64,000 nucleotides of DNA from an uncultured Chroococcidiopsis sp. (GCA_964248365.1 CAXTYC010000025.1:1-64000); one strand, 5' to 3'. Counted from the stretch's first letter, positions 1-64,000 are shown. Notes: generated by a model not told the origin, from the letters alone. A program made the numbers and translations.

Positions 1-37
1 CTTATATTCTGAGGATTTATTATTTTCCTCTGCTTAG

Positions 38-763
38 AGTGATGGAAGAGCGGTAGGAGGCAGTTTTCCTAAGTTAGTAGATTGGTTACAAAGATACTAT
101 AGTCCAAGAGGTACTGGAGAACGATGGCATCGACTCACGGAACAAGCAAAACGGGCTTTGCGGGATTGGATTGGAGCAATTAACTACAGCGATTTTGCCA
201 ATTTGGTAGACAGGCTCCTAGAGGTGCTTCTGATTGACAAAGGGCAAAAAAACCAGCGGCGGCGACGAAAAGAGTTCTGGGCGTACTACAGCAACCGCTT
301 TGAACGCATCCGTATTTTGTTACCTCAAACTTCAGTAAATGCTCTAAACCGTAGATTGTTTACAGCAGATATTGAAATCTTAGCGACAGATAGTAGCACT
401 CCTACAGAGGTATGCATCTTTGATTTTGGTGAGTGGTTTGTAGTAGAGTTCTTTCGTGGAGCAGGCAGTGAAACTCGCCTTTTTCCTCGGAATGCCTACA
501 TCGAACAGGTACTTTTCGGTTCCTCCAGGCTCTGTGTGAAAAAGCTACGCCGCCTTGGTGGTGAGGTTCACGAGCACAAGTTTCTTTGGCAGTTTTTCTG
601 TGAAAAGTGGCTTCAAGAGAAAGGAATCTACCCAAACCCAGGCTTGAATCCTCGGAGAATACCTGAAAACGATCAGCTACGAGATCGAGAACAGCAGCTT
701 TTACGTTGGCAACAGGACATTGAAAAGCTGGAACGGGAAGCAAAGGAATACAGGGATGATTGA
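38..763 (+). CDS. EH-signature domain protein (ZorC-like), C-terminal part; possibly truncated
   Basis: Motifs RRKEFWAYY and IFDFGEWFVVEFFRG resemble EH_Signature proteins. The frame is open upstream of the track start (158) back to an in-frame TAG at 35-37, reading FPKLVDWLQRYY..WHRLTEQAKRAL. Confidence 0.6.
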   Translation, partial: SDGRAVGGSFPKLVDWLQRYYSPRGTGERWHRLTEQAKRALRDWIGAINYSDFANLVDRLLEVLLIDKGQKNQRRRRKEFWAYYSNRFERIRILLPQTSVNALNRRLFTADIEILATDSSTPTEVCIFDFGEWFVVEFFRGAGSETRLFPRNAYIEQVLFGSSRLCVKKLRRLGGEVHEHKFLWQFFCEKWLQEKGIYPNPGLNPRRIPENDQLRDREQQLLRWQQDIEKLEREAKEYRDD

Positions 764-837
764 TGTGTTGAGCAATTCTTGATAGTTTTGATCGGCAGTG
801 CGATCGCTTGCAAGCGTGCGATCGCCCCTTTCCTCTT

Positions 838-1407
838 CTACCCAAAAAACCTTGCTACAGGACAAGTAAAACCAGGTAACAAAGGCGAATTTAATTCATC
901 ATTACTCAACAGCGTTACCATCAATTTGAGCGTAGCATTTTCGCGTCGGTAGACTTCAAGTTTTTGCAAACGCCAATCAGCAATCCAATACTCTTGTACT
1001 CCCCGTGAGGCGTAAAGTTTGAGTTTAGCAATTTTATCGCGGCGTTCATTGTGTACACCAGATGATAAAACTTCTATCACTAACTCTGGTGCGCCTATTA
1101 GATATCCAGCTTCGTCTAAATATAAGGCTAATCGTTCATTGCTAATCCAGATCACATCTGGGATTACGTTGTCTGTCTCACTAAACAAAATACCAGGATT
1201 AATACTTACATCACCTAATTCACTTACTCTTGACCAGGTTTTCAACTCCATACCAATATTGAGACAGGTTTCTTGATGTCTCCAATGAGGCGCTCTGGTC
1301 ATGAATAATTCTCCATTAATTATCTCATAGCGCGTACCTTCGTTGTCGGGTAAAAGGTCTAAGTCTGTAGTAGTCCAGCGCACACCCTGGGTTGCTATTT
1401 GATTCAT
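838..1407 (-). CDS. Uma2 family (DUF820) endonuclease
   Basis: Motifs YEIINGEL, PDVIW, APELVIEVLS, K..LYA..GVQEYW. AGGAGG RBS precedes the ATG at 1407. Confidence 0.9.
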   Translation of the reverse strand: MNQIATQGVRWTTTDLDLLPDNEGTRYEIINGELFMTRAPHWRHQETCLNIGMELKTWSRVSELGDVSINPGILFSETDNVIPDVIWISNERLALYLDEAGYLIGAPELVIEVLSSGVHNERRDKIAKLKLYASRGVQEYWIADWRLQKLEVYRRENATLKLMVTLLSNDELNSPLLPGFTCPVARFFG

Positions 1408-1458
1408 GGCGCTCCTCCTTTTAGTCTTATATTTTAGGATAGGCGATCGCATTCATCT

Positions 1459-1490
1459 AAAAAACCCAGCTTCACGAGTGAAACTGGGTT
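1459..1490 (-). terminator. Intrinsic terminator after nirD
   Basis: Stem AACCCAG-TTCAC / GTGAA-CTGGGTT, followed by a U-tract on the minus strand. Confidence 0.65.
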
Positions 1491-1525
1491 ATTAACTCTA
1501 TGCAATATTTATTTGCTTTTTGATT

Positions 1526-1891
1526 TTACGCCGCCTCTGGAGCTGCTACCTGTACTCTATCGTCAACAACTCTAACTTTAAAAGTGGGTACGCTGACAGT
1601 TTCATCATCCAAACATTGCCCAGTTGCCAAATTGAAATTTTGCTTATAAATTGGGGAAGCTACTTTAGTAATACCATTGCGATCGCCTACAATTCCCCTA
1701 GACAAAACAAAAGCTTTGCTGAAAGGATCGTAATTACTAATAGCAAACACATCTGCCTCTCCTACTCGGAAAATCGCCACTTGTTCGCCTGCAACCAAAG
1801 CACAAACCCCAGTATTAGGCATGATATCACAAATCGAACAAATATCAACCCATCTTGTTGTAGCCTGATGTATCGGTAATGCTTGAACCAT
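1526..1891 (-). CDS. nirD: NAD(P)H nitrite reductase small subunit (Rieske-like)
   Basis: NirD motifs NYDPFSKAFVLSRG and VASPIYKQNFNL; lies directly downstream of nirB. Confidence 0.92.
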   Translation of the reverse strand: MVQALPIHQATTRWVDICSICDIMPNTGVCALVAGEQVAIFRVGEADVFAISNYDPFSKAFVLSRGIVGDRNGITKVASPIYKQNFNLATGQCLDDETVSVPTFKVRVVDDRVQVAAPEAA

Positions 1892-1929
1892 GTTTTCAAC
1901 CTAATTATTACTTTGGGACTTCGTGTTGA

Positions 1930-1967
1930 TTGGTAACTGGTAACTGATAACTGGTAACTGGTAACTG
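1930..1967. repeat. Heptamer STRR (TGGTAAC)n
   Basis: About five tandem tggtaac/tgataac units between nirB and nirD. Confidence 0.8.
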
Positions 1968-1977
1968 CTATTACCCA

Positions 1978-4512
1978 TTACCTAACTAAAGATTTTTCGT
2001 GTTCGTAAGCTGGGCGTTGTTGTCCCCGTTCCTCTACTGTGACAATATTTGGATCTGACTCTTCCGAATTAACAAAGTGACGGAAACGCTTCATTTTTTC
2101 TGGATTTTCAATTGTGGCTTTCCACTCACATTGATAGGTATTGACAAGATGCTGCATCTCTGATTCTAGCTCAGCACAAATGCCAAGAGAATCGTGAATA
2201 ACTACCTGCTTGAGGTAATCAATTCCCCCTTCAAGCTTATTAAACCAAGTTGCAGTTCTCTCAAGCCGATCTGCTGTGCGAATATAAAACATCAGGAACC
2301 GATCTAAATATTTGATCAATGTCTGGGTATCAACATCTTCTGCTAACAAAACAGCGTGTTGTGGCTTCATTCCACCATTACCACACACATACAAATTCCA
2401 ACCTTTCTCTGTTGCAATTATGCCAAAATCTTTACTTTGGGCTTCTGCACATTCACGGGTACAACCAGAGACAGCAGACTTGAGTTTATGGGGCGATCGC
2501 AAACCTCTATATCTTTCTTCCACTTGAATTGCTAAACTTGTAGAATCCTGCACCCCAAAGCGACACCAAGTACTACCTACACAAGATTTTACTGTTCGCA
2601 GTGCCTTTCCATAAGCGTGTCCTGATTCAAATCCTGAATCTACCAACCGCTTCCAAATCTGTGGTAATTGCTCAACACGCGCACCAAACAAATCAATTCG
2701 TTGTCCACCAGTAATCTTAGTATAAAGTCCAAACTCTTTGGCAACTTCCCCTAAAACAATCAGTTTATCTGGTGTAATTTCTCCCCCAGGAATTCTTGGT
2801 ACTACCGAATAAGTTCCATCCCGCTGAATGTTTGCCAAATAGTAATCATTGGTGTCTTGCAAAGCAACATGAGGCTGAGCTAAAATATGCTCATTCCAAG
2901 TAGAAGCAAGAATAGAAGCAACCGCAGGTTTGCAAATTTCACAACCTTTACCTTTGCCGTGTTTTTGAATTAATTCGTCAAAGTTTGTAATTTTCTGAGT
3001 CCGCACTAGATGATACACTTCTTGGCGAGAATAGGGTAAGTGTTCACACAGGTGATTTTTCACCTCTATTCCCGCTTTCTTCATTTCATCTTTCAGCAAA
3101 TCTGTTACTAATGGTACACAGCCACCGCAACCTGTTCCGGCTTTAGTGCATTTTTTAACACTAGATATATCTGTGAAATTGTTTTCTCGAATAGCTGTAC
3201 AAATCTGCTCTTTACTGACATTATTGCAAGAACAAATTTGGGCAGTATCGGGTAGGCTTGTAACTCCCATTCCTACAGATGCAGATTTACCTTCGCGGGG
3301 TGGTAATAGCAAATCTTCGGGATGGGGTGGTAAGGCGATCGCATTCTGGACAAACTGCAACAAAGTGCCGTAAGCCGAAGCATCTCCTACTAAAATTCCG
3401 CCTAATAATCTGCTACCATCCTCATTGAGGACAAGCTTTTTATAAACACCTTTCACCGCATCAGTAACAGCGATTTCTTTAGCACCAGGAGTCTTAGCAA
3501 AGTTATCTCCAAAACTAGCAACATCTACACCCAAAAGTTTGAGTTTGGTAGACATATCTGCACCTGCAAAAGTGCTAGGAATAGTGTTACTAAAAACATC
3601 TGCTACCACACCAGCCATCTTATAGCCAGGAGCAACTAAGCCATAAATGCGATTTTGATAAAGCGCGCATTCACCAATTGCATAGATATCAGGATCAGAA
3701 GTTTGGCAATAGTCGTTGATAATAATACCACCGCGATCGCCTACTACTAAACCACAATTTTTAGCCAGTTCGTCACGGGGGCGAATTCCCGCACTAAACA
3801 CGATCATATCTGTTACCAACTCCTCACCATCAGCAAAGGTCATTTTTGCAACCTTACCCTCTTCGCTGACGATTTGGGTAGTTGATTTACTTGTATGAAT
3901 CGAAACACCAAGTTCTTCTATTTTGTTGCGGAGAATACTACCACCAGCATCATCAATTTGCACTGGCATTAGTCGCGGGGCAAATTCCACCACATGGGTA
4001 TCCAAGCCCATATTTTTGAGGGCATTAGCTGCTTCTAAACCTAATAAACCCCCACCTACAACTACCCCAACTCGACAATTTTTAGCGTATGCTGATATTG
4101 CCTCAAGGTCTTCAATAATACGGTATACAAACGTTCCTTTAGCGTCATTGCCCTTAATTGGTGGGACAAAGGGATAAGAACCTGTAGCTAGAACCACCTT
4201 ATCATAAGTAAAAGTTAAACCATTGGCAGATGTAACTGTTTTTTCTTCTCTATTAATTGCAACTGCCTTATCACCAATATGAATTTGAATACCGTTTTCT
4301 TGATATAATCCTGGTTCAACTAGAGATAAATCTGCCGCAGTTTTACCTGCAAAATAGCCACTTAGGTTAACGCGATCATAAGCAACGCGAGGTTCTTCGC
4401 AGAATGTAATTAAATTCCATTCGTCGTTAGCACCAGAAGCGATCATCAGTTCTAGGAACTTGTGACCTACCATACCATTGCCGATAACAATCAGATTCTT
4501 TTTGGCTGTCAT
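1978..4512 (-). CDS. nirB: NAD(P)H nitrite reductase large subunit (enteric/Bacillus NirB/NasD type)
   Basis: FAD motif GNGMVG, NAD motif GGGLLG, BFD-like Cys clusters (CSCNNV..GTGCGGC; CEH..GCEIC), siroheme/4Fe-4S motifs CVGSTWC and GCTREC. Confidence 0.95.
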   Translation of the reverse strand: MTAKKNLIVIGNGMVGHKFLELMIASGANDEWNLITFCEEPRVAYDRVNLSGYFAGKTAADLSLVEPGLYQENGIQIHIGDKAVAINREEKTVTSANGLTFTYDKVVLATGSYPFVPPIKGNDAKGTFVYRIIEDLEAISAYAKNCRVGVVVGGGLLGLEAANALKNMGLDTHVVEFAPRLMPVQIDDAGGSILRNKIEELGVSIHTSKSTTQIVSEEGKVAKMTFADGEELVTDMIVFSAGIRPRDELAKNCGLVVGDRGGIIINDYCQTSDPDIYAIGECALYQNRIYGLVAPGYKMAGVVADVFSNTIPSTFAGADMSTKLKLLGVDVASFGDNFAKTPGAKEIAVTDAVKGVYKKLVLNEDGSRLLGGILVGDASAYGTLLQFVQNAIALPPHPEDLLLPPREGKSASVGMGVTSLPDTAQICSCNNVSKEQICTAIRENNFTDISSVKKCTKAGTGCGGCVPLVTDLLKDEMKKAGIEVKNHLCEHLPYSRQEVYHLVRTQKITNFDELIQKHGKGKGCEICKPAVASILASTWNEHILAQPHVALQDTNDYYLANIQRDGTYSVVPRIPGGEITPDKLIVLGEVAKEFGLYTKITGGQRIDLFGARVEQLPQIWKRLVDSGFESGHAYGKALRTVKSCVGSTWCRFGVQDSTSLAIQVEERYRGLRSPHKLKSAVSGCTRECAEAQSKDFGIIATEKGWNLYVCGNGGMKPQHAVLLAEDVDTQTLIKYLDRFLMFYIRTADRLERTATWFNKLEGGIDYLKQVVIHDSLGICAELESEMQHLVNTYQCEWKATIENPEKMKRFRHFVNSEESDPNIVTVEERGQQRPAYEHEKSLVR

Positions 4513-4579
4513 TGTTTTTTATAAAGCCAACGTCTCAGTTATCCTAATAACACCAGAGAAAAATATCTACTGGTGTTTG

Positions 4580-4593
4580 GTAACTTTAGCTAC
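4580..4593. promoter_or_regulatory. NtcA-consensus box (GTA-N8-TAC) upstream of nirB
   Basis: GTAACTTTAGCTAC, about 68 bp upstream of the nirB ATG. Confidence 0.65.
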
Positions 4594-4708
4594 AAAATGC
4601 TAATAATTGATGCAACAAATGAAAGATATTCATTCAGTTATTGCATTAAAACTGCTAATAACAATTTAGACATCAAATTTTGGGGATGCTCTGCATTCAA
4701 ATTTCTTA

Positions 4709-4761
4709 GTAGGGTGGGCAATGCCCACCAAATTATTGATGGTGGGCATTGCCCACCCTAC
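4709..4761. repeat. GTAG-type REP doublet (REPIN)
   Basis: GTAGGGTGGGCAATGCCCACC-spacer-GGTGGGCATTGCCCACCCTAC. Single copies occur at 9427-9459 and 53929-53950. Confidence 0.8.
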
Positions 4762-4802
4762 TTTTGCTAGAGAACGTGCAAAGATGAATGCACACTAGCT
4801 TA

Positions 4803-5063
4803 TCACTTAGCCAAACTCATAGCTTTTCGCTGCTGATGTCTTAGTTTACCAGCAGCAGCCCCAGCGGCAAGCACCACTAGACCTAATAGTGTAGAAGGCT
4901 CAGGAACTGGGGTACTTTCTTGCTTATTTACATCTAGCACCTGGACGCGACCTTGGAAGAAATCGCCCACATAGAGCTTGCCATCTTTTAGGTCTGAACC
5001 TCCTGTCCAGTTAAATGTACCTGGTGTGAGATATTTTGGCGACGGCGAGCGTGCCTTCAACAA
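4803..5063 (-). pseudogene. C-terminal remnant of an NHL-repeat PEP-CTERM protein (possibly ScyF-like)
   Basis: KLYVGDFFQGRVQVL blade, then VPEP, a TM helix and a basic tail. No signal peptide, and an in-frame stop lies just upstream. Confidence 0.6.
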
Positions 5064-5253
5064 AGATCCGCGACACTAACAGATATCCGAGAGAGTTTGC
5101 CTCGAATGATTCGAGGCAAATCTCTCGTTCCAATCATCGACCGCCATTTTTGCCCAAGAGATGTTGTAACCCATTTGTAAGCTGAAAAGTCTTTTTTTTT
5201 GTTTCGCGCAAAGGCGCAAAGGCGCAAAGTAAGGACGCAAAAAGTTCCGCGAC

Positions 5254-8200
5254 TTAGCTTACAATAATTCGGGAACCTTCTGGTAATTTCTCAACTTTGA
5301 TTTGCGTTCCTAGCTGTTCTCCTAAAGCTGGAACATGAGTGATTACGCCAACTAATCTATCTTGTTGTCCCAAAGATTGTAGGATATTGCAGACACTTTC
5401 CAATGTTTCGGCATCGAGTGTACCAAATCCCTCATCGATAAATAAACTACCTAGCTTTGTTCCCCCAGACAACTTTTCTGAAAGTGCTAAAGCCAAAGAT
5501 AGGGAAGTAGCAAATGTTTCACCCCCAGAGAGGGTTTGCACTTTTCTCGCCTCGCCTCCACTCCAGTGATCTTCTACATAGTATTCTTTATCGTCGTATT
5601 TCAAAGCATATCGCTGTTCTGTTAGTTCCCGCAGTAGTACGGTTGCTTGCTCAACTAATTCATGCTCGAAATGTTGGAGAATATAAGCTTGAAAGCGGTC
5701 GGATTTTAACTCTCTCGATAAGGTACGATAAGTTTCTAACTCTTGCTGTTTGTTAGATAATTCAGCTTGCCATTTTTTAACTTGGTGATATTTATCTTCA
5801 GCTTTGGCAATCCACACTTTCAACTGTTCATATTCATTTTGGGCTTGTTTACGCCTTGTATCAGCAGCATTAACAGCCGTTTCAAGTTGCTCTATTATGT
5901 CTCTACTCGTTATTTTACCACCTATTTCTTGATTTTCTTGCTTAATCAGAGTTTCTAATTCAAGTTTCTTTCCTTGATAAATTTCAATTTTATATTGCCA
6001 TTCTTTTTGCTCGGTTGGCTCAGCTTGGGATTCTAAAAATATCTCTTCTGTTAGTTTTTCACCTTCTAAACTCATTTGCCATTTAGCTTCTATTTGTGCT
6101 TTTTCAGTAGCAATCGATGCAAAATATTCTCTAGCTTTGCTATCTTCTTGTTGAGCTTGAATGAATTTGTCTCTTGCTGCCTGGTAAGATTGATTTACCT
6201 GATTAATTCGCTCAGCTAAAGTGCGTTTATCTTGTTCAAGTTGTTGCAATAACTGCTCGTAAGATTTACCTGCGGTAATTTCAGATAGTTTGGCTACAAT
6301 TTCCCCTAGTTTGGTTTTTTGGCGTTCTACTTCCGTGACTGCATTTTGATGCTGCGATCGAACCTCCATTAATCTATTTTGAGCAAAGTTCAAATGTAGT
6401 TCACTATTTTTAACTTCTGACTCGACGAGTTCCTTTTTCCTTAATATTTCTTGGTATTTAGCATCACTTTCTTGTAATGCTTTATGTTCCCTTTTGAGTG
6501 CCTTTAATTCCCATTTCTCTTGTAATATGGCACTAATTTCTTGTGTTATAATAGATAATTCATCTTCTATTTGTGCCAAGGATTGTCGATATAGATCTAC
6601 TTGGTGCTGAAGATTTTCGAGTGTAGTTTCAGCTTTAGTTTTAGCATCTGCTGCGGTTTGTCGCTTTTTCTGGGCAGCTTGTTCGTGCTTTTCAAGTGTC
6701 TTAATATCGATTTGTGAATCTGCTATAAGTGGTAACAAATGCGCTACTGGGTAAACTCCACCGCAAACCGGACAATTATCGCCCTCTTGTAGCATGATAC
6801 GTAAAGCAGCAGCATGATTTTGTTGTCTAGCGGCTTCTAATTGGGCGTGAAAAGAATTAAAGTCAGCTTCGGATTTTTGCCAATCTAAAATAGCAATTTG
6901 ACAATCTTGGGCAGATTGTTGTAAGTCTAGATGAATTTGCTGTAACTTGATGCGATCGCTTTCAACTTGTTTATGAATTCCTTCCCATTGAATCAGCAGT
7001 GGTCCAACAGAATTCAGCTTCTCTAGTCTAACTCCACCTGGGGAATATTGATATTCATTATTAGTAGTAAGTTGTTTTTGCTTTTCTTTTAATTCAGACT
7101 GTGCCACTTCTACGGCTTTTTCAGCTTCAGATAAAGCTTTGGTTTTTGAAGTTAATATTTTCTCTAAGCGTTTTACTTCGTCACTAACTTGACAACGTTG
7201 CTCTTCATAAATTTTGGCATAATTTAGAGCTTGTTCACGCGCTTGCAGTTGTGTTTCAATTTCAGCTTTATAGGCTTGGACTTCCTGTAAATGCTGTTGT
7301 TGGATATTTAAAGCTGCTTGTGTCTGAGTCAAGTTAGTAGTAGCAGTTTCAGTATTAGATTGCGCTCTTTGATACTGCTGACGAGTGGAATGTACTGATG
7401 TCCAGATAGCAGAGAGGCGATCGCACACTCGTGCTTGTTCTAGCTGCTGTTTTAAAGCTATAATTTCTGTAGCTTGTTGATTTAAAATATCAATTTCCTG
7501 TTGCAAAAGAGCTAAACGCTGGAAACGCTCAAATAATTTTTGCTCAGCTTCCAAAGCAGTTCGCGCATTTTCACATATCTGATATAAATGGGGTAATTCT
7601 TGATCTAAATTTGCGGATTGATTAAATTTTTGATTGAATTCCTCAGCCGAAGGTAAATCCGATTTATCCAATCGATCTAGAATTGCCTTACATTCACCCG
7701 TAATTAAATTGGCTTGCTTCTCCGCCTGTTCGCGCATCCGCTCAAATATTGTATATCCCGCCAGTTGTCGCAAAATATTACGACGTGCAGCACCTGTACC
7801 CTTGAGAAATTCATCAAACTTACCTTGAGGAAGCAGGATAACTTTAGTGAAAGTTTCAAAATTCATCCCTAAAATTTGAGTAATTGAGGCGGTAATTTCT
7901 GCTTCCTTTTGTTCCCCAAATGCTTCCCACTCATCATTAACACGCTTGTCTAACTTAAATGTAGACTGAGCAGTTTTAGTACGAAATAACCAAGAGCGAG
8001 AAACTTGATACTCAGTTTGATCTACCAAAAAACGCAACGTCACTTGCAATTTTAAGCTACCCTGACTCACTAAATCTTTGGCTGAAGTTTTGCCATCGAA
8101 TCGCGCTACCCTACCATAAAGCGCCAAAGTCATTGCATCCAATAAAGAAGACTTTCCCGCGCCAGTTTTTCCGGTAATGGCGAATAATTCTAGTTGGGAG

Positions 8201-8265
8201 AAATCAATCTGTACTCGGTTGCGAAAACTGGTAAAACCTTCTAAAGTTAGTTCAAGCGGTCGCAT
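5254..8265 (-). CDS. sbcC: SbcC/Rad50 SMC-family ATPase
   Basis: Walker A GKTGAGKS, Q-loop LPQG, long coiled coil, zinc hook CPVCG, LSGGE signature, FIDEGFGTLD. Confidence 0.95.
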   Translation of the reverse strand: MRPLELTLEGFTSFRNRVQIDFSQLELFAITGKTGAGKSSLLDAMTLALYGRVARFDGKTSAKDLVSQGSLKLQVTLRFLVDQTEYQVSRSWLFRTKTAQSTFKLDKRVNDEWEAFGEQKEAEITASITQILGMNFETFTKVILLPQGKFDEFLKGTGAARRNILRQLAGYTIFERMREQAEKQANLITGECKAILDRLDKSDLPSAEEFNQKFNQSANLDQELPHLYQICENARTALEAEQKLFERFQRLALLQQEIDILNQQATEIIALKQQLEQARVCDRLSAIWTSVHSTRQQYQRAQSNTETATTNLTQTQAALNIQQQHLQEVQAYKAEIETQLQAREQALNYAKIYEEQRCQVSDEVKRLEKILTSKTKALSEAEKAVEVAQSELKEKQKQLTTNNEYQYSPGGVRLEKLNSVGPLLIQWEGIHKQVESDRIKLQQIHLDLQQSAQDCQIAILDWQKSEADFNSFHAQLEAARQQNHAAALRIMLQEGDNCPVCGGVYPVAHLLPLIADSQIDIKTLEKHEQAAQKKRQTAADAKTKAETTLENLQHQVDLYRQSLAQIEDELSIITQEISAILQEKWELKALKREHKALQESDAKYQEILRKKELVESEVKNSELHLNFAQNRLMEVRSQHQNAVTEVERQKTKLGEIVAKLSEITAGKSYEQLLQQLEQDKRTLAERINQVNQSYQAARDKFIQAQQEDSKAREYFASIATEKAQIEAKWQMSLEGEKLTEEIFLESQAEPTEQKEWQYKIEIYQGKKLELETLIKQENQEIGGKITSRDIIEQLETAVNAADTRRKQAQNEYEQLKVWIAKAEDKYHQVKKWQAELSNKQQELETYRTLSRELKSDRFQAYILQHFEHELVEQATVLLRELTEQRYALKYDDKEYYVEDHWSGGEARKVQTLSGGETFATSLSLALALSEKLSGGTKLGSLFIDEGFGTLDAETLESVCNILQSLGQQDRLVGVITHVPALGEQLGTQIKVEKLPEGSRIIVS

Positions 8266-9415
8266 CGTGCATTTCCTGGTATAGTTCCTCGAACTTAGTT
8301 ATAACTGCGCGCGTAGGTACGTTTCCTAATTGCTGTTGGTAGTAACGCTGAAATTCCCCCACAGGATCAAGCTTATCCCTAGATACAGATTGTTTCCGAT
8401 TGTGGGAAGCTTCCAGGTAACGAGGTTCAATATGAATAGCTTGGGGACAAATTTTCCGAATCTTGTCAGCTAATCCAACTTGGGGTGTTTCCAAGTGAAT
8501 AATTACCTTGAGGAAGCCTGGATAATCGCGCTGGGATTCTAACTCCTCGTAATTGCTCAATTCACATTCGACTACTTTCAAAGGCTTTTGGCAGGAAATT
8601 GGGATAAAATCAACTTGAGCAGGCATTCCTGGTTCAATAGTAATTAGGTTAAATCCCTTATCTTCCCCAGCTTCACCAAAATCAACTTGAATTAGAGAAC
8701 CAGAATAGAAAGCATGGGGATATCCTTCAATCGACTGGCGTTTGTGAATGTGTCCCAATGCAATATACTGAGCTTGGGTAGGGAGACTTTGGCGAGGGAG
8801 AGCGTAAGTACCTTTGCAATGAAAATCTTTTTCCGAATTGGCTAACTTAGCACCGTCGATCATAATGTGAGACATCAGGATATTTACACTGTCATCTCGG
8901 AAGCTACTAGTTAAATCCCTTAAAAGTAGGCTAACTATCTCTCGGTAGCTTTGAACTTGTTGTAAATCATCCAGATTCCACAATTCATCAGGATCTAACA
9001 TTCGCCGCTCATTAGCAAACGGCATTGCACCAACACATAGTTTACCGCCAGGTGTATCAAGAGTAATCACACCACCCTCGTCAGCTACACGTGGTTTTCC
9101 CAAGGCGTGAACTCCCACAAAAGATAGTAAACTCGACAAACTATCAATTCGTGAAGCTGAATCATGATTTCCTGCGATCGCCACAGCCGGAATTTTAGCA
9201 GCTTGCAGATTACAAAAAAACTGATACGCCACCCTTTCCGCTTCCACCGTCGGGTTAAACGTCTCAAAAATATCTCCCGCCACCAAAACCGCATCAACAT
9301 CCAAATCCTTAGCTTTACCTAACAACTCATCAAGTGCAAATTCAATTTCCTCGGTACGATCCTTACCCTTCAGATTACGCCCCAAATGCCAATCAGCAGT
9401 ATGAATTAAACGCAC
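8252..9415 (-). CDS. sbcD: SbcD/Mre11 metallophosphoesterase nuclease
   Basis: Motifs HTADWHLG, AGDIF, GNHDS, LGHIH, YSGS; overlaps the sbcC start. Confidence 0.95.
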   Translation of the reverse strand: MRLIHTADWHLGRNLKGKDRTEEIEFALDELLGKAKDLDVDAVLVAGDIFETFNPTVEAERVAYQFFCNLQAAKIPAVAIAGNHDSASRIDSLSSLLSFVGVHALGKPRVADEGGVITLDTPGGKLCVGAMPFANERRMLDPDELWNLDDLQQVQSYREIVSLLLRDLTSSFRDDSVNILMSHIMIDGAKLANSEKDFHCKGTYALPRQSLPTQAQYIALGHIHKRQSIEGYPHAFYSGSLIQVDFGEAGEDKGFNLITIEPGMPAQVDFIPISCQKPLKVVECELSNYEELESQRDYPGFLKVIIHLETPQVGLADKIRKICPQAIHIEPRYLEASHNRKQSVSRDKLDPVGEFQRYYQQQLGNVPTRAVITKFEELYQEMHDATA

Positions 9416-9493
9416 AAAATCTCCTCATTATTGATGGTGGGTAATGCCCACCCTACTTTGCTCTGCGCCCTCTGCGCCTTTGCGGTTCGTTAA

Positions 9494-11239
9494 TTAAAGC
9501 CTTTTCACCTTAGCCTTAAAACGACTAGTTTCAGCCTCACTCATAAACACCTCCTCCTTACGAGTAGCGTAAGCAGGGAAAGGAAAATTAACCAAAATTG
9601 GTGCGGGAACTTCAGGCTGATGAACAAACATTGTGCCGGATTTGAGAAATAAAACACGCTTGCGACAAGAACCTGTGAGAAAATTGTATTCAGGACGTTC
9701 AGCCTCAGCCGAGTCTAACCTACCCACTATGCGAATCGCAGCTTGTCCAACTACCCGCCGCTCAACTTCAGAGGCTGTTTGCTGTGCGCCAACCAAAATA
9801 ATTCCAAGCGATCGCCCCCTTTCAGCAATATCCACCAACAAATCTTTAATCGGGCTACGTCCATCGCGGGGCGCATATTTATTCAACTCATCTAATACAA
9901 TGAAAATTACAGGTTCTCGTCCCTGTTTTTCTTTTTGAATAAATAGTTTTTGCAACAATACACCCACAACAAATTTTTGAGCGCGGGCGCTGAGTTTATG
10001 GATATCAGTAACAGTAAGTTGAGTGGGAGAGTCAAGCGGTTCAAGTTGATATTTAGCAACTTCATCCGGTGATAAATCTCCCCGAATTAAGTGACTAACT
10101 TCGCTACTAATGCCATATAAACGCCGAATCATTGCTTCAGCCGTAGCAACAGCATTACGCCCTAACCATTTAGGATCTGTATCGTTCAAAAGTTTGTCTT
10201 CTAAAAATGAAACTAAGTCTTTAAATGTCTTAATTTCTGTTTTTAGTTCTTCCCCATATGGTTCGACTTCTAGATGAGCTTGTAGTTTACGGCGTTGAGC
10301 TTGGTCGCTATCGTCATTTTCTTCAGCTACTCGTGCTAATCTTTCCTCTACCGTTGTTACCAGGTAGGATAAATTACCTCGATCTAAATCTTCTCCCGTG
10401 AATAGGAAACGGAACAGGCGATCGCGGCATAATTCCCGCATACTCCACAAATAAATTGATATGCCTTCTGAACGCTGTTCTAAATCGGAATCTATATTCA
10501 GTATACCTTTTTTTGGTGCTGCCCGAAAACTTACACTACCAAAAGGTTGAATTGGCAAATTCATTACGCCATATTTATTTATTCCCTTTTCATTTTCGCT
10601 ATCGCCGTACTTTTTATTCAGCTTATCTAAAAAGAATAAATCTTCACCCTTGACGTTAAAAATCAATGCCTTGGTGTTAGCACGATGAGAACCAAGAGCT
10701 TGAGAATTGAAAATTGAATATAGTAAAAACAAAGCGTAAGATGTTTTAGTAGCAACTCCTGAAACCCCTGATATATTTACATGAGCGCCTTTTTCACCGT
10801 TGATAAATGAATAGTTGAAATAAGCCGCATTGCCATTATTCATAATTCCAGCCGGAATCGGAGTATCCATGCTGTCAAAGTACAAAGCACACGCCAATTC
10901 CTTATTTAAGGCTAGCTTTACCGGATCGCCTGGTTGAGGTGGTAAATATTCCTCTGGCTCAATTCGTGTTACTTGAACATGAGCAATATAAGATATATTT
11001 ACTGGTAAAGATCCGTCTTTAACTAAAAAGGTGTCTGTATCAAATTGGGTTCCTTCGTATTGGGTACGAACGTAGTCTACTACACCGTAAAAGTGAACAA
11101 ATCCCATCCCATCTGGGCGTTGAGTTTGTACTTCTACAACGTCATCTAGCCGCAAAACTTTTTGCGCTGCTACGGCTACCCAAAATTCTAAGGGTGTTGC
11201 TTCTTGAGTACCGAGTACAAAGCCGATTGGTTCAGTCAT
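9494..11239 (-). CDS. herA: HerA-family ATPase/helicase (DUF87)
   Basis: N-terminal HAS-barrel-like region, variant Walker A GVSGVATKT, Walker B IVLDE, GRSLG and GAQQ motifs; lies next to nurA. Confidence 0.85.
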   Translation of the reverse strand: MTEPIGFVLGTQEATPLEFWVAVAAQKVLRLDDVVEVQTQRPDGMGFVHFYGVVDYVRTQYEGTQFDTDTFLVKDGSLPVNISYIAHVQVTRIEPEEYLPPQPGDPVKLALNKELACALYFDSMDTPIPAGIMNNGNAAYFNYSFINGEKGAHVNISGVSGVATKTSYALFLLYSIFNSQALGSHRANTKALIFNVKGEDLFFLDKLNKKYGDSENEKGINKYGVMNLPIQPFGSVSFRAAPKKGILNIDSDLEQRSEGISIYLWSMRELCRDRLFRFLFTGEDLDRGNLSYLVTTVEERLARVAEENDDSDQAQRRKLQAHLEVEPYGEELKTEIKTFKDLVSFLEDKLLNDTDPKWLGRNAVATAEAMIRRLYGISSEVSHLIRGDLSPDEVAKYQLEPLDSPTQLTVTDIHKLSARAQKFVVGVLLQKLFIQKEKQGREPVIFIVLDELNKYAPRDGRSPIKDLLVDIAERGRSLGIILVGAQQTASEVERRVVGQAAIRIVGRLDSAEAERPEYNFLTGSCRKRVLFLKSGTMFVHQPEVPAPILVNFPFPAYATRKEEVFMSEAETSRFKAKVKRL

Positions 11240-11352
11240 ACCATTTTGGATTTTAGATTTTGGATTTTGGATTGAAGAATCTTCCTTTTGCTCCCTCAGC
11301 TTCCTTTTGCTCCCTTTTGCTCCCTCTACTCTCTTCTAGCCAGAGTTTAAAT

Positions 11353-12357
11353 TTAGGGTTTGAGATTTTGGGAGGCTAGGAAGTTTTGTACTCTTCGTTT
11401 GATTAGTGTTGCGTCTCCCATTTGTCTTCCTAGTTCTTGTTCTAATGCACCTACGGGGGTGAGGTTTTGGGGTGCGCGGGGATCTCTTGAGGGGTGGGAG
11501 GCGTATTGAGGGATTAAGTGGGTGGTTTGATTGGCTATTTCTTGAACTGTTTCTAGGGGAATTTCGCTGGATATTTCTAGGCGGACAATGCCATGTAAGG
11601 TGTGGTAGTTTTGTTGTGAATGTTGGCTGCCGGATTTTAAGTACCAGGAAAAGCGGGGGCGGTTTTTTTCTTTAATTAGGAAGATGGGCGATCGCTGGAA
11701 TGGTGATAATTTCCATAGTAAAGCCGCATATTTTTCACTTAAGTAATTTTTGTGCATTGTCTTAACATAGCCCAAAACGAATTGAGGCGAGTGATAAGAC
11801 AGTCGCCCATCTCGTATTACTAAGGTATCGGTGTAGTCAGCGGCTTGTTGGGCTATTAGTTGCTCCTCTGCTGCTAGCATGGCGTTTTGCACAATTAATC
11901 CTCGTACATCAGGAGAATTACTTTGGCTCGGTTTGAGTGGTTCGTAGACTAATTCTGCTTTGCTTCCCAAAGGACAAGGTATACGAGTTAATTCGGCTTC
12001 TTGTGCGCCGCCAAAACCCAATACTCGACGGACTTTAATTTGAGTGCAGTTCGCTTGGGGAAGGGATCGATCTACAACGACAGCACCTACGGCAATTGTA
12101 CCGAAAACTCCGTAAAAAACGTTATTTCCATCCCCACCCACCAAGGGCGCATCTATGCGGCGACAGCCATCGATAAAGATGATGCGCTTGGGTAGCGATC
12201 GCAATTCAGGTGAAAAACATTCCCATTCGTCTGTTTCTACAGTAGCATCAACGTCGCTCACTGAAAGCGAAATTTCCCCAAATTGAATTGGAGGCTCATA
12301 GTCAGCCCCCCAAGGCTCCACGCGATAGTTGTATTTTCGCCAGAAATCACTCAACAA
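11353..12357 (-). CDS. nurA: NurA-family 5'-3' nuclease
   Basis: Motifs FIDG.RR, IRDG, GYVKT and DPRAPQNL.P..ALE; lies upstream of herA. Confidence 0.8.
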   Translation of the reverse strand: MLSDFWRKYNYRVEPWGADYEPPIQFGEISLSVSDVDATVETDEWECFSPELRSLPKRIIFIDGCRRIDAPLVGGDGNNVFYGVFGTIAVGAVVVDRSLPQANCTQIKVRRVLGFGGAQEAELTRIPCPLGSKAELVYEPLKPSQSNSPDVRGLIVQNAMLAAEEQLIAQQAADYTDTLVIRDGRLSYHSPQFVLGYVKTMHKNYLSEKYAALLWKLSPFQRSPIFLIKEKNRPRFSWYLKSGSQHSQQNYHTLHGIVRLEISSEIPLETVQEIANQTTHLIPQYASHPSRDPRAPQNLTPVGALEQELGRQMGDATLIKRRVQNFLASQNLKP

Positions 12358-12721
12358 CGCTCTTGTATCCTTACAGTCTATCTTTTTTAATTTCGCTCGA
12401 AAATTAAAAAAATTACAACTTTTATAGAATTCTTAAAATCTCTGAAAGTACTAGGGACAATTCCGAATTCTAAAGGTTCGCGCCTCATGTCTGCACACTG
12501 CCCATGTGGAATTTGCCCAGTCCAGTTAGACATTCTCAGTGTAAATACAGGCGATCGCTTTTTGGGTAAGCGGAAATTTACGCAAGTTTTTTCTCGTGGA
12601 ATGCACGGAAAACTTATTGTGTGCATCTACTGAAGGAAATATTTATTTGGTTGGGCATACTAGCTGGTGCAGGTATTTATATATAACTGCGTCATATATT
12701 ATTTTTTATATAGAACAAGCT

Positions 12722-15436
12722 GTGAAATCTTTATTCAAAAATTCGAGAGCGATCGCTCCTTCGCGTAACAGTCGAGGTTTACTAGCTAGTAGTCTTGCCC
12801 TTTCAATCTGTGCCTTGGGCTATTGGGTGCAGCCTGCTCAAGCTGAAGGTAGTCGTAGTTTGTATCCTAGCACTGCCAATGCCAATGAATTTAGAGCCAA
12901 TACAGAGTGGTCTACCAAGGTGTATGGTCCTACTGGTGTCACTCCTAATAACTCCCTGCTGCGTCGTACATTGTTGAAAGTGTATGCCAAGACTGGGGAA
13001 TACATTCTCTTAGGGTCTAGTGCGGTAGGGGTGAATAATGCCGATATCTTGGTATACAAGCCAGGTCGAGTCACAGGTAGGGTAGGTGCTGAAACTATTC
13101 CAGGTACAGCTGACTTTAGCTGTAACGCACAGGTAGCATCGACTAGAACCGCGAACCGAGGTAGGATTACCACCCGTGCTATGGAGTTAGCTGGACCCCA
13201 AAGTATTACAGGTAACAACAATAACAATGGCTATATCCCTTGTTACTACCAAGCCCCACAAGATGGGATTTACGATGTGGTTATGCTAGGACCGAGTGGA
13301 AATAATAGTAATCAAGATGGAGTGCCTACCGCAGAGATCGATCTAACTAGCACGACTAACTTTGATGCCAGTCAAAACACTAGCATTGCGGCTTGGGATG
13401 TGACGGTACGCAGCAGTACAACAACTTCCACAACTGATATTAATGGGCGGCTTTTTACCTACTACTTATCCCTGTTTACAGGAGGTAACAGTAGACCTAT
13501 TAACCCTTCAATCTATCCGGTGACGACGGATGGTTATCGATATCGCACTGATCTGAACGGACTAGATCCGAACGGGTTTCTGGTTTACGGCAACCAGCAG
13601 GGCTTTCTAAACAGCGATGGCAAGCCACTCTACCATGATGTTTTGGGTGACGGCGCTCAACTGACAAATCTTCAGGGAGGAACTAACTTTTCCCTGCCTA
13701 CTTTTCCAATTTTCTTCACTCAAGCTGATACTACAGTACTAACCGCTCTTGGCATACCCATATCACCCATTATTCCAGCTGTAACCAACGCCACTTTTAC
13801 AGGTACAAACTCAGCTAATAACAGTAATTACAGTTCAGGCGGTACTTTTAACTTTACCAGTAATGTAGCTGGTAAATATGATTTAGTTATCAGCAGAGAT
13901 GGCAGCAATTTTGACCCTACAGCGGCTCAAAACCGATATATAACAGGGACGACCGCTTCTGGTTCACAACCAGTTAGCTGGGATGGTAAAGACAATAGTG
14001 GTAATTATTTCCCTGTTGGCACGAATTACAAAGTTCAGATCGTAGTCTATAGTGGTGAATATCACTTCCCGCTCATAGATGTAGAAGCAAGTTCGGGCGG
14101 TCCAAAGTTTACTCTTTTGAATGCCACAAACTCGCTGGGAAATACTGTAGGATTCTACGACGATCGCGGTTATACAACAACAAATGGGACTACTGTCGGT
14201 ACACCAGGTACTATACTCTGCGGTTCTGGTGCGCCCACTATTGCCTTTGCTAACCCTATCACTGGCTTTGACACTGGCACTAATCAGCGGGCGTTTGGTC
14301 CTGCTAACAATACGAACACTTCCTGCACTGGCTCTTTTGGAGATGCTAAAGGACTTGACATCTGGACTTATTTTCCTAGTACTTTCCAAACAACCAACTT
14401 TAATATCGTAGCGCCCGACCTAACGATCACCAAAACTCATACAGGTAATTTCATCAGAGGCTCGACTGGCACTTACACTCTCGCTGCTACCAACTCTGGC
14501 ACTGCTCCGACAAGCGGACAAGTGACAGTAACTGATACTTTACCTACTGGGTTGACTCCTACAGCAGCAAGCGGTACAGGTTGGAGTTGTCCAATTTCAG
14601 GTCAGACTGTCACCTGTAGCCGCAATGATGTCCTTAACGCTAATTCCAGTTATCCAGCTATTACCCTTACTGTGAATGTTGCGGCGAATGCTGCTAGTAG
14701 CATCACCAACACAGCAAGTGTCTCTGGTGGCGGCGAAACTAATACCACTAATGACACTGCTAACGATCCAACAACAATAATATCTGCTTCCCCTCGACTG
14801 ACGCTAGTGAAACGCATCACAGCCATCAACAACAACAGAACTAAAAATCCGAACGACAATACGCCCTTAAATACGTTCGTTGACGATCCAAATTCAACGG
14901 CTGATAATGACCCGAATTGGCCTACCCCTAGTACTTATCTTATAGGGGCGATTAATGGCGGTAAAGTCAAGCCTGGTGATGAGGTGGAATACACCATTTA
15001 TTTTCTGGACAATCAAGCACCAGCCTCAAATGTCTCTATTTGCGATTTAGTGCCAACTTATGAAACTTTGGTATTGACTGGGTATAACACAGCTTCACCT
15101 TACCCCACCGAATCTGGTGCAATACCTACTGATACCGGAATTGCTTTAGCTAATGATGCAAACACGCTGCCCACTCTACCTACAGTTTATTTGACAAATG
15201 TAGGTGATAGCGATCGCGGTCGCTATTACCCACCCAATGACCCTGGTACGCCCTCTACCTGCAAAGACACACAGGGTAATGCAACGGCATCTGGTGCAGC
15301 TGCCAATACAAATGGCGCGGTTGTGGTTGATGTAGTTAAGGGTACAGGTGCAGCTAATCAGTTACCCTTCGCAACTGCACCAGGTACTCCACCTAATTCT
15401 TACGGATTTATCCGCTTCAAAGCCAAGGTGAACTAA
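12722..15436 (+). CDS. Secreted/surface protein with a DUF11 Ig-like domain
   Basis: Signal peptide ending PAQA-EG, T/N/G-rich body, DUF11 motif PDLTITKT..VTVTDTLP, cyanobacterial C-terminus SYGFIRF. Likely GTG start at 12722. Confidence 0.8.
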   Translation: MKSLFKNSRAIAPSRNSRGLLASSLALSICALGYWVQPAQAEGSRSLYPSTANANEFRANTEWSTKVYGPTGVTPNNSLLRRTLLKVYAKTGEYILLGSSAVGVNNADILVYKPGRVTGRVGAETIPGTADFSCNAQVASTRTANRGRITTRAMELAGPQSITGNNNNNGYIPCYYQAPQDGIYDVVMLGPSGNNSNQDGVPTAEIDLTSTTNFDASQNTSIAAWDVTVRSSTTTSTTDINGRLFTYYLSLFTGGNSRPINPSIYPVTTDGYRYRTDLNGLDPNGFLVYGNQQGFLNSDGKPLYHDVLGDGAQLTNLQGGTNFSLPTFPIFFTQADTTVLTALGIPISPIIPAVTNATFTGTNSANNSNYSSGGTFNFTSNVAGKYDLVISRDGSNFDPTAAQNRYITGTTASGSQPVSWDGKDNSGNYFPVGTNYKVQIVVYSGEYHFPLIDVEASSGGPKFTLLNATNSLGNTVGFYDDRGYTTTNGTTVGTPGTILCGSGAPTIAFANPITGFDTGTNQRAFGPANNTNTSCTGSFGDAKGLDIWTYFPSTFQTTNFNIVAPDLTITKTHTGNFIRGSTGTYTLAATNSGTAPTSGQVTVTDTLPTGLTPTAASGTGWSCPISGQTVTCSRNDVLNANSSYPAITLTVNVAANAASSITNTASVSGGGETNTTNDTANDPTTIISASPRLTLVKRITAINNNRTKNPNDNTPLNTFVDDPNSTADNDPNWPTPSTYLIGAINGGKVKPGDEVEYTIYFLDNQAPASNVSICDLVPTYETLVLTGYNTASPYPTESGAIPTDTGIALANDANTLPTLPTVYLTNVGDSDRGRYYPPNDPGTPSTCKDTQGNATASGAAANTNGAVVVDVVKGTGAANQLPFATAPGTPPNSYGFIRFKAKVN

Positions 15437-16242
15437 GGTATAAAACTATCGGTATCTACGCCCATCTCTCGTAAACGCGCCGCTAGAAGTTCAGCACGTT
15501 GACGTTCAACCTCAGCACGTTGACGTTCAACCTCAGCACGTTGACGTTCAATCTCAGCACGTTGTTCGGCTATTGTCGCTCGTTCGCTTTCTTGCTGTGC
15601 CACTTCTTCTGAGGTGGTTAGCCTTCTGCCTTCCCAGTCATACCAGTATAACCATTCCCGCGTCCGTCCCAGATACGTCCCTCGCTCTTTTCCAATTCCT
15701 AAGCCAATTTCCGGCATCCATATCGGTTCCCCAGTTTGCAGCACATACTGCCCTTCAACCAAGCGATAAACCTCAAAAGATTGTCGTTTTCGCCGCTTTC
15801 CACGTCCTGGCGCATAAATTACATAGTACAAGATGCCTAATTGGGCATAGGCAATCTTTTTCTGTTCGTACTCGCCGCTATAGGTTTTGGAAACTACCTC
15901 TAGCGCCCACAAAGGAACTACGTTATCCTCTTCCCATAAGACATAGCTCAAACGCCCCTCTTCACCGATAAATCGCTCGACACCCAAGCTCAAGAAACCA
16001 TCTGGTACTAGCGGCGGTTCTCCTGGGGTATGATAAATTCCCATATCTACCCCGAAAAACCAGTCTGTACGCTCTGACCATACCAAAGCTAAAATCGCTT
16101 CCAACAGGTTTGGTATTAAATTTTGCAGTTCGTTATCCACAGGGGTATCGTCAGAATCAGGCAATTCGGCTGAGGTAGGCAGACACTCTAAGGGGTTGTA
16201 GTGTAGCATGACGCGCTTTACAGGGGACTGACTGTAACTCAT
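15433..16242 (-). CDS. Uma2 family endonuclease with a coiled-coil repeat tail
   Basis: Motifs ELPDSDDTPVDNELQ, VPDGFLS, LEVVS; C-terminal (E[IV]ERQRA)x3. Confidence 0.9.
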   Translation of the reverse strand: MSYSQSPVKRVMLHYNPLECLPTSAELPDSDDTPVDNELQNLIPNLLEAILALVWSERTDWFFGVDMGIYHTPGEPPLVPDGFLSLGVERFIGEEGRLSYVLWEEDNVVPLWALEVVSKTYSGEYEQKKIAYAQLGILYYVIYAPGRGKRRKRQSFEVYRLVEGQYVLQTGEPIWMPEIGLGIGKERGTYLGRTREWLYWYDWEGRRLTTSEEVAQQESERATIAEQRAEIERQRAEVERQRAEVERQRAELLAARLREMGVDTDSFIP

Positions 16243-16464
16243 TCAGTTAACTGTTAACTGCGAGCGATCAAATTACTACTAATGATACAGGTTTTCGTGC
16301 TGTTGATGACAGTATTTTGATTATTGATGTTTTGCTTATTATTACAAAAATACTATTGATTTTATTAGAAATCAAATTCAATTAAAATCAAAGCGTCAAG
16401 AATTTAAATTGCATTTTTACAAAATTAAATTTATCGGTATTCAATTTAGCGAATGGTAAAAATC

Positions 16465-17139
16465 ATGATTAGAAAAGTTAGTTTTTTGTTACTTTGGTTA
16501 GGATTTGTTAGTTATGCATTCTTGCTAGCTCCTCCGAATCAACCAGACACATTTGAGCTAATTAAAAATCTTTCAACGGGTAAGTGGGAAGGTATTAATC
16601 CTCTAGTGGTGTCTCTATTTAATATTATGGGTGTCTGGCCCATGATCTACAGTTGCTTGCTATTTATTGATGGCAAAGGACAAAAAATACCCGCTTCGCC
16701 TTTTGCAACTTTATCTTTTGGAGTGGGAGCGTTTGCGCTGTTACCTTATTTGGCATTGCGCGAACCAAACCCTAATTTTACAGGAAAAAAGAATTTATTT
16801 CTGAAAATACTAGATTCCAGATTGACTGGGATTGTCTTAAGTATAGGTGCGATCGCTCTTGTTGTCTATGGTTTAAACGGCGATTGGAGCAATTTTGTTG
16901 GGCAGTGGCAAACCGATCGTTTCATTCATGTCATGAGTTTAGATTTCTGTCTACTTTGTCTATTATTTCCAGCACTATTAGGAGATGATATGGCACGGCG
17001 GGGAATGAAAAAAGGAGCGATATTTTGGCTGACAGCACTAATACCGCTTTTTGGTCCTCTAATTTATCTATGTGTGCGATCGCCTCTAGCATCTGCTAGA
17101 GGGGAAGTATCTGCTAGTCAACAGCCTGCGACGAATTAA
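16465..17139 (+). CDS. DUF2834-like membrane protein
   Basis: Multiple TM segments; motifs LLPYLALRE, RFIHVMSLDF, LLGDDM.RRG. Confidence 0.7.
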   Translation: MIRKVSFLLLWLGFVSYAFLLAPPNQPDTFELIKNLSTGKWEGINPLVVSLFNIMGVWPMIYSCLLFIDGKGQKIPASPFATLSFGVGAFALLPYLALREPNPNFTGKKNLFLKILDSRLTGIVLSIGAIALVVYGLNGDWSNFVGQWQTDRFIHVMSLDFCLLCLLFPALLGDDMARRGMKKGAIFWLTALIPLFGPLIYLCVRSPLASARGEVSASQQPATN

Positions 17140-17277
17140 GAGTAATTCCCCTTTAGTTACCCCCTTATCAGGGGGAAGGGGGATCTAAATCTCTCGTTCC
17201 CAAGCGAGAGCAAAAAAAACAAAAAGTGAATAGTATTTAAACCACAGATAAACACAAACGATTTCAATCAGTTTAAT

Positions 17278-17928
17278 ATGGCTAGAAAAATTGCATTGTG
17301 GCTGATATGGGCTGGATTTATTGCTTATGTCGTGTTTTTTGCTCCGCCACTTCACTTAGCAGAAACATTGACGCTGCTAAGAAAGATTTTGACATTTCAA
17401 TGGGCAGATATTAACCCAATTATCTTATCTTTATTCTCTCTAATTGGCGTTTGTATATTCCTCTACAGCAGTGTTTTATTTTTCGATGGCAGAATGCAAA
17501 AGATTCCTTTTTATCCTTTTGCTATAGCATCCTTGGGTTCTGGTGTAATTGGTTTGATTCCATATTTAGCATTGCGAGAAGCAAATCAAGAGTTTACAGG
17601 AGAAAAAGATGCCTTTTTAAAACTACTAGATTCTCGCTCAACTGGTATTTTTGTAACCCTGTTTACCCTTGGGTTACTAGGATATGGCATAATAGCTGGA
17701 GATTGGGGAGATTTTATCGCGCAGTTTCAAAGCGATCGCTTTATTAATGGTATGAGTTTGGCATTTTGCCTGTTCTGCTTATTATTCCCCACAGTCCTAG
17801 GCGATGATATGGCGCGTCGTGGTTATCTCAGCAATTCCCAACTGTTTTGGCTAATAGCAATAGTACCACTGCTAGGACCACTTGTTTATTTGTGCTGGCG
17901 ACCTGCGTTACGGACAAGTAGCGATTAG
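17278..17928 (+). CDS. DUF2834-like membrane protein (tandem paralog)
   Basis: Shares LIPYLALRE, RFINGMSL and VLGDDMARRG with the upstream gene. Confidence 0.7.
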   Translation: MARKIALWLIWAGFIAYVVFFAPPLHLAETLTLLRKILTFQWADINPIILSLFSLIGVCIFLYSSVLFFDGRMQKIPFYPFAIASLGSGVIGLIPYLALREANQEFTGEKDAFLKLLDSRSTGIFVTLFTLGLLGYGIIAGDWGDFIAQFQSDRFINGMSLAFCLFCLLFPTVLGDDMARRGYLSNSQLFWLIAIVPLLGPLVYLCWRPALRTSSD

Positions 17929-18130
17929 CTTTTAGCGGTTGCGAGAACGCGAGAACGCGAGAACGCTGTTGCGAGAACGCTGTTAGAGCAATTCTATCGC
18001 AAATGTGAAATTTGATTCTTTGGTGGGCATGGGTGGCATACCAATTACCAATCTAGCTCCACAGTATATTTAGTACCCGTGTACTATGAAAGAAAGGGTT
18101 ATTGCTATCAAACGTTAGAAAAGAGCGAGG

Positions 18131-19966
18131 ATGCAAAAAAAACGAAATATTGTGCGGCGGTTGAGGCAAAACCTTAGCCAAGTTTTTGCCGTCTTTCAGT
18201 ACACTGGTAGGGCTGTAGAATTAGTATGGACAACAAGCCGCCTTCTAACAATCATCCTTGCGGTTCTGACTTTGGTGGCTGGTTTATTACCAGGTGCGAT
18301 CGCATACGTTGGGAAGTTGATTGTTGATCAGGTGGTTTCGGCTTCACACTCAGGGTTAGAACGCGATCGCCTCTATGCTTTGGGCTACCTTGCAATAGAA
18401 GCGGTTGCAGTTGCATTACTTGCAGGTAGTCAACGCGGACTTACGGTAAGTCAGTCTTTGTTGCGGGTACTGTTAGGACAAAAGGTAAACGTCCTGATTT
18501 TGCAAAAGGCTTTGACACTCGATTTAGTTCACTTCGAGGATTCGGAATTTTACGACAAGATGACACGGGCGCGGCGAGAAGCATCTAGCCGTCCTTTGTC
18601 CCTAGTCAGCCGCACTTTCAGCATAGTACAAAATATTATCTCCCTAGTCACCTATGGTTGGCTACTGCTACAGTTTTCATTTTGGACAGTAGCAGTGCTG
18701 TTACTGTCAGCTTTGCCTGCATTTATAGCTGAAACACGGTTTGCAGGGGAAGCTTTTCGTTTATTCCGCTGGCGTACTCCAGAAACACGAGAGCAGAATT
18801 ATTTAGAATTCCTGCTGGCTAACGAATCCCCAGCAATGGAGGTGCAGCTATATCAATTGGGCTCAAAGTTGCTAGAACGCTACCATTCGATCTTTAATCG
18901 GCTGTTTGGTGAAGACAGAGATTTGACGATCAAGCGGGGAGTATGGGGATATCTGCTAAGTTTGCTAAGTACGGCTGCATTTTATATTGCCTATGCTTGG
19001 ATTGTAGTCGAAGCGATCGCAGGAAGGATCTCCTTGGGAGACATGACAATGTATCTGACGGTTTTCCGACAGGGACAAACTACGTTCTCAAATACTCTCA
19101 CATCCATTGGGGGAATGTATGAAGACAACTTGTATTTGTCTAACCTTTATGAGTTTCTCGAACAGGAAATTCCCAAACCAACAGGTAAAGCAACTAAGGG
19201 TTTAGTTTTTGGGGATGGAATTCGATTTGAAAATGTGTCGTTTAGATATCCAGGTAATCTGCAACCAGCCTTAAAAAATGTCTCGCTGCATTTGCAACCT
19301 GGAGAAAAACTGGCGATTGTAGGGGAAAATGGTTCTGGGAAAACTACTCTGATTAAACTGTTAACCAGACTCTATACACCAGATGAAGGGCGCATCTTAC
19401 TCGATGGGTTAGATTTGCAAGAATGGAATATTGAAGTATTGCACAAACGAATTGGTGTGATCTTTCAAGACTTCGTGCGCTACCAATTCAGCGTAGGCGA
19501 AAATATCGGTGTGGGAGATGTGGAACACCTGGAAAATAAAGCCAAATGGCAGACATCAGCAGAAAAAGGCATGGCGCAACCTTTCGTTGAGCTTCTTCCT
19601 GAAGGCTTTCAGACGCAGCTAGGACGATGGTTTAAAGGCGGACAGGAACTATCTGGGGGACAGTGGCAGAAAATTGCTCTTTCCCGTGCTTTTATGCGTA
19701 CCAAAGCTGATATTTTGGTGCTGGATGAACCAACAGCAGCGATGGATGCAGAGGCTGAGTACCAAATTTTTGATCGTTTGCGATCGCTTACTCAAAAACA
19801 GATGGTGATCCTAATTTCTCATCGCTTTTCGACTGTCAGGATGGCAGATAAGATTGCGGTTCTAGCAGCCGGAGAACTGGTAGAACAGGGTACTCATCAG
19901 GAATTATTGCAGGCTGGGGGGCGCTATGCTAGACTTTTCCAACTGCAAGCGGCGGGATATCGTTAA
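18131..19966 (+). CDS. ABC exporter, fused permease/ATPase
   Basis: N-terminal TM domain, GENGSGKT, LSGGQ, LVLDEPT. Confidence 0.93.
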   Translation: MQKKRNIVRRLRQNLSQVFAVFQYTGRAVELVWTTSRLLTIILAVLTLVAGLLPGAIAYVGKLIVDQVVSASHSGLERDRLYALGYLAIEAVAVALLAGSQRGLTVSQSLLRVLLGQKVNVLILQKALTLDLVHFEDSEFYDKMTRARREASSRPLSLVSRTFSIVQNIISLVTYGWLLLQFSFWTVAVLLLSALPAFIAETRFAGEAFRLFRWRTPETREQNYLEFLLANESPAMEVQLYQLGSKLLERYHSIFNRLFGEDRDLTIKRGVWGYLLSLLSTAAFYIAYAWIVVEAIAGRISLGDMTMYLTVFRQGQTTFSNTLTSIGGMYEDNLYLSNLYEFLEQEIPKPTGKATKGLVFGDGIRFENVSFRYPGNLQPALKNVSLHLQPGEKLAIVGENGSGKTTLIKLLTRLYTPDEGRILLDGLDLQEWNIEVLHKRIGVIFQDFVRYQFSVGENIGVGDVEHLENKAKWQTSAEKGMAQPFVELLPEGFQTQLGRWFKGGQELSGGQWQKIALSRAFMRTKADILVLDEPTAAMDAEAEYQIFDRLRSLTQKQMVILISHRFSTVRMADKIAVLAAGELVEQGTHQELLQAGGRYARLFQLQAAGYR

Positions 19967-20011
19967 GGTTATGTGTCGAGTGCTTCGGGCGACCGCGCAC
20001 AGGCGCGAAGT

Positions 20012-20073
20012 GTAGGGGCGGGTTCACCTATATATTTGTAGACAAAGGAAATATCTCGTTAACCCGCCCTTAC
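20012..20073. repeat. GTAG-type REP hairpin
   Basis: GTAGGGGCGGGTT ... AACCCGCCCTTAC inverted arms. Confidence 0.65.
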
Positions 20074-20094
20074 AAAGTGAGGAGTGAGGAATGA

Positions 20095-20862
20095 TTGAAA
20101 CATCTCACCTTTGTAATTCAAACCATTGAAGAGATTTCCCTAAATGCATGGTCATCTTTACAACAAATATTGTACGATGGCTGGATTTTAAGGTTTGCTA
20201 ACGGTTATACCAAAAGAGCTAATTCTGTCAATCCAGTCTACATAGGTACTAAAGATGTTTATGAAAAAATTGCCAGATGTGAACAAATTTTTTCTGATAA
20301 AAACCTCAAGCTTATTTTCAGGATAACGCCTCTTGCTCATCCAGAAAATCTAGATGTAATTCTGGCAGACGCTGGATTTGAAAAAAAAGATGTCGTAAGT
20401 GTTCAAGTCTTAAATTTGGTGTCATTTACACCTCAGACAACAGGTGAAATCAAAATCTGGGAAGAATTTTCACACGATTGGCTGGCTAGCTTGATTAGCT
20501 TGGGTGGTGTAACGCTTGAGGCACAAGATTCACTTGCAGGCATTTTACATAACATTGCCGTAAAAAAGTGTTTTGCAGTTTTACTGCATGAAAATCAAGT
20601 TGTCTCCTGTGGGTTGGGAGTTTTGGAAAACGATTACATTGGACTATTTGAGATTATCACTGCTAAAAATGAACGCCGGAAAGGATTTGCAAAAAAACTA
20701 ATATTGCAGATTTTAGATTGGGGTAAACACAATTGTGCTAAACAAGCATATTTACAAGTAGAAATAAATAATGAGCCTGCATTAAATCTTTATTCAAAAC
20801 TATGCTTTAAGGAAGCTTACCAATATTTTTATAGAATTAAAGTTACAGGCAAAGGCGGTTGA
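20095..20862 (+). CDS. GNAT N-acetyltransferase
   Basis: Motifs GYTKRANSV, RRKGFA, YLQV..NEPA..LY. Confidence 0.85.
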   Translation: MKHLTFVIQTIEEISLNAWSSLQQILYDGWILRFANGYTKRANSVNPVYIGTKDVYEKIARCEQIFSDKNLKLIFRITPLAHPENLDVILADAGFEKKDVVSVQVLNLVSFTPQTTGEIKIWEEFSHDWLASLISLGGVTLEAQDSLAGILHNIAVKKCFAVLLHENQVVSCGLGVLENDYIGLFEIITAKNERRKGFAKKLILQILDWGKHNCAKQAYLQVEINNEPALNLYSKLCFKEAYQYFYRIKVTGKGG

Positions 20863-21080
20863 ATTAAATATTTTATAAGTATGCCACCCATGCCCACCAT
20901 CCAAATAATTTGTGCCTGATTGAAATAAAGTTTTAGTTATGCCTGATTGAAATAAAGTTTTAGTATGCCACCCATGCCCACCTTACAAAGAATTTGTACC
21001 AGATGGAAATAAAAAATTAAGAATTATTAAAACTGTAAACGAGTTAACTGCTAGAGCCTCACAATCATTAGAAACTATGA

Positions 21081-21311
21081 ATGGTGAAAGAGAAAAAAAA
21101 CATGATATCACCTTCTCAAGATTCCACAAACAAACCCAACAGACTCCGCACAACATTAACAGAGCAAGAGATTATCCACCAAACTCAAGCGGAGCTAGTA
21201 GCATTAATCCGAGTTACAGCCTATGAGACGATTGAAAATTGGCAGCAACCAGTCCGTCTTGGTAATTGGAGCGGTACTTTAGAAAGCGAAATTTATCACC
21301 TTTTGTGGTAA
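21081..21311 (+). CDS. Small hypothetical protein
   Basis: 76-aa ORF only; no motif recognised. Confidence 0.35.
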   Translation: MVKEKKNMISPSQDSTNKPNRLRTTLTEQEIIHQTQAELVALIRVTAYETIENWQQPVRLGNWSGTLESEIYHLLW

Positions 21312-21451
21312 AATAGTTTGACTTGTGGAATTATTAATTTTGTCACTAAGGAATAGTGCTAAAAAACTTGGGTTAAATCTGTAGCAAGAAGCCAAAGCCA
21401 TCCCAGCAAGCTAGTTTGAAATAAGATTCACTAGCGATTAGGGAGACACTC

Positions 21452-22234
21452 ATGCTACATCGCGGGGATCCAGCAGGACTAATTGTGATTACGCCGACTC
21501 ATGCTTGGGTTGCTGGCTGTTTGGCACGAGCGTGGGGAAATGACACCTTTGGTTCGTTTGCACCCAAAGAAGTTTGTCTGGGAGCAGAACAGCACGATAT
21601 CGGCTGGCTGGTGTGGGAAAATATGCCCACTTTAAACCCAAATACAGGCTATCCCCATAGCTTTATGGAAGTTCCGACAGAAGTACACGTAGGCATTTGG
21701 TCTGGTGCTAAACAGTTCATTCTACCCTTTGGTAGGTATGCGGCGCTGCTAGTCTCGCTTCATGGTACTGGGTTATATGAGCGCTTCAGACGATGGCAGA
21801 ATTCGCCTAAATCAACTCAGGAGGAGGTGCAAGAATTTCTCGCGCAAGAGAAAGTTTTTCAGCAACAGCTCACTACCAATCTTCTAGAATAACCCTACTA
21901 TGCACCGTATGCAACATCGGAAACAGTAGAGCGCAACCGCTCTCTAGTGGCTGTTTGGGACAGTCTCTCGCTAGCTTTGTGTATGGGGTTGCGTAAGGAG
22001 CAGCATTTCGATCGCGTACCTACAGCTGACAGTGAAACCACACTTACCATAACTCCAGCCAATGATGACATGACGCACATAAAAGTTTATCCCTGGTGTT
22101 TTCAAGACAGCCAGGTAAAACTTGTGTATGAGGGGCGGTTACTGCGAGAGCAGTTTAGAGATGAAACAACGATGCGTACTGCGCTTGCAAGTGCAAAGTA
22201 GGTGACGATTACCACGATCCTTAGTCCATCTTGA
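21452..22234 (+). pseudogene. DUF3891-like protein disrupted by two in-frame stops
   Basis: Motifs HAW..G.LA..WGN, HDIGW, LVSLH. The same frame continues through TAA 21890-21892 and TAG 22199-22201 to TGA 22234. Confidence 0.75.
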
Positions 22235-22381
22235 TAGCTTGTTAAGAGGGGCTAGAGGAACTAGGGGCTAGGGGCTAGAAGGGAGCAAAGGGGAGATGGG
22301 GAGGCTGGGGGATCTGAGGAATTAACTATTCACAACTTCACAACTTCACAACTCCTATTTCCTATCTCCAGCAATTGTGCA

Positions 22382-22564
22382 TTAGCCTTTTTCACTGGTT
22401 TGATTAACGTCACCGCTAATCAAGGTTCGCACTAAAGTCCAGGTTGTCCATAAAAATGCTGAACCCAAAAGGACAATCATTAATAAGGCTAAGCCAGAAA
22501 AAGGCGCTATTAATGAAATTAGTATCAAGCCCAACAGCAAAATCATCAGTAATGGATTTCTCAT
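22382..22564 (-). CDS. Small two-TM hypothetical protein
   Basis: Hydrophobic ORF starting MRNPLL with an upstream AAGGA RBS. Confidence 0.55.
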   Translation of the reverse strand: MRNPLLMILLLGLILISLIAPFSGLALLMIVLLGSAFLWTTWTLVRTLISGDVNQTSEKG

Positions 22565-22855
22565 CTGGGAATCCTTGCGCTCAATAAAATTGAAACGTAA
22601 TATATCCACCTCTCTACATAGGTTATATGGTGGGGCAGCGAGTTGACCTCTAGCTAAAGTGAGTAGTCAGGAGGTGAGGAGTCAGGAGCCTGGAGACCCA
22701 CGACAGGAGACAGAAAACAGAAGTTGTGAAGTCAGGAGTTGTGAAGTCAGCAGGTGAGGAGTCAGGAGATAGAAGTCGTGAAGTTGTGAATATTTAATTC
22801 TTTCATCTCACCCTGCTGCCCTGCTAAAGTGCTCCCCCTGCTCTGTTTTGACTCC

Positions 22856-24619
22856 TTAACGCACAGATTCAGTCAGTTGTTTTATGGGTAGGGATTGCAC
22901 AAGGCTAAGGTTTAATGGGGCTTGACTAATAGCTTGGGCGTAGGCGGAGCTAAGGTAGAAGCGGTATTGGGTATTTTTAGCAATATAAGTTTGGAAGAAA
23001 GCTACACTTAAGGCATTGACGTAACGACGTGCGATCGCAGGAGTAGGACCAATTGCTTTATCAGGTACAGCGATCGCTTGAGTGTCCCGCTCTGTCTCAC
23101 CAATGGTAGAAAAATGAGTTGCACGTTCAATTAAGACAAAATATTTTTCTAAGGTAGTTAACCAAGAAAAGGGCAGTATTTGTTCTGGTAAGGCTGGTGC
23201 AATCGTATCAGAGCTACCGCTGACAATCATGACTGGAATTTGAATTTGTCGCAGTCCAGTTTGACCAAAGATGCTGCTAGCGATTGGGTTAATTGCAATT
23301 ACTGCCTTAACTCTTCGATCTTGTAAATTATATTCGGTAGAAGGTAGGCTAGTCGCTCGACACTGGAGCAGGAGAGATACATTCCAAATATCATGGCTAT
23401 TTTTGCAGTCTGTTTGCAATTGATTAAAGTTTAGCCTAGCACCAGCTAAAGCTAATGCTGTGTAGCCGCCCAAAGATTGACCAACTACGCCAACCTGTTG
23501 CAGATTGAGCCGAAAGTTGGAGTTAGAAGCGTCCAAACGCTGCAATTGGTCGAGCAAATATTTCACATCCAAAGGACGGTTGATAAATTCGTTTGGTTCT
23601 GCTACTTCGTTGGCTCGCCCAGAAAATAGCGATCGCAATTGTTCAGCGTTACTACCTGGATGCTCTGGAACTGCAACTGCAAAGCCATAACTTGCTAGTT
23701 GCTCAGCTAAATAGATAAAGCTATTGCGATCAGAACCTAAACCATGAGAAATGACAATGACAGGGAAGGAAGGCGAGGGGCGAGAGGCGAGAGGCGAGAG
23801 GCTGGATTGTATGTTAGTTTCAGAGTTTTTACTACCACTAGGCAATTTCTCCTCGTACCTCGTGCCTCGTGCCTCTCGTCTTAGTTGTTGGGGAATATAG
23901 ATATCGGCAAAAAAAGTGCGATGCCTTGTGGCATCATATAGCTTTAATGTTTGCTTGTTCCAGCTAAAAACACCTCGCCCTCGCAAGTCTAATACTTGGG
24001 AAAAATCAACTGGTGGCTGGTTAGTTGTGGCGGCGGTTGATTGTCTAGATATAAGAGCGATCGCTTGACGGGTTTGGTTAACTAGTGATTCTAGCTGATC
24101 GGCTATCTGGAGGCTACGTCCTAAATTAATTCGTATACTGCGGGTTGGAAACTTCTCCAGCACATTGAGCAGTGTTAAACCGTCTTGATCGGCTGCTGCT
24201 AAAATCAGTGCTGCGCGTAGGGCATAGAAACCAGGTTGACGGGCTTCGGTTTGAACTACTTCTCCCAGCCGTTCCAACAATGTCTCACCAATTGGCGTGT
24301 AGAGAAACTGCGATACTGCAACTTGATTTAATTCAACCCGTGACAACAACACCCGCCGCAATTGTGCTAACCGTTGCGGGCTAACATATTCTGCGTAGGT
24401 AGCTAAGTCGTCATCAAGTTTGCCCTCTTTAGCATAGGTTTCGAGCGACGCAACAGAAATTGTTCGCTCTATAGCGCCGTAGGAAAAATAAATTTTTTCG
24501 GCTGCCAAAGTAGAATTAGTCATCACTGCATTTGGCAGCAGCCAAAAGCCCAAAGCACCTAGCAATACTCCTTGCCAATTCATCCCAAGTTTTATTTTGT
24601 GGCGAGTGGCTAGGAGCAT
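22856..24619 (-). CDS. Alpha/beta hydrolase (DUF1400 N-terminus plus dienelactone/PAF-AH-like domain)
   Basis: AAEKIYFSYG, SHGLG, nucleophile GQSLGG, SDT, THFS. Confidence 0.88.
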   Translation of the reverse strand: MLLATRHKIKLGMNWQGVLLGALGFWLLPNAVMTNSTLAAEKIYFSYGAIERTISVASLETYAKEGKLDDDLATYAEYVSPQRLAQLRRVLLSRVELNQVAVSQFLYTPIGETLLERLGEVVQTEARQPGFYALRAALILAAADQDGLTLLNVLEKFPTRSIRINLGRSLQIADQLESLVNQTRQAIALISRQSTAATTNQPPVDFSQVLDLRGRGVFSWNKQTLKLYDATRHRTFFADIYIPQQLRREARGTRYEEKLPSGSKNSETNIQSSLSPLASRPSPSFPVIVISHGLGSDRNSFIYLAEQLASYGFAVAVPEHPGSNAEQLRSLFSGRANEVAEPNEFINRPLDVKYLLDQLQRLDASNSNFRLNLQQVGVVGQSLGGYTALALAGARLNFNQLQTDCKNSHDIWNVSLLLQCRATSLPSTEYNLQDRRVKAVIAINPIASSIFGQTGLRQIQIPVMIVSGSSDTIAPALPEQILPFSWLTTLEKYFVLIERATHFSTIGETERDTQAIAVPDKAIGPTPAIARRYVNALSVAFFQTYIAKNTQYRFYLSSAYAQAISQAPLNLSLVQSLPIKQLTESVR

Positions 24620-24900
24620 TGTAAAACAATGCCCCGACTGGCGATTTGTTGTTTACAAGGTTCACAATTTCGGATCAGATGCTTTGGGCGATCGCACATA
24701 GCAAGAAAAAAATGAGTAAGTGCTTTCTACAGTCTAGAGCGATCGCACAAAAATGAGTGATTCCGACTTTGCTAGCCACAACTGGCTGACAGCATTTTAG
24801 ATTTTAGATATTTAACTGTAGCAGGCGTAAATTAAAACGGTATAACAACTACAAATCCAAAAATGATACCCTTGACAAATTCCTTTATTTATAGTACATA

Positions 24901-24932
24901 AACTCCTCTAGCAGCTTAAGACTAGAGGAGTT
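24901..24932 (-). terminator. Hairpin terminator after atpC
   Basis: Perfect 11-bp stem AACTCCTCTAG / CTAGAGGAGTT. Confidence 0.65.
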
Positions 24933-24962
24933 ATTACTGATCGCAAATACCTGCTTTTAGAC

Positions 24963-25376
24963 TTAGACCATACCACCAGCGGCTTGAAACCTAGCTCTCG
25001 CCCGTTTAAAAGCGCTATTGGCTTGAATTTGCTCTTGACGAGTAGCATTTTGAGTTTGATTCAACTTAGCTTGTGCTTCGTTGTAAGCAGCGCGGGCAGC
25101 TTCTAAATCAATTGCGTCGCCGCGTTCAGCGCCGTTGACGAGAATCGTCACTTCGTTATTTTCCACTTCGACAAATCCACCCATAAGAGCGATCGCTACC
25201 CAGCTAGAGTTTCTACTGGGGCGAACTCGCATTACAGCGGTATCAAGAGCAGACAACAGAGGCGCGTGTCCACTTAGAATACCTAGCTGACCAGTTGTAC
25301 TGGGTAGAATCACTTCTTCAGCTGTAGCATCCCAAACAGTCTTGTCTGGTGAAATTACACGAACAGTCAATGTCAT
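24963..25376 (-). CDS. atpC: ATP synthase F1 epsilon subunit
   Basis: [23 protein letters not shown]; lies downstream of the beta subunit. Confidence 0.97.
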
Positions 25377-25485
25377 ATCTAGTGAGTAGAAAAGTAGTGA
25401 GTAGTAAGTAGTGAAGGGTATAAAGTAAGTCACTAGTGACTAGTTTTTTCTAGCCACTAGTTCCACGAGCTTCCACGAGCTTCCA

Positions 25486-26949
<1,464 letters not shown>

Positions 26950-27393
26950 TTAATTTAGCTATGTTTGTGATCTGGCGGACAGTTTTTCATGATGTGAAGT
27001 ACCTTGCCCACAAGAGGTATCGGCTTCCCAGACTCAGCTGCCCGAAGGGGTCTTACTACTGATAATCCTAGTCTTGCAATATGCTGATGGGGCGTTAATT
27101 CCGACACTTCCTGCCCTCCTGGGGCATATTTTACTACTGACGTGATTGTTACTTCACCCTTGAGGATGAGGTATTCCCGCCTAAAGGATAAAAATTGCCC
27201 TTTTCCAGATTACCACCGATAGGCTTCACACAGTCATAAGTCGCGTTTGTGAGGAAGTCGTTTGGTAAGGAAGTTAGAAGTCGCGCATTCGGAATTCTCC
27301 CCATCTTGTCCATCTTCCTCTTTCCCCCTCTCTTTCTTGAGGTAAGTAAGAGCGCCCACAGTGGGCAGCTTGTTTTAAGCTAACAGCTAATCG

Positions 27394-27672
27394 CTAATCG
27401 CTAATCGCTTTTATTCGCCGAATGGGTAGGTTAGCAATTAAAGCCGTTGTCCGTTGATTATTCTCTAGGGCAAATTCCAATCCTTCGCTGTCCAATTCTA
27501 CGTAGCGACAGACGACTTCTATAATTTCCTGCCGCATTTTATCGATCATCTGCGGGCTAAGGTCAGTCCGGTCGTGGGAAATTACTAATTGCAGTCGTTG
27601 TTTAACTTGAGAGCGACTGCTGTCTTCCTTGGAAGAACCGGGGAAAAGTCGGTCTAGAAATTCGCTAATCAT
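27394..27672 (-). CDS. minE: Cell division topological specificity factor
   Basis: [13 protein letters not shown]; follows minD. Confidence 0.93.
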
Positions 27673-27709
27673 GGTATTGGATGCAGGTTTGTTAATTGCT
27701 TAAATCTGC

Positions 27710-28516
27710 TTAAATCATCTTTGGCCACAACAACTTACGCAGGCGAGATAAAAAGCTTTCGTGGACAGGATGCAGATCCAAAAATTCTACTTTTTCTCCT
27801 TCTAATCTACGAGCAATGTTGTCAAACGCTTTACCTGCCATAGAAGGATCTTCGGCTAATACTAAGGGTTCGCCTCGATTGGTTGAGACGATCACGCGCT
27901 CGTCTTCCGGTACTACTCCTATTAGCCCAATTGCCAGCAGTTCTTGCACGTCCTGTACTGACATCATGTCATTAGCCTGCACCATTACGGGACGTAGGCG
28001 ATTTACAATTAGTTGAATTTGCTTGATTCCTTGCGCTTCTAGCAAACCGACTACTCGGTCAGCGTCCCGTACTGCTGCAATTTCTGGTGTAGTGACAATT
28101 AAAGCTTCAGAGGCTGGGGCGATCGCATTTTTAAACCCCATTTCTATCCCCGCCGGACTGTCTATTATAATATATTCATAACTTTTTGTCAAGGCTTCGA
28201 TCAGTTGTTTCATCTGATCTGGACTCATTGCCTCTTTATTGCGATTTTGGGCAGCTGGTAGTAGCACCAATTTCGGTTCCCGCTTATCTTTTACCAAGGC
28301 TTGTTCTAAGCGGCATTCTCCGGTGACTACTTCGATCGCGGTATAAACTACTCGGTTTTCCAGTCCTAGCAGCAGATCCAAATTTCTGAGTCCAAAATCT
28401 GCATCTACTAGGGCAACAGATCGCCCCAGGCGGGCTAGTGCCATACCCAAATTGGCAGTAACGGTAGTTTTACCCACCCCTCCTTTGCCGGACGTAGTGA
28501 CAATAATGCGAGTCAT
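27710..28516 (-). CDS. minD: Septum site-determining ATPase
   Basis: KGGVGKTT, DFGLRNLD, DSPAGIE. Confidence 0.97.
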   Translation of the reverse strand: MTRIIVTTSGKGGVGKTTVTANLGMALARLGRSVALVDADFGLRNLDLLLGLENRVVYTAIEVVTGECRLEQALVKDKREPKLVLLPAAQNRNKEAMSPDQMKQLIEALTKSYEYIIIDSPAGIEMGFKNAIAPASEALIVTTPEIAAVRDADRVVGLLEAQGIKQIQLIVNRLRPVMVQANDMMSVQDVQELLAIGLIGVVPEDERVIVSTNRGEPLVLAEDPSMAGKAFDNIARRLEGEKVEFLDLHPVHESFLSRLRKLLWPKMI

Positions 28517-29307
28517 GATTTTGATAAAAACTGGGATTTAGAAAAATCAGCCGCTTTGGTAATGCGGATTCCTTCAGGTGTCACGTAGGCTATTTCAGGA
28601 TAAAACTGAGTTGGCATAGTTGTTGGCGCTCTTGCTACAAAATCAGCAATTCGTAATTGCGTTGGTTCCATTTGGAGTGCCATGATTAGACACTTGGAAT
28701 TACCGCTAGCACCTGCATGGGCAACTCCTCGCAGTCGTCCCCAGACTAAAATATCTCCATCTGCTATCACAATACCACCTGGGTTGAGATCCCCCAATAC
28801 TACTACGATACCCGCATGGCGAATTTCTACGCCGGAACGTATGGTCATTTGGAGATACAAGGGTTCGCTCAGGGGTATAGGGGTGAGAACGGGCGAATTG
28901 ATCGCATTTACCGAATTAGCTTGTTGTTCAACGCAATAGCCAGCCGTAGCAGCTGCTACAGCTGTTTGACGACGGTTAGTGTAAACACGCTTAAGCTGAA
29001 GTTGGACTTCAGATAAAGCGTCTGCTAAAGCATGAAGTTGTCGTCCATCCAACAGCCGATCCGCCGCCATCAATTCTACTGTTGTATTTGGTTGCCAAAA
29101 GCGATCGCCACCCTGTAACCGTTGCTTCAACTGTAGCCAAATGTCAGACCAACTACTACCAGCAGCAGTCGATTCCGCTTCTGGTGGCAAAGTTAATATT
29201 AGCCGTCCCTCCTCACTTTTCAAGCGAACTTGCAGATTACCATTTACCTCAGATGGGGGCGAGGCAAATGTTGAAACAATTTCTGGGAGGACAGAATCAG
29301 AAGTCAT
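28513..29307 (-). CDS. minC: Septum site-determining protein
   Basis: IRSG..GDLNPGG..DGDI.VWG.LRG.AHAG; overlaps the minD start. Confidence 0.93.
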   Translation of the reverse strand: MTSDSVLPEIVSTFASPPSEVNGNLQVRLKSEEGRLILTLPPEAESTAAGSSWSDIWLQLKQRLQGGDRFWQPNTTVELMAADRLLDGRQLHALADALSEVQLQLKRVYTNRRQTAVAAATAGYCVEQQANSVNAINSPVLTPIPLSEPLYLQMTIRSGVEIRHAGIVVVLGDLNPGGIVIADGDILVWGRLRGVAHAGASGNSKCLIMALQMEPTQLRIADFVARAPTTMPTQFYPEIAYVTPEGIRITKAADFSKSQFLSKS

Positions 29308-29406
29308 GCACTGGGGGCAGCTACAAGTAAGTACGACTAATTTAACTGCATACCATATTTACACTAGCTATAACTCAAAACTTCTACATTAAGTTACCAA
29401 TGATCT

Positions 29407-29630
29407 TAGGGGAACTAGGGGAACCAGGGGAACCAGGGGCTAGAGGAACTAGAGGAACCAGAGGAACCAGAGGAACTAGAGGCTAGAAGAGGATGGGGGG
29501 CAGGGGGTGACAACCAAAAGGGGGAAAGAGGGGGATTTGAATACTTCCCCTTGTCCCCTTGTCCCCTTGTCTCCCTGCTCCCTTTGCTCCACGAGGCGAT
29601 CGCGTGGCTCCAGAGGCTCCCCCTGCTCTC
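29407..29630. repeat. Composite STRR tract (GGAACCAGA / GTCCCCTT units)
   Basis: Purine-rich tandem units followed by pyrimidine-rich units. Confidence 0.75.
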
Positions 29631-29726
29631 TTCCTAAGGAGGAAGACACTGTAAAGTTGAACAGATTAAAGTTTGAGCATAAGCGCTTGAAATAGGCAAA
29701 AATAGCCAAAAGATGGAGGCAGCGTT

Positions 29727-30791
29727 GTGCGTTTAGGGCAATGGCTCGGTTTACTCGCCCTGGTTATCTCTCTTTACATTCTGTGGCAAATCCAGCAAAT
29801 TGTTTTACTGGTTTTTGCCGCTGTAGTTTTGGCAACAATATTAAACCGAGTCGTGCGATTTTTGCAGCGATACCGAATTAAACGCGGTATTGCGATCGCT
29901 ATTACAGTTTTGCTTTTACTAGCCTTAATCGTTGGCTTTTTCGCTGGAATCGTACCAAGTTTTCTCGATCAATTACAACAATTAATCAAGATCTTGCCGA
30001 CGCTAACAGATAGAGTGCGATCGTGGATTGACTGGGTACAAAGTCGAATCCCAGGAGGAATAGCCGAGAACTTCCAAGGAATTAATTCTCTGACTCAAAA
30101 CCTACAAACTTGGATAGGTAGGCTACTTGGCAACTTTCTTGTCATCATCAATAACTCGCTTGCCGCTGTCGTTAACTTTTTGCTATTTTTAGTTTTAACC
30201 ATAATGACATTGGTCAATCCCACCCCATACCGCCGCGTTTTTATCCTTGCCTTTCCTGCTTTCTATCGGCGACGAGTTGAGGAAATATTAGATGAGTGCG
30301 AAACATCTTTGGTAGGTTGGATCAAAGGTACTCTGATTGATATGCTCGTCATCGCTGTCTTGAGCTATATTGGTCTGCTGCTTTTGCAAGTGCCACTGCC
30401 GTTAGTCAATGCTGCTTTAGCAGGATTATTAGAATTTATTCCTAACGTTGGACCCACTCTTAGTGTAATTCCACCCGCACTGCTTGCTTTGACAGATGAG
30501 CCGTGGAAAGCAATAGCAGTGATAGTTTTATATGTTGTGATTCAGCAGTTTGAAAGCCTGATTTTAGTGCCTTTAGTTATGGCACAACAAGTGTCTTTAC
30601 TCCCAGTCTTTACCATTTTGGCAGTGGTAGTTTTCGCTAGTTTGTTTGGATTTTTAGGTTTATTTCTCGCCATTCCCTTGCTAATTGTCACTCAGATTTG
30701 GTTAAAAGAAGTTTTAGTGAAGGATGTTTTGAATAAGTGGCAAAGGAAGGAGGATAAGGAGGACAAGCATACAAGAGGAAATGAAGTATGA
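29727..30791 (+). CDS. AI-2E family transporter
   Basis: Multiple TM segments; LEFIPNVGP, IQQFES..LVP, GLFLAIP. Confidence 0.9.
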   Translation: MRLGQWLGLLALVISLYILWQIQQIVLLVFAAVVLATILNRVVRFLQRYRIKRGIAIAITVLLLLALIVGFFAGIVPSFLDQLQQLIKILPTLTDRVRSWIDWVQSRIPGGIAENFQGINSLTQNLQTWIGRLLGNFLVIINNSLAAVVNFLLFLVLTIMTLVNPTPYRRVFILAFPAFYRRRVEEILDECETSLVGWIKGTLIDMLVIAVLSYIGLLLLQVPLPLVNAALAGLLEFIPNVGPTLSVIPPALLALTDEPWKAIAVIVLYVVIQQFESLILVPLVMAQQVSLLPVFTILAVVVFASLFGFLGLFLAIPLLIVTQIWLKEVLVKDVLNKWQRKEDKEDKHTRGNEV

Positions 30792-31038
30792 GTGGTAAAA
30801 CTTAAAAAATTTATTTTTATGGGGGGCAGGCGAGCGCTCCAAAAAATGTAGTAATTGAGCTTTGTTGATAGAGTAAATTTATTTATTTTTAAAACAATTC
30901 ATACTTGCTAAAAAAAGTGTATGCTACCTATCTATATATTTTTTTAGATGCTATTTTATAGAAATGATATAGAGAAAATTTCTGAATAATGCACTGATAT
31001 GGAACGCTCTTTAAAAATATTTTGGGTATCACCAAAAA

Positions 31039-31113
31039 ATATACGGAAAAATTCTAGATCATGTGCCAGATAGGATATATACGGGAAATTTCCGTATAAT
31101 AGCGAGTTAGATG
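31039..31113 (+). mobile_element. attI-like recombination site
   Basis: Direct repeat ATATACGG (31039, 31077), dyad TATACGG-N7-CCGTATA, then the core GTTAGAT (GTTRRRY) at 31106. Confidence 0.5.
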
Positions 31114-31167
31114 GTTAGCCGTAACTGTTTGGCTTCACGTTCCATGAGAGGCAGTGATGTGATTACT

Positions 31168-32226
31168 TCAGGCTTGCAAAAGAAAATCTCGAACAACTTC
31201 TGCAACAACTTGTGCTAGGTTGCAGGGGACAGCATTGCCTATTTGCCTGTAGATCGAGCTTTGTGTGCCGATAAACTGGTAATCATGTGGAAAGGTTTGT
31301 ATTCTTAGTGCTTCGTCAACTGTCAATCGTCTAAGTCTTTTAGGTGCAGCTTCTATTGGTAGTGGTTTTCCCCCTTTCATCAAGTAAGAGTGATACCATT
31401 CAACCCAGCTATCTTGGTCAAAATAGCAATGGTCTTCATCAATAATTGGTGTTTTATTCCCACCCATAGAAGCATGGAGAGCGCATGAGTATCCATCAGG
31501 ATTTAATGGTCTTCCTTGACCATTGAACAACATTCCTGCATAGGGAGATCGTCGCATTACAGGCTTTGCGGCGATAGTAACTTTTGCATTGCATATCCGC
31601 TGATTGTTCTGGGAACCTGCCACACCTAGAGGTGAAACGATATCTCTAACTGTTGGAGCTTGCTTCTTATATCGCTCGAACTGTGCCTCTAAATCACTAA
31701 TGTCTACAATATCCCGAAACCCAATCAGAAACATTCGTTCTCTGGATTGTGGTACGCCGAAATCAGATGAATTGAGTATCACTAACTTGTACGTATATCC
31801 CAATTGACTGGCAAAACGAAAAAGTTGTTGGCGAACCTCAGCCCACTTGTCAAGAACTGCTAGTGCCTTGACATTCTCACAGATAAAAACCCGAGGCTTT
31901 GTGAACTCCACAGCCTTCATGAATACCCATAACAATTTGCTACGCGGATCATCAGGGTTCATCTTGCCAGCCACAGAAAAACCCTGGCAGGGTGGACCAC
32001 CAAAAACAAGATCGATCCCCTCGAATCGACGTATATCAATCAACTTTTCACTTATGTCGCCGCACTTGATAATCCCTCCAGGGTGGTTTGCCTCATATGT
32101 GAGACAAGCATCTTTGTCAATGTCATTAGCACCAACAACCTCGACTCCTGCGCGGATGAATCCAACATCCATACCTCCTGCGCCTGAGAAAAGTGAGAGT
32201 CCTGATAAAACCAGTTTGTTCTTCAT
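31168..32226 (-). CDS. C5 cytosine DNA methyltransferase
   Basis: Motifs FSGAGG, GPPCQGFS, ENV, QSRER, RQIGNAV. Confidence 0.95.
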   Translation of the reverse strand: MKNKLVLSGLSLFSGAGGMDVGFIRAGVEVVGANDIDKDACLTYEANHPGGIIKCGDISEKLIDIRRFEGIDLVFGGPPCQGFSVAGKMNPDDPRSKLLWVFMKAVEFTKPRVFICENVKALAVLDKWAEVRQQLFRFASQLGYTYKLVILNSSDFGVPQSRERMFLIGFRDIVDISDLEAQFERYKKQAPTVRDIVSPLGVAGSQNNQRICNAKVTIAAKPVMRRSPYAGMLFNGQGRPLNPDGYSCALHASMGGNKTPIIDEDHCYFDQDSWVEWYHSYLMKGGKPLPIEAAPKRLRRLTVDEALRIQTFPHDYQFIGTQSSIYRQIGNAVPCNLAQVVAEVVRDFLLQA

Positions 32227-32227
32227 G

Positions 32228-32244
32228 TATGCGATTTTGGCATA
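32228..32244. promoter_or_regulatory. Candidate controller-protein operator
   Basis: Dyad TATGC-N7-GCATA in the 47-bp gap between the divergent methylase and HTH genes. Confidence 0.45.
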
Positions 32245-32273
32245 TTTGCCTTTCCAAATCAATATCAAAAATT

Positions 32274-32534
32274 ATGGAAAGTCAAAAGCAATCTATCTCT
32301 AGTATTCATGATCCCGAATACCACAGGATCGTTGATGCGCTTATTTCCTTAAGAGAAAAAGCGAAACTCTCTCAGAAAGCAATTGCCCAGGAGATTGGCT
32401 TGACGCAACCTGACGTTTCCAAAATAGAACGTCGGGAACGTCGAATCGACATCCTAGAAACATTACGATGGGTGCGGGCTACAGGTGCTGACCCTAGTGA
32501 GTTCTTCGCACAGTTTGCTAATTCAAAAAGTTGA
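32274..32534 (+). CDS. XRE-family HTH protein (R-M controller-like)
   Basis: LREKAKLSQ..IA..IG.TQ..VSKIERRERR; lies immediately upstream of the endonuclease. Confidence 0.85.
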   Translation: MESQKQSISSIHDPEYHRIVDALISLREKAKLSQKAIAQEIGLTQPDVSKIERRERRIDILETLRWVRATGADPSEFFAQFANSKS

Positions 32535-32536
32535 GC

Positions 32537-33679
32537 ATGACCCTTTCCAAACCAACCGTAGATCACACACTAGCCGAGCAACTTCTTTGGGAAGCAATAG
32601 AAATCGCACAAGATGACTCCAGACAAATTCCTGCGACACAATGGGATGCCGAGATCAGAACAATCATTCAAGGAAAACATCTGACTTTCAGATACATTCT
32701 CGTGACTGCTCTTTTAGGAAAAGCAACTAACCCGAGCATCAATGCCCTTGCTCTTCAAGCAGGTGCTGATCTTGAAGGAGCTTATGATGCCCGCAGCTTG
32801 TGTCATGGGATTGTTGTGCCGCTTGAGCGTCAATTGCTGAACCGTTCGCTGGGAGGTTCAAATGAGCCATTTCTCAATAAGCCCGCCCGCTTTCCAACGA
32901 TATCCCCATCAAATGCTGTGAGGGCTGGTAGGGATAGAGAGCTTTTGCTTATACTGCACAAGGTGCTGTCCGAGATAGAAACGTCTGAGCAAGCTTTCAA
33001 TAGTCTCTGTATTGCCGTGCATTATACCATTGAAAGACAAACTGCTCGAAATGGGCTTCTTCCTCAACTTTCAGAATCGGCAGACTCCCACTTAAAAATC
33101 ATTGAATTTGTTGATGCATTTGTCACAAGATCGATTGAGGGTCAGGTTGCTGCAATCGTAGCAGGAACTATCCTATCCACATATTTTGACCAGTTTGAAG
33201 GCTTTGAGGTCATTGTCCATCCGGTTAATCAAAGTGGCGCTTCCTCCAATGAAGTGGCAGATATAGACATCAAGAAGAATGGTAAAATCTTTGTGGCAAT
33301 TGAGGTTAAGGATAAACAGTTCAGTGAGCAGGATGTTGATCATGCTGCTTTCAAAGCGAGTCAATATAGCTTAAAGTCAATCACGTTCGTCATTGGAGTA
33401 AGTGGAACGTGTATCGGTTCATCTCTTGAGCAGGTTGCAAAAACTGTTTTGCTCACGAGAAACGTTAATGTCATTTTTGTTGATATTGTCTCCTTTATTA
33501 GATCGGTAATTGCATTATGTCCAGAGCTTCCCTTTGCCACATTTTTTGCAAAGCTCCAGTATTATGCAATCAGCGCTCGGGTCAAGGATGAAGTCTTTGA
33601 GCATATTGAACGTGTTTTCCAATCCATACAAGTTCCGTCCAACCCCCCATCTCACACTTCGCAGGAGCGGACGGAATAG
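32537..33679 (+). CDS. Type II restriction endonuclease, SacI-like family
   Basis: Motifs YDARSLCH..VVP, LGGSNEPFLNKPAR, catalytic ADID..EVKDK; divergent from the C5 methylase. Confidence 0.8.
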   Translation: MTLSKPTVDHTLAEQLLWEAIEIAQDDSRQIPATQWDAEIRTIIQGKHLTFRYILVTALLGKATNPSINALALQAGADLEGAYDARSLCHGIVVPLERQLLNRSLGGSNEPFLNKPARFPTISPSNAVRAGRDRELLLILHKVLSEIETSEQAFNSLCIAVHYTIERQTARNGLLPQLSESADSHLKIIEFVDAFVTRSIEGQVAAIVAGTILSTYFDQFEGFEVIVHPVNQSGASSNEVADIDIKKNGKIFVAIEVKDKQFSEQDVDHAAFKASQYSLKSITFVIGVSGTCIGSSLEQVAKTVLLTRNVNVIFVDIVSFIRSVIALCPELPFATFFAKLQYYAISARVKDEVFEHIERVFQSIQVPSNPPSHTSQERTE

Positions 33680-33735
33680 AGATGGTTGGTGAGGATGCGG
33701 AGGTTACTTGCTGCGGCTTATCTCAACCGTTAGAC
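33649..33735 (+). mobile_element. attC-like integron cassette recombination site (degenerate)
   Basis: R'' ATCTCAC, 5 nt, L'' GCAGGAGC ... L' GCTTATC, 6 nt, R' GTTAGAC; 87 nt in total. Confidence 0.6.
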
Positions 33736-33795
33736 GAGCTTTCACAAATGGCAGAAAACCAGCGATTTTTATAGGTAGATGTGCTAGATAAAAAT

Positions 33796-35139
33796 TTATT
33801 TCCCCACTAAGCGACGGTAAACTGTAGCTAGAGCAGGGTCATCGCCGACATTGCCTGGAAACAATACTACAGGTAGATTGGGAAACTGAGGGTGATCTGC
33901 CCCAGTGCGTACCATTGAACATCCTGCTAAAATTTGACCGAGTAGCCGTGCTGAAGTCAAAGCAAGTCCCTTACTCAAGACATCGTTGGAAGTAATACCA
34001 CCTTTGCTGATTAAAAATCCAATATCTGCGGGTAAACCGTGTACTATATCCATTAATAAGGCAGAAACATCTGCGCCAAACTGCAAGCGTGTCTGCATAT
34101 CTGCAAACACTAATTCCTTACGACTGGTATAAACCACTGGTGTTTTGCCAGCATTATGTGCCGCATGAACTTTTTCTAAAGTAGAGTTAAGTAACTTTCC
34201 TGGTTGCTCTAATGAATCATCCAGTAATTGAGCTACATCGACTTCAATGCCGACTATATTCTTTTCTTGTAACAACACATCCAACTGCTGGCTAGTTTTC
34301 TTGACGTGGGAACCGACAATGATCGCACCTGGTTTACTACCTCGCACATATTGCGACATTTCCTCGGCTGGAACTGGTTGAGGCGGTAATCCAGCTAAGG
34401 CGGTTAACAGGCTAGCAGCACTGCGAAATAAAAAGCGTTTACCCTCGCTTGCTGCTGTGAGAATATCCTTAGCAAAAGAGTTGAGATCGTCTATAGTTTC
34501 GGCATCAACAGCTACACATTTGTTACCTGTGAGACTTTTTAACCGTTCCAATGTAGAGATTTTACCTGTAACGTCTTTACCGCTGCGAATATCTGTTAAT
34601 AAAAATCTTTCTACTGCTTTGGCTGGGATACGCCCTTTAGTCTTTTCTTCAACGTAATCAGGTAAGTAACTATAGGTGTAACCAAAAACTGAATCACGGG
34701 CAAACTCAGTTTCATGGACGGGAGTAGGAACACCGTCAATAATTAGATAGTGTACGCTGTCGCGGGTGACTCTTCCGCCTTCAAAGAAAGCTGGAACGAG
34801 GAAATGGGCATCAAAAGGACCAAGTTCAGAGGCAATTACATCAGTTTCAATCGGGTAATGCCCCCGTAAGGTAGAATCAGAACGACTGACAATCAGGAAA
34901 TCTTGAATATTTTCAGCTTTCAATGCTGGTTTGAGGTTGCGGCAGACTTCTTGGGTAACAGATGCTGCTTGATCTGGGGGAAGCGATCGCGTATTTGTCA
35001 GTATAAAGAAAATTGGCGACTCATCCCGCAATCCCAGCCTTAAAGTGTCCACATCCCACCGCATCAGCAATAGGCAACTGTGAACGGTTTGAGAACCAGT
35101 AGGATCGTCATCGAGAACAATAATTTTAGGAGTTGCCAT
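33796..35139 (-). CDS. Four-carbon acid sugar kinase family protein (DUF1537)
   Basis: Motifs LDDDPTG, RSDSTLRGH, KGGITS, FPGNVG. Confidence 0.88.
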   Translation of the reverse strand: MATPKIIVLDDDPTGSQTVHSCLLLMRWDVDTLRLGLRDESPIFFILTNTRSLPPDQAASVTQEVCRNLKPALKAENIQDFLIVSRSDSTLRGHYPIETDVIASELGPFDAHFLVPAFFEGGRVTRDSVHYLIIDGVPTPVHETEFARDSVFGYTYSYLPDYVEEKTKGRIPAKAVERFLLTDIRSGKDVTGKISTLERLKSLTGNKCVAVDAETIDDLNSFAKDILTAASEGKRFLFRSAASLLTALAGLPPQPVPAEEMSQYVRGSKPGAIIVGSHVKKTSQQLDVLLQEKNIVGIEVDVAQLLDDSLEQPGKLLNSTLEKVHAAHNAGKTPVVYTSRKELVFADMQTRLQFGADVSALLMDIVHGLPADIGFLISKGGITSNDVLSKGLALTSARLLGQILAGCSMVRTGADHPQFPNLPVVLFPGNVGDDPALATVYRRLVGK

Positions 35140-35175
35140 TTGAACCTATGAGCGCTTCCCTTGTTATTTTCTCAT

Positions 35176-35769
35176 CTACAGTCGTATTCCGTTAATAAAT
35201 TCTGTTCTTGCTTCAAGGATTGAAGGCAATAGTACACAACGCGCCAGCAATTCTATATTTAATTCGGGAAGCAAGCTACTACGGGAAATCGGCTGATAAT
35301 TATCTTCTTCCAATCTATAGAGAGACAACTGGTTATTTTCCCAAAACCATACTTCAGTTATTTTGAATCGCTTGTATTTTTCTAGCTTACCTGTACCACC
35401 GCTAGTAATAACTACTTCAATAGCTAAGTCAGGATGCTCTTTCTTTTCCCCTATATAATAAGATTCATCTGGTTCAAATAAAACATCTTTAGTTTTATCT
35501 TCCCTCGTGGTATTGCCTACAGGGATAAAATTAATCCCCTTTTCAAAAAAGTAGAGTGCTAGCAATATAGCCAAGACACTTTTGATATTTTCATGCTGTT
35601 CACTAACTGTCATAAACTCCACACACCCATCAAGGTAAGATATTCGTACACCTGGGAATTCTTCCATCCCCGCTTGTAGCTTCTTGAATTGTTGCCAAGT
35701 GTACCGCCCTGGTAGAATAAATCGCTGTTCTTTAACCGAGGTAATTTTTTTAACGAGTTCTGTAGTCAT
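35176..35769 (-). CDS. Uma2 family endonuclease
   Basis: Motifs ISYLDG, EPDESY, PDLAIEV, EVWFW. Confidence 0.9.
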   Translation of the reverse strand: MTTELVKKITSVKEQRFILPGRYTWQQFKKLQAGMEEFPGVRISYLDGCVEFMTVSEQHENIKSVLAILLALYFFEKGINFIPVGNTTREDKTKDVLFEPDESYYIGEKKEHPDLAIEVVITSGGTGKLEKYKRFKITEVWFWENNQLSLYRLEEDNYQPISRSSLLPELNIELLARCVLLPSILEARTEFINGIRL

Positions 35770-36081
35770 GGCGCTCTTTCTCCTATCCGATTAACCTTAT
35801 GTTAGTTTGAATGCATATTTTGTAGCTTTTTCATGAATCAATTCCTATCAGTACAGATAGTAAATCACCAAGGGTGATGGCTTCTTACTAGCTCGGTTAA
35901 TTTAATAATTAATGTCCTATCTAGCAAGTAGTAGCCAACCTCGCCGAAGCCTCTATACTCGTTCAGCCTGGGAACAAAATCAGGGAGGTTATACCTCACA
36001 AGATATGAGTAAGAAGATTTTGAAATTAATTTTTACCTAACTTCTACCTAAACAAAGATGCAAAAATTCGTATTTCTACAA

Positions 36082-36726
36082 TTAGATAGAAGACAATATC
36101 TCTGCGCGTAATTTTGCAATTAAATCGTCAAGACCATCCATATTGAGCCGATAACTTAAAGGATGGGCAATAAGTCTTGCTGTACTTTCAAACAGTGTTT
36201 CAATCTCAATTAAGCCATTTTCTTGCAGTGTTCGCCCCGTCGAAACCAAATCGACGATTGCCTCAGACATCCCTGTAATTGGTCCGAGTTCGACTGAACC
36301 AGACAGCGGTACAATTTCCACAGGTAGATCTAGACTTTGGAAATATTCAAAGGCACAATTAACAAACTTAGATGCAACCCTACCATGAGGCGGTAATTCC
36401 AAAGCTGACCGATAAGAACTAGATGCTTTCACTGCTACTGACAACCGACAGCGACCAAACTGCAAGTCAACTAAATGTGCTACTTTGGGCTTTTTTTCTC
36501 GCAGTACATCATAACCAACAATGCCTAGCTGTGCTTGACCATATTCCACGTAAACAGGCACATCTTGCGCCCTGACCAAAAGTGCTTTAGCAATGTTATT
36601 AGGATCTTGAATTTGTAGTTGTCGATTGGCTGAATCAAGAAAAGCGCTGAAATCCAACCCCACCGATTGCAACAAACGAATACTATCCTTTAACAGTGCG
36701 CCTTTGGGTAATGCAACAGTAATCAT
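36082..36726 (-). CDS. hisG: ATP phosphoribosyltransferase (short form)
   Basis: [28 protein letters not shown]. Confidence 0.96.
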
Positions 36727-36950
36727 AGCGATTTTAGATTTTAGATTTTAGATTTTAGATTGGGGGATTACAAGTTACAAGCAAGTCGAATCTCAGTTTA
36801 ACAAGTACTATTGCTAATCCAAAATCCAAAATATCTAATTCTTCTTCTCCCCCCGCTTTCTTCTTCTCCCTCCGCTCAAAGTGCATCCCCTGCTCAAGAA
36901 CGCTCTTTTCTAGCCCCTAGCCCCTAGCCCCTAACCCCTAGCCCCTAGTT

Positions 36951-37637
36951 ATGCGGATACTCCTAGTTGATGATGAAGCTGAACTAACTGATCCACTCAG
37001 CCGAGTGCTAACTCGTGAAGGTTATCAAGTTGATGTAGCTTATGATGGGGAAGCAGGTAGCTTTCTAGCAGAACAAGGAAGCTATGACCTGCTGATTCTC
37101 GATTGGATGCTACCAGTTAAAACTGGGTTAGAGATTTGTCAACAAGTGCGACAGGCAAAGAAAACTACACCTGTCCTCTTCCTTACAGCCAAAGATACCA
37201 TAGACGATCGCGTACAAGGTTTAGATGCTGGTGCTGACGATTATCTAGTTAAGCCTTTTGAACTGCGAGAGTTACTAGCGCGAGTCCGCGCCTTGTTAAG
37301 GCGTTCGGCTAGTGATATCCACCCCGCCACAACCCAACGCCTACAAGTAGCAGATTTGGAACTAGATTGCGAAAATCAGCTAGCCTACCGCACTGGGCGC
37401 ATAATTGAACTATCAGAAAAAGAATCTCAGTTATTAGAATATTTCATGCGCCATAAGAGTCAATTATTAACTCACACACAAATTTATCAACATTTGTGGA
37501 AAGAAGACGAACAACCGAGTAGTAACGTTTTGGCTGCTTTAATTCGGTTGCTACGCCGCAAAATTGAAGCACCTGGTGAAATACCTTTGGTTCACACTGT
37601 TTACGGCAAAGGTTATCGCTTTGGCGAAAGTAGTTAA
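36951..37637 (+). CDS. OmpR-family response regulator; no adjacent kinase
   Basis: Receiver motifs LVDDE, LDWMLP, GADDYLVKPF; winged-helix end TVYGKGYRF. Confidence 0.93.
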   Translation: MRILLVDDEAELTDPLSRVLTREGYQVDVAYDGEAGSFLAEQGSYDLLILDWMLPVKTGLEICQQVRQAKKTTPVLFLTAKDTIDDRVQGLDAGADDYLVKPFELRELLARVRALLRRSASDIHPATTQRLQVADLELDCENQLAYRTGRIIELSEKESQLLEYFMRHKSQLLTHTQIYQHLWKEDEQPSSNVLAALIRLLRRKIEAPGEIPLVHTVYGKGYRFGESS

Positions 37638-37696
37638 TTTAGTTTTTTTTCCCTTTCTCGTTCCCAGGCTGAGTCTGGGAAGGAGGGGTTTGATTT

Positions 37697-38230
37697 TTAA
37701 TTATTTCTATTTTTATAAATTCTGTATTCTACCATGTGTAGAATATTTCCACTCATATTTGTTTTGTCGTATTCCTTAACAATTTCTCCGCCTAATGCTT
37801 CTGGGATTTTTCGACTAGCAATGTTTGCTCGGTCAACATGATAACAAAGATACTTATAATCTAAGTTTTCATCAGCCCAATGTTTAATAGCTGTAATTGC
37901 CTCTAGCCCGTATTTATTGCCGTGTGCTGCCTTTTTGAGCCAAATTCCTAATTCTGGATCTTTCTGAGTAATATTATGAATACCCGCGCAACCTAAAAAT
38001 TATTGAGATTCTTTTTTTAAGATAACGAGTCCCAAATTGCTACTATTTTTTATCCCTGCAATTGATTCGTTGAGAAATGCTTCTGTTTCCGAAATCTTTT
38101 TTGGCGATCGCGGTATCATATAGGTGGTAATTTCATCAGTAAATTCCGAAAAAATTTCTTCTTGATATTGCATTGATATAGGTTTCAACAACAAACGATT
38201 TGTTGATATTTCCACACCCAATAAATTCAT
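37697..38230 (-). pseudogene. GNAT/RimJ-RimL acetyltransferase with one internal stop
   Basis: The frame continues past TAA 38000-38002 as FLGCAGIH..ELGIWLKKAAHGNKYG..NIASRKIPE to a stop at 37697. Confidence 0.8.
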
Positions 38231-38240
38231 ATTTTACTCT

Positions 38241-39278
38241 CTACAAACTTGTTGATGATCGCAAGGTATCTATTGCATTTTGCAACTTTTCTCTTAATGC
38301 CTGTGCTTGTCGGTAAGCAGATGATCTATCCCCTTTGGAGGATGTATTTTGAGATTGAATTTGCCCTGGTTGTGAATCGATTTGATATAAAGGTTGAATA
38401 AAATAACGCAGATCAGTTTTCATTGCCCAAACTCCCATCGAGGGAAAGAGAACAAAGACGGGCATCAAAATAGAAAGAGGCAAGAAAGGTAGACTGAATC
38501 TTTTAGCTAATTTTTTCAGATTTATTGCCCAAGGATGCAAAAATTCGTTCCCAATGCAAACAACTGGGAGAATTGGAATCGAAGTGCGATCGCTTAATCT
38601 AATAAAGCTTATATCAAAAGTTTGCAGCTGGTAGCGGTGTTGCCAACCCTTCCCTGGACCCCTTAACCCTTCGGGAGCATAGAGTAAAATGGTATTTTGG
38701 GTTAGTGCCGCTTCAAATTCATCTATCTGTGCCCTCACACCACCCAGCACCTTAGACCATCCAGCAGGTAGCCACCAAATCACCCAAGGATGGTCAAACA
38801 AAGCAACACCAGCCAACGGTTGCACACTCCAACCGCGTGTTTTACTTAAAAGATAACCCAGTGCCAAGAAATCCCAAGGAAAAGACATTCCAGCATGATT
38901 CATTGCCACAATCAAAGGTTCAGTCTGAGGCAAATTCTCAACTTGTCTGAGTTGGGCGCGAAAATGATATTTCACAATTGGCGCTAAAATTTCATCTCGA
39001 AAAGCTTGCTGATAAATAGGATCAAAGTGCGTTTCTTGACTATTAGGTAAACGGCAGCCCAAGCGTAACCAACGCAGTAGCAGGGCTAAATAAAATCCCC
39101 CTGGAAGCAAAAATAAGCCGTATTCCAACCAATTCCAACCATCAGGATCAGCATGATAATGTTGCCAATGACGGTTAAAGAGAATCAGCCAGCCTGGAGG
39201 ATACCACAGGCAAAACCAATCGAACCAGGTAAAACTATAGCCACTCACATTCGGTAAATTGCAACTAACCAACCTCAT
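38241..39278 (-). CDS. Lysophospholipid/glycerol acyltransferase family protein
   Basis: NH-x-D motif (NHAGMSFPWD), APEG, PILPV. Confidence 0.8.
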   Translation of the reverse strand: MRLVSCNLPNVSGYSFTWFDWFCLWYPPGWLILFNRHWQHYHADPDGWNWLEYGLFLLPGGFYLALLLRWLRLGCRLPNSQETHFDPIYQQAFRDEILAPIVKYHFRAQLRQVENLPQTEPLIVAMNHAGMSFPWDFLALGYLLSKTRGWSVQPLAGVALFDHPWVIWWLPAGWSKVLGGVRAQIDEFEAALTQNTILLYAPEGLRGPGKGWQHRYQLQTFDISFIRLSDRTSIPILPVVCIGNEFLHPWAINLKKLAKRFSLPFLPLSILMPVFVLFPSMGVWAMKTDLRYFIQPLYQIDSQPGQIQSQNTSSKGDRSSAYRQAQALREKLQNAIDTLRSSTSL

Positions 39279-39494
39279 CGTGACGTTCTCCTAGCACAAA
39301 ATCGAAGATTTGGTGTAGGCTTGTCTATTTCACATTAGAGCATTCCTACGTTGCACTTGGCTAGAACTTTCGTTCCTCGCTAGTACGCAATCACTAGGCA
39401 GTTTCCGTTCCGCTCCGTCCGAGCGTAATAAAATACCCACAAGTGGGTAACTCTACTTTGTAGCACAATCAAAACAAATTGGTATGAGTATTGA

Positions 39495-39596
39495 TATATA
39501 GAGCAATCCTAAATGATTTATCAGGTGTGCCGGAAATTCCGCCGCAGGCAGGAGGTTCCAGCTCCACATTCATAATTAAAATATGATTGCTATATA
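39495..39596. repeat. Short MITE-like element with imperfect terminal inverted repeats
   Basis: TATATAGAGCAATCCTAAATGA ... ATATGATTGCTATATA. A similar left end occurs at about 54007-54034. Confidence 0.5.
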
Positions 39597-39681
39597 ATAG
39601 TTTTTGTATTCCTTTTTTTTTAATACTTATTTTATAAATCAAAAGCTAAAGGCTAAAAGCTAATCACTAGGAGTCTGAAAA

Positions 39682-40422
39682 ATGATAGGCGAAATCAAAG
39701 CAGATCTAAGCCATTTAACTACAGAAGAACTTAAACAGCAACTTTTAGCTCTTACTGGGGATAGAGATACAGATCCTTTCAGCACAAAAGTACAGTTTTA
39801 TAAAAATGAATTGGAGCCATTTTTTACCGAGTTGAGTCGGCGCAATCCATTTCCCAATGCTGACGATCAAGTGCCGCTGGTAATTGGTGTTTGGACACCA
39901 ATTTGGACAACTATACCTTTTCAAGAAACTTTGCCTGGGCGTATTCGTGAGCAGTCTTATCAAATTTTTCATGACAATGGTTATTATGCCAATATTGCTC
40001 GATACGCCCCAGGAAGTAAGCTATCTTTTTTACAAAATATTTCATCAATTCTGTTAGCTTTCGACTTGATGGTGCTGCAAAAGTTTGAGGTACACAATGG
40101 TCAATGGTATATTCAAAACGTCAGAATAGAACAAGCTTTGCGAATGAGAGGAATTCCTTTGAGTATCGACAAAGCAGAAGATTGGTTTGATAATGTAGTT
40201 AAATCAAAATTAAAGGAATCTTCTAAAAATATAAATATAGAAGTTCCGTCTCCACCCGAATTCAAAAATTTAAATAAAACGACTTCCAAAAAATTTGAAA
40301 AAATCTTCTTAGCCACTCCTCAGCTTGAGCATTTATATATAGATCGGGATTTTCGCCTAGTTAAAACTCAACGCGAAGCCAAACAACGACCTTCTTATAC
40401 AATTGCCATACGTAGACAGTAG
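39682..40422 (+). CDS. Hypothetical protein, PAP/fibrillin-like
   Basis: GVWTPIWTT near the N-terminus and LYIDRDFR near the C-terminus resemble fibrillin/lipocalin motifs. Confidence 0.55.
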   Translation: MIGEIKADLSHLTTEELKQQLLALTGDRDTDPFSTKVQFYKNELEPFFTELSRRNPFPNADDQVPLVIGVWTPIWTTIPFQETLPGRIREQSYQIFHDNGYYANIARYAPGSKLSFLQNISSILLAFDLMVLQKFEVHNGQWYIQNVRIEQALRMRGIPLSIDKAEDWFDNVVKSKLKESSKNINIEVPSPPEFKNLNKTTSKKFEKIFLATPQLEHLYIDRDFRLVKTQREAKQRPSYTIAIRRQ

Positions 40423-40574
40423 CCTTTGAAAGGGAAAAGGGTAAAGAGGTATTGCGGAAAAGGGAAAGGAGACCCACGAAGATCGACCCACGACAGAATA
40501 TTTAATTCTTTCATCTCCCCTGAAGCTCCTTGCGCCCCTGAAGCCCCTTTGCCCCTTTGCTCTCACGCCCGCCC

Positions 40575-40961
40575 CTACTCTCCTGAGTGTCCATCCCGCC
40601 GCCCTAATTCGTAGACTCCACAGCCCACACAAGCTAGCATACCTACACTAATTGCCCAGCTACTGCCCAAGCCTCTTTCAATGCCATAGTTGCACAAGCC
40701 ACCGATGATTAAAAACGGCACTATGCTCAACAGGGAGGCATAAAAAGCGTTTTGGGATTCTCTGCCTTTACGAGTTCTTTCAAATTCAGCTTCACTGGTG
40801 TAGAGCGATCGCTCGGCAAAGTTAAACCAGCGCTGTAGTTGGTGCATGAGCCATTCGCCCACAGCAGGAAAGCTCAAGTATAGAGCCAAAGACCATAGAC
40901 TTGCTCCGGCGATCGCAGTCGCATTCAGATCAAACCTAAACGGAAGCATTTCACTGTGCAT
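40575..40961 (-). CDS. Cyanobacterial membrane hypothetical protein
   Basis: Three hydrophobic segments; RESQNAFYAS, YELGRRD. Confidence 0.75.
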   Translation of the reverse strand: MHSEMLPFRFDLNATAIAGASLWSLALYLSFPAVGEWLMHQLQRWFNFAERSLYTSEAEFERTRKGRESQNAFYASLLSIVPFLIIGGLCNYGIERGLGSSWAISVGMLACVGCGVYELGRRDGHSGE

Positions 40962-41387
40962 GGGACGCTCGTTGCTTGAATACTTAACTTTAATTAAGGG
41001 CTTTTAAAAATTTTAACGATAAAGTTAAACATTTACACAAACTTTACAAAAATTCTAGTGTTCTTACCGAGGAAACTGCCAAGGGCAAATTGTTCTAAAT
41101 GGTTCTAATGCGTATATTCGCCCAATAATTGCAGCAATTCACCAAGCGGGGCTTGCGCGATCAGTAAAATTACGCTTGCCCTAGAAGTATAAACAGTGTT
41201 AAGTTTTTGCTGGCTTTTTGTAGATCCTATCCCAAGCAAACTGTCAATCCTACTTAAGTAAGTTTATGTAACCTACCTCATGCCCAGTGCTAACGAGTCT
41301 AAGGATATCAACTAGGTGGCATACATTTGCTGCAAGTGATCGCAAGACAAGTTCTAGTCGTCTTTTAAAGCTTCATAAATCTGTAAT

Positions 41388-42035
41388 ATGACTCATCTCG
41401 CAAATCCCAGACAAAAAAGCTTTGCTCACAAGAGAAAAATCCTTCTTCTGGTCGCCCTGAGTCTTGTAATACCACTAATGGGCTTGCCGCAAAAAACGGT
41501 CAAGGCAGTGGAAGCAAAGCCAAACGCGATCGCATCTAACAACACCTGGCGTGGAGCCTCGTTTCCAGTTGAAAATTTTCAATACTACAGCTCACCTTTT
41601 GGCTACCGTCGCTCTGCCACTGGTGGTTCTGGCATAGAATTTCATAGCGGCTTAGATTTAGTCGCTCCCCAAGGAAGTTACGTCCGCAGTTGGTGGGCTG
41701 GTAGAGTAGAAACGGTTGCTGATGGTGATGCTTGCGGCACTCATGTTGTGATTCAATCAGGACCTTGGGAACATATCTATTGTCATATGCAAGGGCAGGT
41801 TGGTACACAAGGCAACAACCGCTATCTAATTGATCGTGAAGGTGGAATTCTGATTTGGCAAGGTCAGATGGTGAATGCTGGCGCAAGAATTGGTCGCGTA
41901 GGAATGACCGGACGCACAACAGGTCCCCATCTCCACTGGGGGCTAAAGTATGCCAAAAACTATATAGACCCTGCCTTGGTTCTGCGAGCCATGTACGGGC
42001 AGCAACAAGCAAGTATAGCAGGGAGTAGGGAGTAG
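41388..42035 (+). CDS. M23 family metallopeptidase
   Basis: HSGLD, YCH and GRTTGPHLH motifs; signal peptide. Confidence 0.92.
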   Translation: MTHLANPRQKSFAHKRKILLLVALSLVIPLMGLPQKTVKAVEAKPNAIASNNTWRGASFPVENFQYYSSPFGYRRSATGGSGIEFHSGLDLVAPQGSYVRSWWAGRVETVADGDACGTHVVIQSGPWEHIYCHMQGQVGTQGNNRYLIDREGGILIWQGQMVNAGARIGRVGMTGRTTGPHLHWGLKYAKNYIDPALVLRAMYGQQQASIAGSRE

Positions 42036-42113
42036 GGTTGGGGGAGAGGGGGAGAATTGTTAATTTATACTTGCTGCTTTACCCTTTACCCTTTTCCCTT
42101 TCACCAACTACCT

Positions 42114-42142
42114 GTAAAGACGTAGCATTGCTACGTCTTTAC
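42114..42142. repeat. REP-like palindrome between convergent genes
   Basis: GTAAAGACGTAGCA-T-TGCTACGTCTTTAC. Confidence 0.65.
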
Positions 42143-42162
42143 CAATTACCAATTACCCATAG

Positions 42163-44085
42163 TTAGACAACAGACAGCTTTTGCTTTTGGGTGCGCCCAG
42201 TATATTCAGCAACAAGTTTTCGGAATTCGTCTCCTTCGATTGTCTCTTGTTCTACCAACAAATCTACTATGCGATCGATTAAAGCACGGTTTTCGCGGAT
42301 GATGGTACGGGCTTGTTGATAGCAACGCGCTGCGATCGCTCTGACAGTGCGATCGATTTCATTTCCCTTTTCTAGAGAGTACTCCGCTCGCTCTCCCCAG
42401 TCTCGACCGAGAAATACTTCGTTTCCAGGGCTTTCTAGCGCCACTGGTCCTAAATCAGACATTCCATAGAGCGTTACCATCTCCCTGGCTAAGTTAGCCA
42501 CCATTTTCAAGTCGCCTGATGCTCCCGTAGTAACTTCGGCATCGCCAAACACCTCAGCTTCTGCTGCTAAGCCACCCAAGGCAATAGTAATCCGATCCAA
42601 CATCCAAGCGCGACTACGCAAATAACTACTATCGACGTTTTCTTCGTCTGGTAAGCTTTGAGCAAAACCACCAATTCCACCAGAACGGGGAATAATCGTG
42701 ACTTTGTTTAATGGATCGGCATTTTTCAGCATAGTGATCAACAAAGCGTGTCCAGCTTCATGATATGCCAGTAGTCGCTTTTTCTTGCTGTCCAATAACG
42801 GAGTTAGGGAGAAACCAATAGTAATACGATCAATTGCATCACTAATTTCCAAAGGTGTAATTGCCTCTTTGCGTCTACGCGCGGTCAAAATTGCTGCTTC
42901 GTTGAGTAAGTTAGCTAAATCTGCACCCGAAAACCCTGGAGTACGCTGTGCAACTCCTTCGAGTGAGACTTCTTCTGACAATTTCTTATTACGGGCGTGG
43001 ACTTGCAAAATTCCCAAACGACCTTTGTAACTCGGCAAATCAACTATTACCTGTCGGTCAAATCTACCTGGACGCAACAGTGCAGCATCTAACACATCTG
43101 GACGGTTGGTAGCAGCAATAATGATGATGCCTGTATTGCCTTCAAACCCGTCCATTTCTGTCAGCAACTGGTTAAGGGTTTGTTCTCTTTCATCATTACC
43201 CCCACCAATTCCGGCTCCTCGTTGTCTACCTACCGCGTCAATTTCATCGATGAAGATCAGACAAGGTGCATTTTCTTTGGCTTTTTTAAATAAGTCGCGG
43301 ACACGGCTTGCACCTACACCCACGAACATCTCGACAAATTCACTACCAGAGATACTAAAAAATGGTACACCAGCTTCACCTGCGATCGCTTTTGCCAGCA
43401 AAGTTTTACCTGTTCCTGGTGGTCCTACTAGTAGCACACCTTTGGGAATTCGCGCCCCTACAGCCGTAAATTTTTCTGGCTGTTTCAGGAAAGTTACTAC
43501 TTCAGATAGTTCTTCTTTAGCTTCGTTGATCCCCGCTACATCGTCAAATTTTACGCCTGTTTTGGCTTCCATTTGGAATCTAGCGCGCGATTTTCCGAAG
43601 TTTAGGGCTTGATTAGAAGAATTAGTTGAGCGCCGTAGCATTAACAACATTAAAGCCATCAAAGGCACAATCCACAGTAAATTAGCCAACAGCCCCATAG
43701 CAGCTCTACTGTCTGCTGAAGAATTTATCTCTAGCTCGACTTTGCTAGCACGAGCTTTTTCAATTAGCTCTGGGTTTTGCTGCAACAATGGCACTGTTTT
43801 TGCTGGCTCAGTCGGCTTTTGTCCCTTTAGTTGCACTTTTGCTATGTTTTCCGCTGGATCAAGCTCAATTTTGGTTACTTTGCCATTCTCAATACTGCGT
43901 AACAATTCACCATAATTTAACGAATTAGGATCTTCTTTTTGCGCTAGTGCCGGGGTAGCTACAACCATTGACTGAAATATCAGGCAACTAGCTGCCAAAT
44001 TCCACAGCCATCCCTTTGCCTTGCTAGTTACATTGCTACTTGCTGGTTGCTGACCAATTGATGCTAGTTTGCGCGAACCTCTCAT
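42163..44085 (-). CDS. ftsH: ATP-dependent zinc metalloprotease FtsH
   Basis: [26 protein letters not shown]. Confidence 0.97.
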
Positions 44086-44427
44086 ATTTAATCGCCCTCT
44101 GTCTGCTACCTTGAGCCGAACACTATTTTGGAAATTCAAAACGACAGGTAGCGCCCTACCTTCGCTTTGCCCCAGTAGAGACGCAATATATCGCGTCTTG
44201 TACAAATCTTCCAAAATCTAGTGTAACTTCCTTGACCTAGCCACCGTTGGTTATGTTTCTCCAAATAGTTCCTCAATCTCTGGATAGAAGATTCTCTTAA
44301 TTGGCATGGACTTCAATTGGACAAGCGGAAGATACAAATTGCTATAATTAAATCATACTCATAATGACTACACTTTGCAACAAATTCAAATTGATGAACC
44401 TCACACCTTGCACCAAAACAGGTAGAA

Positions 44428-44475
44428 CCTCTCGGCTCTCGTTCCCTGGCTGATCAAGGGAACGAGAGCCGAGGG
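44428..44475. repeat. CTCGTTCCC-family palindromic repeat
   Basis: CTCGGCTCTCGTTCCC ... GGGAACGAGAGCCGAG. Related copies at about 5122, 17190, 35958 and 37657. Confidence 0.65.
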
Positions 44476-44583
44476 TGGGGCGCATATAGCTAATGGTGAG
44501 ATTTCACAAAAGGGGCAGCGGATTGCTATAGAACGTTTCAACAAAAGACAATAATTCTCAACACTATCAAAAGGATCAAAGTA

Positions 44584-45129
44584 ATGGTCAAAATTGTTGG
44601 TATTGGCGGTAGCTTACGACAAAACTCCTACAGCCAACTAGCTCTCAATGTAGCTGCTAGCAGAGTGGAAGCTCTAGGGGCGCAAATGGAAATTCTGGAT
44701 TTAAGGCAAATGCAGCTACCATTTTGTAATGGAGAAGAAGAATATGCAGGCTATCCTGATCTAGAGCGGTTGCGAAATACAGTCAAACAAGCAGATGGTT
44801 TAATTCTATCGACACCAGAGTATCACGGCAGCATTAGCGGTGTCTTGAAAAATGCCCTAGATTTAATGGACTTTGAACAACTCGACGGCAAAGTCGCCGG
44901 ATTAATTAGTGTTTTGGGTGGTCAACCTAACAGCAATGCACTCAATGACCTAAGATTAATTATGCGCTGGGTACACGCTTGGGTAATTCCTGAACAAATT
45001 GCGATTGGACAATCTTGGAAAGCCTTCGATCCAGCAGGTAAGCTGCTCGATGAAAAACTCTCCCAGCGTTTCGATGCTTTTGCTCAAAGTTTAGTTGAAA
45101 ATACCCGCAAACTTCGAGGGATCAATTGA
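44584..45129 (+). CDS. NADPH-dependent FMN reductase
   Basis: GSLR..S, TPEYHGS.SG.LKNALD. Confidence 0.92.
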   Translation: MVKIVGIGGSLRQNSYSQLALNVAASRVEALGAQMEILDLRQMQLPFCNGEEEYAGYPDLERLRNTVKQADGLILSTPEYHGSISGVLKNALDLMDFEQLDGKVAGLISVLGGQPNSNALNDLRLIMRWVHAWVIPEQIAIGQSWKAFDPAGKLLDEKLSQRFDAFAQSLVENTRKLRGIN

Positions 45130-45307
45130 AGGGGCGAGGGGCGAGGGTAAAGGGTAAAGGATAAAGGTTGAAGGTTGAAGGATAAAGGGTAAAGGGGTAA
45201 GGGAAAAGGAAATTCGACATTCGAAATTGATAATTTTCCCCTTGTCCCCTTGTCCCCTTGTCCCCTCTCCCTACTCCCTACTCCCTACTCCCTACTCCCT
45301 ACTCCCT
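45130..45307. repeat. Composite STRR tract (AAGGGTA, GTCCCCTT, ACTCCCT units)
   Basis: Tandem heptamers and octamers between convergent genes. Confidence 0.8.
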
Positions 45308-46450
45308 TTAATGATGATGATGCCCGTCGTGGTGATGATGATGGTGATGGTGTGGAGCTACAGCTAGCCCCAGATTAACTGAAACCGCTTGCTCGGATAA
45401 TAGCTCGGCAATATGGGAATCTGCCCACTGTGCCGCCATTTGGAGAAAATCAGGGTGATCATTCACACAAGCCATTTGCACGTAGTTTACTTTCGGGTAC
45501 TTGCGTTGTAGATTGTGTATGATGTGGTCTACATCTAATAGGGTTTCGTGATTTTCTGTGGCAAAACCGATTGGCATAAACACAACTGCTTTTGCACCCA
45601 AATCAATCAAGTTCTTTGCCGCTAAGAAAGCATTGGGCTGCGTCCATTCAATTAGGGGTGTATCATGGTTGAGCCAGCCAACTGAAATTAGAGGATAGCG
45701 GTTGATCAGCTTGTCTCGTACCAAATCGTAGAGAGCCTGACTTTCGGTAATGCCAGAAGTGAATCCCTTGGCTTTGTGAGGACAGCCGTGATTCATCAGC
45801 ACTATACCAATTTGAGAAGGTAGGTAAGCTGCTGCTAAATCAGAGGCAATTTTTTCTTCAACTAAATCTGCCATTAAATCGATGTATTTTGGTTCGTTGT
45901 AAAACGAAGGGATATAGCGCTGTCCTTTAACCCAATGTTCCTCACCATCAGCTAGCTTTGCTAAGGCATTGTTGACTTGCTCAACAGCGATACCACTGGT
46001 GAAGATGGAATCTACAACTAATAGAGGATAGATTAGCAGCTTGTCAAATCCTTGTTCCTTGATTTCTGTCAGCACCTGTTCTGGTAGGAAGGGAGCGCAG
46101 AAGTTGAAGGCTTTGAATACCTTAACTTGCTCTCCCCACTTTGCCTGCAAGTTTTTCTCAATTCCTGCCCGTTGCTGTTCAAAAATAGCATTATGAGGTG
46201 AAACAAATTTGTTATGTTGATGACTCCACTCATGTAAGTCAAACATTGCCAAAAGCTTTGCCAAAGGTGGATAAATCCACGTTGGCACTGGTGCAAACTT
46301 AGCTGTAAGTAGATTCAATGCCTGTTCATTGTAGTTAGCGAAGTCTTCATAACTCTCAACTTCTCCATAACCCATGAGCAGGACTGCAATTCGGTCTTTG
46401 GCAGAATTTTGTGTGAATGTCGGTTGTTGCTTTTCAGGAATGGCTACCAA
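45308..46450 (-). CDS. Ferrochelatase-family (class II chelatase) protein with a His-rich tail
   Basis: LLMGYG, NHG, W..P, PIGFATENHETL.DVD; C-terminus HHHHHHHDGHHHH; no CAB domain. Likely TTG start at 46450. Confidence 0.8.
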   Translation of the reverse strand: MVAIPEKQQPTFTQNSAKDRIAVLLMGYGEVESYEDFANYNEQALNLLTAKFAPVPTWIYPPLAKLLAMFDLHEWSHQHNKFVSPHNAIFEQQRAGIEKNLQAKWGEQVKVFKAFNFCAPFLPEQVLTEIKEQGFDKLLIYPLLVVDSIFTSGIAVEQVNNALAKLADGEEHWVKGQRYIPSFYNEPKYIDLMADLVEEKIASDLAAAYLPSQIGIVLMNHGCPHKAKGFTSGITESQALYDLVRDKLINRYPLISVGWLNHDTPLIEWTQPNAFLAAKNLIDLGAKAVVFMPIGFATENHETLLDVDHIIHNLQRKYPKVNYVQMACVNDHPDFLQMAAQWADSHIAELLSEQAVSVNLGLAVAPHHHHHHHHDGHHHH

Positions 46451-46733
46451 TTTAATTTCCTCACCTGGATAGATGTTGTAAGTCAAAGCTTTAGGTACTG
46501 TGAGGTAAAAATTTGATACTTCGCTACTGCTTCCAGTACCCATACACTGACTAGCTTAACATCCCCTACAGGGGGACTAGTATATACTTCAGGCAAAAAT
46601 AAAATTTTCTTTGTGAAAGCACAGGGGCAGGGGAGCAGGGAGATCAGGCGTTGCTGGGGGAGCAGGGGGAGAAATTTCAATCTAAAATCCAAAATTCCCC
46701 TAGCCCTAGCCCCTAGCCCTAGCGCCCTTAAGT

Positions 46734-49700
46734 TCAAGTGGCAGCGATCGCGCGATCGCGTCCTTGTTGCTTTGCCTGATACAATGCCGTATCAGCAGCT
46801 TTTAAGATTGTTTCTGGCTCCCGTCCATGATCGGGGAAGCAAGCAACTCCCATAGACACAGCCAAAGCACCTAGTAAGTTACCGGAACATTCTATATTCA
46901 GTTGCTTAACTGCGGCTCGAATTTGCTCAGCACGTCGTAGAGTCACACTTAAAGACGCTTCCGGTAGAATCAACGTAAATTCTTCACCGCCATAGCGACA
47001 AGCAATATCTGAACCGCGCACATATCTTTGTAATAACCTCCCTATCTCGCGCAGTACAGCATCTCCAGCATCGTGACCAAAAGTGTCATTAATGCGTTTA
47101 AAGTGATCGACATCCAGCATGATGATCGAGAGTGGTTGCCCCTTGCGATCGGATCTTCGTATTTCCCTTGCTAGGGATTCTTCCATGTAACGCCGATTGA
47201 ATAGCCCAGTCAAGCCATCACGCACACTCTGATGGTGTAGCGTTTCGCGCAGTTTTAAGTTTGCCAAAGCCAACGCAATATGTTCCGCCACCGTCGTAGC
47301 TAGCTGCTGTTTAGCTGGTGTTAAGCTGCCACTTTCTAAAGAACTTAGGTAAAGCACACCCAGCGCTTCTCCTTGTGCCATCATCGGCACGCAGAGAGAT
47401 TCAGCAGGCAAAGCGTGGTGTAAATGTTTGCACAGCAAACCGTTGTCAGTATCATCTACCCAATGAGGTTTACCCCGCCGCAGTCCCCAACAATCAGTCG
47501 GTGTAAATGACTTGAGATCTTCCACTAGGGGTACACCCCAGCTTGCAACTGGTTCTACCAAGTTTTTTCCAGCACCAATCAAAAAAATTCCTCCAGATGC
47601 CGCCGGAAAGAGCGGCTGCACAAGCTGAGCTAGTGTAGTGCAAGCTTCTTCTACCGTCAGACAAGCTTGCAAGAAATCACTCATTTCGCTGAGTAAGGTG
47701 ATCTCGCGGTTACGCTGTTTGAGTTCGTTCACCCAGCCGCTAAGTTGCTGATTGGCATGCACAGAGGCAGCCTCTGCTTGCTTGCGTTCAGTCACATCAA
47801 TTCCAGAGGCAATTAGATGGCTGACTTTGCCTGTCGAGTCAAACATCGGGGTAAGGGCAAAGTCAATCATGATAAACTTATTTTCACCGATTCGCCCTTT
47901 CACCTCATAGCGCACCCTTTTACCCCCGCTCACCTGCTCAATCGCTGTTTGCATTTGAGCTTGCACGGCACTTGAGTAAGACCACCAGTATGTCTCGGTT
48001 AGCCTCAGTCCTAACACATCTTGAGGTTGTACAGAGGCTGCCTCCAAAAGTGCCTGATTCGCCTCAATCAGAGTGCCATCCTTGGTGAGAACAGCCACGA
48101 AAGTAAATAAGCTGTTGATCACATTTCGCAAATGCTGTTCACTGCTACGCAGGGCTTCAGAGGCAAAGGAGTGTTCTGTAATGTCGATACCACTAGCGAT
48201 CGCATATTCAACTGCACCATTGCGATCGCGTAAAGTAGTATTAGACCAAGCAATGCGACGGCGACTGCCATCTGCCGTTAGTAAGAAATTTTCATACTCG
48301 TTTGCAGCTTCACTGGTTAGCAGCTTTGACCAATGATTTTTGGCTATTTGTGCTTCGGTTGGAAGTGAGAATAACTCCCAGAAGTACTTGCCCTTCACCT
48401 GTGCCAAAGAGTAACCTGTTGTTTGCTCACAAGCGCGGTTAAAACGGATAATTCTGCCTTGCGGATCAAGCACTACAACCAAAGCGCCTACGGTATGTAG
48501 AATAGCGTCAGTGAAATCGCGCTCTTGCTCTAAAGCTGTTTCCGACTGCTTGCGATCGCATATCTCCTGATAGGTTAAATAGTACACACTGGCAAGAATC
48601 AAAAAATTCAGGCAGATCCCCGCCGAAAAAGACAAAACTGAGTTATGGGTTTTTGCTAATTCGTCTTGGGATCGCTTTTGCAGCAGCGCATTTTCAGTTT
48701 TCTCTAGATCACCCAGTATCACGTCAATTTCTTGGCTGACGTTTTTTGCCTTTTGCTTCTCTAGTACCTGCGATGCAACCTTAACTAAGTTAATCTTGCT
48801 TTTAGGTGTCTGCTCAATTTCAATAAATCTCTTAATTAGAGGTTTCAAAGTAGCTAGTCGGCGATACTGCTGAGAATTATTAATAGTTTCTTGCTTTAAC
48901 AATGCAATTTTTAAATCAATCTCTTTTTCTAGCTCATCATAATAAGGTTCTAGATAGCTAGCTTGTCCAGCCGTCGCAACATAGCGAGCTTGAGCAATTG
49001 TTGCCTTTTGGATGAGAGCATGAAGATCTTTTATATTGTCTAGCACTTGATAGTGTTGAATTTGCCAGTTATCGTTCTGAACTAAATTAGTCAAACTGCG
49101 ATACGAAACCAAACCAACGCCAATCAAAATTGCTGACGCTAAACCCAACCCAGCAGCCATGCGGGTGAAAAAATACTTGCTTTTTCGCCTGCATGGCTGC
49201 TTAATCTCAATAGATTCTACTTTACTTGCTGACTGCCTCAACTCCAGTAGCTTGACAACCTGACGACTTAATGTACGCAGCGCCTCTACTTGCTGGAAAT
49301 TGATTTCTCGTGGTACATAGTCAATTACACAGAGCGTTCCTAGGGCTTGATTATCAGATGTAATTAGAGGTACACCAGCATAAAACTGAATATGAGGTTG
49401 AGAAATCACCAGCGGATTTGTAGCGAACCTTTCATCGGTTAAAGTATTGGGAATAATCAAAATATCTTTTTGCCCAATCGTATGAGCGCATAAGGCTAAA
49501 TCACGCTCTATTGAAGTTTTCTCCCAACCCACCTTTGCCTTGAACCACTGGCGGTTAGAGTCAATTAAACTAATTAAGGCAATGGGAGTGCCACAAATCA
49601 AGGCGGCTAACTGCGCGATCTCGTCAAATTCTTTTTCTGCTGGGGTGTCGAGAATATTACACTGGTAGAGGGCTGCCAGACGAGCTACTTCCTGGGGCTG

Positions 49701-49781
49701 GGAAACATTGCTGCAAATTTTTTTGGTTTTTGATAAAAGATACTTTGGGGCATAGAGCCGTTGGGATGCGGCAGTAATCAT
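46734..49781 (-). CDS. Sensor diguanylate cyclase (GAF-TM-CHASE3-like-TM-PAS-PAS-GAF-GGDEF)
   Basis: DGLTGLFNRR, DVDHFK.IND..GH, RGSD I-site, GGEEF. Confidence 0.9.
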   Translation of the reverse strand: MITAASQRLYAPKYLLSKTKKICSNVSQPQEVARLAALYQCNILDTPAEKEFDEIAQLAALICGTPIALISLIDSNRQWFKAKVGWEKTSIERDLALCAHTIGQKDILIIPNTLTDERFATNPLVISQPHIQFYAGVPLITSDNQALGTLCVIDYVPREINFQQVEALRTLSRQVVKLLELRQSASKVESIEIKQPCRRKSKYFFTRMAAGLGLASAILIGVGLVSYRSLTNLVQNDNWQIQHYQVLDNIKDLHALIQKATIAQARYVATAGQASYLEPYYDELEKEIDLKIALLKQETINNSQQYRRLATLKPLIKRFIEIEQTPKSKINLVKVASQVLEKQKAKNVSQEIDVILGDLEKTENALLQKRSQDELAKTHNSVLSFSAGICLNFLILASVYYLTYQEICDRKQSETALEQERDFTDAILHTVGALVVVLDPQGRIIRFNRACEQTTGYSLAQVKGKYFWELFSLPTEAQIAKNHWSKLLTSEAANEYENFLLTADGSRRRIAWSNTTLRDRNGAVEYAIASGIDITEHSFASEALRSSEQHLRNVINSLFTFVAVLTKDGTLIEANQALLEAASVQPQDVLGLRLTETYWWSYSSAVQAQMQTAIEQVSGGKRVRYEVKGRIGENKFIMIDFALTPMFDSTGKVSHLIASGIDVTERKQAEAASVHANQQLSGWVNELKQRNREITLLSEMSDFLQACLTVEEACTTLAQLVQPLFPAASGGIFLIGAGKNLVEPVASWGVPLVEDLKSFTPTDCWGLRRGKPHWVDDTDNGLLCKHLHHALPAESLCVPMMAQGEALGVLYLSSLESGSLTPAKQQLATTVAEHIALALANLKLRETLHHQSVRDGLTGLFNRRYMEESLAREIRRSDRKGQPLSIIMLDVDHFKRINDTFGHDAGDAVLREIGRLLQRYVRGSDIACRYGGEEFTLILPEASLSVTLRRAEQIRAAVKQLNIECSGNLLGALAVSMGVACFPDHGREPETILKAADTALYQAKQQGRDRAIAAT

Positions 49782-49897
49782 CTAGACTCTAGATACTTGA
49801 AAAACAAGGTTTGTATTCTTTAAAGTTTCGTAGCGTAGGGCAAAAGTTACTACAGTAGGAACACTGAAAGACTATTAAAACTTTCTTAATTAGACTG

Positions 49898-50467
49898 ATG
49901 AAAGTGCTGATTTGTCCGGGAATTCACGCTCCCGCTTTAACTGAGGAACTTTTGGCAAGTTTAAAGTCAAGTTTTCCTGCCGACTCAAACTGGCGTAAGC
50001 CAGAAAATATACTGGTTTTTTCCGCTCAAAACACTTACTTGTCTTTATCCACATTTCATATCTTGCAGTTTATGCAAGAAAGTCTAGGTAGTCCAACTGC
50101 TACATCACCAGTGGTATTTATCGGCTTTAGTGCAGGTGTGGTAGGCGCAGTAGGCGCTGCTTGGGGTTGGCAGCTGATGGGAGGCAAGGTTAAAGCTTTG
50201 ATTGCTCTAGATGGCTGGCTTGTACCGCTTGGAGGCAATTTTCCTCTTCATCGTCTCAGTCATGATTTTTTTACTCATTGGAGTTCATCAATGCTGGGTA
50301 GTGGAACGGATAGTTTTTATGCCGAGCCACCTGTAGAGCATTTGACACTGTGGCGATCGCCCGCAAAAGTTACAGGCTGGTGGATAAAATCAGATGGAAT
50401 ACAACCCCCAAGGCGCATGACTGCTGCCGAGTTTTTGATTATGCTTTTAAATCGTTATGAAGAATGA
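49898..50467 (+). CDS. Hypothetical protein, alpha/beta-hydrolase-like
   Basis: PGIH, GFSAG, ALDGW, SHD..TH. Confidence 0.7.
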   Translation: MKVLICPGIHAPALTEELLASLKSSFPADSNWRKPENILVFSAQNTYLSLSTFHILQFMQESLGSPTATSPVVFIGFSAGVVGAVGAAWGWQLMGGKVKALIALDGWLVPLGGNFPLHRLSHDFFTHWSSSMLGSGTDSFYAEPPVEHLTLWRSPAKVTGWWIKSDGIQPPRRMTAAEFLIMLLNRYEE

Positions 50468-50632
50468 ATTGGGGAAAGGGAAATCAGTTATCAGTTACCA
50501 GTTACCAGTTACCAGTTAAAAGAAAAGGTAAAAGGTAATTTCTCCCTTGCCCCCTTGCCCCCCTCTTCCCCCCAACCCCACTTGGTGGGGACTCCGAGTC
50601 CCCCCTGCTCCCCTGCCCTCTTCTAGCCCCTA

Positions 50633-51898
50633 ATGCCTGCGATGTTGCCTACTGAACCACCATCTACTAATAACGGATTCCGAGCGTTACTAAAAAATCG
50701 TCCTTTCCTGATCCTGTGGATTGGGCAACTTTTGTCGCAAATTGCAGATAAAATCTTTTTCATTTTGCTGATTGCTTTGCTCGATAAGTACCACACACCT
50801 TCGAGTATGGCAAACTCCATGCGCTCAATCCTGATGGTGGTATTTACAATCCCAGCCATTTTATTTGGCTCAGCTGGTGGCATCTTTGTAGATCGCTTCA
50901 GTAAAAAACAAGTGCTAGTTGTCTCTGATGTGATTCGAGGCTTATTGACACTAGCAATTCCTTGGCTACCTAGAGAATTCATAATTTTACTAGTCTTGAC
51001 ATTTGTGATATCTACTGTTACGCAGTTTTTCGCTCCAGCTGAGCAAGCTGCTATCCCTCTTTTAGTCAGAAAAGAGAATTTAATGGCAGCTAATGCCTTA
51101 TTTACTACCACAATGATGGGAGCGTTAATTGTAGGCTTTATCGTTGGGGAGCCAATGTTAAGCCTAGCTAGCCTGTGGAGTGAAAATTATGGAGAAGAAA
51201 CAGTAGTTGGCGGCTTGTACTTGTTAGCGGCGGCGATCATGCAGCTAATTCCCATTAAAGAAGCCCGTCTGGATGCGGATCAAATAGCGAAAATTAATCC
51301 TTTGAGTGACCTAAAAGCAGGATTGCGTTATCTCAGGAAAAATCGTCTAATTTGGAATGCGATGTTACAGATTACAATTCTCTACTCGGTCTTTGCTGCC
51401 TTAACTGTGTTAACAATTGACTTGGCAGCAGAAATAGGTCTGAAATCTACCCAATTTGGCTTTTTATTAGCAGCTGCTGGGGTGGGTATGGTATTTGGGG
51501 CAGCAATTTTGGGACACGCAGGCGAAAGATTCCACCACAAACCTTTACCCTTAATTGGGTTTTTGAGTATGGCATTTGTCCTAGGTGTTTTCACTTTTGT
51601 CAACAACCTATGGCTAGGATTTGGACTGTGTGCTTTATTGGGGATGGGAGCATCACTAATCGGAGTGCCAATGCAAACCCTGATTCAGCAGCAAACCCCA
51701 CCCGATATGCATGGCAAAGTATTTGGGTTTCAAAACAATGCTGTGAATATTGCTTTGAGTGCGCCATTGGCGATCGCAGGACCCCTCACCGATGCGATCG
51801 GCTTACGTAGTGTTTTAATCGGAATGAGCGCTTTAGTTACCCTAGTAGGTGTTTGGGCTTGGCAAAATACACGCCGCGTTCTACGGGATGTGATTTAA
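50633..51898 (+). CDS. MFS transporter
   Basis: About 12 TM segments; G.FVDRF.KK motif. Confidence 0.92.
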   Translation: MPAMLPTEPPSTNNGFRALLKNRPFLILWIGQLLSQIADKIFFILLIALLDKYHTPSSMANSMRSILMVVFTIPAILFGSAGGIFVDRFSKKQVLVVSDVIRGLLTLAIPWLPREFIILLVLTFVISTVTQFFAPAEQAAIPLLVRKENLMAANALFTTTMMGALIVGFIVGEPMLSLASLWSENYGEETVVGGLYLLAAAIMQLIPIKEARLDADQIAKINPLSDLKAGLRYLRKNRLIWNAMLQITILYSVFAALTVLTIDLAAEIGLKSTQFGFLLAAAGVGMVFGAAILGHAGERFHHKPLPLIGFLSMAFVLGVFTFVNNLWLGFGLCALLGMGASLIGVPMQTLIQQQTPPDMHGKVFGFQNNAVNIALSAPLAIAGPLTDAIGLRSVLIGMSALVTLVGVWAWQNTRRVLRDVI

Positions 51899-52018
51899 GA
51901 GGTGAGAGCCTCTAGCCTAAGCGCCCCTCAGATATGACCAAACAATAACAATAAAATAAAAAATATAATTAAAAAGCATCTTAAAATACAGATATTCCAC
52001 TAATAAACTAGCCACTGC

Positions 52019-53923
52019 GTGAGGTTTCCTGTGCGAGCATCGCGGTTCCAAAATGCTTCCCTAAAACACCAACGTCAAACACTTTCAGAAGTTTCTGGTT
52101 CGCCAATAGTAGCGCCAAGACGTGCAACCGGAGCTTTCGCTCTGATTGACAGTCTGCGGCGACACGGAGTTGAGCATATTTTTGGCTATCCCGGTGGGAC
52201 GATTTTACCGATTTACGATGAACTGTATCGCGCCGAAGCAGCAGGCGGGATTGCGCATATTCTGGTAAGACACGAACAAGGTGCAGCTCATGCGGCTGAC
52301 GGTTATGCCCGTGCCACAGGTAAGGTAGGTGTGTGCTTCGCTACTTCTGGTCCTGGGGCAACTAACTTGGTAACGGGAATCGCTACAGCTCACATGGACT
52401 CGATCCCAATGGTGGTCGTCACAGGGCAGGTTTCGCGTGCAGTAATTGGTACTGATGCATTTCAGGAAACAGATATCTATGGCATCACACTGCCAATTGT
52501 CAAGCATTCCTATGTTGTACGCGATGCCAAAGATATGGCGCGGATAGTGGCGGAAGCGTTCTACATCGCTAGCACGGGGCGACCTGGACCAGTTTTAATT
52601 GATGTACCGAAAGATGTAGGCTTAGAGGAATTTGATTATATACCAGTCGAACCAGGATCGGTGAAGTTACCTGGGTATCGTCCCACAGTGAAAGGAAATC
52701 CGCGTCAAATTGCCCAAGCTGTGCAGCTACTGCGGGAAAGCCGCCGCCCTTTGCTGTATGTGGGTGGAGGAGCGATCGCATCTAATTCCCATGCAGAAAT
52801 TGGGCAATTGGCAGAGTTATTCAACATCCCTGTCACCACAACTCTAATGGGCAAGGGTGTGTTTGATGAAAATCATCCCTTAGCTTTAGGAATGTTGGGG
52901 ATGCACGGCACGGCTTATGCTAACTTTGCCGTGAGTGAGTGTGACTTGCTAATTGCCGTCGGTGCAAGATTTGATGACCGCGTAACGGGTAAGTTAGATG
53001 AATTTGCTTCCCGCGCCAAAGTCATTCACATTGATATCGATCCAGCTGAGGTTGGGAAAAACCGTGCGCCAGAAGTGCCAATCGTAGGCGATGTGCGTAA
53101 AGTATTGATTGACTTACTACATCGATGTCAAGATATCTCGGTTGCTCCTAACCAAACTCAAGAATGGCTAAATCGAATTAACCGTTGGCGTGAAGATTAT
53201 CCCCTAGTTGTACCCCATCATGCCGATAGTTTGTCACCGCAAGAGGTGATTGTAGAACTGAGTCGCCAAGCACCCCAGGCTTACTACACCACAGACGTAG
53301 GTCAGCATCAAATGTGGTCGGCGCAATTCCTCAAAAATGGTCCCCGTCGCTGGATTTCCAGTGCAGGATTAGGCACAATGGGTTACGGCTTGCCAGCTGC
53401 AATGGGCGCTAAGATGGCGTTGCCCCATGAAGAAGTCATCTGTGTCAGTGGTGATTCTAGTTTCCAAATGAATTTGCAGGAGCTAGGTACATTAGCACAA
53501 TATGGCATTAATGTCAAGACTGTAATTATCAACAACGGCTGGCAGGGAATGGTGCGCCAGTGGCAACAAGCGTTCTACGAGGAGCGTTACTCATCCTCGA
53601 ATATGCAAGCAGCAATGCCAGATTTTGAGTTACTGGCAAAAGCGTATGGCATTAAGGCTATAACGATCCGCAGTCGGGATGAATTAAAGGATGCGATCGC
53701 CCAAATGCTAGCTCATAATGGTCCAGTCTTGGTAGATGCTCACGTTACCAAAGACGAAAACTGTTACCCAATGGTAGCCCCAGGCAAAAACAACTCGCAA
53801 ATGATCGGTTTACCAAAACAGCCCAAAGAAGAAAAAGCACAAGAAACGATTCATTGCAACAACTGCGGTGCTAAAAACACCTCCACTCACAACTTCTGCC
53901 CCGAATGTGGCACAAAGCTGTAG
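52019..53923 (+). CDS. ilvB: Acetolactate synthase large subunit with a C-terminal zinc ribbon
   Basis: [28 protein letters not shown]; tail CNNC..CPECG. Confidence 0.96.
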
Positions 53924-54344
53924 AAAAGGTAGGGTGGGCAATGCCCACCTATCTTATTAATTTCTCGCTTCTATGCGCTGCTAAATAAAAATTTAGCTTG
54001 GGTTGATATATAGTAATCCTATTTGAGTTGTGAAAACAATTATCAATAAACAATTAGCTTTTAGCTTTTAGCGATTAGCTTTGACGAGTGAAAATCAAAA
54101 ACTTTAATACAAATAAACAAACAAAAAAAGCTAGCAGCTAACCGCTATTAGTAGTAAAAATAGAATGAAAGGGGAAAGGAGAAATAAAATGTTTTTACCT
54201 TTTACCTTTGCCTTTTTTGGTAATTGAAGAGAGTAATTTAATACATATAATTCTAATTAAAATTAATAAGAGCAGATACCTGTATGGCAGATGTAGATTT
54301 AAAATAGTCAGAAAACCTTTCTTATCAGGTTCAGTCAAACTGCC

Positions 54345-54911
54345 GTGACTCAAAATTGGGCAATGCCAAACAGCAGCGATCGCCCCGATCTAAACTCTAC
54401 AACTCATTACGCTCTGCTAGGGTTACATCCTTCTGCATCGGCGATAGAAATTCGCCGCGCATATCGGCAACTGAGCAAATGCTATCATCCAGATACAACA
54501 GATTTACCAGCCGCGAGCGCCACTGCCAAGTTCCAGCAATTAAACGAAGCTTACGCCACACTCAGTAATCCAGAGCGGCGAATGCAATACGACATCAAAA
54601 TAGGGTATTCGCGGCTTTACGTGGTACAAGCACCACCGAACTATAACCGTCAGGTTGCCAAAGGGGTACGGCAATCTTCATCCGCCTATCTCGATCCGAC
54701 CGATCGCCCCCTCTCAGGTGGAGAAATATTTGTCCTGTTCATTTTGGGGTTGACGTTTGTAGGCTGTATATTATTAGCGATCGCCATTGGCTTAACCAGG
54801 GGTGACACAGCTTTCTCACCCACAGCACTACAACCACCCACACCTGTACAAGAACAACTCACCTTCATAAATCCAGAATCGAGAATTCAGAATTCAGGAG
54901 AAAGAAGGTAA
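54345..54911 (+). CDS. J-domain membrane protein
   Basis: HYALLG..YHPD J-domain plus a TM helix. Confidence 0.88.
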   Translation: MTQNWAMPNSSDRPDLNSTTHYALLGLHPSASAIEIRRAYRQLSKCYHPDTTDLPAASATAKFQQLNEAYATLSNPERRMQYDIKIGYSRLYVVQAPPNYNRQVAKGVRQSSSAYLDPTDRPLSGGEIFVLFILGLTFVGCILLAIAIGLTRGDTAFSPTALQPPTPVQEQLTFINPESRIQNSGERR

Positions 54912-54961
54912 TATTAGTTATTCTGCCTTCCGACTTGCAACTTGCAACTTCTAACTTAATT

Positions 54962-55234
54962 ATGTCTCTTCCTGCCTCTGATACTCCGCTTTATAACCAT
55001 CCGCTGCCCCAAATTGAGCAGTGGTTGAAAAGTCACGGTTGCCAACAAGATCAAGAGCAGCTTCATTGCTGGCATCTTGATCGACTTGGTTGGGAAGCAG
55101 AATTATGGCTCGATGTCGATCAACTGACAGTGCGATATATCGGGGCTGGAGAAGAAGGACAAGATATTCAACGCTCTTTTAAGTATTCTCTCACTCGCAA
55201 AGATATAGAACAAGCGGTTTTTGCAGGACCCTAA
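54962..55234 (+). CDS. DUF3143 family protein
   Basis: TPLYNHPLPQIEQWL, RSFKYSL.R.DIE.A...GP. Confidence 0.8.
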   Translation: MSLPASDTPLYNHPLPQIEQWLKSHGCQQDQEQLHCWHLDRLGWEAELWLDVDQLTVRYIGAGEEGQDIQRSFKYSLTRKDIEQAVFAGP

Positions 55235-55404
55235 TTAGTGGCTAGTGGAACCAGTGGCTAGTGACTAGAGAAAACCAAGCTTTATACTAAGAGTGAGAAT
55301 TCTAGAATCGCGTCGCCACTAACCACTTTTCTGGTTCCACTAGCCACGAGTTCCACTAGCCACTTTTCTAGTCACTAGTCACCAGTTTTCTGGTTCCACT
55401 AGCT

Positions 55405-56157
55405 TTACACTTTACCAAAACGGCGATCGCGCTGTTGGTAGGCAACTAAAGCTCGATGAAACTCGGTGCGGTCAAAATCAGGCCAAAGAGATTGGGTAAT
55501 ATAAATTTCTGCATAAGCCATTTGCCACAAGAGGAAATTACTAATTCGCATTTCCCCACTGGTACGTATTAATAAATCGGGATCGCTAATGCCTGCGGTA
55601 TAAAGGTGAGTTTCAAATAACTTTTCATCAATTTGCTCTGGTTGGATCAGACCTTGCTGTACCTTATTTGCGATCGCCTGTGTAGCGTGTAAAATCTCCT
55701 GCCGTCCCCCATAATTAGTCGCTACAGTAAACTGAATGCCTCGATTGTGCTGAGTATCTACCATTGAGCGCGAAATCTCAGCTTGGAGACTTCGGGGCAA
55801 AGCCTGTAAATTTCCCACAAACCGAATTTGCACATTTTCCTGCATCATCTCTCGCAGTTCTTTACGCAAAACCCGCTCAAACAAAGTCATTAAAAATTCC
55901 ACTTCTTCTAGTGGTCTACCCCAGTTTTCCGTTGAAAAAGCATATGCAGTTAGGGCTTGAATACCCCAATCCCTACAACAGCGCAGTAAATCTTTGAGTG
56001 TATCAACACCAACTTTATGACCCATGATTCGCGGTAGTCCTTGCCTTTTTGCCCACCTACCATTGCCATCCATAATTACTGCTACGTGTTTTGGCAGTTT
56101 TTCTCGTTCTAAATCAGCAGGTAAATCTTGTGACACAATAATTGGCTTTGCAGTCAT
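55405..56157 (-). CDS. uppS: Undecaprenyl diphosphate synthase
   Basis: [23 protein letters not shown]. Confidence 0.96.
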
Positions 56158-57086
56158 TTTTTATTTCGGGGAGACGCTGGTAAATGTAGACCAATTAAAT
56201 CAAATAACCGAGAAATCAGCACCCAACCCCTAGTAGTAATTTGGCGAATCAAACCTCTTAGACTGGGAGCGACAGCTTCGCGCTCCACAGATGGGGAGAA
56301 TCGAGCCTCCAACAATTCTTTAAGTTTACTGCTGGTCAGTGGTCTATTTAATATTCCTCTTTCTGCTAAGGAAATAGATCCAGTTTCTTCTGACACAATC
56401 ACACAAATACAATTGTCAGGGATGCGCTCGGTAATTCCCATTGCTGCCCGATGGCGTGTACCTAGTTGACGGGATGCTGTACGTTCAGCCAGGGGCAAAA
56501 TTATTCCAGATGCTATAATCCGAGAACCCCGAATTAAGGTTGCCCCATCGTGTAAAAGCGTTTTCGGCTGAAATATAGTCTGCAACAGTTCCTTAGAAAT
56601 CTCAGCATTTAGCTTGACTCCTGGCACTAAAAAATCGCGCTCATCTATCGGACTATCTATTTCTAAAATTAACAAAGCTCCGATCCGGTTTTGCGAGAGT
56701 TCTTTTACCGCATCGACTATTTCATCAATCACACTATCAGACTGAGGTATGGTACGACGGGACGGTTGCAGAAGCTGCTTAATTTCACCCCGCCCCAATT
56801 GTTCCAAAAAGCGGCGAAACTCTGAATGGTAGACAACTGCCATTGCTACGGCAGAACCCACTACCAACTTGTCAAGTACAAAACTCAACAGGGGCAAACC
56901 TAATCTGGCACTCACCGCTGATGCCAGCAACAAGACAATAAACCCCCTGACTACCCAAAGGGTACGACGCTCGCCAACGACAACAAGCATCATATACGTG
57001 AGCGCCAGAACCAAGCCCAAATCGATGTAAAACAACAAAGACTGGGTCCAGCCAAGGTTTGTCAGCCATTGCTTCCACCAATCCAT
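56154..57086 (-). CDS. cdaA: Diadenylate cyclase
   Basis: Three TM segments, HDGA and GTRHRAA motifs; lysA-cdaA-uppS context. Confidence 0.93.
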
Positions 57087-57119
57087 GAGCGAACTATGAA
57101 GTGTGAATGATAAAGTGTG

Positions 57120-57380
57120 TAGGATGAAGGGTAGGGGTAGGGGGTAAGGGTAGGGGGTAAGGGTAGGGGGAACAAGGGGACAAGGGGACAAGGGGACAAG
57201 GGGACAAGGGGACAAGGGGGAAAAGAAAAATTACGCAGCGCGGAATTACGAATTATCCTTTACCGCAATACCTCTTTACCGCAATACCTCTTTACCGCAA
57301 TACCTCTTTATCCTTCATCCTTTACCCTTTAACCTTCATCCGCGATCGCCTTTACCCTTCAACCTTTGAACTTTAGCCTT
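57120..57380. repeat. STRR tract including a 16-bp tandem (CTTTACCGCAATACCT)x3
   Basis: GGGGTA and AAGGGGAC units, then the 16-mer at about 57258-57310. Confidence 0.8.
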
Positions 57381-58855
57381 TACTTTTTTTTGCTAGTTAA
57401 TCTTTCTGGTAGGCAATCTTGATGAATCAAGTCTTGATAGGTTTCGCGCCGCAAGATCAAATTAGCTTCACAGTTTCCTACTACTACTGCTGCCGGACGG
57501 GGCAAGCGGTTGTAGTTGGAAGCCATACTGTAATTGTAAGCACCAGTTCCCATTACTACTAGGATATCCCCTGGTCCCGTTTGAGGCAAAGTTGCCTGTT
57601 TAATTAAAATATCTCCAGATTCACAGTGTTTTCCTGCAATTGTGACCGTTTCGGTCAGTGGTGCTGACATTCGGTTAGCTACCACTGCTCGATAAACTGA
57701 CTGATAAGTGATCGGGCGGGGATTATCAGACATACCTCCATCGATCGCTACATAAGTGCGAACTTCTGGCACAACTTTAGATGAGCCAATGGTGTAAGCA
57801 GTAACACAAGCAGATCCAATTAGCGATCGCCCAGGTTCACACAATAACTTAGGCAAAGGTATTTGTTGTGAAGCGCAAGCATTCTTAACCGCTTCACAAA
57901 TCGCCTTAACCCACTCTTCAATACTAGGGGGATCGTCGGATTGGGTATACCGAATTCCTAAACCACCACCCACATTTAATTCTTTTACTGGTAAACCATA
58001 GCTAGACGCTTTATCCAACCACTGCACCATCACTGCGGCTAGATCTTGATGCGGTTGGCGTTCAAAAATTTGTGAGCCAATATGAGCGTGCAAACCTACA
58101 CAATTCAAATTTGATTGCTGGCTAATAAACTTAAAAACCTCTTCTATTTGATTTGGGTCAAAGCCAAATTTGCTATCGAGATGTCCTGTGCGTATGTATT
58201 CATGGGTATGACACTCAATCCCAGGAGTCAGCCGCAACATGATTTTAATCGGCGAGAGGTGAGATTCTTCGTTGGCTTTCAAATCTGGACGAAGAGCAGA
58301 CAAGTCTTCCTCTTGCCTCGTACCTTGGGCAACTTGCCTTGCTTGCGCCAGCATATGCAATTCATGCCAGTTGTCTACCACAATTGTGCAACCATACTCA
58401 ATAGCTAGAGTTAGTTCTTCCAAGGATTTATTATTACCGTGCAGGTAAATTAATTCTGGACTTAAACCACCTTGGAGGGCAGTGTAAAGTTCTCCTCCAG
58501 ACATTACATCAATTCCCAAACCTTCGGAATTGACAATCGCACAAACAGCTAGACAATTCCAAGCTTTTGAGGCGTAAAGTACCTGAGATTCACCTGGGTA
58601 GTAACGCTTAAACCCATCTCGATACTGTCGGCAAGCTGTACGCAAAGTTTCTTCATCTAAAATATATAGAGGTGAGCCAAACTGCTGCACTAGTGTTGTA
58701 ACATCACAACCACCGATTTCTAAGCAGTCTTGCTCATTGATCCGCGCTCCACCTGGTAAAAGCTGCTGGTTGGGTGAATTCGCGGCGGCAAGATTTGAAT
58801 TGGATATATACTGACGACCAGAATTTTGAACTCCAGTGGGAGGGATCGATAACAT
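57380..58855 (-). CDS. lysA: Diaminopimelate decarboxylase
   Basis: YASKA, SKFG, HIGSQ, EPGRS, CESGD, GAY..SMASNYN. Confidence 0.96.
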   Translation of the reverse strand: MLSIPPTGVQNSGRQYISNSNLAAANSPNQQLLPGGARINEQDCLEIGGCDVTTLVQQFGSPLYILDEETLRTACRQYRDGFKRYYPGESQVLYASKAWNCLAVCAIVNSEGLGIDVMSGGELYTALQGGLSPELIYLHGNNKSLEELTLAIEYGCTIVVDNWHELHMLAQARQVAQGTRQEEDLSALRPDLKANEESHLSPIKIMLRLTPGIECHTHEYIRTGHLDSKFGFDPNQIEEVFKFISQQSNLNCVGLHAHIGSQIFERQPHQDLAAVMVQWLDKASSYGLPVKELNVGGGLGIRYTQSDDPPSIEEWVKAICEAVKNACASQQIPLPKLLCEPGRSLIGSACVTAYTIGSSKVVPEVRTYVAIDGGMSDNPRPITYQSVYRAVVANRMSAPLTETVTIAGKHCESGDILIKQATLPQTGPGDILVVMGTGAYNYSMASNYNRLPRPAAVVVGNCEANLILRRETYQDLIHQDCLPERLTSKKK

Positions 58856-58926
58856 AATTGTGGAAATTGGCTTTTGCCAAGTGAGTAAGTCTCGTTACTA
58901 AGTTTACAAGTTTACAATTATCAACT

Positions 58927-59565
58927 GTGAGTTTGTTAGAACTAAAACCAATTGCAGCAGAAATGCTCAGTGCAGTACTGGAACTCGATGATTTGTGTTT
59001 TGGTGGTCTGTGGACACTAGAAGGGTATCAGCGAGAATTAGACAGCCCTAATGGTGTGTTGCTCGGTTTGTTTTTAGGGGACACTAGAGGAGCAGAGGGG
59101 CAGAGGGGCAGGGGGGCACAGGAGAATGTAAATTTAAATTCCCCCCTGCGCCCCTGCACCCCTGCACCCCTGCTCAGTATGGGTTGTTTTTGGGTAATTT
59201 TGGACGAGGCACACATTACTCTGTTAGCAGTTCATCCCCATTATCAGCATCAAGGTTTAGGACAGGCGATGCTATTAGCTTTAATGGCAGAAGCTTGCGA
59301 TCGCGGTTTAGAACGAGCCACACTCGAAGTTCGAGCCTCTAATGTACCAGCTCTGTCCCTATACAAAAAATTTGGCTTCAAAATTGCTGGGCGGCGGCGG
59401 GACTACTACAAAGATACCGATGAAGATGCCTTGATTCTTTGGTGCGGCGATCTCCAGCATCCTGAATTTCAAACAACTTTAGCCTCTTGGTATCAGAGGG
59501 TAAGCGATCGCCTACAACTATCTGGATGGAACTTCCATCTACCCCAAATAATTTGTAATTGGTAA
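58927..59565 (+). CDS. rimI: Ribosomal-protein alanine N-acetyltransferase with an in-frame repeat insertion
   Basis: EAHITLLAVHP..QGLG, LEVRASN, GRRRDYY...EDA. Confidence 0.88.
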   Translation: MSLLELKPIAAEMLSAVLELDDLCFGGLWTLEGYQRELDSPNGVLLGLFLGDTRGAEGQRGRGAQENVNLNSPLRPCTPAPLLSMGCFWVILDEAHITLLAVHPHYQHQGLGQAMLLALMAEACDRGLERATLEVRASNVPALSLYKKFGFKIAGRRRDYYKDTDEDALILWCGDLQHPEFQTTLASWYQRVSDRLQLSGWNFHLPQIICNW

Positions 59566-60061
59566 AAGGGAAAAGGGGCAAGGGGCTAGAGGGTCTCTAG
59601 CCTCTAGCCTCGTGCCTCTAGCCCCTTGCCTCTCCCCTTTTCCCTGTCATATTCGTCCCCTCTATACTTGACAATTCATGTGATTTTTGATATTAATTCT
59701 TATTTGGTGAAGAATCAGTCGAAAAACCGATGAATAAGATAAAACAACAAAGGAGCAGCAATAGTTTGCTCTTGAATGTTGCCAAGGAATCAGAACGCTC
59801 GATTAGATAATAATTCGGCGATCGCAACAGCGCAATCATTGTGGAATCAACTTGAAATAACAATCAAGTTACACTCGCCTACTGACAAATGAAAATAAAC
59901 TGCTTGAGGAGCAAAAAATAAAAACTTCTTAATTTTCGACAACAAATACACCCGTGATAGGGGAAAATCTGACTGGTTGTTTGTATCATCAAGAAACAGC
60001 CAGTTAGTTGGCTTATGCTAAAATCAGCGTACCGACACGACTCAGGTGATGGAAAACAGCC

Positions 60062-62536
60062 ATGTTTGAACGCTTCACAGAAAAAGCAATTAAGGTGATC
60101 ATGCTGGCCCAGGAAGAAGCTCGCCGCCTGGGTCACAATTTCGTAGGCACAGAGCAGATCCTCCTGGGTCTGATCGGAGAAGGAACAGGCGTAGCAGCCA
60201 AAGTACTAAAAACAATGGGTGTCAACCTTAAAGATGCCCGTATAGAAGTAGAAAAAATTATCGGTCGGGGTTCAGGCTTTGTAGCGGTAGAAATTCCTTT
60301 TACACCCCGCGCAAAGCGAGTTCTGGAGCTATCCCTAGAAGAAGCTCGTCAACTAGGGCATAACTACATCGGCACTGAACATCTGCTGTTGGGTCTGATC
60401 CGAGAAGGAGAAGGTGTTGCGGCAAGGGTGCTGGAGAACTTGGGCGTTGACTTAACGAAGGTACGCACCCAAGTAATCCGAATGTTGGGAGAAACGGCTG
60501 AGGTTTCAGCAGGTTCTCAGTCAGGGCGCACCAAAACGCCAACCCTGGATGAGTTTGGTTCTAATCTGACTCAAATGGCAGCAGAAGGCAAACTCGATCC
60601 TGTAGTCGGTCGCGCAAAGGAAATTGAACGAGTAATTCAAATTCTAGGTCGCCGTACGAAGAATAACCCAGTCTTGATCGGGGAACCAGGGGTAGGTAAA
60701 ACAGCGATCGCAGAAGGTTTAGCTTCTCGGATTGCTAACAAAGATATCCCAGACATTCTGGAAGACAAGCGCGTAGTCACTCTCGACATTGGTTTATTAG
60801 TGGCGGGCACTAAATACCGAGGTGAGTTTGAAGAGCGCCTGAAGAAAATCATGGATGAAATTCGTTCCGCAGGGAACGTAATTTTAGTGATTGACGAGGT
60901 GCATACCCTGATTGGTGCAGGTGCAGCAGAAGGGGCAATTGATGCCGCAAATATCCTCAAACCAGCCTTGGCGCGGGGTGAATTGCAGTGTATTGGTGCT
61001 ACTACCCTGGATGAATACCGCAAGCATATCGAGCGGGATGCAGCTTTAGAGCGACGCTTCCAACCAGTAATGGTGGGTGAACCAAGTGTAGATGAAACAA
61101 TCGAGATTTTATATGGTCTGCGCGATCGCTATGAGCAGCACCACAAACTGAAAATCTCCGATGCGGCTTTAGAAGCAGCGGCTAAACTATCTGACCGTTA
61201 CATTTCAGACCGCTACTTACCAGACAAGGCAATCGACTTGATTGATGAAGCTGGTTCGCGGGTAAGATTGCTTAATTCAGCATTGCCGCCAGCAGCCAAA
61301 GAACTGGATAAGGAACTGCGTCAAGTATTGAAAGAAAAAGACGACGCAGTACGTACCCAAGACTTTGACCGTGCTGGAGAATTACGGGATCGCGAAATGG
61401 AACTGCGTGCAGAAATCAGGGCGATCGCACAAAACAAAGCCACTGGTTCCCGCAGTGAAAATGAAGATTCCCCAGTCGTCACCGAAGAAGACATTGCTCA
61501 CATTGTCGCTTCTTGGACTGGAGTGCCAGTAAACAAGCTGACCGAATCCGAATCCGAAAAGCTGTTGCACATGGAAGATACCCTGCACCAGCGGCTAATT
61601 GGTCAAGAAGAAGCAGTTAAAGCGGTTTCCAAAGCAATTCGTCGCGCCAGGGTTGGCTTGAAGAATCCCAATCGTCCCATCGCTAGCTTTATCTTCTCAG
61701 GTCCTACTGGTGTAGGTAAAACCGAGTTGACCAAAGCCTTGGCAGCCTATTTCTTTGGCTCCGAAGATGCGATGATCCGTCTGGATATGTCGGAATACAT
61801 GGAACGCCACACCGTCAGCAAACTGATTGGTTCGCCTCCTGGTTACGTGGGTTACAACGAAGGCGGTCAGCTGACAGAAGCAGTACGTCGTCGTCCTTAC
61901 ACCGTAGTGCTGTTTGACGAAATTGAAAAGGCACACCCCGATGTCTTTAATATGCTGCTGCAAATTTTAGAAGATGGTCGGCTGACGGATGCTAAGGGAC
62001 GCACTGTAGACTTCAAGAACACACTGATCATCCTCACCTCTAACATTGGTTCCAAGGTGATTGAAAAAGGCGGCGGCGGTATCGGATTTGAATTTTCTGA
62101 CGAAAATGCAGCCGAAAACCAATACAACCGTATTCGCTCCTTAGTCAACGAAGAACTGAAGTCAGTCTTCCGTCCAGAGTTCCTCAACCGCTTGGATGAA
62201 ATTATCGTCTTCCGTCAATTGAGCAAGGACGAGGTAAAAGAAATTGCCGACATCATGCTCAAAGAAGTGTTTGGTCGCTTGACAGAAAAGGGAATCACCC
62301 TAGAAGTAACCGAACGGTTCAAAGATCGCTTGGTAGACGAGGGTTACAACCCCAGTTACGGTGCAAGACCCTTGCGTCGAGCAATCATGCGCTTACTGGA
62401 AGATAGCTTGGCAGAAGAGATTCTGTCCGGTCGCATCAAAGATGGTGACACAGCCGTCGTAGATGTGGATGATACTGGCAATGTCAAAGTGCTGGCGGAA
62501 CAGCGCAAAGAATTGCTACCCCAAGTAGCTGAGTAA
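60062..62536 (+). CDS. clpC: Clp protease ATP-binding subunit
   Basis: MFERFTEKA, two Walker A motifs ([16 protein letters not shown]), UVR region, IGF loop. Confidence 0.98.
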
Positions 62537-62557
62537 TTAGTATTTTATAAATTAATC

Positions 62558-62592
62558 AGCGGTAGAGAGGGTTAATTCTCTACCGTTTTTTT
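62558..62592 (+). terminator. Intrinsic terminator after clpC
   Basis: CGGTAGAG ... CTCTACCG followed by a T-tract. Confidence 0.8.
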
Positions 62593-62690
62593 GTTGGAAA
62601 AAATATCTGCTCTATAAAGGTAGCTCAAAATGGAGTGCGATCGCTTATGAACTTATATCTCCCTAATGACGGGAGGACAAAAGTGCAACC

Positions 62691-64000
62691 TCAAATAGGA
62701 TGCAACAGGGAAATTTGACCCGCAGCGCCACCGTCAATCAGTTCAGCTACGTAGAGGTTGCCCAGGTTCTTTTGGGTGTCCTCTATCAGATCCACGGGAT
62801 CTGTCAAGCCGAAAGCAACTTGGATAACATTGTCATGAGCAATGTTGCCCTTAGAATCGGGTGTAAGGGCTAGTATATCATCCCCGCCACTGTATTCGAC
62901 TACCAGTAACTTGTTCTTGAGAGCGCCATCGAAGGTATCACTCTTGTATTCGATGATGCCATTGGGTGAGCGATTCCGACCAAAATCAAAAGCCGCACCT
63001 TGATAATTGCAGTCAGGCATAGTACCTATAGAATACCCTGAATACCCATCTTTTGTTACCACTTCAGTCATGTCCACTTCACTAGTAGGATTACCACCGT
63101 TGAGTATATATTCGTGACGTGTCGGGTTCGGGTGTCCATAGTAGCCGCCCCCAACTGGTTCAATTTTGAACAGATAATCGTCCTGAGTCCCTACATTAGT
63201 CAGCGCCTCGTTTGTTGTGGTTGTAGGATCGTCTGGGGTATTACCGCCAGCAGCAGTACCGTTCGTGGGAACATAAAGGTTGCCGTTACTATGCCAGACT
63301 AGATCGTAGGCATTGCGTACACCAGTTGCAAACAGCTTGACAGGAGCATCGGCAGCGTCGGGATTGTAGTTACCAATCGTTGTTATACCTTTGCTGTTTG
63401 TGTAATTCTCCGTTTGGACATTGAAGCCTTCAGGCGGCGGTGTCTGCGTTGGATCAATTTGGAGTACAGCCGCACTTAGTAATCGCTCAGGACGATTGTA
63501 CCAGGTAGAATCGGGAGCGCCTGAAGCAGTATTAGAACCTTGGGTTAGATAAAGCTTGTCATCAGAACCAAAAGCCAGACTGTTGCTCAGATGATCTTTG
63601 GCGGAACGGGGCAAGCCAGTGATATAATCCTGAACGCTGGCGTTAAAATCTGAACCACTTTCGATAGTTATCTTTGAGATTTTGCCAGTAAAATCGTTTG
63701 CAGGTTGGGAATAAAGTGGATCGTTGTTTGAAATCCACAAATTCAACTGATCGGAAGTATTAGGTTCAAACGTAGCACCAATGATAGCCCGATTTTTAAG
63801 TTCTGCGGGCGCATAGGTTTGTAGATTTTCTAAATCGCCTGAGCTATCTATATCCCAGCGAAGGATCTTGCCATCTAAAGTAGTGGCGTAAAGCCTGCTA
63901 TCAGGAGCGATCGCCAGACTAGAAATAGGAGAACCCTGGTAAACTGTGCTTTTAGTAAATTCTACACTCGAATCACTACTACCTATTGTATTAGTTCCAG
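62691..64000 (-). CDS. Partial beta-propeller protein (glucose/sorbosone dehydrogenase-like); starts beyond the window
   Basis: DH..N.LAFG.D.KLY, ATGVRNAYD, YYGHPNP. The frame is open to the window end. Confidence 0.75.
   Translation of the reverse strand, partial: GTNTIGSSDSSVEFTKSTVYQGSPISSLAIAPDSRLYATTLDGKILRWDIDSSGDLENLQTYAPAELKNRAIIGATFEPNTSDQLNLWISNNDPLYSQPANDFTGKISKITIESGSDFNASVQDYITGLPRSAKDHLSNSLAFGSDDKLYLTQGSNTASGAPDSTWYNRPERLLSAAVLQIDPTQTPPPEGFNVQTENYTNSKGITTIGNYNPDAADAPVKLFATGVRNAYDLVWHSNGNLYVPTNGTAAGGNTPDDPTTTTNEALTNVGTQDDYLFKIEPVGGGYYGHPNPTRHEYILNGGNPTSEVDMTEVVTKDGYSGYSIGTMPDCNYQGAAFDFGRNRSPNGIIEYKSDTFDGALKNKLLVVEYSGGDDILALTPDSKGNIAHDNVIQVAFGLTDPVDLIEDTQKNLGNLYVAELIDGGAAGQISLLHPI

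Follow-up and report, generated by a model that had tools for sequence, protein, structure and literature searches.

A decayed restriction-modification integron cassette at an integrase-less attI site of a Chroococcidiopsis genome, and different cassettes at the same site in relatives

The segment 31107-33729 of the window, i.e. of the whole 64,000-nucleotide stretch analysed here from an uncultured Chroococcidiopsis sp. (genome G000), is a real though decayed integron cassette with restriction-modification (R-M) genes, and it sits in an attI without integrase. The attC element at its right end, the homology of its left flank to attI, its exact boundaries, the absence of intI and the presence of different cassettes at the same core in relatives are observed and lead us, with high confidence, to the fuller reading of a 2.6-kb methylase/controller/SacI-family cassette at the attI core of an intI-less integron, where it was likely inserted by IntI-type attC x attI recombination. 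The coordinates and motif spacings of the R-M block in the initial annotation all hold; what that reading lacked is that the left core, judged by alignment, belongs to an attI that shares homology with those of intact cyanobacterial integrons. The main features are:

29727..30791, plus strand: host AI-2E family transporter gene, left flank (Pfam PF01594; adjoins the kinase gene in 6 genomes)
30941..31105, plus strand: remnant of the intI start-to-crossover region, the attI upstream arm (nhmmer profile from 8 intI-linked loci)
31094..31112, plus strand: attI simple site with L box GTATAAT at 31094-31100, 5-nt spacer and core G/TTAGAT, crossover after 31106 (geometry as in attI beside intI in relatives)
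31107..33729, plus strand: integron gene cassette, 2623 bp (boundaries from reciprocal comparisons with relatives)
31168..32226, minus strand: C5 cytosine methyltransferase, 352 aa from the ATG at 32226 (PF00145; PADLOC MTase_II)
32274..32534, plus strand: XRE/HTH_3 controller (C) protein, 86 aa (PF01381; PADLOC Control_protein E 1.3e-7; PDB 3f6w, 2ef8, 3eus)
32537..33679, plus strand: SacI-family type II restriction endonuclease, 380 aa (PF09566 E 8e-109; PADLOC REase_II)
33649..33735, plus strand: eroded attC of an 86-87-nt cyanobacterial family (covariance model match, pair line, folding)
33796..35139, minus strand: host gene with sugar-binding and nucleotide-binding domains, right flank (PF07005, PF17042)

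The block of methylase, HTH protein and endonuclease proposed initially is confirmed by family matches, with the C5 methylase on the minus strand (DNA_methylase E 1e-69) and the controller (HTH_3 E 8e-8) and SacI-family nuclease (RE_SacI E 8e-109) on the plus strand. The PDB match 2ef8 of the controller is titled only 'putative transcription factor'; we take it to be C.EcoT38I. The methylase retains its catalytic motifs, and the nuclease shows a D...EVK motif at residue 242 and a tail that runs into the attC. Because these motifs are present and dN/dS lies between 0.05 and 0.17 in 12 out of 12 gene pairs (methylase 0.09-0.16, controller 0.05-0.15, nuclease 0.13-0.17; pairwise values that do not isolate this branch), the R-M genes look maintained. 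One additional base near 31180 shortens the variable tail of the methylase by a frameshift; the orthologues have 372 aa and a stop inside the core site in all four shown. Both enzymes with their catalytic motifs, a controller gene before the nuclease gene and a conserved palindrome upstream of it together fit a C-controlled type II R-M system.

The start codons of methylase and controller are 47 nt apart, and the spacer between them holds three predicted elements:

32228..32244, no strand: palindrome TATGC-N7-GCATA, likely operator of the controller (near-invariant in aligned spacers)
32234..32262, minus strand: predicted methylase promoter with -35 TTGATT, 17 nt, -10 CAAAAT, 7 nt, ATG (positions, conservation)
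32237..32265, plus strand: predicted controller/nuclease promoter with -35 TTGGCA, 17 nt, -10 CAATAT, 8 nt, ATG (positions, conservation)

The palindrome is unchanged in 18 of 19 aligned spacers, in contrast to the variable bases around it, and the motif ATCAA(G/T)AT is found in all 19 at a fixed distance from it. Both proposed promoters have 8 of 12 consensus bases, which is under the threshold of the promoter scan, and neither was listed by it. From this arrangement we infer that the module has two overlapping, divergent promoters of its own, both of which would give leaderless mRNAs, and that the HTH protein regulates the module with the palindrome as its likely operator. With such promoters an integron promoter would not be needed. 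As regards a Pc promoter, the attI L box contains TATAAT, and the scan listed no promoter there. Bound to the palindrome, a controller dimer would cover the -10 element and start of the methylase and would sit at the -35 element of the controller-nuclease promoter, and its binding would damp the methylase and time the synthesis of the nuclease once the module has entered a new cell. For C proteins, both leaderless controller mRNAs and weak -10 elements have been reported (PMC2632904). As in the C-protein-controlled type II systems treated in the accessible text of that study, the XRE controller lies upstream of and co-oriented with the nuclease, the palindromic operator has ATG-CAT ends and a leaderless mRNA is predicted; unlike in those systems, one operator in the short spacer overlaps both predicted promoters (PMC2632904).

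The nuclease likely cuts a GAGCTC-related site. We take GAGCTC to be the recognition site of SacI. Avoidance in the genome cannot single out the target, because next to GAGCTC (observed/expected 0.03) and GAGCCC (0.05) about 20 palindromes are also below 0.2. Searches of plasmids, phages and literature returned no named specificity for the nuclease. On the scale of the whole genome G000, about 20 six-base palindromes are strongly avoided (observed/expected <0.2) and 5556 HIP1 sites are present.

The right end of the cassette has the R''-L''-L'-R' layout claimed in the initial annotation, namely R'' ATCTCAC (33649-33655), 5 nt and L'' GCAGGAGC (33661-33668) in the left arm and L' GCTTATC (33716-33722), 6 nt and R' GTTAGAC (33729-33735) in the right arm, 87 nt in total. 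It is matched with 52.2 bits (E 2e-13) over its full length, positions 1-87, by the covariance model R1, whose 10 training attC sites all come from genomes other than G000; the element thus has the layout of a 3' attC, extrahelical bases included. Within the window R1 gave 11 matches, the second best with only 13.1 bits, and in 7 genomes of the genus it found 3-14 sites per genome. The training stems covary; the figure runs high and the covariation is inflated, because 8 of the 10 sites were chosen by a pairing filter. Members of this 86-87-nt attC family, which are about 69% alike, were found at loci near intI genes and intI fragments. Two results speak against the element when taken alone. 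The bottom strand of 33649-33735 folds no better than shuffled sequences (z +0.82), i.e. without significant structure, and plain BLAST of the genome found no second copy. R1 gives three sites genome-wide, with 33649-33735 among them. Owing to the non-significant folding and the BLAST result, the attC profile was needed.

The poor folding goes along with signs of erosion. R'' reads ATCTAAC in 5 of the 6 orthologous cassettes compared and also in G020, hence the CAC found here is derived. In folding, four of five attC sites from orthologous cassettes give the canonical, recombinogenic hairpin, with AAC intact (-9 to -15 kcal/mol); the element 33649-33735 fails to do so and folds at -4.5 kcal/mol with unpaired R boxes. 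In its pairing under the R1 model, only 7 of 12 L-stem pairs are Watson-Crick. Because the R'' change is derived and the attC no longer folds, this copy of the cassette is likely locked, which agrees with the immobility suggested at the outset from the AAC-to-CAC change. Point changes that arose afterwards in R'' and in the L stem likely locked in the copy 31107-33729, with help from post-segregational killing.

At the left end, the core GTTAGATGG (31106-31114) is complementary to CCATCTCAC at 8 of 9 positions, as previously noted. The rule that a 5' core complements the cassette's own R'' was found with 9/9 positions in six and 8/9 in two of 8 first cassettes tested, and with 9/9 in 5 of 6 orthologous cassettes. 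The boundaries are fixed by reciprocal comparison. Genome G005, of the same genus, follows the window as far as 31110 and resumes the match at 33738; at the same G/TT it carries a different cassette of 1667 bp with an HNH gene, whose own core and R'' agree at 9/9 positions. In G006 and G020 the R-M module resides at other loci and the match to the window starts only at 31107; thus, homology to G005 stops and homology to G006 and G020 starts at the attI core, and the cassette moves as a unit bounded by two G/TT cores. The end of homology at the left boundary is no proof alone, because the ancestral methylase stop codon falls within the left core, at this boundary, and the nuclease tail extends into R''; the doubt raised by these gene ends is removed by the swap in G005 and the att contexts. 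The initially claimed delivery by IntI-type recombination, which would have placed the cassette at G/TT 31106, is consistent with the attC match, the attI homology and the exact boundaries. In composition, the cassette is close to the genome (G+C 44.1% versus 43.4%), and it lacks HIP1 sites where 2.75 are expected, a weak signal.

Before 31106 lies AT-rich DNA that can be aligned with the intI start-to-crossover stretch of relatives. An nhmmer profile of this region from 8 intI-linked loci of relatives matches 163 nt at 30941-31103 with E 1.6e-5, which ranks second of 8 matches genome-wide, while a locally shuffled genome gave none; a shorter profile was too weak (window E 1.3) and the longer one succeeded. 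The attI arm comprises 26-nt dyad units at 30965-30990, 31037-31062 and 31075-31100. Because a recognisable attI is present, the locus is better regarded as an integron remnant than as an attG insertion. Compared with a complete integron, attI is present and an adjacent intI is absent. No IntI coding trace was detected at the locus in six frames, and the search of the assembly for intI found none intact (best TIGR02249 score 49.7 bits, cut-off 265) and none beside the cassette. This cut-off was passed in 8 of 61 genomes searched, G000 not among them, and none of 14 translated tyrosine recombinase frames was IntI-like; apart from an N-terminal pseudogene on contig C10, the assembly showed no clear intI trace. 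In 6 family-level genomes the AI-2E gene lies directly beside the kinase gene with no integron between them, so the integron platform was likely gained in this lineage. The kinase gene is presumably of the four-carbon acid sugar kinase type, and we take the neighbourhood in the window to include atpB/atpE and minCDE-like genes, which together with the 5556 HIP1 sites marks the host as a cyanobacterium. To see if the platform as a whole inserts in the manner of a cassette, empty sites were compared at the aroA locus and around the integron of G003, where the flanks are too diverged to fix the platform boundaries.

The same cassette has been found in at least 22 other genomes at unrelated loci. 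The search with the nuclease confirmed 156 relatives, and the 80 kept contain at least 24 loci in 22 genomes titled cyanobacterial or Sericytochromatia, one of which duplicates G006. Among 18 homologous left edges, six are exactly GTTAGATGG, seven are near variants and five are without the core. By the R1 model, an attC follows the nuclease directly in 7 of the 24 cyanobacterial or Sericytochromatia loci, some of which end earlier, and also in two gammaproteobacterial loci, one of them beside intI; a Methylomarinum record (L161) has the methylase-nuclease pair inside a complete integron. Four orthologous cassettes are preceded by attI-like DNA and one by another attC, and the copies in G006 and G020 sit at sites without attI-like flank. 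A test of 36 loci for IntI was negative throughout; one of them had no more than 0.5 kb of upstream DNA.

Two other sites may be mentioned here. One intergenic site (L086, L087, L088 and L022/L024 in G003, G001, G002 and G006) is occupied by different inserts in same-genus genomes: one is the R-M cassette, another a D12-methylase module and a third a longer insert. The att ends at this site are eroded, and an attI-like flank is absent. At the site that holds the R-M cassette in G020, L081 and L082 (G019, G015) show an insert of two genes and, behind it, a second copy of the 3' end of the upstream gene that includes a HIP1 octamer; the insertion was possibly HIP1-mediated.

The different cassette of G005 already indicates that the dock is not frozen with the present R-M cassette, because relatives with the same intI-less flank carry other cassettes. 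This flank is colinear between G000 and G005, with no gap above 2 nt in 350 bp apart from an end offset. A contig of run X7 leads from the AI-2E gene end over 238 nt to the attI and the start of a third cassette, leaving only these 238 nt where intI would be, and two contigs of run X6 depart from the window at the same locus. Several different cassettes use the same base at the dock and all observed swaps keep G/TT. The metagenome contigs are supporting, not decisive, because they are placed at 80-85% likeness. Metagenome searches with the right-junction pattern gave no match and with the left-junction pattern 7 matches, none from this locus; a clean empty attI at this locus was not found among the contigs, and no RNA data set was listed as containing the sequence. 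As separate observations, contigs of X6, X8 and X9 with a loose end before window position 31092 show the same cassette behind another attI that resembles the attI on C9, and a contig of run X1 from a close relative, placed on window 30596-33991, carries this cassette at the corresponding locus and lacks 30931-31125, so that the attI and left core are gone; this deletion is a further step of domestication.

Alternative readings concern both how the cassette came to its place and what has driven the exchange. That the motifs are chance matches, and that the R-M genes arrived otherwise with shared homology ends that are simply ORF ends, could draw on the ancestral methylase stop at the left edge, the nuclease tail in R'' and the non-significant folding; given the covariance match of E 2e-13, the unrelated G005 cassette sharing both junctions and the canonical hairpins of four out of five orthologues, its probability is close to nil. 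A real cassette might instead have entered a non-classical genomic attG site, giving a SALIN, with the AT-rich flank resembling attI by chance. No intI is nearby, insertion at GWT sites has been shown by Loot et al. (10.1101/2022.09.11.507474, as far as its accessible text goes) and the copies of G006 and G020 have no attI-like flank. This view has to account for 163 nt that match the intI-start/attI profile with E 1.6e-5, against none in the shuffled genome, for the preserved L box-5 nt-core geometry and dyad units and for several different cassettes at the same base, and we regard it as very improbable.

The more serious question is whether cassettes were exchanged after intI had been lost, which would point to an IntI acting in trans. 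The cassette differences could predate the loss of intI, or reflect differential loss from an ancestral multi-cassette array or homologous replacement via natural transformation, all without IntI in trans. Since G000 and G005 are only 80-85% alike at the locus, much time has passed since their split; the two genomes retain different amounts of intI at the argD-prlC locus, hence parallel intI decay does happen; and the attC family itself is only about 69% alike. Against such explanations, the colinear intI-less flank in both genomes points to one shared loss, the G/TT base is kept in every observed swap and the X7 contig has a further cassette start with only 238 nt in place of intI. We give turnover without IntI in trans nearly an even chance, and differential array loss or transformation accounts for the data nearly as well as IntI in trans. 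The simplest reading, by a little on the favourable side of even, is that IntI in trans has driven turnover since intI was lost. In its widest form, still tentative and in our view somewhat doubtful, scattered integrase-less attI docks exchange defence cassettes as a distributed integron, with an IntI in trans patchily present in the lineage, and provide one supply route for large R-M repertoires.

Parts of this picture are already known, i.e. R-M cassettes, cyanobacterial attC sites, for which a model has been published (PMC8352920), and intI loss. Type II restriction systems occur among the defence cassettes of sedentary chromosomal integrons, and cassettes with their own promoter have been described (10.1101/2024.07.02.601686). 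Like there, a type II R-M system is packaged between att sites; unlike there, according to the available part of that study, our case has a cyanobacterial host, three divergent genes with a controller, a single cassette and a dock without intI (10.1101/2024.07.02.601686). In Xanthomonas, integrons with inactivated or deleted intI have been reported, and as here the platform was kept after intI loss and R-M systems are among the cassettes (10.1101/2025.06.18.660453). In the accessible text on Xanthomonas a common intI lesion goes with usually identical arrays at a conserved locus, whereas the shared loss here goes with different cassettes and 8 attI-profile matches (7 at E <0.1) are scattered over one genome. 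By definition, our locus scores as a SALIN, i.e. a single attC without integrase (PMC4889954; 10.1101/2022.09.11.507474); unlike a SALIN derived from attG it has a recognisable attI, so that another att site does lie nearby. Insertion of cassettes at GWT (attG) sites is treated by Loot et al. (10.1101/2022.09.11.507474), a possible trans mobilisation of CALIN cassettes is already in print (PMC4889954), and the SALIN/CALIN surveys could not search most attI sites, as stated in the parts available (PMC4889954; 10.1101/2022.09.11.507474). The accessible portions of PMC8262939, PMC2853133 and PMC4991836 had nothing specific to add. In the literature covered, mostly outside subscription journals and without supplements, no study had cyanobacterial attI or turnover at an intI-less attI as its main subject, which suggests that cassette turnover at dispersed intI-less attI sites is apparently new; that IntI in trans drives it is a proposal only.

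These findings provide a recognisable attI pattern for cyanobacterial integrons, consisting of L box, 5 nt, core and dyad units at intervals of 32-41 nt, a pattern that standard surveys could not search. With it, some elements classed as 'single attC' become integron remnants. Moreover, one regulated R-M module travels as a cassette across many cyanobacterial lineages. R-M barriers are a main obstacle to transforming cyanobacteria. If orphan docks are indeed served in trans, integrase absence would not equal a frozen array, and R-M barriers could turn over at predictable sites.

Several other integron traces were recorded. In G000 the intI N-terminal pseudogene lies with an attC at C10:65227-67999, five more attI-like stretches are found at C9:92922-93070, C11:76128-76204 and 91748-91870, C2:73083-73160 and C32:38683-38821, and an isolated attC is located at C20:10534-10621. 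In G005 the C10 locus is present as well, there with other cassettes (AIPR, TacA-GNAT), and the C9 insert is absent. In cyanobacterial attI regions (L035, L039, L040, L041, L034), the stretch from intI start to crossover has 3-6 copies of the 26-nt dyad unit, mostly 32-41 nt apart, and a divergent type of the unit, missed by the matrix, was seen in G003, G039 and L100; a description of this unit was not found in the literature searched. The same attI end motif precedes cassette-like starts in GC-rich metagenome contigs (L184, L185, L187-L190), with no IntI match on the DNA fetched, and the attI type may extend beyond cyanobacteria. The first cassettes of 10 intI-linked arrays (L033, L044-L048, L050-L053) carry R-M-related Pfam families in 4 and toxin-antitoxin-type families in 3 cases, with 3 unassigned, in a tally for which two intervals were estimated and not anchored. 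Finally, a repeat of about 76 nt at window 29500-29580 has copies on C2 and C20.
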